A stretch of DNA of 64,000 bases. Source: an uncultured Verrucomicrobiae bacterium. GTDB taxonomy: Bacteria; Verrucomicrobiota; Verrucomicrobiia; Chthoniobacterales; UBA10450. Positions 1 through 64,000 of the stretch are shown piece by piece. Made by a program: the position numbers and the translations under genes. Within the stretch, counting starts at the first letter, position 1, and each line of letters begins with the position of its first letter. The notes beneath the pieces are model-generated. The model made no database searches, had not been told where the DNA came from, and saw nothing but the letters and a program-made list of their open reading frames with translations. The stretch is taken from positions 608,001-672,000 of the forward strand of contig CAVYXA010000001.1 of NCBI GenBank assembly GCA_963772365.1. The letters are read 5' to 3'.

Positions 1-2
1 CG

Positions 3-1034
3 ATGGATGTTGAATGGGATTGGGTCCTGGTAGCGACGCCCCGCGTTCTCGCCGACAGTCCATTTTTTGGATCATTCGATCCAATCGTCGTCAGCGATGC
101 GCCGCTCAGTTATCATGTTTTCTGGCGGTTGGGACGATTATGGTCAAAGAGTGGTTGTGTGCTCGGGCTCGCCACGGCGTTCTTTGCTCCCCTACTCGGT
201 CCGCCCGTTTTAACGAACTACTTCGACGCAAATGCTCTTCATGAAGTCCGTGATGAACGGCACCTTCGCGAGTATCTCAAATCCTTCGTAGTGCGAAATC
301 TGGTTAGATTTTCGTTAAGGCGCTCCCGAGCGCTATTCATCCTTTCAAATTATGGGCGGTCAAGGATGGTGGAGGCTAACCCAGCCAGTGCTTCAAAGTG
401 GGTGGTGGCGCCATGCGGCTTGCCACCAGTAGGTCCTTCGCCGGACCGAAGCCCGGAATGGTCGAAACAACTGAAAGGGCCCTTTATCCTTTATGCTGGC
501 GCTTTTTCTGAAAACAAGAATCAACGGCGTTTAATCGAAGCGTGGGACAAGCTGCGCCGGCAGAATGAAATGTGCCCGAACCTGGTACTTATCGGACCCG
601 CTCCTGAATCCTATTTGCGAGAAGTAATTCAGCCAGAGCGCACCCGCACGGCTCATCCCGAAGAGGTCATTATCCCTGGGTTTGTTTCAAGCGAAGATCT
701 CGCATGGGCATTTCGCAAGGCCCACTCCTACATCCAACCCTCCTTCGCCGAAGGTTTTGGATTACCCATCGTGGAAGCAATGAGCTGCGGCACTCCGGTG
801 GCCTGTTCTGACAGCACGAGTATGCCGGAAGTGGCGGGGAATGCCGCAATCCTTTTCAACCCTGCAAATGTGGAAAGCATCGCTGAAGCAATGGAAATGC
901 TTGTGTTCGACGAGCAACGACGAACTCAATTGAAGGCAGCCGGGCTCAAGAGAGCGAAGCTCTTTACATGGAAGCGACATGCGGATATTGTCGCGGGCCG
1001 CATTCGGGAAGAACTAAGGCGAATTGCAACGTGA
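3..1034 (+). CDS. Glycosyltransferase family 4 (GT-B), probably 5'-truncated by the window edge
   Basis: Motifs YAGAFSENKN and PSFAEGFGLPIVEAMSCGTPVACS (EX7E). Confidence 0.9.
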   Translation: MDVEWDWVLVATPRVLADSPFFGSFDPIVVSDAPLSYHVFWRLGRLWSKSGCVLGLATAFFAPLLGPPVLTNYFDANALHEVRDERHLREYLKSFVVRNLVRFSLRRSRALFILSNYGRSRMVEANPASASKWVVAPCGLPPVGPSPDRSPEWSKQLKGPFILYAGAFSENKNQRRLIEAWDKLRRQNEMCPNLVLIGPAPESYLREVIQPERTRTAHPEEVIIPGFVSSEDLAWAFRKAHSYIQPSFAEGFGLPIVEAMSCGTPVACSDSTSMPEVAGNAAILFNPANVESIAEAMEMLVFDEQRRTQLKAAGLKRAKLFTWKRHADIVAGRIREELRRIAT

Positions 1035-1052
1035 ATAGGGTACGGGATTATC

Positions 1053-1068
1053 TGGCATCTGCTTAGCT
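1053..1068 (+). promoter_or_regulatory. Possible sigma-54 (-24/-12) promoter of the Wzy-like gene
   Basis: TGGCAT-CTGCT-TAGCT; GG and GC correctly spaced by 10 nt, with deviations from consensus TGGCAC-N5-TTGCW; 36 nt upstream of the ATG at 1105. Confidence 0.4.
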
Positions 1069-1104
1069 TCCTGCTGGCATTGCCAAACATCGCTTCGGTC
1101 AACT

Positions 1105-2622
1105 ATGGATTTAGCCAGATACCAAATTGCAGGCGAGAAATTGTCCGTCTGGCTCCTGATATTTCTCGGAGCAATCGCCGCAGTTTTCATCGGTTTCATG
1201 ATGGGCGGCAATGCAATTCCCGTTTTTGTCATCTTTTTGACGCTCACCTTTTCGATCGTGTGGATAGCAGGGGCTCGGGAACGTTGGTGGCTTTTGGTAC
1301 CGGCTGCCGGGACTTTAGGTGGATTTTTTTATTTTGGCTTCAAAGTTTATCCTCAGGAAATCGCTCTTTTAGCTTCTGTCGTTCCTGTCGCCTTGATGCT
1401 CGCTTTCCGCGCTGCGCCGGTGCGACTGCACAGGCCAGCATTGCCGATGCTGATGTACATACTCGGCGCATACCTGGTAGCGCATTGGTTTGGCAGCAAT
1501 ATCTACAACTGGAGCGAAGGATCTGCGGGTTACGGAAATGTCGGTCGCGCCTATTTCAATGCGTTCTGGGCAATCTTTTTCGTCATTCTATTTTGGCGCT
1601 ATGGATCGACCAGATACATCGCTGCGGCGTTGCTGCTTTGTTATCTGGCCGCCTTCGCCCGTGTCATCATGGGAATTGTGTTCTATTTGAACGACGCTTT
1701 CGCCTACATCCCGGTTATTAACTACGTTCTCCCGGGCTCGACTTTTAGTCGAAGCGACGATTTGCGATGGTCTGGATTAACGCTGGCCACTTTAGCCATC
1801 TGCTATTTCCTGATTGAGAAGGGAGTCCTGAAGAAAACTTTTCATGCGATTGTTTTCTTTGCCAGTTCTGTCGCGATGCTCTTCGGCTCTGGACGGACTA
1901 CCGTTGTTCTGGTGGCTGTCATGCCACTTTTCGCCGCGATATTGTATCGCAAAATAATTCCCGTATTTGCAACCGCGAGCGTTTTGCTGACGATCGTATT
2001 TTTTGTTAATGCAAGTCCGATCGTACTGAATCCTTTTCCGTACCGAGTTCAGCGCAGCTTGTCGATATTATTGCTTAATCAGGACGAAGCTGAATTCTAC
2101 GGCAAAACAGAGGGCAGCAATGAATGGCATGAGGGGCTTCGAAAAGTCGCCTACTCCAAATGGACACAATCGTGGGCCACAGTCCTCTTCGGGACAGGTA
2201 TTCGGCCCTTCGATGTTACCGTTGGAGAGGCTCGGGAAGGTACCACGATGACAATGGAAGACATGATGTACTCGTCTGCAAAAGTCGGCGCGTATGAATC
2301 TGGCTGGTGGACGGTAATGGCTGTCACCGGCTTGGTGGGGCTTGTTCTTTATGGCAGCGTTCTCATCTACCTTCTTCGCAAGTTGCTTCCAATTTTACTC
2401 AGAGATCGGATTACCGACCACACCCATGCCTTCGCGTTCATGGCCGTCTTTGGAATTGTAATCTGGATCGGCCTGGGATGGACCAACGGTACTTTCCCGA
2501 GCACCGAAATTCTTTTTGGTTTTCTCGCCCTCGCTGGGTTTCAAGATCGAGTAAGAATAACGCGGCAAGAAAACGTTAGCGTACCGATCGCCGCCACGGC
2601 GCAGCCTGCCGGTATACGCTAG
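1105..2622 (+). CDS. O-antigen ligase/polymerase (Wzy/WaaL-like) membrane protein
   Basis: 505 aa with many transmembrane segments; SGRT motif, large periplasmic loop ending in LFGTG, then GLVG helix; polysaccharide locus context. Confidence 0.7.
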   Translation: MDLARYQIAGEKLSVWLLIFLGAIAAVFIGFMMGGNAIPVFVIFLTLTFSIVWIAGARERWWLLVPAAGTLGGFFYFGFKVYPQEIALLASVVPVALMLAFRAAPVRLHRPALPMLMYILGAYLVAHWFGSNIYNWSEGSAGYGNVGRAYFNAFWAIFFVILFWRYGSTRYIAAALLLCYLAAFARVIMGIVFYLNDAFAYIPVINYVLPGSTFSRSDDLRWSGLTLATLAICYFLIEKGVLKKTFHAIVFFASSVAMLFGSGRTTVVLVAVMPLFAAILYRKIIPVFATASVLLTIVFFVNASPIVLNPFPYRVQRSLSILLLNQDEAEFYGKTEGSNEWHEGLRKVAYSKWTQSWATVLFGTGIRPFDVTVGEAREGTTMTMEDMMYSSAKVGAYESGWWTVMAVTGLVGLVLYGSVLIYLLRKLLPILLRDRITDHTHAFAFMAVFGIVIWIGLGWTNGTFPSTEILFGFLALAGFQDRVRITRQENVSVPIAATAQPAGIR

Positions 2623-2656
2623 TTTATAGCCAGCGCACAATCGACGGCTGCCGATA

Positions 2657-3850
2657 ATGAACCATCAGTTTGGCCCTGCATTCCTGACGTCAATATTTTT
2701 GGGTTTGCTGACACCGCAAATCGGTCCCCAAATCACCGCAGCTCCGCACAATCGGGAGATTTGGATTGTTGCTCGTCATGAGGATGCAGATCGCAAGAAA
2801 AAGATCCTCGATGGTTCAACCCAGGAAAGATTCGACTGGAGCATGGATGGTGTCAGGCCAAACACAGTGATTCACCTGGGGCCGGGAGTATTTACTACTC
2901 AGGGGGTCCATTTGAAAAACAATTGGCGAATCCAGGGAAGTGGCAAAGACAAGACGGTTATAAGGCTTGCGAACAGCGTTCCAACCGCAGGAAATCCCCC
3001 ATCAGCCAGCGTTCTCTACAATTTCGACTGGGATGGCTTCTACGATTCTGTCGAGATTTCCGATCTCACGTTGGACTGTAATCGGGAGAATCAGCCATTA
3101 TTCAGGCGGGGCCGTGAGGGTGGCTTGAATGCACTTACGACAGCCACGCGAAATGCAAAAATTACACGAGTGCGAGGCTTGGGAACATGGGCAAATCCGG
3201 GTGAAGGCTTTCCATTCAGCGTGCTTTCATCAGGAAGCAAGGACGGCTCAAATCGGATCGAGATTGACTCGTGCGAAAACCTAAACCCAATCGGTCGATT
3301 GACGGCGATTTCTGCATTCGATCAGACGGGAACCAGAATTAGCGGCTTTATCCGGAATTGCACTGTCATCAATGATCCCGCTGCTGTCGGGTTTGGAGCC
3401 GGTGGATGGAAGAACTTTGATGTGTCGCACAATCAAGCCCGCAATATCGGCGCCGCGATCGTGATCGATACCCACGACTACGAGAACGTGCGCATTCACG
3501 ACAATCACTTTAGTGGCATGAAATCGTACGGCATCCTATACAATGGTAGCGGCCAGTACAACAACATCGTGATTGAAAAGAACTTTATTGAGATGACCGA
3601 ATCGGCGCGTGGCGGCGTGATGACAAACGAAGCAACGGTGAGCACCCGGGTTCAAGGGAATAGAATTATTCAAAACAGCGCTACCTCGCCTGCCGTTTCT
3701 CTCGGCCCGAAAACCAGCGGCATTGTGAGCGACAATATCATCTCTGAGCATATTCGAAGCAATTTACCCAGGACAGGACACATCATCGGGGAAAATAATC
3801 GAGACACTGACGGCCACTTGATCTCTTCGTTGGCGCAAGACGGCAACTAA
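2657..3850 (+). CDS. Secreted right-handed parallel beta-helix protein (pectin lyase-like; polysaccharide-modifying)
   Basis: N-terminal hydrophobic segment; VIHLGPGVF...IQGSGKDKTVI...ISDLTLDCN; repeated N/I-rich beta-helix turns. Confidence 0.7.
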   Translation: MNHQFGPAFLTSIFLGLLTPQIGPQITAAPHNREIWIVARHEDADRKKKILDGSTQERFDWSMDGVRPNTVIHLGPGVFTTQGVHLKNNWRIQGSGKDKTVIRLANSVPTAGNPPSASVLYNFDWDGFYDSVEISDLTLDCNRENQPLFRRGREGGLNALTTATRNAKITRVRGLGTWANPGEGFPFSVLSSGSKDGSNRIEIDSCENLNPIGRLTAISAFDQTGTRISGFIRNCTVINDPAAVGFGAGGWKNFDVSHNQARNIGAAIVIDTHDYENVRIHDNHFSGMKSYGILYNGSGQYNNIVIEKNFIEMTESARGGVMTNEATVSTRVQGNRIIQNSATSPAVSLGPKTSGIVSDNIISEHIRSNLPRTGHIIGENNRDTDGHLISSLAQDGN

Positions 3851-3865
3851 CAAGGGCAAATAATG

Positions 3866-3894
3866 GAAGTCGGCAGTCGCAGACTGCCGACTTC
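3866..3894. terminator. Perfect 13-bp hairpin between convergent genes (terminator or REP-like element)
   Basis: GAAGTCGGCAGTC-gca-GACTGCCGACTTC; no clear U-tract. Confidence 0.55.
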
Positions 3895-3949
3895 GAAGAG
3901 ATTCCGGCTGCGCTTGCCCCCAGCAGCTCCATTCGCGAGTTCCTGCTTG

Positions 3950-4924
3950 TCAACCAAGAGTGCTTAGTCTTCGAGCCACAAGTCTTTCGACACGTGCAAT
4001 AAAACTTCGGGTGTGGAGGCGTCCGTTTACTTCGGCAAAATTCTTCCTGATAAGAGGCTGGTACTCGTCGAAATTTTTGAGAATCGATTTGATTTGTCCC
4101 ACTGGATCTCTCCAGTCGACCTGCACGACGGGATTATACTTGAGGAGTTTGTACACCTCCGTGGGTGCCTCGCCGATAATTAGACATTGGGAAGCCATCG
4201 CCTCCAAATAACGCATTGTCAGTGTCGACACGCTTCCAGCGGATTCAGGGTGCGTTACCGACCGCGGAAAACACACGCAGAGCTTTGCGCTCGCCATTCC
4301 CTGCAGCAGTTGCTCGTATGTGGGATAGTTAGGCCGAAAAACGTAATTAATCCCCGCAGAGGCGCATCCAGCAGCTATCTGCTGGTGATATCCAAGATCC
4401 GCTCGGCCAAATGCAAGAATGTCGATGGTACGCTCCGGCCACGGGCGCGCGAAATAAGGGCTCGGATCGATCGACTCCGGAAGCCAGTGGACCTCGCAAT
4501 CAGGAAGCCGGCGTCGGCGAAAATATTGCGTAGCTTGAAAACTCGAAAGCATTAGAAGGTTGACCTTAAGCTCGCGAACCAGCCGTTCAAAGGCATCGAA
4601 TCCAGGCTCCCACGCGTCATAGGTCCAAAGGGCACGGATCTCATAATGTTCGCGAAAATAGGGAAAGCTCTTGCCAAGAAGATAATGTCGATAAGGAAGT
4701 CCCAAGCTGAGAATTGCTCCTTTTCGGCGGACGGAAGCAAGTAGCGGTCGGAGAATGGTGGAAGCAAGGGTGTAAAAACGGGTAGAGATTTTCGCGGGTG
4801 GAAACAGAATTGGCCCATTCACCACCTTCCAACCGCTGTCCCTGGCGCAAATCTCTTCGAGCACTTGCAACAACATGATGTCCATCCGCTTGTCGCGGAA
4901 GCGTGATCTAACCAATGTAATCAT
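3950..4924 (-). CDS. Glycosyltransferase-like protein (GT-B, CgeB/Glyco_trans_1_2-type C-terminus)
   Basis: R-x-IDILAFGR and TMRYLEAMASQCLIIG motifs. Confidence 0.7.
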   Translation of the reverse strand: MITLVRSRFRDKRMDIMLLQVLEEICARDSGWKVVNGPILFPPAKISTRFYTLASTILRPLLASVRRKGAILSLGLPYRHYLLGKSFPYFREHYEIRALWTYDAWEPGFDAFERLVRELKVNLLMLSSFQATQYFRRRRLPDCEVHWLPESIDPSPYFARPWPERTIDILAFGRADLGYHQQIAAGCASAGINYVFRPNYPTYEQLLQGMASAKLCVCFPRSVTHPESAGSVSTLTMRYLEAMASQCLIIGEAPTEVYKLLKYNPVVQVDWRDPVGQIKSILKNFDEYQPLIRKNFAEVNGRLHTRSFIARVERLVARRLSTLG

Positions 4925-5043
4925 GGCAATGTTGTGCTAAGTGCTCATCGTGGTAGCTGCATTTATAACGATCATGTGCAATTCAGTGCAAATCCCCCAG
5001 CGGCTTCGTTTTTGCTCTGGCCGATGATCAATTCGATGTCCTC

Positions 5044-5785
5044 GTGAATACCGTTCTCAATCTTATTCTCACCCATCAATCCGCATCTGCGATTGACAAA
5101 ATGGTCGAGAATTGGGGTCGGTGCGTTCCAACACAAAGTATTCTGATTGCTCATGGAGGTACGGAAAGCGAATTCGAGGACATCAGGCATAAGCAAAAGT
5201 TCTTTGTCGATGATCCGCGGCTGCGAACACGAGACCATCAGCGCGAGCTACAAAGTTATACTCGGCTTCTTCAGTTAGCCGCTGAATTCTTGGATGCCAC
5301 TCGTGGACAGTTTCAATTTGTTCATTTTGCGGAGTACAGATCATCTCCCCCTGGTTTCCGATTTGAATGAGCGACAGTTGCAACGCTTGAAATCGGAAGG
5401 TGCCGATCTCCTCGGGTTTCACGTGCATCGTGTCGATGACACCAATAATCCGCATTTTCTCTACCACGCCAGGGATCCGAGATTCATGTCATATTGGTCG
5501 AGTATTAGCTGCCGCTCGGAGCCGGAAGTTGTTTTGTCGATGTTCGGCAGCGGCAGTTTCTGGACACTCGAAGCTTTTTATGCTGTTTGCGCTGTCGAAG
5601 AACCATTCCCGATCTACATGGAGCTCTATCTTCCTACCCTCGCTCATCATTTGGGTTTTCGGGTGCGCGACTTTGCCGAGCAAAACCGCTTTGTTCGTTC
5701 ACTCAAGAGCGAGATCTGCGGTATCGATCAAGCCCGACAACAAGGGGCGTGGACTTTGCATCCGGTCAAGCGATTGTGGGACTAG
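5044..5785 (+). pseudogene. Frameshifted hypothetical protein, possibly GT-A-like (about 246 aa if repaired)
   Basis: ORFs 5044-5370 and 5294-5785 join as FVHFAEY-DHLPLV if the extra A at 5338 is removed. Confidence 0.7.
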
Positions 5786-5793
5786 TTTGGATC

Positions 5794-5824
5794 TCAGAAG
5801 GCAGAGGTCAGAGATCAGAGATCA
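5794..5824 (+). repeat. Degenerate heptamer tandem repeat (TCAGAGR family)
   Basis: tcagaag gcagagg tcagaga tcagaga tca; same family at 12998-13035. Confidence 0.75.
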
Positions 5825-5825
5825 A

Positions 5826-5916
5826 CCGCCTTCGCAAGGCTACGGCGCGCCAGGGAGGCCCGAAATGCGTGTCCATTCCTGTTCACCTGTCACGCCGCAG
5901 ACTCGCGCGAAGGCGG
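5826..5916. repeat. Inverted REP-like pair (CCGCCTTCGC...CGGCG..CAGG family)
   Basis: 5826-5854 ccgccttcgcaaggctacggcgcgccagg; reverse complement of 5886-5916 is ccgccttcgcgcgagtctgcggcgtgacagg. Confidence 0.7.
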
Positions 5917-5943
5917 ATTCGTGGTTAAACTTTGCTTGCGATT

Positions 5944-6468
5944 ATGAGTCAGACCATGGTTGCTGAACAACGGAAGCCCCTTGACCGGCTGGCAGAGTTG
6001 ATTCAGTCGCGTTTGTTAGAAGAGTGCCAGCGCTTTTATGGTGAGCGGCTCGTCTCCCTCGTTCTGTACGGCTCGGTCTCCCGTGGCATATTTTCGCCAC
6101 AATCGGACCTCGATTTTCTGATCGTGGCCGAACCATTCCCAAAAGGACGCATCCCGCGCGTGCGCGAATTTGAGCAGGTAGAGAGACAGCTCGCGGCTGC
6201 TCTGGCGAGTTGTCACGCAGCGGGATGGCATATTCGACTTTCACCCATTTTTAAGACTCCCGCGGAGGCCGAGTTCGGTTCGCCGCTGTTTCTCGATATG
6301 ATCGAAGACGCTCGGGTTCTGTTTGATCGCGATAATTTTTTTGCAGGCAGGTTGGATCGCCTTCGTGCACGTCTTCGAGATTTGGGCGCGCGCCGAATTT
6401 GGAAGAAGAACTACTGGTATTGGGACCTGAAGCCGGACTTCAAACGAGGAGACGTGATTGAGTTGTGA
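5944..6468 (+). CDS. Minimal nucleotidyltransferase (MNT), putative antitoxin
   Basis: LYGS-X10-DLD motif (GSVSRGIFSPQSDLD); GTGA overlap with the HEPN gene. Confidence 0.9.
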   Translation: MSQTMVAEQRKPLDRLAELIQSRLLEECQRFYGERLVSLVLYGSVSRGIFSPQSDLDFLIVAEPFPKGRIPRVREFEQVERQLAAALASCHAAGWHIRLSPIFKTPAEAEFGSPLFLDMIEDARVLFDRDNFFAGRLDRLRARLRDLGARRIWKKNYWYWDLKPDFKRGDVIEL

Positions 6469-6872
6469 CAGCTGAATCGCTTGCTCGCAGTTTGATCGGC
6501 CAGGCTCGCCAACGATTGACTTTGTTGCCACACGCAATGGAACTGCTCGCGTGGCATATTGTGATCCGCGAAGCACAGGAATGCATGGAGTTGGCGCTGA
6601 AAGGGCTGCTGCGGGCATGCGCACTTGAGCCGCCAAAGATTCATGATCTTGCAGCTTATCTGCTGGAAAATAGAGAACGTATTCTCCAGGTGCGCACCTC
6701 GCTCGCGGTTACGCGCATGGCAGAAATCTCCAAACGCTGGCGCAGCGAACGGGAGCTTTCGTTTTACGGCGATGTCGATTTTTTGCCTGATGAAAAGTAT
6801 ACCAAAGTGCAAGCCAGCGAAGCGATCCAGGATGCGGCCTTCTGTATCGAGCAAGCCGAAAGCGCATTGTGA
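6465..6872 (+). CDS. HEPN domain protein, partner of MNT
   Basis: AQECMELALKGLL, PPKIHDL, RELSFYGD and AIQDA helical HEPN pattern. Confidence 0.9.
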   Translation: MTAESLARSLIGQARQRLTLLPHAMELLAWHIVIREAQECMELALKGLLRACALEPPKIHDLAAYLLENRERILQVRTSLAVTRMAEISKRWRSERELSFYGDVDFLPDEKYTKVQASEAIQDAAFCIEQAESAL

Positions 6873-6903
6873 CTGCTAACGACGAAGTCAACATTCGAGG
6901 CAA

Positions 6904-7176
6904 ATGATCCGTAAGTTTGTTCGGGCGATTGGTTTGAAAGTGGCGCAGACGATCGGCACTCCGCTTGTTGATTACCGGTCAGGTAAGCCACTGGGACGCG
7001 CCCTTATCGTCGTGTGGCGACGCAAGATTCACGTGATCGGTCTTAACACTGCGGTTCGGCCAATGTTTCAGCCGCAAAAACGGCTCACGTATTGGAAACA
7101 GGAAATCGTGTTTACGGAGCATCATGGCCCTGACTTCCCGAATCTGCGGGGAGACCATACCCCGCCGCAAACCTAA
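6904..7176 (+). CDS. Hypothetical protein (90 aa)
   Basis: ATG-initiated ORF filling the gap between HEPN and GT9. Confidence 0.55.
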   Translation: MIRKFVRAIGLKVAQTIGTPLVDYRSGKPLGRALIVVWRRKIHVIGLNTAVRPMFQPQKRLTYWKQEIVFTEHHGPDFPNLRGDHTPPQT

Positions 7177-7216
7177 TCTGTTGGGTTCGCGGTTAGAATC
7201 TGAATCGCTACGCAGC

Positions 7217-8311
7217 TTATGGATGTGATTCGGAAAGCGCCTCAGCACCGGCGCGCTCGAAATCAGGCGAAAGCACTGATTTCTTAATCCAGTTTGAAAT
7301 GCATTGTTCAAGCTCCGGCCAAATCAACTCCGGCTGTAGCTTCGTTAAACAGAACGGCTCTGGAAATCGGCAGTAGTCAAAGCAAGGCCGATGAGGGCAA
7401 ATATCGCGAATAATGACGTGCTGGTATTCGCTCCAGGGCCGGAATCTTGCCGGATCAGTGGGCCCAAAGATCGCAATCACCGGCGTTGCGCAGGCGGCTG
7501 CGATGTGGGCAGGCGCGCTGTCATTACTGATCAACAGATCGGAGTTCGAAATTACCTCGATCAACTGCTCGAGGCTAAGACTGGCTGATGATTCATCCGC
7601 TAATTTCGCAAGCGATTGACCATACCCGTCGAGATCAGGAACAAGAACGAGACGAAACTGAAACCGCGCGCGTAAATTCCTGATTAGATCGGCAAAATAG
7701 ATTTCAGGCCACCGTCTAACAGGGATGCGAGCACCGACATGCAGGCAGAGAACTGGTAGGCCTTGGTTCGCCCTATCCCGGAAACCCTTCTTGATGGAAC
7801 CACATTTGAGATAAACGCTCGCATTATTGGCGTGGGTGCGACCAGGGACCACATTCTCCGCAATCCCAAGCCAATCCTCCACCACGTGTTGCGTCTCGGA
7901 AGCTTTAAGGGAGTCGGTTAACAAGAACTGACTTCCATACACCCCGAAGCCGATCCGCCTGCGTGCTCCGGACAGCCAAAGCAACACGTGATCCCGGGGA
8001 TCCTTGCGCACGGAAACAGCCAGCTTCGGGCCTAGTGAGCGTAATTTCCCAATTGTGTTAAATAGTGCCCGCCAATTCCACCGCCAGAACTTGTACTTTC
8101 CTCGAAAGACCGTCCAGGGAGCGTCCCATTCAATAAACTCAATGCCCGGAAAAGTCGTAGCCAGAATACCGCGAGCGTGCGGCTTTCCAAGCAAGACTAC
8201 GTCGTACCGGGTTGCGACGCTTCTTAAAAAGGGCGTCGATAAAATTAAGTCCCCAATTCCCCAAAGCTCGACAAGAAGCAACCGGTCTCTGTGAACTGCC
8301 CCTTGTTCCAT
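7217..8311 (-). CDS. Glycosyltransferase family 9 (heptosyltransferase-like)
   Basis: WGIGDLILSTP, RRWP and LLISNDSAPAHIAAA..TPVIAIFGPT motifs. Confidence 0.92.
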   Translation of the reverse strand: MEQGAVHRDRLLLVELWGIGDLILSTPFLRSVATRYDVVLLGKPHARGILATTFPGIEFIEWDAPWTVFRGKYKFWRWNWRALFNTIGKLRSLGPKLAVSVRKDPRDHVLLWLSGARRRIGFGVYGSQFLLTDSLKASETQHVVEDWLGIAENVVPGRTHANNASVYLKCGSIKKGFRDRANQGLPVLCLHVGARIPVRRWPEIYFADLIRNLRARFQFRLVLVPDLDGYGQSLAKLADESSASLSLEQLIEVISNSDLLISNDSAPAHIAAACATPVIAIFGPTDPARFRPWSEYQHVIIRDICPHRPCFDYCRFPEPFCLTKLQPELIWPELEQCISNWIKKSVLSPDFERAGAEALSESHP

Positions 8312-9003
8312 CAAAACAGCCGGCTGCCATCGGGACGGGAGAGTTTAGGAACGAGTTTCCGGATAAATTCTTCGACCATCTTTGTTGCGTCCTCCTCACT
8401 GCGACCATAGCGCGTCCATCCCTTTGTCACGTTTGTCACGACGGTGACGTAAGCCCAGCGTTGCGCCTGGCCGTGTAGGATGCGATCACGCAGATCGATT
8501 CCTGTGCGAACCAGGTGAGAACAGGTCATCGCATCGTAACCGATAAACCAATAGTAATTCAGATTGTGCAGAAATTGCCGCGATTTGTCGGGCAAATCGA
8601 CCGGCTGAAAATCGTGGAGCTCTGTCATTTCCAAAGATTTTCCGTCACCCAAATTTACGGTGCGCCTCTCTGATCGCTCTAGAGTCCAGCCCTGGGCTGG
8701 CAAACAACGTTCCGGACGATGGATACTGGTAGCCATGTCGTCACCAGACATCACAATCGAAACGAAAATCTGGTCGCCTTCCGGACTAAAATAAGTTTTG
8801 CGAACAAACTGCGTATCTTTGGCAAGCGCTTCGCGTTCGCGCTGTGTAACCTCAACATCTTCGCCATACCAAGTTCCGACGAAAGCAGGCAGCGTCATGG
8901 CAATTCCAGCTGGAGTAATATTGTTCGAATGTGGCAGCAGGAAGATCGCGCCAAACCCGGCAAGCAAAGCAACCTCGATAGAGAGCAGTCGGCTAGTAAT
9001 CAT
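8311..9003 (-). CDS. epsI: Exosortase-associated EpsI family protein
   Basis: IHRPERCLPAQGW and YYWF motifs; overlaps the exosortase gene. Confidence 0.88.
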   Translation of the reverse strand: MITSRLLSIEVALLAGFGAIFLLPHSNNITPAGIAMTLPAFVGTWYGEDVEVTQREREALAKDTQFVRKTYFSPEGDQIFVSIVMSGDDMATSIHRPERCLPAQGWTLERSERRTVNLGDGKSLEMTELHDFQPVDLPDKSRQFLHNLNYYWFIGYDAMTCSHLVRTGIDLRDRILHGQAQRWAYVTVVTNVTKGWTRYGRSEEDATKMVEEFIRKLVPKLSRPDGSRLF

Positions 9004-10006
9004 ACGACACTTTCTCCTTCCTGGCCGCCGCTTGTTTCAATTTCGCCGGTTGCAGGTTCAGTAATTTTCCGAAGAGCACCATCGCGGCGATGGCGAAGGG
9101 AAAAGACAGAAACCCAGAGATTGCATGATAGGGACCGGCGGCCAGATCTTGTCCGAAAAACCGGCCAACCACGAAGATTGAGACGAGACGTCCTGCGTTG
9201 CCGATGATCGCAAACACTATTGCAGCAGCAAAAAGCGCCAGCTTCTTCCAAAGACGATCCTGCGTTAGATGTCCATAGATTGCTGAAAGCATGGCAATGG
9301 CCATGAGCGAACGGATCCCGCTGCATCCTTCGTCCACTTCAAAATGGAAAGCGTTGTCGGCAGCTTGGACCACCGTGCCGACCGAATTCACGTGGATTCC
9401 GATGAAATTGCAGATGGCGGTCGCGATTCCGGTCTCAATAAATTGCAGTTTCAACGTTGCCTGGGTAAGGAAATTCAAAGGCACCATGAACAGCAAAAAG
9501 GCGATAGGAAAAAGCAGGACGCGCGCGACTTTCGTTCCCCAAACATACAGGACGATGCCAAAAAGAAGAAATGGCAGCGCAGTTAGCGCCAGACGGGCCT
9601 GAATCGTCCGGGCGCTTGCAAAGAAGAGGAATAATCCGAAGGCAATGAATAGCCATCCCCATCCGGATGAGCTTAGCGGCGCGCTTTTCAGCTTGTTGCG
9701 ATCGTACCAGACGAGAAAGACAACAATCAGTGGGATCAGCTTGGCATGCTCGTAGTTCGTCTCCGGGTTCCATGCCCGCCAGGCCCAAAGGAACGTGGAC
9801 TCCTTGCCGACCGAGAAAAGTGGGAGAAATCCAAAAAAATAGACAAGCGTTGCCACAATTGTGAACAGCAGCGCGGTCGAGGCAGGATTGGACTTCGCCC
9901 AATCGAAAAGCGGTTGCATCCGGCCAGACATCGATCGTGCCGATTTAGCATCACCGGTGAGGCTGACCGCTTCTCCTACGGAAGTTTTCGATTCTTCAGC
10001 TGCCAT
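8993..10006 (-). CDS. Exosortase (EpsH family)
   Basis: Multi-TM protein with Cys (EGCSGIRSL), Arg (GNAGRL) and His (YHAISG) catalytic residues. Confidence 0.92.
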   Translation of the reverse strand: MAAEESKTSVGEAVSLTGDAKSARSMSGRMQPLFDWAKSNPASTALLFTIVATLVYFFGFLPLFSVGKESTFLWAWRAWNPETNYEHAKLIPLIVVFLVWYDRNKLKSAPLSSSGWGWLFIAFGLFLFFASARTIQARLALTALPFLLFGIVLYVWGTKVARVLLFPIAFLLFMVPLNFLTQATLKLQFIETGIATAICNFIGIHVNSVGTVVQAADNAFHFEVDEGCSGIRSLMAIAMLSAIYGHLTQDRLWKKLALFAAAIVFAIIGNAGRLVSIFVVGRFFGQDLAAGPYHAISGFLSFPFAIAAMVLFGKLLNLQPAKLKQAAARKEKVSYDY

Positions 10007-10204
10007 TCAAAACGCCTTCGCCGTAAAACACGATTACCCTAAAGCCCATCAGAAAGAGCGACTATTTTGGCCGAGTTGGGCCGTTCCTGCAACTAATTGT
10101 TTCTCCCGGCTTGCGGAGCATGGCCGCTTCTTCTTCATTTCATGCGCAATGGTAAGATCGACAACGGCATCAAGAAAAGACGCCTGCTTTGATCGGTGGC
10201 AAAA

Positions 10205-10951
10205 ATGAAAACAGTTCAAGTGCTTGGCACACCTCTCACGGTCACCAGCTACGAGGAATTCAGCTATTATTGCAGCAACCTGGCCAGGCAGCCTCGCGCT
10301 TTTGCCGTAGATCTTAGCAACACTCAAGTCATCACCATGCGGCGGCACGAACCATGGTTTCGCGAAATCACCGGCGTTTTCGATTATTTCCTGCCGGACG
10401 GAATGCCGCTCGTGTGGTGTCTGAATCGACGCGGCGCAACGATGCAGGACCGCGTTTACGGCCCCACCTTTATGCGGGTTTGCATGTCGCGTAATCCGTC
10501 GCCCCGGACCCATTATCTTCTCGGCGGCTCTGCCGAATGTCTAGCGCGTCTTCAAAATCGTCTGCTTACTATGCAACCGGAGCTGCGCATTGTCGGCGCA
10601 CGCGATGGATACTTTAGACCAGACGAAGAAGGCGAGATCATAGCTGAGATTAACCGACTCTCGCCCGATTTTATCTGGATCGGTCTGGGAACACCGAAGC
10701 AGCAGGATTGGATTTATCGGAACAAAAAGCAGATCGCGCGCGGCGTGCTTTTCGCCGTCGGGTTTGCATTTGATGTAAATGCCGGCAGCAAGAAAGATGC
10801 GCCGCATTGGATGCAACGTCGGGGGTTGACGTGGGTGTTTCGCCTTTTTAGCGAACCGCGCAGGCTGGCCATGCGCTATCTGCGCTACAACAGCCTTTTC
10901 CTTTTTTATCTTTGCAAAGACGCATTGCTCGGGTGCCGGATAGAGCACTAG
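10205..10951 (+). CDS. WecB/TagA/CpsF family glycosyltransferase (GT26)
   Basis: PDGMPLVW, RVYGP, IWIGLGTPKQ, VGFAFD and EPRRL..RYL motifs. Confidence 0.93.
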   Translation: MKTVQVLGTPLTVTSYEEFSYYCSNLARQPRAFAVDLSNTQVITMRRHEPWFREITGVFDYFLPDGMPLVWCLNRRGATMQDRVYGPTFMRVCMSRNPSPRTHYLLGGSAECLARLQNRLLTMQPELRIVGARDGYFRPDEEGEIIAEINRLSPDFIWIGLGTPKQQDWIYRNKKQIARGVLFAVGFAFDVNAGSKKDAPHWMQRRGLTWVFRLFSEPRRLAMRYLRYNSLFLFYLCKDALLGCRIEH

Positions 10952-10999
10952 TCTGCTGTCGCACCGATCGTTTTGCGAATCGCCTGATAGCGCCGTAGG

Positions 11000-11110
11000 A
11001 AAGCGACGCGAGGACGCCGTCGCACTCTTAAAGCTTCGCGAAAAAGCAAATGCTTTTCTACGATTTCACACGAAGTGCTCTCGGAGTGCGGGGCGTCTTC
11101 GCACCGCTTT
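11000..11110. repeat. REPIN-like inverted pair (GGAGTGCG...CCGCTTT family) between convergent genes
   Basis: 11000-11028 aaagcgacgcgaggacgccgtcgcactct versus reverse complement of 11083-11110 aaagcggtgcgaagacgccccgcactcc. Confidence 0.75.
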
Positions 11111-11179
11111 GTTCTGGGATCCAAAGAAGGAAATCTGCGTCACGTACAGGTCCAGAATGGCAGACATGGGTAAGCAAAC

Positions 11180-12994
11180 TTACATTTTTCGCCCGAATTT
11201 TTTTTCCAACTCGGCGGTGGAGATCTGGATCATGGTGGGGCGGCCATGCGGACAGCAGTAAGGCAGATCGCAGGCCAGCAGATCGCGAATTAGTTGTTCC
11301 ACTTCGGGAAACCGCAGCGGATCGTTTGCTTTGACAGCGTGACGGCAAACGGTGGTGGCAATCATTTCTTCTCCCAGCCGCAAAGCCGAACTGCTATTGC
11401 TGGCAGTTTTGAGATCGTCAATTACCTGTTGCATGAATTGAATCGGATCGGACGCTTTTAAAAACGCGGGCAGACTGTCGATCTTGAACGTGGTGGGTCC
11501 AAAGCTCTCGATCCCGACCCCCATCTTTTGGAGGATCGACAAGTTTCGTTCGACCCATTCGGCGTCACGCGGTGGCAGATCAAAAGTCTGCGGGATCAGC
11601 AACTTTTGCGACGGCACCCCCTGCTCTTCCATCCGGCGCCGCAATTCTTCGAACAAAATCCGCTCGTGAGCGGCATGTTGATCGACCAGCACAAGCCCTT
11701 GGGCGTTCTCCATCAACACGTAAAGCTTGTTCAAAACGCCGATGATCTGGAATTGCTGAGAAGCGGGGCGCGATTGTAGGGCAAGCGCATCGCTTGCTGG
11801 CTCCGACGGCTGCCCGTGTGGCAGGCGGAGCGCCTGCCCTACAATCGGCAATTGCTGGTCCAAAATTTCCTGCGCAGTCGTTTCCGGCCGCAGTTTTAGA
11901 TCGACAGTTGTAGCCTGAGGCGCCGACGCCAGCCCTTTAGATGCCATTACACGCGGATCAGGTCCGCGAAATTTTTCCTGCCAATCGGTGCGTACTTTTT
12001 CCAGTGTGCGTTGGACTGCCGCGACGATTGCCTCACGCACACCGTTAGGATCGCGAAAACGCACTTCGCGTTTCGCGGGATGAACGTTTACATCGACGAA
12101 CACGGGATCGAGCTGCACAAAAAGAAACGTGACGGGAAACTGCCCCTTCATCAGCGCGGTGTGATATCCCTCGCGCAGGGCCGATGTGATGAGCGGGCTT
12201 TCGACGGCGCGACCGTTTACAAAAACCAACTGCTGGGCCCGCGTTTGCCGGCTCAGGCCAGCTTGACCGATTAAACCCGTGATTCTCGGCGCGCCCGGCG
12301 GTCGCGCCCTACCAATCTCATTTACTTCGAGCAAACGATCGAGCAGCTCGTTGCCGTAGAGATCGCGAATACGATCATTCAGCGTCGCTGCCTGCGGAAG
12401 TTGAAACACGACGCGATCATCCCGGACAAAAGTGAACGCGATATGCGGATGCCCGATGGCTTGGAGATGCAACTGATGTTCAATGTTGCGGCTCTCCGTG
12501 TTTTCGGAGCGCAGAAATTTTCTTCGCGCGGGAAGATTATAAAACAACGAGCGCACTTCCACCTGCGTGCCGGCTGCTTCACCTCCGTCACGCACAGTGT
12601 CGATCTTGCCGCCGTTTACCACAATATCGGTTCCGGCGATCTCTTTCTGCTCTCGCGTTGTCAGGCGAAATCGGGCGACGCTGGCTATGCTCGGCAACGC
12701 TTCGCCGCGGAAACCGAGCGTGCCGACTGCTTGAAGATCATCGGCAGAACGGATCTTACTAGTCGCATGGCGCTCGAGCGACAGGAGTGCGTCGTCGCGA
12801 TCCATCCCACAGCCATCATCGACAACCCGAATGAGCGAAATACCGCCCCGCCGAATGAGGATGTCGATCTTACGAGCGCCGGCGTCGATGCTATTTTCGA
12901 CAAGTTCCTTCACGACTGACGCGGGGCGTTCCACTACTTCACCGGCCGCGACCTGGCTAGCGACTATTTCGGAGAGCAGTCGAATCCGGCTCAT
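11180..12994 (-). CDS. mutL: DNA mismatch repair endonuclease MutL
   Basis: AAGEVVERPASVVKELVENSIDAG, GFRGEAL, DQHAAHERILFE and CPHGRP motifs. Confidence 0.98.
   Translation of the reverse strand: MSRIRLLSEIVASQVAAGEVVERPASVVKELVENSIDAGARKIDILIRRGGISLIRVVDDGCGMDRDDALLSLERHATSKIRSADDLQAVGTLGFRGEALPSIASVARFRLTTREQKEIAGTDIVVNGGKIDTVRDGGEAAGTQVEVRSLFYNLPARRKFLRSENTESRNIEHQLHLQAIGHPHIAFTFVRDDRVVFQLPQAATLNDRIRDLYGNELLDRLLEVNEIGRARPPGAPRITGLIGQAGLSRQTRAQQLVFVNGRAVESPLITSALREGYHTALMKGQFPVTFLFVQLDPVFVDVNVHPAKREVRFRDPNGVREAIVAAVQRTLEKVRTDWQEKFRGPDPRVMASKGLASAPQATTVDLKLRPETTAQEILDQQLPIVGQALRLPHGQPSEPASDALALQSRPASQQFQIIGVLNKLYVLMENAQGLVLVDQHAAHERILFEELRRRMEEQGVPSQKLLIPQTFDLPPRDAEWVERNLSILQKMGVGIESFGPTTFKIDSLPAFLKASDPIQFMQQVIDDLKTASNSSSALRLGEEMIATTVCRHAVKANDPLRFPEVEQLIRDLLACDLPYCCPHGRPTMIQISTAELEKKFGRKM
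11771..11847. repeat. GTAG-type REPIN lying in frame inside mutL
   Basis: 13-bp terminal IR cgattgtagggca/tgccctacaatcg; arms GTAGG-GCAAGCG-cat-CGCTTGC and (reverse) GTAG-GGCAGGCG-ctc-CGCCTGCC. Confidence 0.88.
12288..12312 (-). repeat. Single GTAG-type REP lying in frame inside mutL
   Basis: Reverse complement reads GTAG-GGCGCG-accgccggg-CGCGCC; encodes GRARPPGAP. Confidence 0.7.
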
Positions 12995-12997
12995 GAT

Positions 12998-13035
12998 TCA
13001 GATGTCAGAGGTCGGAGGTCGGACGTCAAATCAGA
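12998..13035 (+). repeat. Heptamer tandem repeat immediately upstream of the mutL start
   Basis: tcagatg tcagagg tcggagg tcggacg tcaaa tcaga. Confidence 0.75.
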
Positions 13036-13052
13036 TTTGAACAAGATAGAAT

Positions 13053-13141
13053 GTGGAACGCGTTATCATTAACGCGCTGGCAACATCAATCCGGCCGCAC
13101 CCGCCAAGCTTCTGCATGTGACTCGTTACGCTCAGCGCGTT
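13053..13141. repeat. Degenerate REP-like element (GTGG-AACGCGTT family)
   Basis: gtggaacgcgttatcattaacgcgctg hairpin; aacgcgctg (13071-13079) inverted at cagcgcgtt (13133-13141). Confidence 0.5.
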
Positions 13142-13167
13142 GACTTGAAACGATGAAATCGTAGTGT
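13140..13167 (+). promoter_or_regulatory. Sigma-70-like promoter, probably giving a leaderless transcript
   Basis: TTGACT-N16-TAGTGT-N8-ATG(13176); no Shine-Dalgarno. Confidence 0.5.
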
Positions 13168-13175
13168 AGTGACGC

Positions 13176-13538
13176 ATGATCAACGTAACGGAAAATGCTG
13201 TCCGGCAGCTCCGTTCTCTGCTGCAAAAGGCCGGTAATGCAGAGAAAGGATTACGGGTGCAGATCGCGAAGGGTGGTTGCTCGGGTCTTCAATATGAGAT
13301 GGCGCTGGATGAGAAAAAGCCGGGTGATACCGTGGTCGAACGCGGCGGTGTGCAATTCCTTGTCGATGGAGAAAGCGCGACTTATCTGCGCGGCTCGACT
13401 CTCGATTTTCGCGAGGGCCTGACCGCGGCTGGGTTTCAAATCGTGAACCCGAACGCTTCCCGTACGTGCGGATGCGGTTCGTCATTCGAAGCAGGCAATA
13501 TTTCGCCAGCGAATTCGTCCGGCGGCGGAGCAGTGTGA
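13176..13538 (+). CDS. Fe-S cluster assembly accessory protein (HesB/IscA/ErpA family)
   Basis: GGCSGLQY and NPNASRTCGCGSSF motifs. Confidence 0.95.
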   Translation: MINVTENAVRQLRSLLQKAGNAEKGLRVQIAKGGCSGLQYEMALDEKKPGDTVVERGGVQFLVDGESATYLRGSTLDFREGLTAAGFQIVNPNASRTCGCGSSFEAGNISPANSSGGGAV

Positions 13539-13566
13539 ATCCGCGCAATCTTTCCGTTTCCCCCTG

Positions 13567-15126
13567 ATGGATTACAGCAGCTATTCGTACGACGATCCTT
13601 ACACGCGCCGGCGTCCGGCGCGGGTTAATTATTTCGCCTGGTCGATAGCGATTCTGCTTCTCACGGCATTCGCACTGGCCGCATGGCTGGGCAGTTTCTA
13701 CATCTTCGGACAACCGGAGCGCCCGGACAGTTATCGAATTTTGCAGCGCCTGCATAAAATCGATCCACCGAAGCGGTTCGAGTTAACAGCCGCGCCAGCA
13801 GGCGAATTTCTCAGTGCGAAGCAACTTTACGATCGTTACGCCGCGATGGGATCCGCCGAACTCGCGAAGACCAATGCCGAGCTGGCGCGCAATTACATTC
13901 GTAACTACGGCCAGGTGCGCGGTCTCGTTCCCTACGTGATCGGCCGCTACATGATCATGGAAGCGCGTGAGCTGGGCCCGGGCGATGTTTTCACTTCCGG
14001 GATGGTCGCGTTAACGAGCGCCGTCGATCACGGTGAGCTGTTAATGGAACATCTCTATCCCGCCGATAGCAGCGTGATTCCGCTGATGAAACAAACGCTC
14101 AAGCCCGGTTTGGAAATCAAGTTGGAGCGAACACATGATCTCTCGGCGGTGCTGCATGCTGAAAGATTGAAAGATGGCCGGATGCTGATTACTGCGATGC
14201 CACTGCTCTACGGCACTTACACCATGACACGTGGGCCGGGTGTTTTTCGACTCGAGCCGCCTTCCAATTTGAATCTGGTGGCAGGCTGGCCGCTGTTTAA
14301 AGAACAGGCCCGGCTGAAAGCGGAACTGCATTTCAAGAATTACCGGCAGGAAATGGGATTGGCTCAGGCGTCGGTGCCAATTTCCGGGATATCGCCCGGC
14401 GGCACACCGCCTCCGGCCGAAAATTCCCTGGTTCGCGTGGAGCCGGCCAGACCTGTGGAAACTCCCTCGATCGTTCGCGTTCCGAAAAAAGAGACGAAGG
14501 TCGCAGAGACAACGCCTACGCCGGAAGAGAAATCATCGAAGAAACGCAAGGGCCGTTCCGGCTCGCAAGATGAATTTGTCTTGCCGGTAGCAAAAGCCCT
14601 TCCGGTCACCGCATCGGTTACGCCTATCGCTGTTCCCACCACAACGCCCACTGCTGTGGCGATGGCAGAAACCCCTTCTCCCACCGCTACGCCGGTCCCG
14701 GTTTTGCCGGCACAACCTGCTCCTACCGTTCCGGGCGAGGAACTAGCTTCGACAGCGGGCGGCGGCACGTGGAGAACCTTTGCGCCTGGTCGGATGCCGC
14801 TCGGCAGGCTTATCGACACGAGCGATCTGCGCGATTTCGCCGATCGCGGCGTAGCCGGCGAGCGGCTTTATTTGAGCGGTCAATTCGTGGTCAACTTTTC
14901 CGATGCGAACCGCGCTGTGTTACGCCCGCGGCAGGGTCTGGCCGATAGTGTGCTTCATTTTGGCTCGTCCACGCGCATCATTGTCGATTTTCCCGCCGGT
15001 TATACGCCTCCACGTCAGGGGGCTGTCGTTAATCGTGACCAACGGCGTCCCTATGAAATTACTGAGATTCGCAAACAAGACGACGGCCAGTTGAACGTCT
15101 TTGTCCGCGAAATCATGCAGCCTTAA
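13567..15126 (+). CDS. Hypothetical membrane-anchored protein with Pro/Thr-rich linker
   Basis: 519 aa; one N-terminal TM helix, globular domain, long PT-rich linker and about 120-aa C-terminal domain. Confidence 0.75.
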   Translation: MDYSSYSYDDPYTRRRPARVNYFAWSIAILLLTAFALAAWLGSFYIFGQPERPDSYRILQRLHKIDPPKRFELTAAPAGEFLSAKQLYDRYAAMGSAELAKTNAELARNYIRNYGQVRGLVPYVIGRYMIMEARELGPGDVFTSGMVALTSAVDHGELLMEHLYPADSSVIPLMKQTLKPGLEIKLERTHDLSAVLHAERLKDGRMLITAMPLLYGTYTMTRGPGVFRLEPPSNLNLVAGWPLFKEQARLKAELHFKNYRQEMGLAQASVPISGISPGGTPPPAENSLVRVEPARPVETPSIVRVPKKETKVAETTPTPEEKSSKKRKGRSGSQDEFVLPVAKALPVTASVTPIAVPTTTPTAVAMAETPSPTATPVPVLPAQPAPTVPGEELASTAGGGTWRTFAPGRMPLGRLIDTSDLRDFADRGVAGERLYLSGQFVVNFSDANRAVLRPRQGLADSVLHFGSSTRIIVDFPAGYTPPRQGAVVNRDQRRPYEITEIRKQDDGQLNVFVREIMQP

Positions 15127-15148
15127 CAAGTCGCGAGGGCTTTCGGAG

Positions 15149-15823
15149 CTAGCCTTCGTTCGACCGGAGAATTAATTTCCCGTCGCGAATTTCGAAGGAA
15201 CGTATTTGGTAGGCCCCCGTGTATTCGGAGACGTAATCGTGCAGCGGTTGTGAATGAAGGCGCCAGTTCAACAGATCGACTGGCACCGGTTCATTATTCA
15301 CCTTGATTCGATTCACCTTCAGGTGTTGGACCGACTGAGCGCCGTCGGATTCGATCACAATATCGGCATTGAAATAGTGGCCCGCGCGTCCAATAAACTT
15401 CGTCAGTGGGACGCTGACCTGAAACCGCAGCCAATTTCCTTCAATCGAAGCGAAAACTTTTCCGGCGAACTCCGGATTGGATGCAATCAGGCTGTTGAGA
15501 TCGTTTCCCGTTAATTCAATCCAGGCAGGGCTACCTTCGTGCACAGTTTGCTCGAATTTTTGCCAGCGTTCACGGACATCCGCCATTTCCGAAGGAGAAG
15601 CTTCAAAGCTCGGAATAGCCGCCGGCCGATCTGCCACTGCGTGTATTTTCGTTAACCAGAGAATTCCACGGGCCACTGCTGACTGGGTATGAATGCCCCA
15701 ATAGACTCCGATTACCAAAGCGAACCCGAGTAACAGACCAAAGATTCCCAGGATGAGGCAGCTTTTGCCAAACAGTCCCATTCCCTTCTTTGGCGGCGGC
15801 TCGATCCAACTGCTGTTTGTCAT
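15149..15823 (-). CDS. Hypothetical membrane-anchored protein
   Basis: Start MTNSSW overlaps the HIT stop (ATGA); PPPKKGMG..C then a TM helix. Confidence 0.75.
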   Translation of the reverse strand: MTNSSWIEPPPKKGMGLFGKSCLILGIFGLLLGFALVIGVYWGIHTQSAVARGILWLTKIHAVADRPAAIPSFEASPSEMADVRERWQKFEQTVHEGSPAWIELTGNDLNSLIASNPEFAGKVFASIEGNWLRFQVSVPLTKFIGRAGHYFNADIVIESDGAQSVQHLKVNRIKVNNEPVPVDLLNWRLHSQPLHDYVSEYTGAYQIRSFEIRDGKLILRSNEG

Positions 15824-16338
15824 CGTGATTCGTTGTCGATCCTGGCCTGAGCGGCGATCAGTTTGTCGTATAGCCCGCGTAATCCCTCCGAGATCGTTCG
15901 CGTTCCAGTGAGGATCGGCATGAAGTTGGTGTCGCCACTCCAGCGCGGCACGATGTGAAGATGCAAGTGATCGAGTACACCTGCGCCGGCGCATTCACCC
16001 AGGTTCAGTCCGATGTTGAATCCTTGGGCGCGCATTACCGTTCCCAACAACTTCTGCGCATGTGCCACCAGACTCCAGAGCTCAACAATCTCGTTTTCAC
16101 CGAGCGCGGCCAGGTCGGCCGTCTTCCGATACGGAACCGCCATCAAATGACCGACTGCGTAGGGATAACGGTTCATCATCAGAAAAGCAGTTTTCCTTCG
16201 AGTGACGACTAAATGCGCCGCATCGTCACTGGCCCTTGCTGCTTCAGACAAAAAATCGGACGTCGGTTTTTCTCTCTCGAAATATTCCACCCGCCAGGGG
16301 CACCAGAGCGTTTCGATCTCTTTTTGCGGAAACTCCAT
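15820..16338 (-). CDS. HIT family hydrolase
   Basis: LWCPWR, NRYPYAVGHLM and HLHLHIVPRW..D.NFM motifs. Confidence 0.93.
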   Translation of the reverse strand: MEFPQKEIETLWCPWRVEYFEREKPTSDFLSEAARASDDAAHLVVTRRKTAFLMMNRYPYAVGHLMAVPYRKTADLAALGENEIVELWSLVAHAQKLLGTVMRAQGFNIGLNLGECAGAGVLDHLHLHIVPRWSGDTNFMPILTGTRTISEGLRGLYDKLIAAQARIDNESR

Positions 16339-16347
16339 CTTTCCATC

Positions 16348-16371
16348 TGTAGCGGCGCTCACGGGCCGTCG
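16348..16371 (+). repeat. Degenerate single copy of the TGTAGCGGCGGTC REP
   Basis: tgtagcggcgctcacgggccgtcg, 19/24 identical to the arm at 17227-17250. Confidence 0.65.
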
Positions 16372-16384
16372 CAATCCCGGAAAG

Positions 16385-17878
16385 TTAACGCGTGATCAAT
16401 ACATAGCCTCGATCTGGCGTCTGCTGTTGCGGCGCTGATTTCAATTCCGAAAGGGCCGCATCGTGAAGGTGGCGCATCAGATCCGGGGCCTGCCTGCGCG
16501 GCACCACCAGCGCGTCGAGATTGCCGCGGTTCCAATCCATGACGGCTTGATCCTGCGGAACGAAGTGTAATTTGCGCAAATAAAGGAGCAGCCCCTCGTC
16601 GCCGCCCCACATCGCTTCGTAGCGCCAATGCTTCTCTTGTGCTTGGGCACGAACCTGATTGCCAAAAATGACCAGCGCATTTCGATGATTTCGGTAACCG
16701 GCAACGACTTTGGCCAGTGTATAAACGCCCGTAAACAGGATCGACATCGCCAACGCGACTGCGCTCCAAACACGAACAGCCTCACGGCTCGGTTCAGTCC
16801 GCAGCGCGTGCGCCAGTTGTGCTGCCAGCAGCAAACAGAGCGGAGGAATAACGGGAAATATTCGGTCCACTCGCTTGGAAGGAATGAGCGACATCACCAG
16901 CAAACCGCCCAAACTCCAGAAAATCAGCCATAATGTTTCTGGCGAGATCCGTCGGAGCGCTTCGCGAAAGCTCCATCGAGCCGCACGAAGATCGACAATC
17001 GCCAGGCCAATCATAAGCAGACTCCAGGGGGCAAACTTATGAAACAAATGCGGAAGATAAAAATAGATCGGCTGCGGACGATGGACTGTTTCACCGAAGC
17101 GACCGATAAATTCGCGCATCACGACTTGATCGAAAAAATCGGGCTGCAATAAAATTCCGCCGATCGCCCAGATCAGAAAAATCCCGAGCGAAGCCACCCA
17201 GGGCCACCACGCGAGCCAGCCAAAACTGTAGCGGCGGTCTGTGACCGTCGCCGTTTTCGTGAAAAGATTTCGACGGTCACAGACCGCCGCTACAATCAGT
17301 CCAGGTAACAAAAACGCATAAACGATCGGGCCTTTAATCAGCATTGCAGCGGTAAGAAGAAAAAACTGAAGTTGTCGATCGCGTTTCTCCCAGGGGCGCT
17401 TTTCTCGAATATGAATCCAGATTTGCAGACCGATCAGGAAAATCACGAGCGCGAGCGGCATATCGGTCCGCACCAAACTGGCAAGGCGCGGCGTTAACAA
17501 ATTCAAGCCGAACGCGCTTAGAGCGATCAGGCCTGCCATTGGACCGTGGATCAAATTCGCAGCGCGATAGAGGAGGATCGACATCGCCATTGCAGATAGA
17601 ATGGATGGCAATCGCCAAGCCCAATCCCAAGAGCGTGTCGCAGCAAACAAGACGGCCGAGATCCACCCCACTAGTGGCGGCTTGGTTGCGACCTTTTCGT
17701 GCGGCGTCTGTTGATAAAACAGATGACCTTCCTTGACGATTTCAAACGAGGTATAAGCCTGCTTGGCTTGATCGTAGTCATCCAACTGCCAGGGCAGATT
17801 GGTCGCGAGGAACAGAATTCCAATGAGAAAACTGACGATCCAGAGCGTTCGTCGGTCTTCGAGAAAAGCTTTCGTCAT
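16385..17878 (-). CDS. ArnT/PMT-like GT-C glycosyltransferase
   Basis: DDYDQ, KPPL..W, RLPS, RTDM, LIKGP, H..P.YFY and SKR..RIFP motifs; multi-TM; alternative start at 17908. Confidence 0.85.
   Translation of the reverse strand: MTKAFLEDRRTLWIVSFLIGILFLATNLPWQLDDYDQAKQAYTSFEIVKEGHLFYQQTPHEKVATKPPLVGWISAVLFAATRSWDWAWRLPSILSAMAMSILLYRAANLIHGPMAGLIALSAFGLNLLTPRLASLVRTDMPLALVIFLIGLQIWIHIREKRPWEKRDRQLQFFLLTAAMLIKGPIVYAFLLPGLIVAAVCDRRNLFTKTATVTDRRYSFGWLAWWPWVASLGIFLIWAIGGILLQPDFFDQVVMREFIGRFGETVHRPQPIYFYLPHLFHKFAPWSLLMIGLAIVDLRAARWSFREALRRISPETLWLIFWSLGGLLVMSLIPSKRVDRIFPVIPPLCLLLAAQLAHALRTEPSREAVRVWSAVALAMSILFTGVYTLAKVVAGYRNHRNALVIFGNQVRAQAQEKHWRYEAMWGGDEGLLLYLRKLHFVPQDQAVMDWNRGNLDALVVPRRQAPDLMRHLHDAALSELKSAPQQQTPDRGYVLITR
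17227..17294. repeat. GTAG-type REPIN lying in frame inside the ArnT-like gene
   Basis: Perfect 24-bp IR tgtagcggcggtctgtgaccgtcg / cgacggtcacagaccgccgctaca with a 20-bp spacer. Confidence 0.92.
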
Positions 17879-17965
17879 GTCGGGCGAAGTCGAGACATCC
17901 CGTGGCATTATTTAAGGCGAACCCACGGGATTCCTCGACTACGCTTCGCTTCGCCCGGAATGACA
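17874..17965. repeat. TGTCATTCCG-type palindromic element spanning the lpxB stop and the ArnT-like start
   Basis: gtcatgtcgggcgaagtcgagacatcccgtgg ... cccacgggattcctcgactacgcttcgcttcgcccggaatgaca; related copy at 39947-40041. Confidence 0.85.
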
Positions 17966-19078
17966 AGCAATTTCGGCCAGAACTGCCCGGGCCGCTTTTT
18001 CGCTCGCTCCGCCTTCGCCGAGGCTGGCAATGGTTGAATCGAACGCCGCGATCATTCGCTCACGCGCCGCCGTGTCATCAAACAGTTTCAGCACAGTCCT
18101 CGCAATATCAGAAGGCTTCGCATGCTGCTGAATGAATTCGGGCACGATTTCCTTGTTCGCCAGGACGTTTGGCATTCCGAGATGTTTCACATTCACGACC
18201 AGACGCGCGGCGACATAAGTAGGCCATGCCACCTTGTAAACCAGCACAAAGGGAAGACGAAAATAGGCAGCTTCGAGAGTGGCGCTGCCTGACGCAACGA
18301 TACCCGCCCAGGCCCGCTGCATGATTTCCGATGTTTGTCGGACCTCGATTCCGAGCAGATCGCGATTGTGTCCAGTCGCCATGTGCAACATCTCTTTCGC
18401 CAGTTCTTTGGAGGCCGCTGCGACTTCGAAGCGCAGATTTGGTTTCGACTGTCGAAGTTTTTTTGCCGCTTCGACCATGATTGGGAAGATTTTGCGAACT
18501 TCGCGCCGGCGACTTCCCGGAAACAGGCCAATCAAGTTCGGATCGCGTTCGATGTCGATCTTGAGCGGGGGTAACCGCTCGATCATTGGATGGCCCACAA
18601 ATTCCGTCCGCAATCCGGATTTATTATAGAGATCGGCTTCGAAGGGAAAGATGCACAGCATCAAATCGAGATAGCGCGCCATTTTTTTGATCCGGCCGCG
18701 GTTCCACGCCCAGACCTGCGGGCTGATGTAATAGATGATTCTCTGGCCGGTTGATTGTTTCCGGAGCGCACGAGCGACGCGCAGGTTGAAACCTGGGTAA
18801 TCAATCAAGATCACGGCAACGGGTTTCGATTTTTTAATCTCGCCAAGTGTTTGGTGAAACTGCCGCCGGAAATAGCCATATTTTCTAATCACTTCCCACA
18901 AACCGAGGACGGCGGCTTCATCTAACCAGTTCTTAAATCGGTCGCCGGCAATCGCGCGCATTTGCGATCCGCCTCGGCCGATGAAGGTGAAATCGGGAGC
19001 CAGCTTCCGGAGCGCCGACATCAACGCGGCGCCATGATTATCGCCGCTCACCTCGCCCGCGACGAAATAGATGGTCAT
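17939..19078 (-). CDS. lpxB: Lipid-A-disaccharide synthase
   Basis: VAGEVSGD, IDYPGFN, YISPQVWAW, FVGHP, LFPGSR and SGSATLE motifs. Confidence 0.96.
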   Translation of the reverse strand: MTIYFVAGEVSGDNHGAALMSALRKLAPDFTFIGRGGSQMRAIAGDRFKNWLDEAAVLGLWEVIRKYGYFRRQFHQTLGEIKKSKPVAVILIDYPGFNLRVARALRKQSTGQRIIYYISPQVWAWNRGRIKKMARYLDLMLCIFPFEADLYNKSGLRTEFVGHPMIERLPPLKIDIERDPNLIGLFPGSRRREVRKIFPIMVEAAKKLRQSKPNLRFEVAAASKELAKEMLHMATGHNRDLLGIEVRQTSEIMQRAWAGIVASGSATLEAAYFRLPFVLVYKVAWPTYVAARLVVNVKHLGMPNVLANKEIVPEFIQQHAKPSDIARTVLKLFDDTAARERMIAAFDSTIASLGEGGASEKAARAVLAEIACHSGRSEA

Positions 19079-19083
19079 GGAGA

Positions 19084-19221
19084 GAATGACCCAGTTCGAA
19101 TGCCGAAGCTCGAAGGAATGACGAAACACGAATGACCAAACCGAACGAGGGAGGGTGTGCCGATTTTTCGGATTTCGTCATTTGGATTTGTTTCCGATTT
19201 CGTCATTCGGATTTCGTCATT
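19084..19221. repeat. Inverted array of degenerate GAATGAC/GTCATT units (7/14-nt period)
   Basis: Left gaatgac..gaatgcc..gaatgac..gaatgac; right ttcggatttcgtcatt repeats; overlaps the oxidoreductase stop codon. Confidence 0.8.
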
Positions 19222-20123
19222 TTCCTGGTGATTTCCACTGCCAGTTCCAAGGCAGCGGTAGCCTGCGAACCCGACACTCGCGGCTCGTGCCCGGTGCTGG
19301 CGCATTCGACGAACGACACGAGTTGACGTTTGAGGGGTTCGTCGCGTTCGATCGGAACTTTGTCGCGCGCGATCCGATCCCCAACTTTGCGATAAATCTC
19401 GCCGGTTTGGTTTTGATAATCGAGAGAAAGATAAGCATCCTCTTGAAACACCCGGATTTTGCGCATCCGTTCGGGGCTGATCCGACTCGAGGTGACATTG
19501 GCTACGCAACCATCCTGAAACCGAATCCGCGCATTGGCGATGTCTTCGCTTTTGCTGAGAACAGGAACGCCAATGGCATCGATGCTCTGCACCGCTGAAC
19601 GCACCAGATGCAAAATGATTTCCAGATCGTGAATCATCAAATCAAGAACCACGCCGATGTCGATGCTGCGATCGGGATAGGGCGACAGCCTATGCGCTTC
19701 GATGAATCGGGGATGCGTCAGATGTTGTTCGAGCGCGCTCAGGACCGGATTGAACCGCTCCACATGGCCGACCTGCAAAATGAGCTTGTTCCTCGCCGCC
19801 AGCTCTGCCAGCTCGCTGGCGTGAGCGGTATTCTCCGTAATCGGTTTCTCGATGAGCACATGTTTGCCCTTTTCAAGTAACTGACGCGCGACTTCGTAAT
19901 GGACATTCGTGGGCGTCGCTACCGACGCCGCGTCGACCCGCACGATGAATTCATCCAGCGATTTGGCTACCATGCCTCCGAACTTTTTCGCGATCGATCC
20001 GGCCCGGTTAAGATCGACATCGTAGATCGCCGCAAATTCCGTCGAATCCAATTCGGAATAAATCCGGGCATGATTACTCCCGATATGACCGACTCCGACG
20101 ACACCGACACGCAATTTTTTCAT
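19203..20123 (-). CDS. Gfo/Idh/MocA oxidoreductase, GnnA-like
   Basis: GVVGVGHIG, VLIEKP, VGHVERFNP and VLDLMIHD motifs; directly upstream of lpxB. Confidence 0.88.
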   Translation of the reverse strand: MKKLRVGVVGVGHIGSNHARIYSELDSTEFAAIYDVDLNRAGSIAKKFGGMVAKSLDEFIVRVDAASVATPTNVHYEVARQLLEKGKHVLIEKPITENTAHASELAELAARNKLILQVGHVERFNPVLSALEQHLTHPRFIEAHRLSPYPDRSIDIGVVLDLMIHDLEIILHLVRSAVQSIDAIGVPVLSKSEDIANARIRFQDGCVANVTSSRISPERMRKIRVFQEDAYLSLDYQNQTGEIYRKVGDRIARDKVPIERDEPLKRQLVSFVECASTGHEPRVSGSQATAALELAVEITRKMTKSE

Positions 20124-20193
20124 CTACGGATAATCGTAGCTTCAATCCGCAGATTTCACAGACTTTCCCAGATTTCGTCGCCGTTCCTGTAAA

Positions 20194-20742
20194 TCAAATG
20201 CATTTGCGCCACGGCTCAAGAAGCCCACGCTTCTCAATCTCTTTTTCCAGCCGCGAGCGATCGACATCAGTCACGGCCAATATTCCCCGAATGTCCCGCA
20301 GGTGTTTCTCGCTGCCGCCTTCCCGATAAAATTCGAGCTTACCGACGATGACGTATTCGGGCGGTGCAAGCCAGATCGTCGAATCCTCGATCGTCGCTGG
20401 CTGTCGATGACGCAACGCCCAATCAGTAAATAAATCTTTGCTGGCGGGGTAAACGTCAGCCTTAAACCCGGTGTCATGATGAATTAGATTGAAGTGTCCA
20501 CGTGTTTTCCGGGCTACCTCCGTCGCAATGACGTCCACCGGAGGACAATAAAATTCTTCCAGTGGAAACGCGGCCACCAATTTTTCGATATCATTCCCGC
20601 CGAGAACGACAATTACATCGACATCATTGGTAACGCGGTAGTCGCCGTAACTCATGGAGGCAATGGAACCAGTGGCCATCCACTGCACGCCTGTCTGGTT
20701 CAGTCGATCCGCAATAAGAGCAGCAGCTTTAGGGAGCCCCAT
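20194..20742 (-). CDS. Nucleotidyltransferase, MenT/AbiEii-like putative toxin
   Basis: TGSIA...RVTNDVD, ADVY, PEYVIVGKL and KHLRDI motifs. Confidence 0.75.
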   Translation of the reverse strand: MGLPKAAALIADRLNQTGVQWMATGSIASMSYGDYRVTNDVDVIVVLGGNDIEKLVAAFPLEEFYCPPVDVIATEVARKTRGHFNLIHHDTGFKADVYPASKDLFTDWALRHRQPATIEDSTIWLAPPEYVIVGKLEFYREGGSEKHLRDIRGILAVTDVDRSRLEKEIEKRGLLEPWRKCI

Positions 20743-20926
20743 GCTTCACAAACTCGCGCAAAGCCTGCGCGATTTTTTTCTCTGACCAGTCCGGATGTTG
20801 CGATCGAAGCGCGGCGGCTTTGAGTTGGCGCATTTCTTCCATGAATTGTAAGCCGATAGTGAGCCGCTGACCGGGCGTCAATTTGCGCAACGCCTTGATC
20901 TGCTCGGGATGCAGCTCGTGGCTCAT
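20729..20926 (-). CDS. Small helical protein, putative antitoxin (MenA1/Rv0078B-like)
   Basis: 65 aa; LTPGQRL...LRSQHPDWSEKKI; overlaps the NTase start by 14 nt. Confidence 0.7.
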   Translation of the reverse strand: MSHELHPEQIKALRKLTPGQRLTIGLQFMEEMRQLKAAALRSQHPDWSEKKIAQALREFVKHGAP

Positions 20927-21016
20927 TGGTCTCTTTGATCAACTGAAGCTTCGGCCTCGGCAACTGATTTAATTGGCCGCGACTCCACAAAACCCGACAA
21001 CGTCCCGCCAGCCAAT

Positions 21017-21949
21017 TCAGGACGCCACATTTTTCAACAACCATTCATAGGTTCGCGCAATTCCTTCATGCAGCGGAATCGTCGGGCGCCAGCCGAGGTT
21101 CGTCAGTTTGCTAACATTGAGAAGTTTGCGCGGCGTGCCATCGGGTTTGCCCGTGTCCCAGGTAAGTTCGCCACCAAAGCCGACCACATCGCAGATCAAT
21201 CTCGCTAGTTCCTCGATCGAAATATCCTCACCGCAGCCGACATTGATGATTTCAGGCGAATCGTAATTTCCCAAAAGGAAGACACAGGCGGAAGCCAGAT
21301 CATCGACATGCAGAAATTCCCGACGCGGTTTGCCGCTGCCCCAAACGACGAGCTCTTTCGCTTCTCGCGTTTTCGCTTCATGGGCTTTGCGCAAAAGAGC
21401 GGCGAGCACGTGTGAGGTTTCGAGATCGAAGTTGTCATTCGGGCCGTAAAGATTGGTCGGCATGGGGGAAATGAAATTCGCGCCGAACTCACGTGCGTAA
21501 GCCTGGCAAAGTTTAATCCCGGCGATCTTGGCAATCGCGTAAGCCTCGTTGGTCGGCTCCAGTGGACCGGTGAGCAACGCGCTTTCCGGAATGGGTTGCG
21601 GCGCGTGCTTGGGATAAATGCATGAGCTGCCGAGGAAAAGAAGTTTCCGCACGCCATTCTCGTGTGCAGCCTGAATGACATTGTTTTGGATCGACAGATT
21701 CTCGAGCAGAAATTCGACTGGCTGATCGTTGTTCGCCTTGATTCCCCCCACTTTCGCGGCAGCTAGAATCACGATGTCTGGCTTTTCGTCTGTAAAGAAT
21801 CGTGCGACTGCAGAGCCATTCGCGAGATCGAGCTGCGATCGCTCACGAGTCAGCAAGTTCTCAAAACCATCAGCCTGGAGTCGTCTCACCAATGCGCTGC
21901 CGACCATCCCTCGATGACCGGCCACGAAAATTTTGTCAGACTTGTTCAT
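21017..21949 (-). CDS. fcl: GDP-L-fucose synthase
   Basis: AGHRGMVGSA, AAAKVGGI, LGSSCIYP, YAIAK and PTNLYGP motifs. Confidence 0.97.
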   Translation of the reverse strand: MNKSDKIFVAGHRGMVGSALVRRLQADGFENLLTRERSQLDLANGSAVARFFTDEKPDIVILAAAKVGGIKANNDQPVEFLLENLSIQNNVIQAAHENGVRKLLFLGSSCIYPKHAPQPIPESALLTGPLEPTNEAYAIAKIAGIKLCQAYAREFGANFISPMPTNLYGPNDNFDLETSHVLAALLRKAHEAKTREAKELVVWGSGKPRREFLHVDDLASACVFLLGNYDSPEIINVGCGEDISIEELARLICDVVGFGGELTWDTGKPDGTPRKLLNVSKLTNLGWRPTIPLHEGIARTYEWLLKNVAS

Positions 21950-21956
21950 GCTTGTT

Positions 21957-22005
21957 TGGCGGGCCGGATGCCTACCAGCCCCGACAGCCAAGATGGCTGT
22001 GCTCC
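21957..22005 (-). repeat. REP-like element (GGAG-CACAGCC family) between divergent fcl and ALDH
   Basis: Reverse complement ggagc-acagcc-atctt-ggctgt followed by a second degenerate arm ggtaggcatccggccc. Confidence 0.55.
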
Positions 22006-22025
22006 GTTGATTAGCATTTTCTTTT

Positions 22026-22931
22026 TTGCCGGTCTGCGCAATTCTTCGCTTCGTGAGAAAGCCGCGGCCACGCCTGCAAGTTCAGAAAACTTACAAGCTC
22101 TATATCGGCGGCAAGTTTGTGCGCGGTGAGAACGGACGCCTGCTGCCCGCGCTGGATGGCAGCCGCAATCTCCTGGCCAACTTTTGCCGCGCATCGAAGA
22201 AAGACTTTCGCGACGCCGTTGTGGCTGCGCGCACGGCATTTCCGAATTGGTCGAGGCAGAGCGCGTATTTGCGCGGGCAAATTTTGTATCGCGCGGCGGA
22301 GATGCTGGAGATGCGTCGAGGCGAGTTACAAAACGAAGTGACGCGCTCCAATGGCACCGCGAAGTCGTCGGATTCGGAGATGACATTGGCGGTCGATCGG
22401 CTCGTCCACTATGCAGGTTGGGCGGACAAGTTCGGGCAGATTTTTGGCTCGGTGAATCCTGTCGCCAGCTCTCACTTCAATTTCACCACTCCCGAACCGA
22501 CGGGCGTCGTCATTGTAATTTGTCCGGACGAACCGCCGTTGTTGCCGCTTATTTCATTAGTCGCACCGGTGATTTTAAGCGGCAATTGCGGAGTCGTTTT
22601 GGCATCGACAACGAAACCGCTGCCCGCGCTTACGTTCGCAGAGATTATTGCCACGAGCGATCTGCCGGGCGGTGTCATCAACGTGCTGGCGGGCGATCGC
22701 GCCGAACTCGCACCGCATTTTGCCAGTCACATGGATGTAAACGCAATTGTCGATGCTAGCGGCGATCAAAAAATCGGGCGTGAACTACAAGGCGGCGGCG
22801 CACTAAATTTGAAACGCTACGCAGCCCGTAATCTCGCGGCTAATGAATGGCGCGGACGAACGGCGGAAAATCCATATTGGATTCTGGACACAGTCGAGAT
22901 GAAGACAGCCTGGCATCCGATCGGGGTTTAA
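22026..22931 (+). CDS. Aldehyde dehydrogenase family protein, short form (start uncertain)
   Basis: KTYKLYIGGKF, YAGWADK, EPTGVV, LPGGVINVLAG and EMKTAWHP motifs; catalytic ELGGK/Cys domain not present. Confidence 0.85.
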   Translation: MPVCAILRFVRKPRPRLQVQKTYKLYIGGKFVRGENGRLLPALDGSRNLLANFCRASKKDFRDAVVAARTAFPNWSRQSAYLRGQILYRAAEMLEMRRGELQNEVTRSNGTAKSSDSEMTLAVDRLVHYAGWADKFGQIFGSVNPVASSHFNFTTPEPTGVVIVICPDEPPLLPLISLVAPVILSGNCGVVLASTTKPLPALTFAEIIATSDLPGGVINVLAGDRAELAPHFASHMDVNAIVDASGDQKIGRELQGGGALNLKRYAARNLAANEWRGRTAENPYWILDTVEMKTAWHPIGV

Positions 22932-23026
22932 ACAACGGCGTGCCATGGGCTACCAGGGAAAGGCCTGTCGGCACACCTTCGCACCGTAAAATGGCACGCA
23001 TCGCGCTCATTCAGGCGGGCTTCGCA

Positions 23027-24259
23027 ATGCACATTCCAACCTTAATCGAAAAGAAGCGCGACGGCGGCGAGCTCTCCTCGGAGGAAATCGAGTTTCTGAT
23101 CAGCGAATTTACCGATGACAAGCTGCCCGATTATCAAATGAGCGCCTGGGCTATGGCGGTTTTCTTTAGCGGAATGACACCGAAGGAAACCGAGGCGCTG
23201 ACCAATGCGATGATGAATAGCGGCCGCGTTTTGAAACACCCAAAGAACTCGCCCCCGAAGATCGACAAACATTCCACCGGAGGCGTGGGCGACAAGACTT
23301 CGCTGGTGCTCGCTCCCCTGCTCGCCTGCGATGACGTCTGGGTGCCAATGATTTCTGGGCGCGGTCTCGGTATCACAGGCGGCACATTGGACAAACTCGG
23401 CAGTATCCCGGGATTCAATGTGAACCTGGATGATAAACGCGCGCTCAAACAGTTGGACAAAATCGGGGTAGTCATGATCGGTCAAACTGATGACATTTGC
23501 CCGGCGGACAAGAAGCTGTATGCGCTGCGCGATGTGACCGGAACTGTGCCGTCGAAACCGCTCATTGTGGCGAGCATTATGAGCAAGAAGCTGGCGGAGA
23601 ACCTCGACCGGCTTGTGTTAGATGTGAAGTTCGGCAGCGGCGCATTCATGAAAACAAGAAAAGAAGCGGAGCAACTGGCCAAAGCAATGACAAGCGTAGG
23701 CGAAGCAATGAAGGTGAAAATGTCGCATCTCCTTAGCCCAATGGACGAACCGCTCGGCCGCGCAGTCGGCAATGCGCTGGAAGTGGCCGAATGTGTTGAG
23801 GTCCTCAATGGCAAAGGACCGAAAGATGTTGTGAACCTGGTTCTCGATCTTGCCGAGAAGATTTCTACGACGCCACGTCCAACTTTGGAAAAACGCCTGA
23901 ACGATGGCAGCGCTTGGAAAAAATTTGTCTCTCTCGTGTATGCGCAAGATGGAGATGCCACGGCCCTTGAGCGATTGCTGAGCGTTCATCGTGCCGCCAT
24001 TGTTCAACCGTTGCCCGCGAAAAAGACGGGAAAGGTAAAGAAAATGGATGCAGAACTGATCGGACGCGCTTCGGTTCTGTTAGGCGGTGGCCGTGAGAGA
24101 GCTGGCGACAAGATCGACGTGACCGTTGGCATGTCGAGGATCAAAAAGATCGGAGAGACTGTCGATGTTGACGAGCCGTTGCTATTTGTTCACGCCCGCA
24201 CCGAGCGATCACTGATGGACGTGATGCCGCTGCTGGAAAAAGCCGTCGGCATCGGTTAA
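23027..24259 (+). CDS. deoA: Thymidine/pyrimidine-nucleoside phosphorylase
   Basis: DKHSTGGVGDK, SGRGLG.TGGTLDKL, ADKKLYALRDVT and SIMSKK motifs. Confidence 0.93.
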   Translation: MHIPTLIEKKRDGGELSSEEIEFLISEFTDDKLPDYQMSAWAMAVFFSGMTPKETEALTNAMMNSGRVLKHPKNSPPKIDKHSTGGVGDKTSLVLAPLLACDDVWVPMISGRGLGITGGTLDKLGSIPGFNVNLDDKRALKQLDKIGVVMIGQTDDICPADKKLYALRDVTGTVPSKPLIVASIMSKKLAENLDRLVLDVKFGSGAFMKTRKEAEQLAKAMTSVGEAMKVKMSHLLSPMDEPLGRAVGNALEVAECVEVLNGKGPKDVVNLVLDLAEKISTTPRPTLEKRLNDGSAWKKFVSLVYAQDGDATALERLLSVHRAAIVQPLPAKKTGKVKKMDAELIGRASVLLGGGRERAGDKIDVTVGMSRIKKIGETVDVDEPLLFVHARTERSLMDVMPLLEKAVGIG

Positions 24260-24265
24260 GAGCGA

Positions 24266-24466
24266 CTAACCGCCGGCGACGACACGGATCAATTCCACTC
24301 GATCGCCTTCGGCAAGGGACTTTTGTGGCCAATCCCGTCGATGGAGCGCGAGGCCGTTGTGCTCGACCAAAATCGATTGTGGCGAGAACTGATATCGTCT
24401 GATCAGCTCGGCAAGGGTTTCGACACCGTCCACTTCCACTTTTTCGCCGTTGAGTGAAATGGTCAT
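24266..24466 (-). CDS. thiS: Sulfur carrier protein ThiS
   Basis: 66-aa ubiquitin-like protein ending GDRVELIRVVAGG; ATGA overlap with thiH. Confidence 0.93.
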   Translation of the reverse strand: MTISLNGEKVEVDGVETLAELIRRYQFSPQSILVEHNGLALHRRDWPQKSLAEGDRVELIRVVAGG

Positions 24467-25587
24467 ATTCGAGACAACGCCTGGTCCCAATCTTTCCAAA
24501 CAGGATCGAATCCTCGGCCACGCAAAACCGAAGCTATCTCCGCCGGGGAACGTTCGTCGCTGATATCGAATTGCCCCGTGGCAAGTCGATCCTCACCATT
24601 GTGAAACTCTGGTGCCACGATCCGGCCCCGCACTGTGCGATGTAAATGTTCGCTGCCCTGCCGGGTGTAACCTCCGGGCTCCGTGTGACTGCCTGCGCTC
24701 ATCATGGTCACACCCAGCGGAACCAGCGAATCACGCAGAAGCGCTCGTTCACGAGTGCTCAGCACAATGCCGACTTGCGGAAAAGTGATTCGCAACGCGC
24801 AAACCAGTTGGGCCAACTGGCGATCGGTCATGGAAAAGGGCGGATGAAATCCGCCAGCGGCGGGCCGCAACCGCGGCAGACTAATCGTGATCTGGGCCTG
24901 CCAGCAATGTTTGAGCAGATATTCCACATGCGCGGCCAAGGCCACGGCTTCATCCTGCCATGGGCACAGGCCAAAGAGCGCGCCAATGCCAAGACGCCGA
25001 AAACCGGCCGCGTAACCGCGCTCCGCGCAGTCGAGTCGAAAATTGAAGTCTCGTTTCGGTCCGGCGGTGTGCATCTCGGCATACACGGCCCGGTTGTATG
25101 TCTCCTGATAGACCACCAAACCTTCCGCGCCAGCATCGACAATTGGAACATAGTCCTCCGTGTCCATCGGTCCCATCTCGATGGAAACGGATGAGAAATC
25201 CGGCACTAGCGCACGAACACATTCCGTAAGATAATCGCGACTCACAAACTTCGGATGCTCACCAGCGACCAGAAGTATTTGGCGAAAACCTTCATTGGAT
25301 AAATGGCGCGCTTCGGCCGCTACTTCGTCCACGCTCAGGGTCACGCGAAGAATCGGATTATCGCGCGAGAAGCCGCAATATCGGCAGTTGTTAATGCACT
25401 CGTTGGAAAGATAAAGGGGCGCGAACAGACGCATTGTCCGCCCAAAGTTTTGCAACGTCAGGGTCCTCGCGGTTTTGGCCATGATCTCGAGATCGGCCGG
25501 AGATTTTGCTGCGATCAGTTGTTCAAAGCGCCGAACCAGCGGCGATTTGGCCAAAGCAAGGTTGTCGAGTATTTCCGCAAAAGACAC
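24463..25587 (-). CDS. thiH: 2-iminoacetate synthase (radical SAM)
   Basis: FAPLYLSNECINNCRYCGF, YQETY, ISLPRLRP, LSTRE and QF.ISD.RS motifs. Confidence 0.93.
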   Translation of the reverse strand: MSFAEILDNLALAKSPLVRRFEQLIAAKSPADLEIMAKTARTLTLQNFGRTMRLFAPLYLSNECINNCRYCGFSRDNPILRVTLSVDEVAAEARHLSNEGFRQILLVAGEHPKFVSRDYLTECVRALVPDFSSVSIEMGPMDTEDYVPIVDAGAEGLVVYQETYNRAVYAEMHTAGPKRDFNFRLDCAERGYAAGFRRLGIGALFGLCPWQDEAVALAAHVEYLLKHCWQAQITISLPRLRPAAGGFHPPFSMTDRQLAQLVCALRITFPQVGIVLSTRERALLRDSLVPLGVTMMSAGSHTEPGGYTRQGSEHLHRTVRGRIVAPEFHNGEDRLATGQFDISDERSPAEIASVLRGRGFDPVWKDWDQALSRI

Positions 25588-25667
25588 GCCACAATTTCAC
25601 GCGCAGAGAGGCAGTTCGCAAACGATAAGGGGGCGATCGGCATTGACGGAAATCGTTTCGTTTCTGG

Positions 25668-26390
25668 TTAGAACGCGAAATTAATACCGCTCCGAGCCAT
25701 ACCGAAATTATTGTGCGTACCGTCTACGACGTTCCAGCTGAAATCGGAGATCCAGCCAATCGTTGGCGTAAGGCGAACCTCCATACCGCCTCCGAATTGG
25801 CCCATAGCTCGGGATTCCGCATCGTGATCAATTCGCTCGGTGAAACCTCTTACATCGACCACACGCTCGCGATGGCCTCCGAAAACGCCACCGCCACCTG
25901 CCCACATATATGGAGCAAAGCGGGAACAGCCAATCGGGTAACGCAAGGTCACCGTACCAAGAGCGCCACCCACGACATGATGATCGCTTTCGGAGTTAAA
26001 CTCAGTCCCAACATTCCCAAAAGTCTCGATGTTATATCGGCTGCCATGCGCGGCCAGACCAAAGCCTTCCAGTCCGACACCGAAATATTTTGCAAAGAAA
26101 TATTTCGCATCAATTCCGCCGCCCCAGGCGTGATCGCCACCGAGAAACTGATCGTAACTGCCGCCGTTTCCTGTCACGAGAGTATCGAACAGACTGTTGC
26201 GATTGTAATCTGTGCTGGTAAACGCATAAGCGCCCCAGAGACCAACGTTCCATTCCACGTCTCGATACCACTCACAGGGCGCGGGCGGCGGAGCGGGTTG
26301 GAGTTCTTTGCCTGAATAAGATTCCGTTCCGGCGAAGGCCAACGATCCCGTCATTCCTAAAGCCAATAATCCTAATACTGTCTTTTTCAT
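25668..26390 (-). CDS. Outer membrane beta-barrel protein
   Basis: Signal peptide, amphipathic strands, C-terminal Phe (GINFAF); purine-rich RBS. Confidence 0.8.
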   Translation of the reverse strand: MKKTVLGLLALGMTGSLAFAGTESYSGKELQPAPPPAPCEWYRDVEWNVGLWGAYAFTSTDYNRNSLFDTLVTGNGGSYDQFLGGDHAWGGGIDAKYFFAKYFGVGLEGFGLAAHGSRYNIETFGNVGTEFNSESDHHVVGGALGTVTLRYPIGCSRFAPYMWAGGGGVFGGHRERVVDVRGFTERIDHDAESRAMGQFGGGMEVRLTPTIGWISDFSWNVVDGTHNNFGMARSGINFAF

Positions 26391-26545
26391 GATCCCTTTC
26401 TCCCTTGGTTAAGTTTTCCTGACCCGAAGTTGAGCACCCTCAGCGCTCATATCAGAAACGCATGGAGACCGGCGTTTGGATGCCCCTAGCGGGATGATTT
26501 CAGAGGAACAACAGTAGACGTGCTATTGCGGCTGGTTCCAGTGCC

Positions 26546-28120
26546 TTAGACTTTTAGCTCAGCGCCGGTGTTTGCGTCGGTGATAATGAATTTCTCGTGA
26601 TGGTAGGTGGGATCACCGCGGAAGGTTAACCGGCTCGCGTAACGGCGTTCCAATTCGACGAGCAATTCTTCATCCTCTTCTTTCAACCGCTTGAGCACGT
26701 CGGGATTGAGAATGACCCGGAAATCGTGCACCGAATCCTGAAATTTGCGCATCACGATGTTGAGCGTTCGGTGCAACTCGACGCTGGTCGTCATCGATGT
26801 CTTTACCACGCCCCGCCCCCCGCAGTATGGACAATTCTCGTAGATCGTGTCGCTCAAGCTTTCCTGAGCACGCTGACGCGTCATTTCCATCAAGCCAAGC
26901 TGCGAAATCGGCAACACATGAGTTTTGGCCTTGTCGCGCTTGAGCCGCTCCTTCATGAGCTGATAAACCAATTGCTGATCCTTGCGGCTTTTCATGTCGA
27001 TGAAGTCGCCAATGATGAGGCCGCCGATATTGCGCAGCCGAAGCTGGCGGGCGATTTCATCCGCCGCTTCCAGGTTCGTTTGCAAAATCGTTTTTTCGAC
27101 GTCGCGCCCGCCTTTATTGCGGCCGGTGTTCACGTCAACGGCCACCAGCGCCTCCGTTTCATCGATCACGATGTAGCCCCCGCATCTGAGCCAGACCTGT
27201 CGGTGAAACGCGTCATCGATCTGTTTTTGCACGCCGTAGGTTTCGAAAATTGGCGTAGCGCCATCATAGTAATGAATCCGATTGCGAGCGCGGCGCGAAA
27301 TCTGGCCGACCATTTCGATCATCCGATCCGTTGCGGAACGGTCGTCGCATAAGACTTCATCGATTTCTTCGGTGAGAAAATCGCGCACCGTGCGCTCGAC
27401 CAAACTCGGTTCGGCAAAAACCCGGTACGGCGCGGGTTCGTTACGGATCAGCTCCTCAACTTTGGTCCACTGATCCAGAAGGAAACGCAAATCGCGCACG
27501 AAATATCGGGCGCGCTGACCTTCGCCCACGGTCCGAATGATGACTCCGATACCGTCGGGAGCATCGAGTTGCCTCAAAATCTTGCGTAGCCGATCGCGCT
27601 CTTTTGGGTTCTCGATCTTGCGCGAAATGCCGCTGCGATCGCTAAAGGGCATCAGGACAAGATAGCGGCCGGCGAAACTGAGATTGGTCGTGACCCGGGG
27701 ACCTTTCGTGCCAATTGGGCCCTTGGTCACCTGCACGATCACTTCCGAGCCCACGGGATAGATACTTGGAATATCTTTGACCGTAATTCGTTTGCGCGGC
27801 CGCTTGTGCGAGGGGCGATCGATTTCTTCAATGCCACTGTCGAGCGCCGCCGGAATCGCATCCCAAAAATGGAGGAACGCATTTTTGTCCAGGCCAATGT
27901 CCACAAACATCGCCTTCAATCCCATCTCGATGTTTTTGACCCGGCCCTTGTAAACGCTACCGACGATGTTGCGCGAGGCGGAGCGCTCGACGCTATATTC
28001 TTCGAGCCGGCCATTCTCCAGCAGCGCGACGCGCGACTCGAGTTTTTCGACGCTCAGCACGAGCTTGTTGCCGGTTTTTCGTGAAGTGAAACCTAAAATT
28101 TTTCGGACTTTGTCTAACAT
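26546..28120 (-). CDS. rng: Rne/Rng family ribonuclease (RNase G-sized)
   Basis: S1 domain; IVIDETEALVAVDVNTG, NLEAA.EIARQLRLRNIGG, DFIDM and CPYCGGRG motifs. Confidence 0.93.
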   Translation of the reverse strand: MLDKVRKILGFTSRKTGNKLVLSVEKLESRVALLENGRLEEYSVERSASRNIVGSVYKGRVKNIEMGLKAMFVDIGLDKNAFLHFWDAIPAALDSGIEEIDRPSHKRPRKRITVKDIPSIYPVGSEVIVQVTKGPIGTKGPRVTTNLSFAGRYLVLMPFSDRSGISRKIENPKERDRLRKILRQLDAPDGIGVIIRTVGEGQRARYFVRDLRFLLDQWTKVEELIRNEPAPYRVFAEPSLVERTVRDFLTEEIDEVLCDDRSATDRMIEMVGQISRRARNRIHYYDGATPIFETYGVQKQIDDAFHRQVWLRCGGYIVIDETEALVAVDVNTGRNKGGRDVEKTILQTNLEAADEIARQLRLRNIGGLIIGDFIDMKSRKDQQLVYQLMKERLKRDKAKTHVLPISQLGLMEMTRQRAQESLSDTIYENCPYCGGRGVVKTSMTTSVELHRTLNIVMRKFQDSVHDFRVILNPDVLKRLKEEDEELLVELERRYASRLTFRGDPTYHHEKFIITDANTGAELKV

Positions 28121-28192
28121 AAAAGCAGGGAGGTTTGGTGATCGAAATCGGAGCTATGATGTTGCGGATGGTCATTGCTCTAAGATCGACAG

Positions 28193-30472
28193 TTACATTC
28201 GTGGGCGGCTTCGGCGCCGGGGCGGCGGAGTCGATGCCGGTTGGGGGGGATGTTTGATTCCAAAGAGACGTTGGAAAAAGTTTGGTCGTCGCGGCTGCGG
28301 GGCGACCACCGGTTGAGCGCGCGGGATGGAGCCTCGACGCGTGACCTGCCCCTGAGCGTCCGCTTCCATTTCCACATCTGGCGCCGCGCCGCCAGTGGAC
28401 ATTTGGACATCCGCATTCTGAGAATCGCCTCCACCTTCCTCATCCGTGCCTTCAACGTTCGGCCCGGAATCGTGAAAGCTGACCGCCTTAATACTTTGGA
28501 ATGGATCAGCTGTATGGGCGGGCGCGAGCCAAGCTACGGGCATGTCGAAGCTGTCATTTTCCAAACCTAACGCGCGCTCCATGATCCGGGCCGCGATCGG
28601 CCCGGCGACTGGACCGCCGTGCCCGCCGTGCTCACCAGCCTGGACCATCACGACTACAACGTACTTGGGATGATCGAATGGTGCGAAGCACGCGAACCAT
28701 GCGACGTTGCCTTCGACGCCACGGTCTGTTGCTTGCGCCGTTCCCGTTTTGCCAGCGACCACTGTATTCTTCAGCCGCGCCGCGCTGCCCGTTCCGCCGT
28801 CTTCATTGACAACCTTCCAGAAGCCTTTGCGCAGTAGTTCGATATCCGAGGCGGAAATTTCGCGGCGCAAATCCGAACGCACTCGTGGTATCTGCGATAC
28901 AACAGGGCGACCGCTCTCATCCAGAAGGGGCGAGCCATCCTGATTCAAAACTCTGTCAACCAAACGCGGATAATAACAAGTGCCGCCGTTTGCAATCGCC
29001 ACGTATGCCATCGCGAGTTGAAGTGGAGAGACGAGCGTGTATCCCTGGCCAATTGAAACGTTGGCAGTTTGCGCCTGGGTCCAGCGTTCGAGGGGATGAT
29101 GCAATTGCATCCATTCCGGCCCTGGCATGTTGCCGGCCTGCTCACCAGCCAATTGCAGACCCGATTCTTCTCCGATCCCCAGCATCTTACCGACTATATC
29201 GATTGATTGAATGCCGGCGGCGTTTCCATATTGATAGAAAAACGCATCGCACGAAACCTTAATCGCATCGGCCAAACTGAGATACCCGTGGGTGTAATGT
29301 TTGGACGCCACCCAACACTTGAAATAATGATCGCCGTAGCTCACACCTCCCGTGCAGGTAAATTTTGCGTCCGCCATACCGCGGCGCAATCCGGCCAGCG
29401 ATGTGATCAGTTTAAATGTCGATCCTGGCGGTAACCCGCTGATGGCTCGGTTTACCAGCGGGTGTGCCGCATCCTTTCGTAACGCCTCCCAATCCTTCGC
29501 CTTGATGCTAGGGATAAAAGTGTTTGGATCGAACGACGGGACGGAAGCCATCGCCAGCACGTTGCCGTTATTGGGATCGACAACCACCGCTCCCGCGCGA
29601 CCTACCGCACGTAACGCTTCTTCGGTAATGGATTGGATCCGCGCATCGATCGTCAGGTAAACGTTGGCCCCTTGTCGGGGCGGAACTTCGCGGAGCACTC
29701 CATCGATTGCTCCCTTTGCATTGCGCCGCAAATAACGCACACCCGGTTTGCCGCGAAGATATTCATCCATTGTTTTCTCGATATTTGATTTTCCCTCTAG
29801 ATCGCCCTGGTAGAACGTGAACTTCTTCGCCTCCTCTTTGTCGACGTCGTCCGGGGCACCCACATAACCGAGAATGTGGGACGCTAACGCGCCGTAGATG
29901 TAGGAACGAACCGGCTTCACGGCGATATCGACGCCCGGCAATCCCACATCATGTTCGGAAAATTTGGCCATCGTGGGAAAATCGATGTCCTGAATGTAAG
30001 AATAGGGCACTTCCGTGTCGTTTCGATAGTGTCTTTGCAGTTGCTTGGCGTTGTAATCACGCGCCAGATCCAGATCATTCAATCGCGGCACAACACCGTT
30101 GTTCACGATCTTGATGATGTCCGGCTCCTTCACATCTTTGGGCATACCGTTGATCGTGGCGCGATATTCGCTCAACGGTGGCGAGCCAAATCGTTCTCGA
30201 TAGCCCTTGACCATTTCGGGCAGATAAAAATCGACTTCGTAGCTTGCTCGATTTGTTACGAGCGTGACTCCGTTACGGTCCTTGATTTCCCCTCGCACGG
30301 AAGGCAGCCGAACGGTCGCCTGCGAGCTGCTGCGAATCTGTGCAGTCCATTCCTTCCCATGAGCGACTTGAATCCACCATAGCTTTAGCAAAAGAGCACC
30401 CATCCCCATGAGCATCAGCAATCCGAGAAACTGGATCCGCAAGCGTGACGTGAAACGGCGGCGTCGATTCAT
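28193..30472 (-). CDS. mrdA: Penicillin-binding protein 2
   Basis: PGSTFK, SCD and KTGTAQ motifs; follows mreD. Confidence 0.93.
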   Translation of the reverse strand: MNRRRRFTSRLRIQFLGLLMLMGMGALLLKLWWIQVAHGKEWTAQIRSSSQATVRLPSVRGEIKDRNGVTLVTNRASYEVDFYLPEMVKGYRERFGSPPLSEYRATINGMPKDVKEPDIIKIVNNGVVPRLNDLDLARDYNAKQLQRHYRNDTEVPYSYIQDIDFPTMAKFSEHDVGLPGVDIAVKPVRSYIYGALASHILGYVGAPDDVDKEEAKKFTFYQGDLEGKSNIEKTMDEYLRGKPGVRYLRRNAKGAIDGVLREVPPRQGANVYLTIDARIQSITEEALRAVGRAGAVVVDPNNGNVLAMASVPSFDPNTFIPSIKAKDWEALRKDAAHPLVNRAISGLPPGSTFKLITSLAGLRRGMADAKFTCTGGVSYGDHYFKCWVASKHYTHGYLSLADAIKVSCDAFFYQYGNAAGIQSIDIVGKMLGIGEESGLQLAGEQAGNMPGPEWMQLHHPLERWTQAQTANVSIGQGYTLVSPLQLAMAYVAIANGGTCYYPRLVDRVLNQDGSPLLDESGRPVVSQIPRVRSDLRREISASDIELLRKGFWKVVNEDGGTGSAARLKNTVVAGKTGTAQATDRGVEGNVAWFACFAPFDHPKYVVVVMVQAGEHGGHGGPVAGPIAARIMERALGLENDSFDMPVAWLAPAHTADPFQSIKAVSFHDSGPNVEGTDEEGGGDSQNADVQMSTGGAAPDVEMEADAQGQVTRRGSIPRAQPVVAPQPRRPNFFQRLFGIKHPPQPASTPPPRRRSRPRM

Positions 30473-31011
30473 TCAAATCCTTCTCTTTGCGACAAATAAT
30501 GGAAGCCAGTGATGCGGCCAAGCCATTGCAGAAATAGAAAAATGATTGGCGCCAGCAACATGGCGATCAGGCCGGGTCCGCCGATCTGCCACCAAACGTC
30601 GTTCGAAAAAACAAGTGATCCTCGCCGAAAGCTGATCATTAAATATTGGGTCAAAACGATTAGCGATGTGCAGATGCCAGTCATGATGCAATGCACTTCC
30701 CAGCGGCCGCGGATGAAAAGTGGCCTCAGGCCATGCATGATTCCCGCCAAAACCGCGTAGAGCAGTATCGACCATCCGAGAGAGATTTCAACTTTCCCAT
30801 CGATCACCTGCACTGTCAGCGCATCGAGCAGAATGCCGGAGTAGAACGCGAGGGCGAGCATCAGCGGAAATGGCAGGACTACCGCGCCATAAAAAACAAT
30901 CACCGGCACAATATAGACGTGACTGTTATAAAGAAACGGCAACGTCGGAATGAAAAACTCCGCGACCTGTGCAATCAGGACCAGAACCAAAAGAAGAAAA
31001 AAGAAAATCAT
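30469..31011 (-). CDS. mreD: Rod shape-determining protein MreD-like
   Basis: 180-aa hydrophobic protein with G...D motif, between mreC and mrdA with ATGA overlaps. Confidence 0.75.
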   Translation of the reverse strand: MIFFFLLLVLVLIAQVAEFFIPTLPFLYNSHVYIVPVIVFYGAVVLPFPLMLALAFYSGILLDALTVQVIDGKVEISLGWSILLYAVLAGIMHGLRPLFIRGRWEVHCIMTGICTSLIVLTQYLMISFRRGSLVFSNDVWWQIGGPGLIAMLLAPIIFLFLQWLGRITGFHYLSQREGFE

Positions 31012-31811
31012 TTCCGTCCCGTAACTACGAACACATCCTCCAAATGCGCCAAGTCGACGCCTGGGGTCAACACTGCCTGCCCATCAAGTTCGCGGACCCG
31101 AAAGCTTTTCACTACACCGACTAGGAGACCGGACGGGAAAACGCCGCCTACGCCAGTTGTATAGACTTTCTGGCCTGGCTTCAGGTCCGCTTGTTTAGAG
31201 AGAAAATTAAGATTCAGAAGCGGCGTCACACCGTTGCTGACTCGCTCGCCGGAAGCGATTCCTTGCTCTCGAGTGCCTTCTACGGAACAAGCCACCTTGC
31301 AATTCTCGTCCGAAATCAAAAGGACAACCGTTATGTTGGCGCTCACGGTAGTCGTTTTTCCGACAAGTCCTTCGTCGGTCACAACGGGCATATCGATCTC
31401 AACGCCATCTTCCGAACCTCGATTGATTGTAACGGTGCGCCACCAGGTGGAGGAATCTCGAGTGACGACGACGGCGGGCACAAGTTTGAATACGGAGCGC
31501 TCCTTGTAACTGAGCGCGTGCCGGAGGCGATTCACTTCCCGCTCGACATCCCGCAGCGCTTGATTCGTGGCCCGCAATTTTCGATTTTCGACTTCCAATG
31601 CCGAATTTTCGCGTTCCAGTTGATCGAGTGATTTCAGACCCGTGCGTACCGAGGTAATTTGGTTTTGCAAACCTGAGCCGCCGGTCAGAAAGGGCGCAAT
31701 CAGCTGGTAAACGGCGGCTTGAAACTTCCGCGTGCTCTCGGGTCCAAAGCTCAGAAAATAGCCAAGTATGGCGCCAAAGATGAGGAGCGCGATAATGCCC
31801 GTGCGACTCAT
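31008..31811 (-). CDS. mreC: Rod shape-determining protein MreC
   Basis: TM helix and coiled coil; INRGSEDGV..DMPVV...GLVG and TTGVGGVFPSGLLVG motifs. Confidence 0.95.
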   Translation of the reverse strand: MSRTGIIALLIFGAILGYFLSFGPESTRKFQAAVYQLIAPFLTGGSGLQNQITSVRTGLKSLDQLERENSALEVENRKLRATNQALRDVEREVNRLRHALSYKERSVFKLVPAVVVTRDSSTWWRTVTINRGSEDGVEIDMPVVTDEGLVGKTTTVSANITVVLLISDENCKVACSVEGTREQGIASGERVSNGVTPLLNLNFLSKQADLKPGQKVYTTGVGGVFPSGLLVGVVKSFRVRELDGQAVLTPGVDLAHLEDVFVVTGRK

Positions 31812-31871
31812 TCTCGTAGCCGGGCCCTCCAGCCCATGATCAAAGATCGGCTGCCATCCGAGGACACAGCG

Positions 31872-32909
31872 CTACCGCCATTGCCGATCGGCGGATGCAA
31901 CTTGACGCAAAAATTTGAGTTCATTGAGACATTTGCCTGTTCCTTCCGCAACGGCGCTCAATGGATCTTCAGCAACATGGACAGGCAACCCGGTCTCTTC
32001 GCTCAAAAGCTTATCGAAGCCGCGTAACAATGCGCCGCCGCCTGCCAGAACCAAGCCGCGATCGACCAGATCCGCAGAAAGCTCAGGCGGACAACGCTCG
32101 AGTGTGATGCGTACGGAATCCACGATGGTCGAGATCGGTTCGAGCAGCGCTTCACGCACCTCCTGAGAAGTGATCATTAAGGTCTTTGGTAATCCCGCCA
32201 CCAAATCGCGCCCTTTTACTTCTACACTCGTTTCCTTTTCACTCGGATAGGCGCTGCCAATCTTGATCTTAATCTCCTCGGCCGTGCGCTCGCCGACCAT
32301 TAAATTGTAGGCGCGCTTCATGTACTGCACGATCGCTTCGTCCAATTCGTCACCGGCCACCCGAACACTTCGGCTAAACACGATCCCGGAGAGCGAGATC
32401 AAAGCTACTTCTGTCGTGCCACCACCGATGTCGATGATCATGTTGCCAGCCGGGTCTTGCACCGGAAGACCAACACCAATCGCAGCAGCCATTGGCTCTT
32501 CGATCAAATAAACTTCCCGCGCACCAGCGTGAGTCGCGGATTCTCGCACTGCGCGCTTCTCAACTTCTGTAATGCCGGAAGGCACTGCGATCACCACCCG
32601 CGGGCGCGCACGCACCCGACGATTGTGAACTTTGGAAATGAAATGCCGGAGCATCGCTTCGGTAACCTCGAAGTCTGCAATCACGCCATCCTTCAATGGA
32701 CGCACCGCGACGATATTGGATGGCGTCCGGCCAAGCATCCGCTTCGCTTCATCGCCGACTGCCAGCACCTTGTTTGTGCCGGCTTGCACGGCCACAACTG
32801 AGGGCTCGCGCAAGACAATCCCTTGGTCTTTGACATAGACGAGCGTGTTCGCCGTGCCGAGGTCGATGCCGATGTCGCTGGATAACCAGCCAAAAACTCC
32901 GTTAAACAT
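31872..32909 (-). CDS. mreB: Rod shape-determining protein MreB
   Basis: [27 protein letters not shown] and LAGGGALL motifs. Confidence 0.98.
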
Positions 32910-33187
32910 GAATCAAAATTTGCTTTCCTAGCCGCTCGGAAACGCTGTTGTTAAGCAAACTGTGCGCCCTCGCCGCGCGATTTCTAATCGGCTGAAATGC
33001 CGCCGTAATGTGAAACAGTGCGTCGCCTCGTCAAGCGCATTTATGTGGACGCCAAACCGTTAAAATTTTCGAGAGTCGTTTGCCTCGAATGGGCGATGCT
33101 CCTCGCCATTGCATCCTGCCGGCAAATAGAAAGAATTAAAGGGGGTCCCCCCCAAAAAAAACTTTCTAAACTTTCTTTAAAATAGGC

Positions 33188-33216
33188 TTGACTTCGTTGC
33201 GCGAAATTCATACAAG
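33188..33216 (+). promoter_or_regulatory. Sigma-70-like promoter with AT-rich upstream tract
   Basis: TTGACT-N17-TACAAG, preceded by A/T tracts at 33154-33183. Confidence 0.45.
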
Positions 33217-33253
33217 CGACACTAATTCAAGAACTCAAACCAGTCTTAATTAT

Positions 33254-33987
33254 ATGAAAACAAATTCCTCACGTTATCTGCCCGTTGTAATAGCGGCCGT
33301 TTTTTGTGTCAGCGTCACGGCCGCTCGAGCCATGGACACTTGGGATCCGTATCACGCAACCGGTGCCGCACAGTACGGCGGATCACCGCATGCCATAAAC
33401 GCAACCTACATGATTGACGATGGCACCGCAGAGGACAGCATTGGTCTGACTGCCGGTGGGACCTTTACGGCGGCGAACTTGTTTGCAGTTACCGGCGGCA
33501 ACAATATCATCACCTCCATCGAGATCGCCTGGGTATCCCCGCGTTTCCCGATCCCAGTTTGGAGAACCTCCCGTTCACTGCGAGTTTGTGGAGCGATCCA
33601 AATGGCGATGGCAACCCTGCCGATGCAGTTTTATTGCAGGCAACGGTTGGTAACATTATGAACCAAGGAACAAACATGTTCCAGACCTTGCTAATTACTC
33701 CCACGATGGTGACGACGGCGAATTTCTTTGTCGGCTTCACTATTACTCACTCTGCTGGTCAGTTCCCGGCTGCGTTCGACGAAGACGCTCCTACGTTTTC
33801 CAATACCTCCTGGATTAACATTGGCCCTGACATAGGTGGCGGCGGCGCTTTCCCGATTGAACAGGCCGGTCTCGTTGGCAACTGGCTCATCCGTGCCAAT
33901 GCCGTGCCGGAGCCGTCAACCTGGGCGATGCTGGGTTTTGGAGGATCCATGCTGGGAGCATTCCTGCGCTTCCGTCGTCGCAGCTAA
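33254..33987 (+). pseudogene. PEP-CTERM surface protein with a 1-bp frameshift (about 244 aa if repaired)
   Basis: Signal peptide in the first ORF and AVPEPSTWAML-TM-RFRRRS in the second; adding one G to GGG at 33531-33533 gives EIAWGIPAFPDPSLENLPF. Confidence 0.85.
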
Positions 33988-34010
33988 ATCAGCGACAGTT
34001 TAAACTTTGC

Positions 34011-34047
34011 AACCGCCTCTCCGTCATCGGAGAGGCGGTTTTGTTTT
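34011..34047 (+). terminator. Rho-independent terminator
   Basis: AACCGCCTCTCCG-tcat-CGGAGAGGCGGTT followed by TTGTTTT. Confidence 0.9.
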
Positions 34048-34101
34048 GTCTCGGAAGCGGCTTTCGACTTGCGCGCAATCGAGGCTGTTGAACCTTTGAC
34101 G

Positions 34102-34758
34102 ATGGCAGGAATTGTGATCGCTCCTTCAATTCTGGCCGCGGACTTCTCACAATTGGCTAATGAGATCCACAAAGTCGAAACCGCAGGCGCCGACTGGATC
34201 CACTGCGATATCATGGACGGACATTTCGTGGACAATATTTCTTTCGGACCGGCAATTGTTCGTTTCGTCCGTAAACATACTAAACTGCCGCTTGATGTGC
34301 ACCTGATGATCGAGCATCCGGATCATTATGTGCCACGGTTTGTCGAGGCGGGCGCGAATTCGATCACGGTCCATGTCGAACCCGAAGCCAAACACGATGT
34401 CGCAAAAACGTTGCAGCAAATTCGGGATGCCGGTTGCCGCGTCGGGTTAACCTTGAACCCGGCGACTGCGTTTGATTTGGCAGAACCGTTCCTCGATAGG
34501 ATTGACATGCTGTTGGTGATGACCGTGCATCCCGGCTTTGGCGGGCAGTCCTTCCGAGCCGATCAAATGGAGAAAGTCAAACGGGCCGCTGCCTGGAATC
34601 GGTCGCGTGAAAACAAGATCGACATCGAGGTGGACGGCGGGATCAATGCCGACACCGCGCGGGTGGCGATCGAAAACGGAGCTAATGTGCTCGTCGCGGG
34701 AACCTCAATCTTTCACGCGACCGATTACGCGAAAGCAATTCGAGAACTGCGCGGCTGA
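34102..34758 (+). CDS. rpe: Ribulose-phosphate 3-epimerase
   Basis: IAPSILAADF, H.DIMDGHFV, DVHLMI, MTV.PGFGGQ and VDGGI motifs. Confidence 0.97.
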   Translation: MAGIVIAPSILAADFSQLANEIHKVETAGADWIHCDIMDGHFVDNISFGPAIVRFVRKHTKLPLDVHLMIEHPDHYVPRFVEAGANSITVHVEPEAKHDVAKTLQQIRDAGCRVGLTLNPATAFDLAEPFLDRIDMLLVMTVHPGFGGQSFRADQMEKVKRAAAWNRSRENKIDIEVDGGINADTARVAIENGANVLVAGTSIFHATDYAKAIRELRG

Positions 34759-34775
34759 CCGACACAAGGAAAGTT

Positions 34776-36512
34776 TTAGCTCATGACGGGCTGGGCTTCT
34801 GCCGTCGTCTCTGCCATCACTTCGTCGGTTTGAGTAACTCGGACTACTTCTTCGATTGTCGTTTTTCCCTGCGCGACACGACGCCAGCCGTCCTGGCGCA
34901 AAGTTTCCATGCCCTCAGCGATAGCGCATTGCTTCAACTCGCTTCCGTCGGATTTGCGCATGATCAATTTCCGCAACGGCTCCGTCACCACACAAATTTC
35001 GTAAATGGCGGCCCGCCCTTGATATCCCGTCTGCCGGCAATAATCGCAACCCACTCCGCGCCGGAATTGAGTTCCGAGCTCGTGAGGGAATCCAATCTCC
35101 AGCAGATAATCGTGCGGATACTCGAACCATTGAACGCACTCCGGACAAATCGTGCGGACAAGTCGCTGAGCAATGAATGCTTTCACGACGGAGGCGAGCA
35201 GGAACGGCTCCACATCCATATCGAGCAACCGAGTGATTCCGCCGACGGCGTCATTTGTGTGGAGTGTGCTGAACACAAGGTGACCGGTCATGGCCGCGCG
35301 AATCGCGATATCAGCCGTTTCGACGTCTCTGATTTCCCCCACCATCACGACGTTTGGATCCTGCCGTAGAATATGGCGAAGGCCCTTGGCGAAGGTGAGA
35401 TCAATCTCCGGCTTCACGTCGATCTGGGAAACACCTGGTAAACGATATTCCACCGGTTCTTCGATCGTGATGATTCGTCGTTGGACTGAATTGATACTGC
35501 TGAGAAAACAATAAAGGGAGGTAGACTTCCCGCATCCGGTGGGCCCGGTAACAAGTATGATTCCATTTGGCTGAGCCAGCAGATGCCGAATGGTGTCTTC
35601 CTGTTTTGCGCTCAGGTCGAGTCGCTCAAAATTAAATTGCTGATCGCCCCGGCTGAGCAACCGCAAGCTGATCGATTCGCCATTGACCGTCGGAATGGTC
35701 GAAACACGGACGTCAATCTCCTGATTGTTTGCGTGCAGATTCATTCGTCCGTCTTGCGGAAGGCGGCGTTCGGCGATATCCATGTGCGACATCACCTTGA
35801 GACGCGAAATAATGGCCGATTGCAGCACTCGCAATTGTGGCGGGACTGCGACTTCGTGCAGAATTCCATCGATTCGATAACGAATTCGCAAATCGCTTTC
35901 CAACGGCTCGACGTGAATATCGGTGGCCCGCTCGAGGATGGCCTCGCGAATGATCTGGTTTACAAATTTGACGACCGAAGCCTCAGGATCGTCCTCGTTC
36001 AACTCGATGGCAGCTTCTCCTTCCTGAAGGACTTCAAAGGAGCGATTGGTCTTGAGAATCTCATCGAATGTTTCCGCACCGATACCGTACAGCGCCTTCA
36101 TCGCTCGCAGAAGTTGCGTGCGCGGCACAAGCACCCATTCGGCCGGCTTCTTCAACAGCTGCGAGGCAAGCTGTCGCCCGATGGAATTGAAGAGGTCATA
36201 CGTGGCCAGGACGACCGAGTTTTCCTTCGCCTCGATCGGCAGGATGTGGTGTTGAAAAACGAAACGGCTCGGCAGGATCGACAATGTTTCGCGGTTAATG
36301 TTCTTCGGATCAAGATTAACGACCGGCACCCGAAAGTGCTCACCAATCACGCTCAGGAAGCGGTGCTCATCCACTTTTCCGGAATCGAGCACCTGCCCCG
36401 TCCACGAACCGCCATTGAGACCCGAGACGAGCTCCATCGCTTCCTCGCGCGAAGGCACACCACTCGCGAGAAGCAAATCGATCACAGACTGACTAACCGG
36501 GTTGTTCATCAC
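34776..36512 (-). CDS. gspE: GspE/PulE/PilB family secretion ATPase
   Basis: ATDIHVEP, RLPQDGR, GPTGCGKST, LRQDP, GEIRD, STLHTND and tetracysteine motifs. Confidence 0.92.
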   Translation of the reverse strand: MMNNPVSQSVIDLLLASGVPSREEAMELVSGLNGGSWTGQVLDSGKVDEHRFLSVIGEHFRVPVVNLDPKNINRETLSILPSRFVFQHHILPIEAKENSVVLATYDLFNSIGRQLASQLLKKPAEWVLVPRTQLLRAMKALYGIGAETFDEILKTNRSFEVLQEGEAAIELNEDDPEASVVKFVNQIIREAILERATDIHVEPLESDLRIRYRIDGILHEVAVPPQLRVLQSAIISRLKVMSHMDIAERRLPQDGRMNLHANNQEIDVRVSTIPTVNGESISLRLLSRGDQQFNFERLDLSAKQEDTIRHLLAQPNGIILVTGPTGCGKSTSLYCFLSSINSVQRRIITIEEPVEYRLPGVSQIDVKPEIDLTFAKGLRHILRQDPNVVMVGEIRDVETADIAIRAAMTGHLVFSTLHTNDAVGGITRLLDMDVEPFLLASVVKAFIAQRLVRTICPECVQWFEYPHDYLLEIGFPHELGTQFRRGVGCDYCRQTGYQGRAAIYEICVVTEPLRKLIMRKSDGSELKQCAIAEGMETLRQDGWRRVAQGKTTIEEVVRVTQTDEVMAETTAEAQPVMS

Positions 36513-36537
36513 TGAGGGGTTGTGTACGTATCAAGAA

Positions 36538-36945
36538 CTACGGCAAGTGCAACGCTCGCCGAACGGGGATCGTGAGTGTGCCTGTCACCCGAAAGGAATA
36601 ATTCTTCTGCAACCGGGCAATCGCGTCGCTCACTTCCATCGAATAGATGCCATCGATCGGCCCACAGTAGTAACCAAGACGACTTAGGTCGCGCTGCAAC
36701 GCGCCAACATATGCAGGCTGCGACATCAGACCCCGCCTGCCCTGCAACCAATACAGCGGTCGCCAGCAATACCGCGGCGCCAAATCCGTTTCGTTTACGT
36801 CCTTGTTTTGGTGCAGCAATCCGGATTCATCGCGAGGGGCCAGTGGATCAGTCCCATGGAAGAACGGATTATCGAAAAGGTCTCCTACCTGAGCACCAGC
36901 GGTTCCCATACCGACCATCAGAACTATCAAGATCAACGTCTTCAT
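36538..36945 (-). CDS. Secreted peptidoglycan-binding domain (PG_binding_1) protein
   Basis: Signal peptide; LQRDLSRLGYY.GPIDG...AI..LQ.....VTG pattern. Confidence 0.8.
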   Translation of the reverse strand: MKTLILIVLMVGMGTAGAQVGDLFDNPFFHGTDPLAPRDESGLLHQNKDVNETDLAPRYCWRPLYWLQGRRGLMSQPAYVGALQRDLSRLGYYCGPIDGIYSMEVSDAIARLQKNYSFRVTGTLTIPVRRALHLP

Positions 36946-36947
36946 AC

Positions 36948-39383
36948 CTACTTGCCTTTTATCACATCGTTTACCGTAGGCAGATCGGGTGGCGGCAGCT
37001 GCTCAATCTGCTTCTCTTCGCCCTCGCGTGGCGGACAATCAGGACATTCCCCTTGATCAATCTCGGGGCCAAAATGCGTTTTGCTCTCGGCCTTTTCGCG
37101 CAGCCGATGAAGATCCAACTTGGTAAGGGTGACTTCGGGACACATCAGAATGAGCAACTCTCTGCGCATTTTCGTAACACTGGTACTTCGAAAAGCAGCC
37201 CCGAGATATGGAATCTTGTCAAGAAGCGGGATGCCAGTGATGTTCTTTTGCTTTTGTTCGCTGATTAAACCGCCGAGCACAATCGTAGAACCGCTGACCG
37301 CAGTGACATTGGAGCGAATATAACGCGTTGCAATTGTCGGAATCGAATTCCCATCGATAATCTGGGAACCCTCGAGGCTGTCGATCTTTTGCAGAATATC
37401 CAGCGACACCTCCTTTTCAGAATTGATCAATGGCACGACTTCGAGCTGCAGAGCGACCTTTTTGTATTCAATATTGGAAGCGACGGCCGCCGTCCCGGTC
37501 GCTACGGTTCCACTAACCAAGTTGGTCAACGACGAAACCGGAACCGGAATTTCTTCACCAGAAGCGATGATTGCCTTCTTGTTGTTGCTGGTGAAAACCG
37601 TAGGCCGCGAGATCGTGTGGAAGCGCCCCGTTGATTCGAGGGCGTGGATAATCTCGGAGAGATAGTTTCCAGCGGCTACGTAAACGTTCGTTCCGCCGCC
37701 TACAGCTTGAATAATTTGACTGAAATTAACCAAGTTCGCAGGATCAATCACGCCGCCGCCGGTGACAGGCGATCCCGAGGCATCCGCAGTCGCGGCCGGG
37801 AGAGGAATGCCGACCTGCGCGTTGGAGTTATTACGAGAGGTCGCAACGAGTTTGCCCTTATATTTGGCAAAATAATCGACGCCTAGCTGTTCATCGTTGG
37901 TGAGAGTGAGTTCCCCGATAACGGTACTCAGTGCCACCTGAGGCGCCTTCACGTCCATCTCATCGAGGATCTTTTCGACCTTAACCACGACCTCCCGATT
38001 ACCCAACACAATGATCGAATTGGAGCGTTGATCAGCGATGATTTTTGCATTGCCAATTGTGACTGCCTGAGGAGTTGTATCGACCGGTTGGGTGGAAAGC
38101 TCTTCTGAAATATTGATGGCTCCTTCGCCACCCGCCGTACCGGCATTAGAATTGGCATAAGGATTGTTCGTATTCGTTAAATTGCGACCTTGTTGTTGTT
38201 GCTGCTGCTGCCGCTGTTGATTGCCTGCTCCCGGCGTCCCATTTGCTCCAGCCCCTTCCTCGCCCGGCTCGGTTAACGCCTGCACAAGGACTGGAAGAAC
38301 ATCCCCCGCGGAAACGTATTTTAAAGGACGCGTGACTGGCTTGGCGAACTCGACGTTGGCGTCAAATTCCTGCACCAACTTGCGAATGAACGGCATGTTG
38401 ATCGGGCGCGTGACAACGTGGATTCGATTTGTTCGCACATCCGCCGTCAGCTTGATCTTGCCCACGATGACCGATTCCTCCGTCAACGCCGTCAAGCCGG
38501 CCAGATCTTCCTCCACCGGCTGCGGCGGACCCGGTGGCTGAATTCGAACACCACGCACACCTCCACCCTGCGGACCGGTCGTGTTGGGGTTCCTCTCAAA
38601 GACCTCCTTCAGAAGATCGACAACTTTGCTGGCATCGGCCCGTTCGAGTTTGATGAACTCGCTTACCACTTCGGCAGGCGGAATATCCACCTGATCGATG
38701 ATCGTCACCAGTTTGCGAATAACCGCCGTGCTTTCGGTGACTAGAAGACTTCCTGATTTCGGCAGCGCCAAAAACGATGTGTATGGCTGCGGCGGCGAAA
38801 GATACTGACTAAGCACCTGCTGCAATTCAGTTGGATCCGCATACCGAAGCTTAAACAAAAAGCTGACGACTTCTTCGGCTGCAGGAATATCGGCTTCCTC
38901 AGAAATGACTGGAATACCGGCCGTGCGTGGATTTTTTCCGGTGCCGATCACCTTCACGATGTCGCCTTCCGCCGGAACGAGGGAAAACCCGTTCATCAGC
39001 AAATTCATCTGGATGATCTTGATCGCTTCCTCAGGCGGGACGGCTTTATTGATGACTATGTTCACTTTGCCCTGAACAAAGTTGTCCATGACTATCTTCT
39101 TGCCTGTCAGTTGTTCGTAGAGGCGAAGGACATCAACGACATCGCTGTTGGGATATTGGAGTCGAACAGGAGTGGCCGCGCCGGCAGGAGACGGCATGGT
39201 CCGCAAGGATTGCCGAGGAGTCGCAGCTGCTACAGCGCCTGCAGTTGAAGCCGGATCAGGAGCGACATCGGTTTCCTGAACGGCGTCGGTCTCGTCGGGA
39301 ACCGGCGGATTGGCCTCCTCCTGGGCGGAAGCCAATGAAATGATGGCGAGGAACACGCCAATTACGTGGAAAACTTTCAGCAC
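36948..39383 (-). CDS. gspD: Type II secretion secretin GspD
   Basis: Signal peptide; N0-N3 domains (LRYAD, LERAD, LKYVSA); C-terminal LGGLI...IPLLDKIPYLG..F motif. Confidence 0.92.
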   Translation of the reverse strand: MLKVFHVIGVFLAIISLASAQEEANPPVPDETDAVQETDVAPDPASTAGAVAAATPRQSLRTMPSPAGAATPVRLQYPNSDVVDVLRLYEQLTGKKIVMDNFVQGKVNIVINKAVPPEEAIKIIQMNLLMNGFSLVPAEGDIVKVIGTGKNPRTAGIPVISEEADIPAAEEVVSFLFKLRYADPTELQQVLSQYLSPPQPYTSFLALPKSGSLLVTESTAVIRKLVTIIDQVDIPPAEVVSEFIKLERADASKVVDLLKEVFERNPNTTGPQGGGVRGVRIQPPGPPQPVEEDLAGLTALTEESVIVGKIKLTADVRTNRIHVVTRPINMPFIRKLVQEFDANVEFAKPVTRPLKYVSAGDVLPVLVQALTEPGEEGAGANGTPGAGNQQRQQQQQQQGRNLTNTNNPYANSNAGTAGGEGAINISEELSTQPVDTTPQAVTIGNAKIIADQRSNSIIVLGNREVVVKVEKILDEMDVKAPQVALSTVIGELTLTNDEQLGVDYFAKYKGKLVATSRNNSNAQVGIPLPAATADASGSPVTGGGVIDPANLVNFSQIIQAVGGGTNVYVAAGNYLSEIIHALESTGRFHTISRPTVFTSNNKKAIIASGEEIPVPVSSLTNLVSGTVATGTAAVASNIEYKKVALQLEVVPLINSEKEVSLDILQKIDSLEGSQIIDGNSIPTIATRYIRSNVTAVSGSTIVLGGLISEQKQKNITGIPLLDKIPYLGAAFRSTSVTKMRRELLILMCPEVTLTKLDLHRLREKAESKTHFGPEIDQGECPDCPPREGEEKQIEQLPPPDLPTVNDVIKGK

Positions 39384-39487
39384 GGTCGTATTTACTTGTT
39401 CACAATACCACGGTCAACCGGGTTCGCCCAGATAAAGAAGGAGGCCCGAGTATTTCTGGACAACCCAGGGACCAAACCGTTAGAGAA

Positions 39488-39943
39488 TTGTTCATGTTTC
39501 GAAACTTTTCGTGCGTTCTTATCGTGGCGATTCTTCTGGGAGCAGCAACCATTCCCCCCAGCACCTACGCCGAGTCCACCGGGGAGATTCGTGCCGTGAT
39601 GCAAGCGCAGCAGGATGCCTGGAATCGCGGAGACATCGCGGCGTTTATGAATGGATACTGGCGCTCGGATCAAACCGTTTTCGTTTCAGGCGATGAAATC
39701 ACCCGGGGCTGGCAAACTGTTTTCGATCGCTACAAAGCAAAGTATTCCGATCGCGAAAAAATGGGCAGGCTTACGTTCTCCGATCTCCAAATCAATGAGC
39801 TTTGTTCGGATTCCGCTGTCGTCCTTGGCCGCTGGGGATTAAAACGAGCGAATGATGAGCCTCACGGAACTTTCACGCTCATCTTTCGCAAAACAGCCGA
39901 TGGCTGGCGAATCGTGCAGGATCACACCTCAGCGGCGAAATAA
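39488..39943 (+). CDS. NTF2-like/SnoaL (DUF4440-type) exported protein
   Basis: Q.DAWNRGDI..FM.GYW, RY...Y and G.FTL.FRK...GWRIV.DHTS motifs; start uncertain. Confidence 0.85.
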   Translation: MFMFRNFSCVLIVAILLGAATIPPSTYAESTGEIRAVMQAQQDAWNRGDIAAFMNGYWRSDQTVFVSGDEITRGWQTVFDRYKAKYSDREKMGRLTFSDLQINELCSDSAVVLGRWGLKRANDEPHGTFTLIFRKTADGWRIVQDHTSAAK

Positions 39944-39946
39944 CAC

Positions 39947-40041
39947 TGTCCATTCCGAGCGAAGTCGAGGAATCCCGCGGCGTTTACGGTCAGGCTGTGC
40001 TGCAGAATCCTTCGGCTTCGCGCGCTCCGCTTAGGACGACA
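39947..40041. repeat. Second TGTC-ATTCCG-type palindromic element; overlaps the mpl stop codon
   Basis: tgtccattccgagcgaagtcgaggaatcccgcgg ... gaatccttcggcttcgcgcgctccgcttaggacgaca. Confidence 0.8.
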
Positions 40042-41428
40042 ACCTTGCCAAGAGTTTCTCGTGAATGTTATCGAAACCGCCGTTGCTGAACACGACTACC
40101 ACATCGTTCGCCTTCAACATTGGAACGATTCGATCGGCAATCGCGTCGGCGTTTGCCTCGTAAAATGCCGGCCGTCCTGACTTCGCAATAGCATCGACAA
40201 CTGCTTCCGGATTCAATCGTGCGTTTTCCGGCAGTTGATCAAGTCTGGCTACCGCTGAAATAAAAACGCCGTCCGCGAATTGGAATGCCTCCGGCAACTG
40301 CTGCTGAAAAACTGCGCGCCGGGTCGTATTCGAGCGCGGCTCAAAAATGGCCCAAATTCGGTGTCCGGAATAACGATGACGCAACGCTTCGAGCGTCTGC
40401 GAAATCGCGGTGGGATGATGTCCGAAATCGTCAATCACTTTCACGCCTCTGGCTTCTCCCCGCACTTCCTGCCGGCGCGCTATACCGGAGAAGCTCTTCA
40501 GCGCGCTGTCGATCTTTGCCTTCGGCACATCGTAAAAACGGGCGGCGGTTACGGCCATCGCGGCATTGCGAACGTTGAACTCGCCCACGAGAGGTATTTC
40601 GAAAATGTCTTCTCCCAGCTTGAACCGTGAGCCACTCGATGAATACGCCACGTCGCGGATCCGCTCGGCGCAATTTTTTGAAAACCCGATCTCGATGATC
40701 TGGGCCCGGCATTCCCTGGCTACTTCGATACAATTGGGGTCGTCGCCGTTGAATAAGACCATCCCGTTTGCCGGAACGATCCGCAGCAAATGCCGAAAAC
40801 TGGTTTTAACCTGCTCGATATTGTCGAAAATATCAGCGTGATCGAATTCAATGTTGTTCACGATCACAAGCTCGGGCAGGTAATGAATAAACTTCGATCT
40901 CTTATCGAAGAACGCCGTGTCGTATTCGTCACCTTCGATCACGAAATATTTCGATTCATTGAGTCGCGCGCCTTCGCCGAAATTTCTCGGGATTCCCCCA
41001 ATCAGAAAACTTGGCTTCTGCCCGGCTTTCTCCATGATCCAAGCTAGTAGCGATGTCGTGGTCGTTTTCCCGTGCGTGCCGGTCACGACGAGATTGTGCT
41101 GGCCGCGCAGGAAATAATTTCTGAGAAGTTCAGGCAAGGAAACGTAAAAGAGCTTGCGATTCAGGACAGCTTCCACTTCGGGATTGCCACGCTTCATCGC
41201 ATTGCCGATCACCACAACATCGACATCGTCCGGGATATTTTGGGCACGGTAACCTTCTTTAATTGCGATCCCTGTTTCCGCGAGGAAGATCGACATCGGC
41301 GGATAAACGCTTTCGTCTGAACCGGTCACGGCAAAGCCGCGCTCGCGCAGTGCCGCTGCCACTGAACCCATGGCGGTCCCGCAAATCCCGAGAAAATGAA
41401 AGTGCTTCGGCGGCTTTTGCACCGCCAT
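40031..41428 (-). CDS. mpl: Murein peptide ligase
   Basis: HFLGICGTAMG, GTHGKTTT, EGDEYDTAFFDKRSKF, DDFGHHPTAI and FEPRSNT motifs. Confidence 0.95.
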   Translation of the reverse strand: MAVQKPPKHFHFLGICGTAMGSVAAALRERGFAVTGSDESVYPPMSIFLAETGIAIKEGYRAQNIPDDVDVVVIGNAMKRGNPEVEAVLNRKLFYVSLPELLRNYFLRGQHNLVVTGTHGKTTTTSLLAWIMEKAGQKPSFLIGGIPRNFGEGARLNESKYFVIEGDEYDTAFFDKRSKFIHYLPELVIVNNIEFDHADIFDNIEQVKTSFRHLLRIVPANGMVLFNGDDPNCIEVARECRAQIIEIGFSKNCAERIRDVAYSSSGSRFKLGEDIFEIPLVGEFNVRNAAMAVTAARFYDVPKAKIDSALKSFSGIARRQEVRGEARGVKVIDDFGHHPTAISQTLEALRHRYSGHRIWAIFEPRSNTTRRAVFQQQLPEAFQFADGVFISAVARLDQLPENARLNPEAVVDAIAKSGRPAFYEANADAIADRIVPMLKANDVVVVFSNGGFDNIHEKLLARLSS

Positions 41429-41464
41429 CTCTAAGCTGCGGTAAGACATTTGGCTACCCGCGCT

Positions 41465-41929
41465 TTATCGCCCGATCAATCGCGGATCGAAGCAAAAGTC
41501 GACAGCGGGATGAATTTTGATGCGTTTGAAGTCAGGATGCGCCGGGTTCAAGAGAAAATTCCGCTCCACCGGCACGATTGCGCTCGGCACGGCAAGGACT
41601 ACCGAGCGGTTTTCCCGTGCCCATTTGTCCCCGATTTCCATTGTCGATGCGGAAGGATGCGGCATTTTCCAATCCGCCGGCAACTTTTTCGCAGGATAAG
41701 TCTCAATAAGCGAATCGGGCCATTCTAGCCGAAAAGCTGTGAACGGTTCGTCCGGTGAGAACGGATTGTTGTGAATAAACACTTCCAATGCAACGGTGGA
41801 TTGATACTCGCTGGCATAGATGATACGGACGCCGCGCGAATTCCATCGGCCGCCGTAACGCCCTGAGCCTTCGCCAGAAAACGCGCCTGCCGCTTCACTG
41901 GCCAGAACGATTCGCCAAGCCGACGCCAT
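41465..41929 (-). CDS. RES domain toxin
   Basis: AFSGEG..YGGRWN (R), VALE (E), VPSAIVP.ERN.LLNP.HP (S). Confidence 0.93.
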   Translation of the reverse strand: MASAWRIVLASEAAGAFSGEGSGRYGGRWNSRGVRIIYASEYQSTVALEVFIHNNPFSPDEPFTAFRLEWPDSLIETYPAKKLPADWKMPHPSASTMEIGDKWARENRSVVLAVPSAIVPVERNFLLNPAHPDFKRIKIHPAVDFCFDPRLIGR

Positions 41930-41940
41930 TCGCCCCCATG

Positions 41941-42360
41941 TTATGAATAAACGCCGTACTGCATCCGACCCAAGAGATACTCCACTTCCCGAGCGCCGCT
42001 CTCCGTCCGCGCATAATCCAATGGGATGGCCCCGCCCAAACCCCATTGCGGAAACTTCATCCAAGCCCGCGCCTTTTCTGTGGATCCAAAGTATTTTAAC
42101 GCCTGCTCGAACAATCTCGCATATCGCACCACTCTGTCGGACTCATCTCGCGGTAAACGCCCGGCCACTTTGCGCCGGTACAGCGTGGGGCGCGAGATCG
42201 ACAGTTTGTCCGCGAGTTGTTCCAGCGGCAGATCGAGTTTCTTCTGTAAATCCTCCAGCTCTCGGAACGGCAGGCCTTTCTCAATTCGTCGGATCAATTC
42301 GTGCGGATGCTTGGGCTGCGCCGACCGACTCAATTTCCTTTCGACTGTCGCGGCTTTCAT
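41941..42360 (-). CDS. Xre/MbcA/ParS antitoxin (HTH plus DUF2384)
   Basis: I..GLP, IS..TLYRR, ESDR..R and A.AW...P..GLGG.IPL motifs, C-terminal YGVYS. Confidence 0.93.
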   Translation of the reverse strand: MKAATVERKLSRSAQPKHPHELIRRIEKGLPFRELEDLQKKLDLPLEQLADKLSISRPTLYRRKVAGRLPRDESDRVVRYARLFEQALKYFGSTEKARAWMKFPQWGLGGAIPLDYARTESGAREVEYLLGRMQYGVYS

Positions 42361-42395
42361 TTGATACACTTTACGATATCAAATGTGACAGTCAA
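42358..42395 (-). promoter_or_regulatory. Leaderless promoter with overlapping inverted-repeat operator of the Xre-RES module
   Basis: Minus strand TTGACT-N16-TAAAGT-N7-ATG; perfect IR CATTTGATA-N10-TATCAAATG at 42358-42385. Confidence 0.75.
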
Positions 42396-42406
42396 CACCA
42401 CACACT

Positions 42407-44539
42407 CTATTTCGCCTTGAACTCCTCGACAGCGTTCCACGCTTCATCGGGCGGCTGCTGTTCGTAGGCCAGAACGCGTTCCAGATATATCTTTGCCAGG
42501 AAATCATCGGGATAAAACTCGAGGAAGCGCGAGAAGAGGATTTTGGCCTGTTTGAAATCGCGGCTCCGGAATCTGCTAAGCGCTTCTTCATACGTCTCCA
42601 GCCATTTCAACAATTCAGGATCGACATTGTCTTTGCGGGAGCCAATCAGCGTAAAAATATCCACGGGCTGGGTTTTTCCCTTCACTTGGGCTCGTGCGAC
42701 CGACCGCAAATGAAATTCATCCCGCACGTGTTCCGCCACGCTCTGGCCTAACAGAATGTCTACTCCATAAATGCGGGTCAGCCCTTCCAAACGCGAGGCG
42801 AGATTAACCGCATCGCCGATCACGGTCGGATCGAGCCGTTCGTGCGGCGCGTAAGAACCGATATTGCCGATCACAGCTTCTCCTTGATTGATGCCAATTC
42901 CCATCGCGAGATTGTTGATTCCCTCTGCTCGCCAGGCAACGTTAAGTTGGCCTAATGCTCTGCGCATAGCGAGTGCAGCGCGCACAGCCGATTTCGTATC
43001 CTCTGCAACGCCCCGGCTGCTTACGTTTCCCCAAACGGCCATGATGGCGTCGCCAATGAATTTGTCGAGGGTGCCGCCGTTTTCGAAAACCGCCGGCACC
43101 ATGCAGCTCAGATATTTGTTGAGTTGTTTTACCAGCGCAACGGGATCGGCCTTTTCCGATATGGTAGTGAAACCAACCAAATCGGAAAAGAGCACAGTCA
43201 CGGGCTTGCGCGTCCCGAGCATCGAACTGTAGAAGCCACCCGGGTTTTCCAGAATCTCTTTCACCAGGTTTTTTGACACGTAACGTTCGAGCGTCCTACG
43301 GGTGCGGAGTTTCTCCACTCTTTCCAAAGTGTACTCGAAGGCCTGGGCAAAACCTCCGCCCAGAAACAACGTCGCCAGTGTGGGGACGGTCAGCAGCAGA
43401 AGACCCCATTGATCGTAAACGACGCGCGCGGTGCCGAGATAGGCGGCGCTAATTCCAACCAAAAGGGCTGCGGAAAGAAAAGCGCGGCGGATGAAGCCGA
43501 CCAACACCCACGCCAGCAGTCCGGCAATAGCAATTGAGGTAAAATTAGCTGCTCTCGAAGTAGTGTGTAAAAAATCGTGGCCGAGCGCGGCGGCGATGGA
43601 TTGTAAATGTAGCGCGGGCCCAGGCGTCTCCGGACTGATCGGAGTATCGACGATGTCGTGCTGGACTTGGGCCGACGAACCCACGATTACGACTTTGTTC
43701 CTGAAAAATTTTCCGCTGCCGTAATTGGCGCGCCACGTTGCCGGATCGAACACCTCCCATAGCGGATGCGGCAAATAGGCATTTTGCGCACTAAATCGAA
43801 TCATGTGCGGACGCAGGTCCCGCGGAACCGCTTCGCCATGCCCGAGTTTCGCTAGCGAACGCGCGCTAAGCGATTGATACGGCTTCTCTCCGGCACTGAC
43901 CGGTTGAAGCGCAAGTTGCATGTCCGTCATCGTGTAACGGACCGAGCGAACCTTCTGATCGAGTCTGTCGCTAAAAAAAACCACGTAGCCAACGCGGTCA
44001 TCGTACATTTGAGGAGGTGAAATGAGCGAACTGTTAGGCGCAACCTCTACAGCCGCGCCGCCATTTTCATGGATGTTTGAGAAATCAAAGTTTGCCCCGA
44101 TTACGACCTTGTCGCGGTATCGATCGAGGGCAGCGCGAAAAGCCGGATCACCGTCGCTAGGATGATCAAAAATCATATCGAAGATCACGAGGCGCGCGCC
44201 GGCTTGGAACAAGCGATCCAGCAATATGGCCCAGATCTCCCGTGACCACGGGAACGGCCGTTCCAACATTAACTGAAAGGCTCGGTTCTTCGGAACGTCT
44301 GCGGGATCGAACGGTTGGAACGAAAGCGTGCTCTGATCGATGCCGAGGAAAACGAAATCATCATGCGTCCTGGTTTTCCTACCCTCCCGGCGGAGCACGT
44401 CTTCGGACCATTGTTGCCCTCGCCAGACCCAGGAGAGAAACGGAACCTGGGGCGTGAAATGAAGGGCGATCACAAGCAGGGTCCAAAAAAGACAGATCCC
44501 GCCGAGGATCGACAATCGATGCCGGCCCAGCCAATGCAT
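42407..44539 (-). CDS. CHASE2-domain class III adenylate/guanylate cyclase with C-terminal TPR-like region
   Basis: FPWSR (CHASE2), three TM helices, LFSDLVGFT, DKFIGDAIMA, IGDAVNLASRLE and VKGK motifs. Confidence 0.92.
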   Translation of the reverse strand: MHWLGRHRLSILGGICLFWTLLVIALHFTPQVPFLSWVWRGQQWSEDVLRREGRKTRTHDDFVFLGIDQSTLSFQPFDPADVPKNRAFQLMLERPFPWSREIWAILLDRLFQAGARLVIFDMIFDHPSDGDPAFRAALDRYRDKVVIGANFDFSNIHENGGAAVEVAPNSSLISPPQMYDDRVGYVVFFSDRLDQKVRSVRYTMTDMQLALQPVSAGEKPYQSLSARSLAKLGHGEAVPRDLRPHMIRFSAQNAYLPHPLWEVFDPATWRANYGSGKFFRNKVVIVGSSAQVQHDIVDTPISPETPGPALHLQSIAAALGHDFLHTTSRAANFTSIAIAGLLAWVLVGFIRRAFLSAALLVGISAAYLGTARVVYDQWGLLLLTVPTLATLFLGGGFAQAFEYTLERVEKLRTRRTLERYVSKNLVKEILENPGGFYSSMLGTRKPVTVLFSDLVGFTTISEKADPVALVKQLNKYLSCMVPAVFENGGTLDKFIGDAIMAVWGNVSSRGVAEDTKSAVRAALAMRRALGQLNVAWRAEGINNLAMGIGINQGEAVIGNIGSYAPHERLDPTVIGDAVNLASRLEGLTRIYGVDILLGQSVAEHVRDEFHLRSVARAQVKGKTQPVDIFTLIGSRKDNVDPELLKWLETYEEALSRFRSRDFKQAKILFSRFLEFYPDDFLAKIYLERVLAYEQQPPDEAWNAVEEFKAK

Positions 44540-44547
44540 CGAGAAAT

Positions 44548-45561
44548 TTACAGGGAACGCCCGATCGCGCCAGCAACCGCCCGCAAGCGCGGGACAAGAT
44601 CGGACAGGATATCGGGAGTGAGCGCCTGTTCCCCGTCGCTCTTGGCCAACTCAGGCGAATCGTGTACCTCAATCATTAGCGCGTCGGCGCCAGCTGCGAT
44701 TGCAGCCAGCGACATCTGGGGAACGAACTCTCGTAGCCCGAGCGCGTGGGTAGGATCGACAATCACGGGCAGATGCGTTTTGGCTTTCAAAAGAGGGACA
44801 GCGCTAAGATCCAGCGTGTAACGCGTGGCAGTTTCGAAAGTGCGAATACCGCGTTCGCACAGAAGCACATTCATGTTGCCTTCGTTCAGAATATATTCTG
44901 CGCTCATTATCAGCTCGTTAATGGTGGCGCTAAATCCGCGCTTGAGCAGCACCGGCAACCGGCTTCGGCCTAATTCCTTCAAGAGCGAGAAGTTTTGCAT
45001 GTTGCGCGTCCCGACTTGGAGACAATCTGCGTACTTTTCGATGATCGGAAGGTCACGCGCATCCATGATTTCCGTGATGACCGGCAGACCGGTTTCGGCA
45101 CGCGCTTCGGCCAAAAAATGAAGGCCTTCTTCGCGCAAACCTTGAAAGCTGTAAGGCGAGGTTCGAGGCTTGAATGCGCCGCCGCGCAGAATGCTTGCGC
45201 CCGATTGCTTTACAATCCGGGCAATCGACAAGATCTGATCGCTGCTCTCCACCGAGCACGGTCCGGAGATCAGGACGACATTTTCATTTTCGCCGATGGC
45301 TACATCGCCAACTTTCACTGTCGATGGACTGCGGGAATCGCGAGAGGCGAGCTTGTATGGCTTCATCACGGGCACGACTGCCTCGACCCCGGGCAGGGCG
45401 GCGAGTGGCTTTTCACGGAGAAGACCTTCCGGTCCGATTACTCCAATGATCACTCGCGAGGCACCGCGGTTGATTTGCGCGTCGAGGCCGAGTTCACGCA
45501 CTCGCGCCACGATTCGGTTGATCTGGGCCTCGGTGGCGTTGGGTTGCGTAATGACGATCAT
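44548..45561 (-). CDS. aroF: DAHP synthase (type I-beta, N-terminal ferredoxin-like regulatory domain)
   Basis: [30 protein letters not shown] and CERGIRTFE motifs. Confidence 0.95.
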
Positions 45562-45658
45562 ATGACTCGACTACCGCCTCTGAGAATGACGCCTGGAAGA
45601 TTGTTCTGCAAGCCAAGATGCGTCTCGAACTCCGACCATCTTGTCACAACAGGCGAGG

Positions 45659-46267
45659 CTAATCCGTAACAGTCACCGGCGTGCCGGTTGAGACCGACTT
45701 GAAAAAATCCTGCGCCATGAATTCTGGCATTCGAATGCACCCATGCGAAGCGGGATAGCCCGGTAGATAGCCGGCATGTAAACCGATGCCTTGCGTGATT
45801 CGCATGAAATATGGCATCGGTGCACCCTTAAAATGTGTGCCAGGGGGTTTGGGATCTTTCGCAACATCGACATTTCGCACAACCACATTTCCCGCCGCAT
45901 CCACATAATCACCGTAGAGGCTCGAGACGTGGTTTATATCCTTCTGAATGACCGAGAAGCGTCCGTGCGGCGTGTTTAAACCTTCACGGCCGGTCGACAG
46001 CTGCGAGATACCGACTAAAAGCCCATTCTTGTAAAAATAAGCACGCTGTTCGCGCAGGCTGATTTTGATCGATGGTTTGCCCCCGATGCCGTCTCCGTCC
46101 CAATAGGAAACATTGTCAAACGGTGGACGAGCAGTCGCAGCGCTGTAATCGCCGCCCAAATATTGGGTATCGGTGGAAAAGCGAGGATCTTCCGCGCACC
46201 CAGTCATAAGAAGAGCCAAGATGCCGAATAAACCCGAGGCCGGAATGAGATAAGACGGACGGAGCAT
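45659..46267 (-). CDS. L,D-transpeptidase family lipoprotein
   Basis: Lipobox LMTGC; STGR, MPYFMR and HAG.LPGYPASHGCIRM motifs. Confidence 0.92.
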   Translation of the reverse strand: MLRPSYLIPASGLFGILALLMTGCAEDPRFSTDTQYLGGDYSAATARPPFDNVSYWDGDGIGGKPSIKISLREQRAYFYKNGLLVGISQLSTGREGLNTPHGRFSVIQKDINHVSSLYGDYVDAAGNVVVRNVDVAKDPKPPGTHFKGAPMPYFMRITQGIGLHAGYLPGYPASHGCIRMPEFMAQDFFKSVSTGTPVTVTD

Positions 46268-46452
46268 AAGAATTGTTTGGAAGAGTTCCAAATATGTGTT
46301 TGCAAGCCAAAGTCAAGCCACACCAGTTCGACCCACGACGGAAGAATTTTAAGCTAAAACCTCTATTCTGCACGCCGCTTGCTTCGGCTTGAATTGTGCT
46401 TGGCTTGATGCAGACTTCCCGCCGCCTCACTGCGGCATCCATCCTATTCAAT

Positions 46453-46803
46453 ATGCCCACTTACGAGTATTCCTGCCTGAAGTGTGGCCAGAATTTCGAA
46501 GCCTTCCAATCGATGAAGGCAAAGCCGTTCCGGGAGTGCCCAAAGGAGCTTTGCCGGATGTCGAAATGGGGTCATGGGAAGGTGAAACGTCTGCTCGGTA
46601 CTGGCGCAGGCCTGATTTTCAAAGGATCTGGCTTCTACATCACGGATTATCGTAGCGATTCCTACAAACAAGCCGCCAAAAAAGAGACACCATCGACAAC
46701 CGGCGGTGGCGAAAAATCGACTCCCGCCAAGCAAGCTAGCGGCGAGACCGGCTCCGCAAAACCGATAAAAGCAAAAAAGGACTCATGCAAGCAATCAAGC
46801 TGA
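46453..46803 (+). CDS. FmdB family zinc-ribbon protein
   Basis: MPTYEYSCLKCG..FE...CP and FKGSGFYITDY motifs. Confidence 0.92.
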   Translation: MPTYEYSCLKCGQNFEAFQSMKAKPFRECPKELCRMSKWGHGKVKRLLGTGAGLIFKGSGFYITDYRSDSYKQAAKKETPSTTGGGEKSTPAKQASGETGSAKPIKAKKDSCKQSS

Positions 46804-47537
46804 TTTGTCCTGAGTGCCAGCGCGAGAACGAGCCGGAGCGAATCTACTGTCACGATTGCGGAGCGCGGCTCGACCGTTCTGCGTCTGCCTCGCGGGTGGC
46901 GCCGAAGGAGACATTAAAGCAAACCCAACGCCGTGTTCGGCACTTGTTTGACCCGACCAGCGCGCGAATTCGCTATGCGCTCATTCGTTTTGGCAAAGTG
47001 CTTGGAGGCGCATTTGCTCTGGCCTTAGTGGTGCAAATGATTTCGCCTCCAGATTCTCTCCCACCGACAAAGGACGGTCTCGGCGTTTCGCAGATGAGCT
47101 TGGAACTTGAGGACGCCATCAATTACCATCGCCCGGCTCAGTTACAATATTCCGAGGAACAGGCCGATGAGCACTTGCGCTCTGCTCTTAAGACAAAGCA
47201 ATCGATGTTAAATAAGCCGTTTCTCGAATTCAAACGCGCGTTGGCTGAATTCCGGAACGGCCTCTTTTCAATCACCGTAGAACGATCGCTTTTTGGCTAC
47301 TCACTCTACACCAAATCCAGTTACGCGGTGCAAGTGGCAAACGGGAAAACGACAATCTCGAATAAGGGCGGAAGCATTGGCCGCTTGCCAATTCACCCGC
47401 TTATTATGAAGCACACGGACCTGATTTTTGAGGATGTCTGGTCGGCTCTGGATCGGGATCGGAAATTAGTAGCCAAAATGGGCGCGATCGAATTTCACGA
47501 TAAAGCGGTGACTTTGATTACACCGCCCGTCCGCTAG
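46785..47537 (+). CDS. Hypothetical membrane protein with N-terminal zinc ribbon
   Basis: CPEC-X10-CHDCG followed by a TM helix. Confidence 0.75.
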   Translation: MQAIKLICPECQRENEPERIYCHDCGARLDRSASASRVAPKETLKQTQRRVRHLFDPTSARIRYALIRFGKVLGGAFALALVVQMISPPDSLPPTKDGLGVSQMSLELEDAINYHRPAQLQYSEEQADEHLRSALKTKQSMLNKPFLEFKRALAEFRNGLFSITVERSLFGYSLYTKSSYAVQVANGKTTISNKGGSIGRLPIHPLIMKHTDLIFEDVWSALDRDRKLVAKMGAIEFHDKAVTLITPPVR

Positions 47538-47613
47538 CTTCGGTTCGACCGGCAGGCCCGCCCGTCAGCCCTTCGCGGGCCCGCCGATCATACCAACCGA
47601 ATCTTTTGATTGC

Positions 47614-48135
47614 CTAACGCAGGCCGAGATCGGCCAAAAGCGGGTCATCGATCACACCGTTCACTCGAAGGTCGTGATTTCGTTCGTAATTACGAATTGC
47701 AGACCGGGCTCGAGGTCCCGCAATTCCATCAATCGCGCCATGGTAATATCCTCCGTCAGCAAGCCGACTCTGCACTTCTGCGACTAACGAATCGTCATAA
47801 ACATATTCCGGTCGCCCATAATAATAATAGGCATAGGGATACGAGCCCCAATATGGATACCCGTATGAATACGAGTAGGGATAATAGCCGTAATAGGGGA
47901 ATCCGCCGTAAAACACAAATGAGCTTCCGCCGTGGAACCGATGATGGCGCCAATGACTCGCCGAGCGCCACGTATGGCCAGATCGGGAATAACTGCGAGC
48001 CACGTGAGCCGCGCCCATCGTTTCGTGAAATCCAGTCGCAGTTCTCGATCCATGTCGCGACCCAGCCATCCCTTGCGACGCAACTAGGGCTGCCGCAGCA
48101 ACGTAGCTCACAAAAACTGCTGACTTCGTGATCAT
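47614..48135 (-). CDS. Secreted His/Tyr-rich protein with C-terminal PG_binding_1 domain
   Basis: AAGGAG RBS; signal peptide; YG/YP-rich tract; VQSRLADGGYYHGAIDG..GP..R.AI..Y. Confidence 0.8.
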   Translation of the reverse strand: MITKSAVFVSYVAAAALVASQGMAGSRHGSRTATGFHETMGAAHVARSYSRSGHTWRSASHWRHHRFHGGSSFVFYGGFPYYGYYPYSYSYGYPYWGSYPYAYYYYGRPEYVYDDSLVAEVQSRLADGGYYHGAIDGIAGPRARSAIRNYERNHDLRVNGVIDDPLLADLGLR

Positions 48136-48212
48136 ACACTCCTTTCCATTTCTTGATTCAACACCCGTAATCGATCCGGGTTGCGCGTTGTGCTGGTCAA
48201 GTATCCGCAACA

Positions 48213-49505
48213 GTGGATATCATGATCTCAATGAAGAAATTGAACCAGTGCGCATTGGCCGCATTGTCGATCTTCGTTTTTCAATCTGTTGAGGCCGCTT
48301 TTCCCGAGCACAGTATGAGCCCCTCGCGTCAGTTTGTTGTTTATGGCGCAGATGCCTCTGTGCGGGGAATCGTTTCCAATGCCGGCGAGAGGATAAAGGC
48401 AAACCTGCTCGATATTTTACATGCCCCGGATTCATGGAAGACGCCGATCATCATTAATTTGCAGCCGGCTGAGGCAAATCTGCCCGAAATGCCACCAGCT
48501 CAGCTGCATTTCGGCCAGACCGGATTCGGTCTCAAACTGCAACTTGATCTGGTTGGCAGCGGGGACCTTGATGCCGCATTAATCGAACGGGAACTGCTCC
48601 GTGCCGTTCTGCTGGAAATGATTTATCGAAGGAGAACGGATATCGCCCCGGGCACCGCTTACGTAGAACCGCCTGATTGGCTTCTAAGAGGTATCCTGTC
48701 GCTTACACCTGGGCGGGACAAAGGGCCATTGCTCGATGCGCTCGACGTCTCGGGTAAAACGATATCGCTGGAACACTTCTTACAACAGCGTTCGGCAGGT
48801 CTTGATTCGCAGGGACGGTTGCTCTATCAAGCCCACGCGTTTGCGCTGGTAAAGCTGCTGATTGATTCCGCCGACGGACGCCAGACACTGACTCGCTACA
48901 TCGAGGATCTTTCAACCGCCTCAAATGATCCCGTAGCCGAACTGAGGGCGCATTTTCCTGTTTTGCGCAAGGATTCAGAGGACGTTTGGCGATCAACACT
49001 GGATTTGATCTCGACTTCCGAAAAATACGAACTGCTTACCTTTGAAAAAACCAACAGCGAACTTGATTCCCTGTTGCGCTTGAAACTCGCAGGCGCGAAA
49101 AACGACACGATTGAACTGAAGGACTTGATCGAGAGAAGAGTTACCCGCTCGGAAAAACTTGCCCTCGATCGTCTCGGTCAGCAGTTGATGTTACTTGGAT
49201 GTCGCGGCAATCCGCTTATGCGCCCGGTTTTGCGGGAATATCAGCAAATCGCGGAGCTTCTCGGCGCTGGAAAACATCGAAAAATCGCAGAACGCCTGGC
49301 CGACATTGAAGTGACACGGACCAAGCTTGTAAGCCGCATGAACGAGATAGATGATTACCTGAATTGGTTTGAGGCCACTCAATCCAGAACTGCGAGCGGA
49401 ATGTTCACCGATTTCCTTAAGAGAGCAGCTGATCAGAGTACGCCGCCGCCTCGCCGGCGCGATGCAATCTCGGTTTACCTCGATTCGGTCGAAACGCAGT
49501 TTTAG
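48213..49505 (+). CDS. Hypothetical exported protein (degenerate zincin-like)
   Basis: 430-aa ORF with signal peptide; RELLR, PDWLLRGI and Y.....ALV..L segments. Confidence 0.7.
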   Translation: MDIMISMKKLNQCALAALSIFVFQSVEAAFPEHSMSPSRQFVVYGADASVRGIVSNAGERIKANLLDILHAPDSWKTPIIINLQPAEANLPEMPPAQLHFGQTGFGLKLQLDLVGSGDLDAALIERELLRAVLLEMIYRRRTDIAPGTAYVEPPDWLLRGILSLTPGRDKGPLLDALDVSGKTISLEHFLQQRSAGLDSQGRLLYQAHAFALVKLLIDSADGRQTLTRYIEDLSTASNDPVAELRAHFPVLRKDSEDVWRSTLDLISTSEKYELLTFEKTNSELDSLLRLKLAGAKNDTIELKDLIERRVTRSEKLALDRLGQQLMLLGCRGNPLMRPVLREYQQIAELLGAGKHRKIAERLADIEVTRTKLVSRMNEIDDYLNWFEATQSRTASGMFTDFLKRAADQSTPPPRRRDAISVYLDSVETQF

Positions 49506-49615
49506 CGGGCAGCCGCGCCGCACAGCTGTCGCGAAGCCACCCAACTTATCCCTGCTTTCCTTTGACCAATCTGGAAGGTTTGCCCTACCGTCATTAAAAA
49601 CTGAACCGCCGCCAC

Positions 49616-51514
49616 GTGCCCACTTCCCATCAATCTTCTGTCCCTGCTGAATCGCAACCTAACATTCTTCTAATTGAAGAATACGATGCGCTCGCCGCGG
49701 CAATCGGTGCGGCGCTGAAGAAATTCGCGCCACATCACGCTACTCGCGTGGCCAAATCGTTGGCTGATGCGGAAAGTTTGGCGCTCAACAACCAGTTCGA
49801 TCTTTTGATTATCGATTTCGATCCCTCTTTCTCCGGCTTGACTGCGTTTCTTCAAAAAATGCGCAAAACCCATTCGGAAGCGCGTGTGCTCGTAATCTCC
49901 ACCGGGGTGACCCCCGAAATTGCAACGGAGAGTGGATTCTTTGGTGCGCTCCAGTTCATTCCAAAGCCGTACGATGTGGCAGATTTTGGAACTGCAGTTC
50001 AGACACTGCTCGGCCAACCGGATTCAATTGGGTCAGCCGAATCTCGCGGAATGCTTCGTTCGTTAAACCTTCCTGATATTGTTGCGCTGCAATGTGCGGG
50101 CGAACGGACGGTAATCATCGACCTAAATGGGACCGGAGGCGATTCCGGAGTCGTGCACATTCTAAATGGACAAATCATCCATGCAGAAGTTGACGGCCAG
50201 ACGGGCCGGGATGCATTGGAGGCAATGTTCGCCTGGGCGAACCCGCGCTTGCGTGAAACGCCACAGCGAATTTCCACACCGCGAACAATCCACGGACCGT
50301 GGGTTAACATCTTTCTTGAAACATGTCGCAACTCCAAGCCCGCTGAGAAGATATCCGACGAAAAGCAGCGACCGAAGACCGGCAAGAAGATTGTCATCGT
50401 CGATGACACCGAAATGTTGCTCGTCTTCGTCGAAGATGTGCTGACGACCGCTGATCAGGAATTGCAGATCACAAAAGCAAGAAACGGCACGGACGCGCTT
50501 GAACAGATCAGGGGCGTGATGCCCGATGTAGTTTTGCTCGATTACAGCCTACCCGATATTAATGGAGATGAAGTTTGCCTCCGGCTGCTGCAAGACGAAC
50601 AAACGTCCCGAATCCCGGTCCTGATGATGTCGGGTCACGTCGCGGAAATGAGCGCGGCAGCGGCTCATTACGAGAACATTTTTGATACGCTTGAAAAGCC
50701 CTTTCTCTCCAATGCGCTCGTCGAGGTTGTGCAACGGCTATTGTCAGCAGGCGCGCACCCGGTGAAGAAAAAGGTAATCGAACCTCCTGCTCCCAGTAGA
50801 CTGACTCAGCCCCCGCAAGAAAAACAGGAATTACCGAAGTCAGTGGAAAGGGCTCTTCCTTCCATTCCGGTTGGGGCGCCGCTTCCTGCCGAAACAGTCG
50901 CTCGACCCGCAATCCCTCAGCAAGGTCGCATCATTTCCGCACCAATTGCTTCGGGCGAACCAAATGAAGTCGTGCTCCGCTTGTTTCTGGAAGTGCTGTC
51001 GATGCAGCTCACGCCGCAGCTTCGAATGGGAACCATCCGGGCCCGACCAGCCTCCTCCACGGTCTCCCTGCATTTTGTATCTACCGCAGCTCAAAATGCC
51101 CTCCCCACCGACATTGGTTTTCAACTCGGCGCGACTGAACTCGACGAGCAAGGGCGACTTGCCATCGTGCGATTGATTCCGACCGCAAAACCATTTCATC
51201 CGGCCGAAATGCGAAGCGCGTTCGAGATCGGCGGGGTTGCTCTTGTCCCGGGGGAAACGCGGACACGCGTCCAGCTTACGCCGGCTGGGACAACTCCAAT
51301 GATCATGGAACTTTGCGCTCGGCTCGAGCTGGGCGGCGTCGCTCTATCCTCCACGTTTCAAGTTTCCCACTTAATCTTAAAGTGGCGCACTTCTACAGTG
51401 CGCATCACGCTGGATCCAAAAGCGCGGGAGCAAACTGGCGCAGCCTTTCACGCTGCCGTAAAGCTAAATCATCTCGGCCGGATTGCGGAACTCGTGCTCA
51501 ATCCAATCAAATAG
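49616..51514 (+). CDS. Multi-domain response regulator (REC - DUF4388/PatA-N-like - REC - unknown C-terminal domain)
   Basis: LLIIDFD...KPY; G.L....LPDIV.L and G....NGQIIHAE; IVDD...LLDYSLPDING...KPF. Confidence 0.85.
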   Translation: MPTSHQSSVPAESQPNILLIEEYDALAAAIGAALKKFAPHHATRVAKSLADAESLALNNQFDLLIIDFDPSFSGLTAFLQKMRKTHSEARVLVISTGVTPEIATESGFFGALQFIPKPYDVADFGTAVQTLLGQPDSIGSAESRGMLRSLNLPDIVALQCAGERTVIIDLNGTGGDSGVVHILNGQIIHAEVDGQTGRDALEAMFAWANPRLRETPQRISTPRTIHGPWVNIFLETCRNSKPAEKISDEKQRPKTGKKIVIVDDTEMLLVFVEDVLTTADQELQITKARNGTDALEQIRGVMPDVVLLDYSLPDINGDEVCLRLLQDEQTSRIPVLMMSGHVAEMSAAAAHYENIFDTLEKPFLSNALVEVVQRLLSAGAHPVKKKVIEPPAPSRLTQPPQEKQELPKSVERALPSIPVGAPLPAETVARPAIPQQGRIISAPIASGEPNEVVLRLFLEVLSMQLTPQLRMGTIRARPASSTVSLHFVSTAAQNALPTDIGFQLGATELDEQGRLAIVRLIPTAKPFHPAEMRSAFEIGGVALVPGETRTRVQLTPAGTTPMIMELCARLELGGVALSSTFQVSHLILKWRTSTVRITLDPKAREQTGAAFHAAVKLNHLGRIAELVLNPIK

Positions 51515-51528
51515 CCTGATGCGATCGA

Positions 51529-52824
51529 TTACTCCAAGCCGAGCGCCTTGAAAGTTTCATCGACATGTTGAAAATGGATGTCGAGAGAGCAAAGCCGATC
51601 GATTTCCGAGGTTGAAAGCTTCGCCGCAATTTCCGGTTCCCCCTTGGCATTTTCTGCGAATGTCCCCTCGCCTTTCCAAGTTTTCATGGCTGCACGCTGC
51701 ACAGCTTCGTAGGCCGTCTTTCGCTCAACTCCTGCGCGGGTGAGAGCAAGCAAGATCGACTGGCTGAAATAAAGTCCCTTGGTAAGGCCTAGGTTTTCCG
51801 CCATCCGCTCGGGATAAACCAGCAATTTTTCGACGATGTCGTGCAATTTGGAGAGCATGTAGTCGAGCAGGATACAGGAATCCGGCAGAATAATTCGTTC
51901 CGCGCTCGAGTGGCTAATATCGCGTTCATGCCAAAGGGCGACATTTTCCAGCGCCACAATACAATTGCCCCGAATTACCCGGGCCAGCCCACTTAGGCGT
52001 TCGCTTAGGATCGGGTTACGCTTGTGCGGCATCGCCGAGCTGCCCTTTTGTCCTTCGCCGAAAAATTCTTCCACTTCAAGAACCTCGGTCCGCTGAAGAT
52101 GTCGGAATTCCGTCGCCCAACGATCAATGCTGGATGCGATTACGGCCAATGTGGTCATGAATTCGGCGTGACGATCACGCTGCACAATTTGGGTGGAAAG
52201 CGTTGCCGGTTTCAAGCCAAGCCTCTCACACACGCTTCGTTCAATTGCCGGATCGAGATGGGCATGCGTTCCTACTGCGCCGCTTAGCTTGCCAACTCGA
52301 ATCCGCTCCAGGGTCTGCGTCAGGCATTCAATAGCCCGGCCAAATTCATCGAACATTAGGGCCAGCTTCAGTCCAAACGTGATCGGTTCGGCATGAACGC
52401 CGTGACTGCGTCCGATCATCGGCGTCATTTTAAAACGGCGCGCCTGCTTTGCGATTGCGGATCTTAGTGTCTCCAGATCTGCGAGCAGAATTCCCGCCGA
52501 TTCGGTCAGTTGCACCGCCAAAGTTGTATCCAGAATGTCCGATGACGTAAGTCCTTGATGAATCCATCGCGCTGCAGGCCCGACCGATTCCGCCACGTTC
52601 TCCAGAAACGCAATCACATCGTGATTTGTCCGTTTCTCAATCTCGGCGATTTCCGGAATCGAAAACCGAGCGCGTCTCCGAATTTCCGCGGCATCAGACT
52701 TTGGAATTTGGCCGAGATCGGCCATCGATTCACAGGCGAGCGTTTCGATCTCGAGCCAGATTTGAAATTTGCGCTCATCCGACCAAATCTGGCGCATCCG
52801 TGGCCGGGAATAGCGATCGATCAC
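51529..52824 (-). CDS. purB: Adenylosuccinate lyase
   Basis: IDRYSRP.M, H.GLTSSD, GRSHGVHAEP and GSSAMPHKRNP motifs. Confidence 0.97.
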   Translation of the reverse strand: MIDRYSRPRMRQIWSDERKFQIWLEIETLACESMADLGQIPKSDAAEIRRRARFSIPEIAEIEKRTNHDVIAFLENVAESVGPAARWIHQGLTSSDILDTTLAVQLTESAGILLADLETLRSAIAKQARRFKMTPMIGRSHGVHAEPITFGLKLALMFDEFGRAIECLTQTLERIRVGKLSGAVGTHAHLDPAIERSVCERLGLKPATLSTQIVQRDRHAEFMTTLAVIASSIDRWATEFRHLQRTEVLEVEEFFGEGQKGSSAMPHKRNPILSERLSGLARVIRGNCIVALENVALWHERDISHSSAERIILPDSCILLDYMLSKLHDIVEKLLVYPERMAENLGLTKGLYFSQSILLALTRAGVERKTAYEAVQRAAMKTWKGEGTFAENAKGEPEIAAKLSTSEIDRLCSLDIHFQHVDETFKALGLE

Positions 52825-52948
52825 ATCACGAACATAAGAGTTTGCGGCAAAACCGAAAAGTCTTTTGTTGGTCGAATTGTTCGCAAAAAAAATCACTCCG
52901 GCGACAATTCACCGAAGCGACTTTGAAAGCCGTTTGTCGAATCCTAAC

Positions 52949-53131
52949 CTAGCAAACCCTCGCCCGCAGAAAACGCCCGTTGCTCTGAACGCGCACTTTC
53001 CCGCTGGCCAAGAGATCAGCCACAGCGGCGACAGTCTCCTTCGGGTTTTTTGCGCAAGAGCTTACGGCAAGAACCAAATCGCCGAGCGAAAGCTTGGGTC
53101 GGGTTTTCAGGATCAGATTATTCTTCTTCAT
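52949..53131 (-). CDS. Small basic hypothetical protein (60 aa)
   Basis: MKKNNLILKTRPKLSLGDLVLAVSS...ETVAAVADLLASGKVRV; lies directly after a consensus sigma-54 promoter. Confidence 0.75.
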   Translation of the reverse strand: MKKNNLILKTRPKLSLGDLVLAVSSCAKNPKETVAAVADLLASGKVRVQSNGRFLRARVC

Positions 53132-53149
53132 TGCTTGAGCTGTATTGAC

Positions 53150-53165
53150 AGCAACTGTAGTGCCA
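53150..53165 (-). promoter_or_regulatory. Sigma-54 (-24/-12) promoter
   Basis: Minus strand TGGCAC-TACAG-TTGCT, an exact match to TGGCAC-N5-TTGCW. Confidence 0.85.
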
Positions 53166-53230
53166 CTGTTCAATGTGAATAGTCTTCTATCGAGAATGGC
53201 GAGTTATTCGCGGTTTGTTAACGTCCGTAG

Positions 53231-53268
53231 TGTTCAGAATCTGAACAAATATGTTCGTTCTGTGAACA
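53231..53268. promoter_or_regulatory. Two tandem 17-bp palindromes, putative enhancer-binding-protein sites
   Basis: TGTTC-agaatct-GAACA (53231-53247) and TGTTC-gttctgt-GAACA (53252-53268); centres 21 bp apart. Confidence 0.75.
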
Positions 53269-53272
53269 TCTG

Positions 53273-53913
53273 TCAGCCTTGCTTGCCTACATTTTGGGGT
53301 CGCGCAAGACGCATCGTCAATATGTAGAGTACGGCGAAAATGCCGACTACAATCAATATCCAGCTGGACTGACTCCTGACGAAATGAACCAGTGCGTCAG
53401 GATCGCTCAGCAACTGCGGTTCAAGACGATACGCTTTGTCGCCGAGGTAAGCCAGGATTCCGCAGGCCAAGGCCGATCCCGCTACGGTGACCAGGCTGAA
53501 AGTTCCGAAATTCATCCGAACAACGCCTGCTGGAATTGAGATCAAGTGACGAACGATTGGCAGAATGCGAGCGAAGAAAACGCCTCCAGCTTCGTAGCGA
53601 TTTAGCCAATGTTCTGCTTCCTGCAACTTCGCCGGCGTTAGAAACGCATATCGGCCAAAGCGCAAGATCAAAGGACGCCCGACCCAGCGTGAAACCCAAT
53701 ACATCACGCTTGCACCGAAATAAGATCCGAGGATACCGGCGATGAGAACACCGCTAAGGTCGAGCCTCCCCTGCGCGGCCAGAAATGCGGCGGCGGGATG
53801 ATTACCTCGGCTGGAACCGGAAGGGGCGAGCTCGCCATTGCCATCAATAGAAATATCCCAATGTATCCTCCGTTTTGAACCCATTCAGACCAAAACTGGA
53901 GTAAATGATGCAC
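53273..53913 (-). pseudogene. DedA family membrane protein with a 1-bp frameshift (about 213 aa if repaired)
   Basis: GYIGIFLLMAMASSPLPVPAEVIIPP in one frame continues as AAFLAAQG...FARILPIVRHLISIPAG in another; one base missing in the CCG run near 53787-53796. Confidence 0.85.
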
Positions 53914-54011
53914 GTCGAGAGCCTGACCGATGAATTTTTCCGTTTGAGATTGCGTCTGCAAACGCGCGAGTAGTTCAATCGGAAAATTGAAATTCGCAAC
54001 GTAAATTTGCC

Positions 54012-55754
54012 ATGCCCATATACCGACGCGTTCTAGACTACTATCGCCCGTTTTGGCGGCAAACAGCTGTTGGTTTGCTTTTCTCCCTGCTTGGCATTGG
54101 ATTGAACTTGCTCAAGCCGTGGCCGTTCAAAATCATTGTCGATGATTTTCTCCGGCCTGGTTCCGCTGTGCGGAATGAGTGGCGGACGTGGATTCCGCTG
54201 CTTTGCCTTGGCCTTGTCGGGATTCAAGTTTTCTGGGGGATTCTCAATTGGATCACGAAGTACCTGCTGGTGAAGATTGGTCTTCAGGCTCTATTGAAGC
54301 TGCGCACCGACCTTTATTCTCATCTTCAGCGCCTATCCTTGAAGTTTCATGATATGCGCCGCTCGGCTGACTCGACTTTCCGCGTGGCTTACGATTCGCA
54401 ATCGATCCAAACCATCTACAACAAGGGATTCACGAATATTTTTACTTCAGTGCTTACTCTGATTGCGACGTTCGTCATCATGGTGCAGCTGGATTGGAAG
54501 CTCACATTACTTTCTCTGACGATTGTTCCGCTAATTGTGGCCGCGCTTTATTTCTTCGCGGCCCGCATACGTCGCGAATCGACATCTATTCAGGAACAGG
54601 AGAGCGCTGTCCTGACGCAGGCGCAGGAAGGATTGAGTTCCATCCGAATGGTTCATGCCTTCGGACGCGAAGATTTTGAAGTACTGCAATTTCAACAGGA
54701 GGCTCGTCAAAGTCTGCGGGCAAACCTCCGGCTCACTTTGACCAACGTAAACAGTGCTCTTGTGATTAGCACATTGATCGTGATTGGCACGGCAGCGATG
54801 TATTACGTCGGAAGTTTGCATGTACTTGCCGGCACACTCACCCTGGGATCGCTTCTCATTTTTAGTGCATACCTGTTGATGCTTTATCAACCGATTGAGT
54901 CGCTGACCTATACGACGTGGGCGATGGAAGGCGCGACGGCGGGCGCAACCCGTTGTTTCGAGATTCTGGACCGGCGCGATGACGTTTTGGATGATCCGAA
55001 CGCCGTCACCATTAGTGAAACAAAAGGATCGATTCGATTTGAGAACGTCTCGTTTGGTTACGAACAGGATCGACAGGTGCTGCGTGATGTCGATCTTCAA
55101 ATCGCAGCGAACCAGATCGTGGCACTCGTAGGCGGGACTGGCGCAGGAAAAAGCACTCTATTAAGTCTGGTTCCTCGCTTTTACGATCCCGCTTCAGGTC
55201 GGGTTGCGCTAGATGGTCGCGACTTGCGCAAGGTCACAAAAAAATCGTTGCGCGCACAGATTAGCCTCGTCCTTCAGGACACATTGCTCTTTTCCACGAC
55301 GGTTCGCGAGAACATTGCCTATGGCCGGCCCGACGCCAGCGAAGATGAGATTGTCGATGCTGCACGGAAGGCGCAGGCGCACGACTTCATCGAGCAGCTC
55401 CCTAACGGATACGGCAGCCTGGTCGGTGAGCGTGGTGGTCATCTCAGCGTCGGGCAACGCCAGCGAATCGGGATTGCCCGCGCCTTTTTGAAAAACGCTC
55501 CGATTCTGTTGCTCGACGAGCCGACCTCTGCGCTCGATCCAACAACGGAGTCCGCGATCATGGACACCATCAAGGAATTGATGCGTGGCCGCACCACCTT
55601 AATTGCAACTCATCGCCTGGCCACAATTCACGCTGTGGATCTAATCATCGTGCTTGAGCATGGTCACATTGTCGAGCAGGGGCGCGGCTCCAATTTGGTC
55701 CAGCGCGGCGGGGCTTACGCGAAGCTTTATGCATCGGGCCATTATCCCGGATGA
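54012..55754 (+). CDS. ABC exporter, fused permease/ATPase (MsbA-like)
   Basis: TM domain; GGTGAGKST, LSVGQRQR, LLLDEPTSALD and ATHRL motifs. Confidence 0.93.
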   Translation: MPIYRRVLDYYRPFWRQTAVGLLFSLLGIGLNLLKPWPFKIIVDDFLRPGSAVRNEWRTWIPLLCLGLVGIQVFWGILNWITKYLLVKIGLQALLKLRTDLYSHLQRLSLKFHDMRRSADSTFRVAYDSQSIQTIYNKGFTNIFTSVLTLIATFVIMVQLDWKLTLLSLTIVPLIVAALYFFAARIRRESTSIQEQESAVLTQAQEGLSSIRMVHAFGREDFEVLQFQQEARQSLRANLRLTLTNVNSALVISTLIVIGTAAMYYVGSLHVLAGTLTLGSLLIFSAYLLMLYQPIESLTYTTWAMEGATAGATRCFEILDRRDDVLDDPNAVTISETKGSIRFENVSFGYEQDRQVLRDVDLQIAANQIVALVGGTGAGKSTLLSLVPRFYDPASGRVALDGRDLRKVTKKSLRAQISLVLQDTLLFSTTVRENIAYGRPDASEDEIVDAARKAQAHDFIEQLPNGYGSLVGERGGHLSVGQRQRIGIARAFLKNAPILLLDEPTSALDPTTESAIMDTIKELMRGRTTLIATHRLATIHAVDLIIVLEHGHIVEQGRGSNLVQRGGAYAKLYASGHYPG

Positions 55755-56920
55755 AGAAGAAAATTGTCGTCATGGGATTTATGGGCTCAATGCCCATCGC
55801 TGGCGTCATCTGGCAGCACATTCATTACATTGTCGGACTAAAACGTCTCGGTCATGACGTCTATTACATCGAGGACTCCGCCCGCATGCCCTATGATCCC
55901 GAAATGCTTACCATCACTGAGGATTTCGGTTACGCGACGCGAATTCTCCACCAGCTCTCATGCGAGTTTGGTTTCGAAAACAAATGGGCATTCTGCGCCC
56001 GGTATTCAAAATCCAATCCAACAGTCGGGCTGCCACTTCGGAAAATTCGTCAGCTTTATTGCGAGGCAGACGCCATTCTCAATGTATGCGGGGCACAGGA
56101 ACTCAATGAAGATCTGCTGGCCAGCGATCGGATTATTTACGTCGAGAGCGATCCGGGCGTCGAGCAGATCAAGATCGACAACGGCGTGAGATCGACAGTC
56201 GATTATCTATCGCGGCATCATGCGCTTTTCACTTTCGGGGAAAACGTTCCCACAAGGATTTTCCCTGTTCCGAGACATGGATTTCGCTGGCTTCCCACAC
56301 GGCAACCAGTCGTGCTCGATTTTTGGGAAACAAAACAACGCCCTAGCCGCACAGCCGTTTTCACGTCGGTGGCGAATTGGTCCACGAGTGGCCAGAAGGA
56401 CATAATATGGCGCGGAAAAAAATACCTTTGGAGCAAGTCACGCGAGTTTCTTCGCTTCATCGAGTCCCCCAGAAAAGCCAGCGAGACGTTTGAGCTCGCC
56501 ACCGACATCAAAGACGCCAAGACTCGCCATCGTTTCGAGCGAAATCGCTGGAGATTGGTTTCGCCGGTTCGAATCAGCGCTAATCATCGGTTATACCGCG
56601 ATTATATCCGTCTTTCCAAGGGAGAATTCACGGTGGCAAAGGATCAATATGTCCGATTGCGGACGGGATGGTTTAGCGATCGCAGCTCATGCTATCTGGC
56701 GGCCGGACGCCCCGTCATTACTCAGGAAACGGAATTCACCCGGCACTATGGCGGCGATACCGGTCTGCTCGCGTTTCGAACGTTAGGCGAGATTGTCGAT
56801 GCGGTGGGAAAAATCAACCGTGATTACTCGAAACATTCGCGTGCCGCGCGAGAAATTGCGCACGAATTTTTCCAAGCACAAAAAATCCTCAGATCGCTGC
56901 TTGATCGCGCAGGAGTTTAG
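55751..56920 (+). CDS. Putative glycosyltransferase (GT-B-like)
   Basis: GLKRLGHDVYYIED and SDRSSCYLAAGRPVITQET motifs; ATGA overlap with the ABC gene. Confidence 0.65.
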   Translation: MKKKIVVMGFMGSMPIAGVIWQHIHYIVGLKRLGHDVYYIEDSARMPYDPEMLTITEDFGYATRILHQLSCEFGFENKWAFCARYSKSNPTVGLPLRKIRQLYCEADAILNVCGAQELNEDLLASDRIIYVESDPGVEQIKIDNGVRSTVDYLSRHHALFTFGENVPTRIFPVPRHGFRWLPTRQPVVLDFWETKQRPSRTAVFTSVANWSTSGQKDIIWRGKKYLWSKSREFLRFIESPRKASETFELATDIKDAKTRHRFERNRWRLVSPVRISANHRLYRDYIRLSKGEFTVAKDQYVRLRTGWFSDRSSCYLAAGRPVITQETEFTRHYGGDTGLLAFRTLGEIVDAVGKINRDYSKHSRAAREIAHEFFQAQKILRSLLDRAGV

Positions 56921-56983
56921 CGCCTGTATGGCGCCAGATTTGCTTTTCCGGCGCATCGTTTCATCTTCTCGGACTTTGCGGCA

Positions 56984-58600
56984 ATGAAGGGGCTCATCAC
57001 TTTTGTCTGTGCTGGCCTGCTCGTTGGATCGACATCCTACGCGCAACAAAACACTTTTACGCCCACTCCAAGGCCCTCACTTAGTCAGCCGCATCCGCCC
57101 GGTATTTCGCCCAACCCCATCGCGCCGCCACCGGTGATTCCCGTCCCGATCGTTCCGCCGCAGCCGAATGGTCCTGTGCAAAAAAGTCTGGTCCGCATCA
57201 CGACAACATCGGTGGAACCGGATTATCGCGCGCCGTGGAATGCAGGGGCAATTCAACGCGCTGTCGGGGCAGGCTTTGTCATCGATGGGCGCCGCATCAT
57301 GACCAATGCCCACGTGGTAAGTAACAGTCGCTATCTCACGGTCGAGCGCGAGGGGGATCCGAACAAATATCCGGCCCATGTCCAATTCATCGCTCACGAT
57401 TGTGATCTGGCGTTGATCACCGTTTCGGATCCAGACTTTTTCAAGAACATGATTCCGCTAAAGTTCGGCGGTATTCCGGATTTGGAATCGACGGTGTCGG
57501 CCTATGGTTATCCGATCGGCGGCGAACGAATGTCGGTGACCACCGGGATCGTTTCTCGAATTGATTTCCAACTCTACACTCACTCCGCAATCGACCAGCA
57601 TCTGGCAATCCAAATCAGCGCCCAGATCAATCCCGGCAACAGCGGCGGTCCGGTAATGCAAAACGAAAAGGTCGTGGGTGTGGCCTTCCAAGGCTACAGC
57701 GGCGATGTAGCCCAGGGAGTCGCTTACATGATTCCGACACCGGTCATCAATCGATTCTTGAAAGACATCAGCGATGGCCACTACGATAAGTATGTCGACC
57801 TTGGATTGACCTATTCCAAGCTGCAAAATCCTGCGCAGCGCAATTTTCTCGGTTTGAAAGATGACGATCGCGGCGTGTTGGTGGACACGGTCATAGAGGC
57901 CGGTCCGGCGGCTGGCAAAATCCGCTCGGGCGACGTTCTCCTCTCGATTGATGATCACCCGATTGCCAGCGATGGCAATGTCGAACTGGAAGGCACGCGC
58001 GTGGAAATGCCGGAAGTCGTCGAGCGAAAATTCAAGGGCGACTCTGTGAAATTCGATCTTCTTCGCGATAAAAAATCGGTGACCGCGAGCGTCTTACTCG
58101 GCACCGTCTGGCCCTATTTTGTTCAGGGCCACAGCTATGACATCCACCCACGCTACGTTCTGTATGGTGGGCTCCTTTTTCAGCCCCTCAATCTCGATTT
58201 GCTCGAGGCCTATGCAATGCAATTAAACGATCTCCGGATCCGGCATTTCTTCAATTATTACGTGCTGGACCAAATCTATCTTCAGCATCCCGATGTGATT
58301 ATTCTGACCAACATCCTGCCCGATCCCACGAACACATATCTAATGCCGTATCGCGGCGGGATTGTCGATGAAATCAACGGAAACAAAATCCGCACATTAG
58401 ACGAGTTAGCGAAGGCATTTTCCGAGGCACCGGATCACCTTGTCATGCGGATGGTGGGCGACGGACCACCCTTGGTGCTGGATCGCAAGAAAGTGGAAGA
58501 AGCGCGCCAGCGAATCAAGACTCGGTACAACGTGTTCAAGGAAGAGAACCTGGAAGAACAACCTGAAGCGAAAACGCCCAAGGACAGAAAGCAAATCTAG
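56984..58600 (+). CDS. Trypsin-like S1C (Deg/HtrA) serine protease with PDZ domains
   Basis: Signal peptide; catalytic triad TNAHVV / DCDLAL / INPGNSGGP. Confidence 0.93.
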   Translation: MKGLITFVCAGLLVGSTSYAQQNTFTPTPRPSLSQPHPPGISPNPIAPPPVIPVPIVPPQPNGPVQKSLVRITTTSVEPDYRAPWNAGAIQRAVGAGFVIDGRRIMTNAHVVSNSRYLTVEREGDPNKYPAHVQFIAHDCDLALITVSDPDFFKNMIPLKFGGIPDLESTVSAYGYPIGGERMSVTTGIVSRIDFQLYTHSAIDQHLAIQISAQINPGNSGGPVMQNEKVVGVAFQGYSGDVAQGVAYMIPTPVINRFLKDISDGHYDKYVDLGLTYSKLQNPAQRNFLGLKDDDRGVLVDTVIEAGPAAGKIRSGDVLLSIDDHPIASDGNVELEGTRVEMPEVVERKFKGDSVKFDLLRDKKSVTASVLLGTVWPYFVQGHSYDIHPRYVLYGGLLFQPLNLDLLEAYAMQLNDLRIRHFFNYYVLDQIYLQHPDVIILTNILPDPTNTYLMPYRGGIVDEINGNKIRTLDELAKAFSEAPDHLVMRMVGDGPPLVLDRKKVEEARQRIKTRYNVFKEENLEEQPEAKTPKDRKQI

Positions 58601-60112
58601 ATGCAAAAACGTTGGTTCTCCAGTCTGGTCGCGCTCGTTGTGATGATCGTGGTCGTTATGCCGGCCTCCGCAAAAAAGGAATCTGCTGCGCCAAATGCGA
58701 TGAGCCAGGAGAAGCAGCTTGCGCTTGTGCGCGTGAACGTGACCGGCCAGTCGTATGATTATTTTCGGCCATGGCAAAAGAAAGCGCCTTTCTCAAAAAG
58801 GGCATTAGGCGCGGTCCTCTCGAATGGACGCGTGCTCGTGACAGCCGATTTGGTGGCCAACCAAAATTATGTCGAGCTGGAACGCGCCGAGTCGGGTGAA
58901 AAGAACGCGGCCAATGTCGCGGTGATCGATTACGAAGCAAACCTCGCTCTTCTCGAACCCACGGACAAAAACTTCCTGAAAGGCATCACACCCTTGGAAA
59001 TCACCAATGACACGGTAGTGGGCGATCGGCTTGCTGCCTGGCAATTGGAACCGACCGGAGCGCTGATCGCAACGGAGGGACTCGTTACAACAATCCAGGT
59101 GATGCGATATCCCGGTGATGTCGGCCAATTCCTTACGTATCGGCTGAGCTTGTCGATGCAGTATCGCGAAAACAGTTACACGGTCCCGCTGGTCAAGAAG
59201 AATAAGCTGGCCGGCCTGCTCCTTCGTTACGACCCCCGCTCGCAACTCCTCGATGCAATCCCGGCGCCGATCATCACTCACTTTCTCAAGGAAGCTGAAA
59301 GCGGAAAGTATCGGGGGTTCCCGTCCGCCGGATTTTCCTTTTTCCCTACGCGAGACCCGGAGTTGCGGCAATTCGCGGGAGAAACGGGCAAGCCCGCCGG
59401 CGTGTACATCACCAGGGTCGAACCGAACTCGCCGGCCATGAAAGCTGGATTGCAAGTGGGTGATATCGTGACCGCGATTTCAAAAAGCCAGGTCGACGAG
59501 AATGGCAACTATGTCGATCCTCGTTACGGTAAAATCGATTTCACCAATCTCCTGACCGCGCAGGCGTTCTCCGGCGACACCGTGCCGTTCCAAATCCAGC
59601 GAAGTGGGAAACAGATGCAATTGAGCGTGACTCTCGAACACCGAGACGCGAGTGATTATGTTATTCCGCCGTATAGTTTTGACGAACCGCCGCGTTATTA
59701 CGTTCTGGGTGGTTTGATTTTTCAGGAGCTTTCGCGTCAGTATTTACGGGAATGGGGTTCGAATTGGCTTAGGGAAGCGCCTCAAAAATTTGTTTACCTC
59801 GACGAGTTTCAATCGGAACTCTTTCCGCAGGACCATCGCAAAGTCGTCATCCTCAGCCAGGTTCTGCCGGTGAACGCCACGATTGGTTATGAAGATCTCG
59901 CTTATCTCGTGGTAACAAAGGTCAATGGCAGGGAGATTCTTTCCCTGGAAGATTTGGTCGAAGCTGTCAAGCAACCGATCGAGGGCGGCTTTATCGAAAT
60001 CGAGACCGAAGAAGACCCAAAACAAATCGAGCTCAATGCTGCTCAAGCAGCAGCAGAAGCTCCTGTTTTAGAGGAAAGTTACGGGATTTCTGCGTTACAG
60101 CGCCTGCACTAA
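58601..60112 (+). CDS. Deg/HtrA-like PDZ protein with degenerate protease domain
   Basis: Paralog of the upstream gene; triad positions read VTADLV / EANLAL / RENSYTVP. Confidence 0.85.
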   Translation: MQKRWFSSLVALVVMIVVVMPASAKKESAAPNAMSQEKQLALVRVNVTGQSYDYFRPWQKKAPFSKRALGAVLSNGRVLVTADLVANQNYVELERAESGEKNAANVAVIDYEANLALLEPTDKNFLKGITPLEITNDTVVGDRLAAWQLEPTGALIATEGLVTTIQVMRYPGDVGQFLTYRLSLSMQYRENSYTVPLVKKNKLAGLLLRYDPRSQLLDAIPAPIITHFLKEAESGKYRGFPSAGFSFFPTRDPELRQFAGETGKPAGVYITRVEPNSPAMKAGLQVGDIVTAISKSQVDENGNYVDPRYGKIDFTNLLTAQAFSGDTVPFQIQRSGKQMQLSVTLEHRDASDYVIPPYSFDEPPRYYVLGGLIFQELSRQYLREWGSNWLREAPQKFVYLDEFQSELFPQDHRKVVILSQVLPVNATIGYEDLAYLVVTKVNGREILSLEDLVEAVKQPIEGGFIEIETEEDPKQIELNAAQAAAEAPVLEESYGISALQRLH

Positions 60113-60133
60113 CGCTGCGCAGGAAATCATCGC

Positions 60134-60319
60134 CTATAACCTGGCGATCGTTTCGCGAATCTCGTCCTTGGTCTGGCCTAACTTATTTTGCAAGCGACCA
60201 AGCAATTCGTCTTCCTTGCCCTCGCTGAAGGCCAGATCATCATCGCTCAACTGACCATATTTCTGTTTCAGTTTTCCCTTTACCTCGTTCCAACTGCCTT
60301 TGAATTGTAGTGTGTTCAT
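60134..60319 (-). CDS. CsbD family stress protein
   Basis: [23 protein letters not shown]...EGK...L.G.LQ motif; GGAGG RBS. Confidence 0.93.
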
Positions 60320-60455
60320 TTTTACCTCCATTTATTTTCGTCTTTCGAGCCCACATCGCGTGTAGAATCTCGTCCGACTCGTTTTCTTAGCGGGAAAGCG
60401 GATGGGCTGTTGATTAGGCTGGACGAAAAATGGCGCCGAGGGCACACTCGATTTT

Positions 60456-60815
60456 GTGAAATTTCGCGACCTGATACTCTGCGGGCTGATCTTGAGCGCG
60501 ATTTTGCCAACTCTGGTTTGCGCCGAAACTCAAAGCGCTGATGTCTCGCCTTACGGTCCCTACCCCGCCAATTACAAGGAGATCGTCATGAAATGGCTGG
60601 ACGCTCAATTGATCGATCCTTCTAGCGCGCGAATCGAATGGGTGGACCAACCAAAACCCGCGGATCTTGGGAACAACGACAAACATCTCTACGGCTACAT
60701 CATTCATTTTAAGGTCAATGCTCGCAATCGGTTCGGCGCCTATACCGGCAAGCAAAGCCACGCCGCTCTCATCTTTAACGGCCAGGTAATCAAGGGCCTC
60801 GGCTTCGGTTATTAA
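60456..60815 (+). CDS. Hypothetical exported protein
   Basis: Signal peptide; YGPYP, L.DP.SA and VNARNRFGAYTG segments. Confidence 0.7.
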   Translation: MKFRDLILCGLILSAILPTLVCAETQSADVSPYGPYPANYKEIVMKWLDAQLIDPSSARIEWVDQPKPADLGNNDKHLYGYIIHFKVNARNRFGAYTGKQSHAALIFNGQVIKGLGFGY

Positions 60816-60821
60816 AAACTT

Positions 60822-61325
60822 ATGAAAAACTCAAAATCGAACTGTTCGTCGCGACAAATTCGCCCGTCGGCGAATCGATCCGGGGAATCTGGCCAGGGCT
60901 TGGTCGTACTCATCATTATCCTCGCTATCATCGGCGTCGGATTTTGGTTTTTGTTCAGCAATAAAAAAACCATGGAACGAGAGGCGAACGAATTCGGCAA
61001 AGAAATGATCACAGCCCTGACCGTGAAACACGATCTGAGATTTTTTGTCGATCATCTTAGTCCGCAGATGCGTCTCGACTATCCTCCGTCTCAACAGGAA
61101 TACATCATTTCCCAGTTTCAACAGCTAGGTGCGCCGCAACAGCCGATTAAGATCGATTCAACGGTCACATTCGAATCCCAGTTTTTTTCACCGACGGGCC
61201 ATTTTACAGCTCATCTGTTCTATCCCACTCAAGCCGCCACGCTCGACATCGATGTTTCACATCCAGTCGGGAAATGGCAGTTGGACAATATGACCTTTTC
61301 GTCCGGGCAGGGCGCCGTCCAGTAA
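60822..61325 (+). CDS. Hypothetical membrane-anchored protein
   Basis: SGQG followed by a hydrophobic helix, then a small soluble domain. Confidence 0.65.
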   Translation: MKNSKSNCSSRQIRPSANRSGESGQGLVVLIIILAIIGVGFWFLFSNKKTMEREANEFGKEMITALTVKHDLRFFVDHLSPQMRLDYPPSQQEYIISQFQQLGAPQQPIKIDSTVTFESQFFSPTGHFTAHLFYPTQAATLDIDVSHPVGKWQLDNMTFSSGQGAVQ

Positions 61326-61341
61326 TCGCGGTGAAGCGCGA

Positions 61342-61956
61342 CTAAACTAAAAGCCGGTCTAGCGAATCGAGGCAAATCTGCGACCACGCTTCGAGCGAAT
61401 CGCGGCGCATTAGCAATTCCTCTTTGGATAAAAAGCTCAGGCCAGTCATCATCGCTTCGCGTTTTTCGACGTTCGGCTCAACCAGCTTGAAAACATGCAC
61501 AATCCCGAGATGGACCCGGCCGACTTCCGTGCTGTCGTCGTTTAACAGAGCCACGATTCGATCTTCATACAGACTGTCGATCTTAATTTCTTCGTTTACC
61601 TCCCGCTCGACGCCCGCGAGATACGCATCCTCGTCCCAGGCGAACAGCGATTCATCGCGATCGTTCATGTGACCACCGATTCCAATCGAGCCTTTCGCCA
61701 CCAAACGTTGTTCCCCTGCCTTTTTCCCGCGAACGTAATGGAGCACTTTGTCTTCGGACGCGATCAAAGCATAGGGAATGATCTGCTTATGCGTCGGATC
61801 AAGTTCGGCCCGACTGCGGGGCATGAAAAAATTGTTCCCGCGCGAGAGAATCTTGTTCAAATATTTCTCAGGCGCGAAATTTAGCCCGTGAAAACTGCCG
61901 AGCTGATCGAATAAAGTTCGCTTGATCACGAGGATATTTTCTTCAGGAACATTCAT
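61342..61956 (-). CDS. NUDIX-like putative phosphoesterase
   Basis: KQIIPY, E.RL...SIGIGGH, REVNEE and VGRVHLG motifs. Confidence 0.8.
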   Translation of the reverse strand: MNVPEENILVIKRTLFDQLGSFHGLNFAPEKYLNKILSRGNNFFMPRSRAELDPTHKQIIPYALIASEDKVLHYVRGKKAGEQRLVAKGSIGIGGHMNDRDESLFAWDEDAYLAGVEREVNEEIKIDSLYEDRIVALLNDDSTEVGRVHLGIVHVFKLVEPNVEKREAMMTGLSFLSKEELLMRRDSLEAWSQICLDSLDRLLV

Positions 61957-61964
61957 TCAAGGAC

Positions 61965-61987
61965 TGTAGGGCAAGCTGACAGCCTCC
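61965..61987 (+). repeat. Degenerate single copy of the TGTAGGGCAAGC REP
   Basis: tgtagggcaagc matches the first 12 nt of the mutL-internal arm at 11775. Confidence 0.6.
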
Positions 61988-62011
61988 TGGATTTATTAAA
62001 GAGAGAGGTCA

Positions 62012-62617
62012 TCAGAATGAATAACTCAATGCCACCTGGGGCCCGAGCAGATTCAAACTTGGGTTGGGATCGGTTTGTCCGCCATTAGAAAGATGTTCGT
62101 AGAGAATTCCGGCGCTTATTTTCCATTGCTCGGTCACTTTGTAGGAAAGACCGGCTGCCGCCAGAATGTTGAACGTAAAATCCTGGCCTTGTCCCCCGGG
62201 AATATTGGCGTGGCTATCGATCCAGCCTAAACCGACTCCGCCGGAAAAATAGGGCGTGAGCCGCGACCCGGGCGGAACGAAATTATAGCGAAAGCCGAAA
62301 TTCAATCCGAAATAACGATTCTCGATTCCTTCCACAATCGGCTCCGCAACCGCGCTGAGATAAAATTGATGGTAACCGCGCAACCAATCATCTCGATCCA
62401 TCACTCCCCAGCGGACGCGCCCGGTGATGAATTCGGCGGCGATTTGATAATCTTGCGGGGGATTGATCACGCCAAATAAATAGCCGGACTCGATCGCAAG
62501 CTCGTAACTTGCCGGATTGAATTCGCTCGACGCAGTTGCTCCCGGAACCGGACCTGCGAAACCTTGCGAGCAAATTCCCAGAATCAACAGGGCAGAAACA
62601 AGAGGGACCGTTCTCAT
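62012..62617 (-). CDS. Acyloxyacyl hydrolase / PagL-like outer membrane protein
   Basis: Signal peptide; GQDFTF and EHLSNGG..PNPSLN motifs; C-terminal YSF. Confidence 0.8.
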   Translation of the reverse strand: MRTVPLVSALLILGICSQGFAGPVPGATASSEFNPASYELAIESGYLFGVINPPQDYQIAAEFITGRVRWGVMDRDDWLRGYHQFYLSAVAEPIVEGIENRYFGLNFGFRYNFVPPGSRLTPYFSGGVGLGWIDSHANIPGGQGQDFTFNILAAAGLSYKVTEQWKISAGILYEHLSNGGQTDPNPSLNLLGPQVALSYSF

Positions 62618-62627
62618 CTCGCTAATG

Positions 62628-62651
62628 TGTAGCGGCGGTCTGCGACCGTCG
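62628..62651 (+). repeat. Single intergenic copy of the TGTAGCGGCGGTC REP
   Basis: tgtagcggcggtctgcgaccgtcg, 23/24 identical to 17227-17250. Confidence 0.85.
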
Positions 62652-62674
62652 CAAACTTTGTCGCCCACCGTTCA

Positions 62675-63481
62675 TCAACCTCCGGCACAAAATTCGCCAA
62701 GATCGACAGGCAACGCGCTGGTCCATTCGCATTCGTTCTCGATAGCGAGCTTTGCAGAATGCAACGCGTGGCGCGGGAGCAATAATTCTTTCTGGAGTTT
62801 CGGAGTCCAATCCGTCTTGATGAATTCGAGATAGAGTTGTTCGTTCGGGCCGTATATCTTGTCGCCAACGATCGGATGCCCGAGCGAACTAAGATGGACA
62901 CGAATCTGATGTGTCCGTCCGGTACGCGGAACTGCTCGAATCAAGCTAAACTTGCCGCCATCGCTCGATCGGGAAAAACGCCGCTCAACATGGAACTCCG
63001 TCTGCGCCGGAGCGCCGGCTGGATGGATCACTTGTTTAAGCCAAATCGCTGATGGCTGATGTTTTCCTTGTCGATCCAGGGGAGCATCGACAATCGTCTG
63101 TTCCCACTCGGGCCAACCCCAGACAATCGCGAGATACTCCTTTTTCAATCGACGTTCCTGCATCAGCAGCCCAAATCGGCGCGCTGTCACTGCGTTCTTT
63201 GCAACCAGAATCACACCGCTCGTTTCGCGGTCGAGCCGATTGATGATGGAAACCTGACCGCCGCCGGCGATTTCGAAGGCCAGCAGTTCGCGCAATTCTT
63301 TCCACAAGGTTCGTGCGGTGGTGGGCTTTGTTGGATGGACGAGAAGAAATGGCGGTTTATCGACCACGACGTAATCGTCAGTCTCGTCGATGACTTGGAA
63401 ATGGGGTGTTGCAGCAATGGAGTAATGGAATCTTGGACGCTTCAAAAATCCAATCCGCTTCCCCGCTTGACCTCGCTTCAA
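62675..63481 (-). CDS. RluA family pseudouridine synthase (start uncertain)
   Basis: VVDKP..LLVHP, NRLDRETSG, K.YLAIV and TGRTHQIRVHL..LGHPIVGD..YG motifs. Confidence 0.93.
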   Translation of the reverse strand: MKRGQAGKRIGFLKRPRFHYSIAATPHFQVIDETDDYVVVDKPPFLLVHPTKPTTARTLWKELRELLAFEIAGGGQVSIINRLDRETSGVILVAKNAVTARRFGLLMQERRLKKEYLAIVWGWPEWEQTIVDAPLDRQGKHQPSAIWLKQVIHPAGAPAQTEFHVERRFSRSSDGGKFSLIRAVPRTGRTHQIRVHLSSLGHPIVGDKIYGPNEQLYLEFIKTDWTPKLQKELLLPRHALHSAKLAIENECEWTSALPVDLGEFCAGG

Positions 63482-63529
63482 AAACCGATTTACCTAGACC
63501 CGCCCGATGTTTGAGAGCCGGGGACTATT

Positions 63530-63988
63530 GTGGAACTGAAGGACATAAAAGCCATCATCGATCTGATGAAGGAAAACGATCTTTCCATCTTCGAGATGGA
63601 AAAGGATGGCTTTCGGCTCAAACTCGAGAAGGCCGCATCTGGTCAGGCGGTTGTCTCCACTGCGTCGTCGCCTTCTCACAAAGGAGCGGTCCCGACCATG
63701 CAAACGGCGGCCGCACAGGAAGCGCAGGTTGAGGAACGAGCTGAAAAGAGCTCACTAAAGGAAATCGTTTCGCCGATGGTCGGCACATTTTATCGCGCGG
63801 GCGCGCCCGACGCGGCGCCATTTGTCGATGTCGGAGCGAGCGTGACCGAAGACACCGTGGTTTGCATTATTGAAGCAATGAAGGTGATGAACGAAATTAA
63901 AGCGGAAACCAGCGGCACCATCGCCGAAATTGTAGCCGAGAATGGAAAACCGGTGCAATTCGGGCAGGCTCTGTTCCGGGTGCGCTAA
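63530..63988 (+). CDS. accB: Acetyl-CoA carboxylase biotin carboxyl carrier protein
   Basis: SPMVGTFY and IIEAMKVMNEI motifs. Confidence 0.97.
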   Translation: MELKDIKAIIDLMKENDLSIFEMEKDGFRLKLEKAASGQAVVSTASSPSHKGAVPTMQTAAAQEAQVEERAEKSSLKEIVSPMVGTFYRAGAPDAAPFVDVGASVTEDTVVCIIEAMKVMNEIKAETSGTIAEIVAENGKPVQFGQALFRVR

Positions 63989-64000
63989 CCGAAATTGGTA

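What the first reader, a model, noticed from the sequence alone, without database searches (positions are those of the whole stretch)
11771..12312. Two different REP elements translated inside an intact mutL
Seen: a 77-bp inverted pair of GTAG-hairpin units (11771-11847) encodes IVGQALRLPHGQPSEPASDALALQS in the MutL interdomain linker. A different single GTAG-hairpin (12288-12312) encodes GRARPPGAP in the N-terminal half. The frame and all catalytic motifs are preserved, and a free relative of the first element sits intergenically at 61965. Known: GTAG-plus-hairpin REPs are substrates of RAYT (TnpA-REP) HUH nucleases and are normally extragenic; coding insertion is best known for Rickettsia palindromic elements. 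Inference: REPINs here invade permissive loops of core proteins. An out-of-frame insertion or excision in mutL could also act as a mutator switch (speculative).
Basis: partly seen in the sequence, partly recalled or inferred. Interest (0 to 1): 0.8.

Follow-up and report, generated by a model that had tools for sequence, protein, structure and literature searches.

The report
Palindromic repeats translated inside MutL
Two short hairpin repeats of the kind moved by REP-associated transposases sit in frame inside an intact DNA mismatch-repair gene of a soil bacterium, a known but little-studied habit, and their relatives recur at the same spots of DNA- and tRNA-handling genes in related genomes, where they are likely tolerated passengers whose ends are kept fresh rather than a mutation switch.

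Summary
Real, but of a known kind. Both elements are GTAG REPs with many genomic copies (100 and 39 units), in frame in an intact 604-aa mutL. Element 1's family flanks an intact RAYT gene; no RAYT for element 2 was found in this genome, one was in a relative. The copy at 61965 belongs to a third family. In-frame GTAG REPs in Verrucomicrobia, their lean to DNA-repair genes and the mutator idea are in Di Nocera 2013 (PMC3733652); mutL is not in its table. Added here: 22 of 88 related MutL linkers hold such hairpins (1.1 expected); element 1 is old, shared by 11 orthologues, with arms far more conserved at silent sites (0.83) than the gene (0.42); hosts are enriched for DNA replication/repair genes (12/50 vs 3/51 length-matched, p=0.012); tilS and a GH57 gene show the same pattern with clean absences in sister genomes. 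No support for a mutator switch: no frameshift at a REP in the mutL loci examined; no reads were listed. The scan earlier noted like cases in this genome (recG, lysA).

The parts
11180..12994 (-). mutL, intact, 604 aa (GHKL ATPase, transducer domain, variable linker, endonuclease-type C-terminal domain)
11771..11847 (.). Element 1: REPIN-like inverted pair of family-1 GTAG REPs, in frame, MutL aa 384-408, in the interdomain linker
11773..11798 (+). Element 1, REP arm read on the + strand (GTAG at 11776, 8-bp stem, 3-nt loop)
11799..11819 (.). Element 1, 21-nt spacer (18 nt in 9 of 11 orthologous copies)
11820..11845 (-). Element 1, REP arm read on the - strand (GTAG begins at 11842); identical to a main genomic variant
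12288..12312 (-). Element 2: single family-2 GTAG REP (hairpin with a bulge), in frame, MutL aa 228-236, predicted loop between strands 221-223 and 237-243; net about +4 aa
61963..61989 (+). Intergenic decayed REP of a third family; not a copy of element 1

Best explanation
Two GTAG REP elements of different families lie in frame in a loop and in the linker of an intact mutL, and they are likely tolerated passengers placed there by RAYT (TnpA-REP) activity, with the arms of the paired element likely kept close to the family consensus by continued turnover against the genome's other copies. Steps: (1) shown: repeat families, frame, intact motifs, a RAYT gene flanked by family 1. (2) inferred from known biochemistry: RAYT binds the GTAG hairpin on single-stranded DNA, nicks and transfers strands, which seeds copies at new sites. 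(3) inferred: only frame-keeping, stop-free copies in flexible protein segments survive selection; coding copies are depleted overall (21% of elements against 64.5% of the genome). (4) shown: element 1 has orthologues at the same site and frame in one clade; spacers have drifted like silent sites while arms have not. (5) inferred, about even odds: RAYT-started conversion rewrites the arms in place, and copies decay or are removed cleanly when a family wanes. No switching of MutL activity is needed.
For: Families: 100 units of family 1, 39 of family 2. RAYT: intact 161-aa frame with HUH-type HVH and the catalytic-type Tyr at G000:C1:1171327-1171809 between family-1 pairs, plus two broken copies likewise flanked; family-2 REPs flank a RAYT in G021. 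Position. Age: family-1 pair in the same frame and orientation in 11 of 92 linkers, all inside one 17-member clade, scores 24-73 against at most 5 for the other 81; 0 of 100 codon shuffles reached the score for the six tested; spacer identity 0.48 against at most 0.36 in 2000 shuffles, length 18 in 9 of 11, while the 37 pairs in G000 range 0-29 nt. DNA-level keeping: four-fold sites 205/247 identical in arms against 2709/6496 in the gene; tilS 126/160 vs 961/2141 and GH57 57/73 vs 732/1712. One orthologue (L187) has the two stem variants swapped with pairing intact. Arm score rises with family copy number: rho 0.72, p=0.02, n=10 (mutL), 0.68, p=0.09, n=7 (tilS), rank-perfect for n=5 (GH57). 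Coding copies are as fresh as intergenic ones in 4 of 5 families, slightly fresher in one.
Against: The copy-number prediction was only partly met: G042 has 55 copies but decayed arms, G043 and G044 have 14 and 12 copies but fresh arms; fragmented assemblies undercount repeats and kin are not independent. Carriers were picked by likeness to the family profile, and silent sites were counted only where the first two codon letters agree; both inflate the arm figure. Family 2 has no RAYT found in G000 (90% complete), yet element 2 is a perfect copy. Carriers are not monophyletic on the trees, so single insertion needs several clean losses. Enrichment of DNA and tRNA genes is not explained by neutrality alone. 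No RAYT activity, transcript or protein was observed.
Confidence: 0.6

Rival explanations
1. The arms are held by purifying selection on the nucleic-acid hairpin itself (mRNA stability, translation rate, or a protein-binding site), making these domesticated control elements in DNA-repair and tRNA genes.
For: Silent sites conserved in arms of three genes; stems keep pairing through double changes; fresh arms in low-copy genomes G043, G044; hosts skewed to DNA replication/repair (12/50 vs 3/51, p=0.012) and to DNA plus tRNA/ribosome handling (23/50 vs 4/51, p=1e-5, class chosen after seeing the list).
Against: Arms have decayed in G001, G010, G012, G023; close relatives lack the elements entirely in tilS, GH57, ftsY, mutS; different REP families occupy the same linker.
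Confidence: 0.18
2. The shared sites are insertion hot spots hit again and again, so fresh copies are simply recent independent arrivals.
For: Family-2 pair at the same place and frame of mutS in G000 and distant G005, absent in nearer relatives; family-2 peptide at the same MutL loop in L200; same ftsY site in G000 and G014 (unpublished genome) and, by residue number, in O. terrae; patchy carriers on trees. Likely true for these cases.
Against: For element 1 the orthologous spacers share length and sequence beyond chance; tilS carriers share extra flanking residues outside the REP ends.
Confidence: 0.12
3. Palindromes correct themselves by template switching during replication, so arms change slowly without any transposase.
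For: Stems keep pairing; the whole element forms a long imperfect hairpin. Mechanism recalled, not tested.
Against: The two arms usually stay different variants rather than becoming mirror images; self-correction would not hold them at the genome-wide consensus nor tie freshness to copy number.
Confidence: 0.07
4. The elements form a mutator switch: excision or out-of-frame insertion turns mismatch repair off and on.
For: mutL and mutS both carry REPs, mutS two insertions; REPIN excision is documented in Pseudomonas (PMC3116915, passages); switches in mutL exist by other means (PMC2955026, PMC4689407, listing only).
Against: No REP-linked frameshift in the mutL loci examined; losses seen between species restore the ancestral length exactly; element 1 has lasted past silent-site saturation; singlet excision was not found in the Pseudomonas reads.
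Confidence: 0.03

Closest known systems
Intragenic GTAG REPs of Opitutus terrae and other bacteria (Di Nocera et al. 2013, PMC3733652; read: passages, section 15 whole, first part of the discussion, part 1 of 3 of supplementary file 3)
   Same: GTAG-tagged hairpins, single or paired, translated in frame; two different families in one gene (O. terrae uvrA); lean to DNA synthesis and repair genes; several host classes shared with this genome (UvrA, DnaE2, ATP-dependent ligase, FtsY, PurL, 2-oxoacid E2, DNA methylase); mutator idea already voiced.
   Different: Other class of Verrucomicrobiota and other REP families; mutL, 'mismatch repair' and recG have 0 hits in the four supplements held as text. 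In the parts read the paper gives no length-matched test of the bias and no orthologue-level test of age or silent-site conservation.
REPIN-RAYT systems / REPtrons (PMC3116915, PMC3333891, bioRxiv 10.1101/2021.07.10.451892; passages read)
   Same: Inverted REP doublet with variable spacer; 5' GTAG; cognate HUH/Y1 nuclease gene flanked by its REPs; several REP-RAYT pairs in one genome.
   Different: Described as almost exclusively extragenic; here 55 of 267 elements are inside genes and persist at orthologous coding sites. The E. coli enzyme needs a stem mismatch; family-1 stems here are mostly perfect.
Rickettsia palindromic elements (RPE; as summarised in PMC3733652, originals not read)
   Same: Palindromic repeats translated in frame inside conserved proteins.
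   Different: RPE-1 is described there as longer; the short Rickettsia repeats are CGTC-type, for which that paper reports no dedicated transposase, whereas these are GTAG-type with RAYT genes.
mutL mutator switches: Salmonella repeat switch (PMC2955026) and SpyCI islands of Streptococcus pyogenes (PMC4689407, PMC4129442); search listing and abstract starts only
   Same: A repeat or mobile element at mutL.
   Different: Those alter or block MutL reversibly; here the frame and motifs are intact and no toggling was found.

Membership tests
GTAG REP | 5' GTAG tag followed by a short stem-loop | tested here: met
   both elements; (element 2 folds weakly alone, z=-1.7)
GTAG REP | dispersed multi-copy family, above chance | tested here: met
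   100 and 39 units, 0 on the reversed genome for these two profiles; pattern searches 65 and 18 matches, controls 0
GTAG REP | mainly extragenic | tested here: met
   154 intergenic + 38 at gene ends of 267; 55 firmly internal vs 64.5% of the genome (own gene calls). These two copies are exceptions.
REPIN (element 1) | two REPs in inverted orientation around a variable spacer | tested here: met
REPIN (element 2) | two REPs in inverted orientation | tested here: not met
   single unit; no partner above threshold nearby; the family does occur paired in mutS
REP-RAYT system, family 1 | RAYT gene with HUH and Tyr flanked by the same REP | tested here: met
   L005 intact, two broken copies
REP-RAYT system, family 2 | RAYT gene flanked by the same REP in this genome | tested here: inconclusive
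   none among 10 profile hits in G000 (genome 90% complete); present in G021
REP-RAYT system | RAYT binds, nicks and recombines the REP as single-stranded DNA | not testable with these tools
   shown for E. coli in PMC3333891; not for these proteins
Mobile insertion | insert absent from orthologues and bounded by the REP ends | tested here: inconclusive
   element 2: loop 27 residues vs mode 23 among 95 measured, a replacement rather than a clean insert; element 1: linker too variable to fix ends; clean presence/absence seen in tilS (+27/28 aa), GH57, ftsY (+18 aa)
mutL mutator switch | reversible loss of MutL function in the population | tested here: inconclusive
   no REP-linked frameshift across species; no reads to test within the population

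The most novel reading that the evidence does not exclude
In Chthoniobacterales, RAYT nucleases maintain REPINs in place inside essential genes: arms are rewritten from the genomic pool and elements are removed cleanly in frame over times long enough to saturate silent sites, with a real preference for DNA-replication, repair and tRNA enzymes. The MutL linker would then be a peptide segment repeatedly rebuilt from at least four REP families, and orthologous coding copies would give a built-in clock for measuring REPIN turnover.
Probability: 0.3. Interest if true: 0.75.

Novelty: new member of a known kind. Interest (0 to 1): 0.5.

Why it matters
How REPINs persist, and whether their presence in DNA-repair genes is chance, are open points in the papers read (PMC3733652 calls the repair-gene link tempting speculation). 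Coding copies at orthologous sites come with a neutral yardstick in the same gene, so arm turnover, clean loss and dependence on RAYT can be measured from genomes alone. This window supplies such a case, a first length-matched test of the repair-gene bias in one genome, and an example of a protein linker built from mobile hairpin DNA in an abundant group of soil bacteria. It does not supply a new kind of element or a mutator switch.

Tried and rejected
Reads for excision variants: none was listed; this is no evidence either way. 61965 as a copy of element 1: rejected. Chance hairpins: rejected. Recent private insertion for element 1: rejected. Protein-level selection as the cause of arm conservation: rejected because silent sites are conserved. 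Carriers as one clean nested clade: I expected it from the overlap of carrier lists, but the 2470-column tree and two gene trees did not show it (an IQ-TREE run timed out; the careful tree did not finish and the quick one was used). Copy number as a strict predictor of arm freshness: only partly met. A RAYT for family 2 in G000: not found; G010 and two G005 candidate intervals held none. Rows dropped: 19 of 75 in-ORF elements (gene under 200 aa, within 25 codons of the start, or score under 22) and one more, window 13898, as a likely false hit of a 3-sequence profile; 5 of 80 loci (two cut by contig ends, one frameshifted, two missing the anchor motif) and 5 duplicates; 11 of 99 had no linker anchor. 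Control genes were first scanned at a stricter cut-off, and the blanks of both sets rescanned at 1e-6. Literature searches listed no paper on REPs in mutL or on coding REPs in Chthoniobacterales; the library lacks most subscription papers, and two of six supplements and parts 2-3 of file 3 of PMC3733652 were not read (the term search covered four files). An earlier-findings word search gave nothing.

Full report
Setting. The window is G000:C1:608001-672000 of a 3.35-Mb, 90% complete genome. The closest MutL relatives are titled Chthoniobacterales, Spartobacteria or Verrucomicrobiota. mutL runs 11180-12994 on the minus strand, 604 aa, with both Pfam halves and its ATPase and endonuclease motifs (motif names are recalled).

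The two elements. 11771-11847 is an inverted pair of GTAG-hairpin units coding aa 384-408; 12288-12312 is a single GTAG hairpin coding aa 228-236. A model from 39 orthologues (mean pLDDT 68) puts the second in a loop between two strands and the first in the low-confidence linker, aa 357-408; against E. coli MutL the second faces a five-residue gap. Both belong to dispersed families: a blind search for GTAG plus hairpin gave 12 clusters, and profile scans kept 403 units in 267 elements, with 4 hits on the reversed genome. Family 1 has 100 units, family 2 has 39. The intergenic copy at 61965 belongs to a third family and is decayed.

Transposases. The genome has 9 Y1_Tnp matches. A profile built from six RAYT-like proteins gave 10 hits; five REP clusters each flank their own RAYT. 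Family 1 flanks one intact gene and two broken copies. None is flanked by family 2, but in G021 family-2 REPs flank a RAYT 41% identical to L004. From PMC3333891 (passages) such enzymes need the GTAG and hairpin, act on single strands, cut and transfer strands; that this holds here is inference.

Genome-wide habit. With my own gene calls, 154 elements are intergenic, 38 overlap a gene end and 75 lie inside a called frame; after dropping 20 doubtful ones, 55 lie inside 50 genes, 21% of elements against 64.5% of the genome, so coding copies are strongly depleted. They use several stop-free frames and both orientations, and are as close to consensus as intergenic copies. Pfam scans of the hosts give MutL, MutS, RecG, two DnaE-type polymerases, an ImuB-like protein, LigD, PolX, an Mfd domain, PolB, UvrA and FtsK (12 of 50) against 3 of 51 length-matched controls, counting one doubtful TIM barrel against my case (Fisher p=0.012). 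Adding a DNA methylase, four tRNA synthetases and six tRNA/ribosome modifiers gives 23 of 50 against 4 of 51 (p=1e-5), a class I chose after seeing the list. This is one genome, and controls were not matched for disorder or gene age.

What is known. Di Nocera et al. 2013 (PMC3733652) report GTAG REPs entirely within ORFs, most in Opitutus terrae (70 rows), note uvrA genes with two inserts, the lean to DNA repair, flexible linkers as the likely sites, and speculate on mutators. mutL is not in the supplements searched.

Orthologues of mutL. At the loop, 28 other sequences lack the REP peptide; among 95 measured loops the mode is 23 residues, G000 has 27 and only L200, with 33, starts with the same family-2 peptide. 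Element 2 is thus a small replacement, of uncertain age. The linker is a general sink: 22 of 88 carry a GTAG hairpin against 1.1 expected from codon shuffles, from at least four families, while the rest of the genes gave 7 hits in 142 kb (one of the 22, G014, is an unpublished genome). The family-1 pair itself is found in 11 of 92 linkers, all within one 17-member clade, always in the same frame; it is fresh in G000, G022, L205, L220, L234 and decayed in G001, G010, G012, G023. Shared spacer length and sequence point to one old insertion. Silent sites between these genes are 0.34-0.46 identical to G000, near saturation, yet silent sites in the arms are 0.83 identical against 0.42. The caveats on this figure are given in the Against line.

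Other genes agree. Of 30 exact family-1 loci fetched from G022 (of 35) those inside a gene with a G000 homologue were tilS and a GH57 gene, both at the site where G000 has the same element; of 29 family-2 loci from G005 the only such case was mutS, again the same site. tilS carries a 27-28-residue insert in 7 of 24 genomes and exactly the ancestral length in 17; GH57 carries it in 5 of 25 with data; arms again beat the gene at silent sites. ftsY has an 18-residue REP pair in G000 and G014 (unpublished) and not in 12 others read. Carriers are not monophyletic: G010, with decayed inserts, is sister to G043, which lacks them, in the joint tree and both gene trees (G043 holds two mutL copies, so its bin may be mixed). 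Clean loss, local recombination with REP-free alleles, or repeated insertion must therefore occur; I cannot separate them.

Mechanism. Most likely RAYT activity seeds REPs, selection keeps only frame-preserving copies in flexible segments, and the arms are then held near consensus at the DNA level, about even odds by conversion against the genomic pool, otherwise by selection on the hairpin. Arm freshness rises with family size (rho 0.72, n=10) but three genomes break the rule. The mutator switch lacks support: one frameshifted mutL in 80 loci, not at a REP, and no reads to test the population.

Verdict. A confirmed new instance of a described phenomenon, with added comparative evidence that makes REPIN persistence and the repair-gene bias testable. 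Claims resting in part on unpublished genomes: the G014 ftsY and linker cases, and the presence of G003, G008, G014 in the mutS alignment and pattern tallies.

Noticed in passing
L003 (G000:C1:529891-532605, - strand): recG carries a whole RAYT domain with HUH-type and Tyr motifs in frame between two REP-like ends. Already noted by earlier scan findings.
   Followed up: partly
L069 (G000:C1:1679133-1681751): mutS has two in-frame inserts: a family-2 REP pair at aa about 407-437 and a 26-aa insert at aa 154 with one related copy at C1:398050; the second is not a GTAG family of my census.
   Followed up: partly
L245 (G021:C4, about 128450-129790): A RAYT with two family-2 REPs before and four after lies in one open frame running into the next gene of what looks like a respiratory (alternative complex III-type, recalled) operon.
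   Followed up: no
window 17225-17296: A REP pair of another family (cluster 8) is in frame in the 497-aa PMT-type glycosyltransferase gene at 16385-17878.
   Followed up: partly
window 62626-62652: Single intergenic cluster-8 REP.
   Followed up: no
G000 genome-wide: The commonest 16-20-mers are a non-GTAG palindromic family with about 40 copies; related peptides of the VIPS type occur in at least 10 relatives' MutL linkers. Its mobiliser was not sought.
   Followed up: no
L085 (G000:C3:551679-554678) and L086 (G000:C4:33583-35712): An FAD-linked oxidase carries three REP elements of three families, and uvrA two pairs of two families.
   Followed up: no
L243:1501-3313: A relative's mutL is frameshifted in a GC-rich linker stretch without a REP; possibly an assembly error.
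   Followed up: partly
L246 and L247 (G005:C24 start, C2 start): The G005 assembly breaks exactly at the family-2 REP pair inside mutS, so such inserts can split genes in assemblies.
   Followed up: yes
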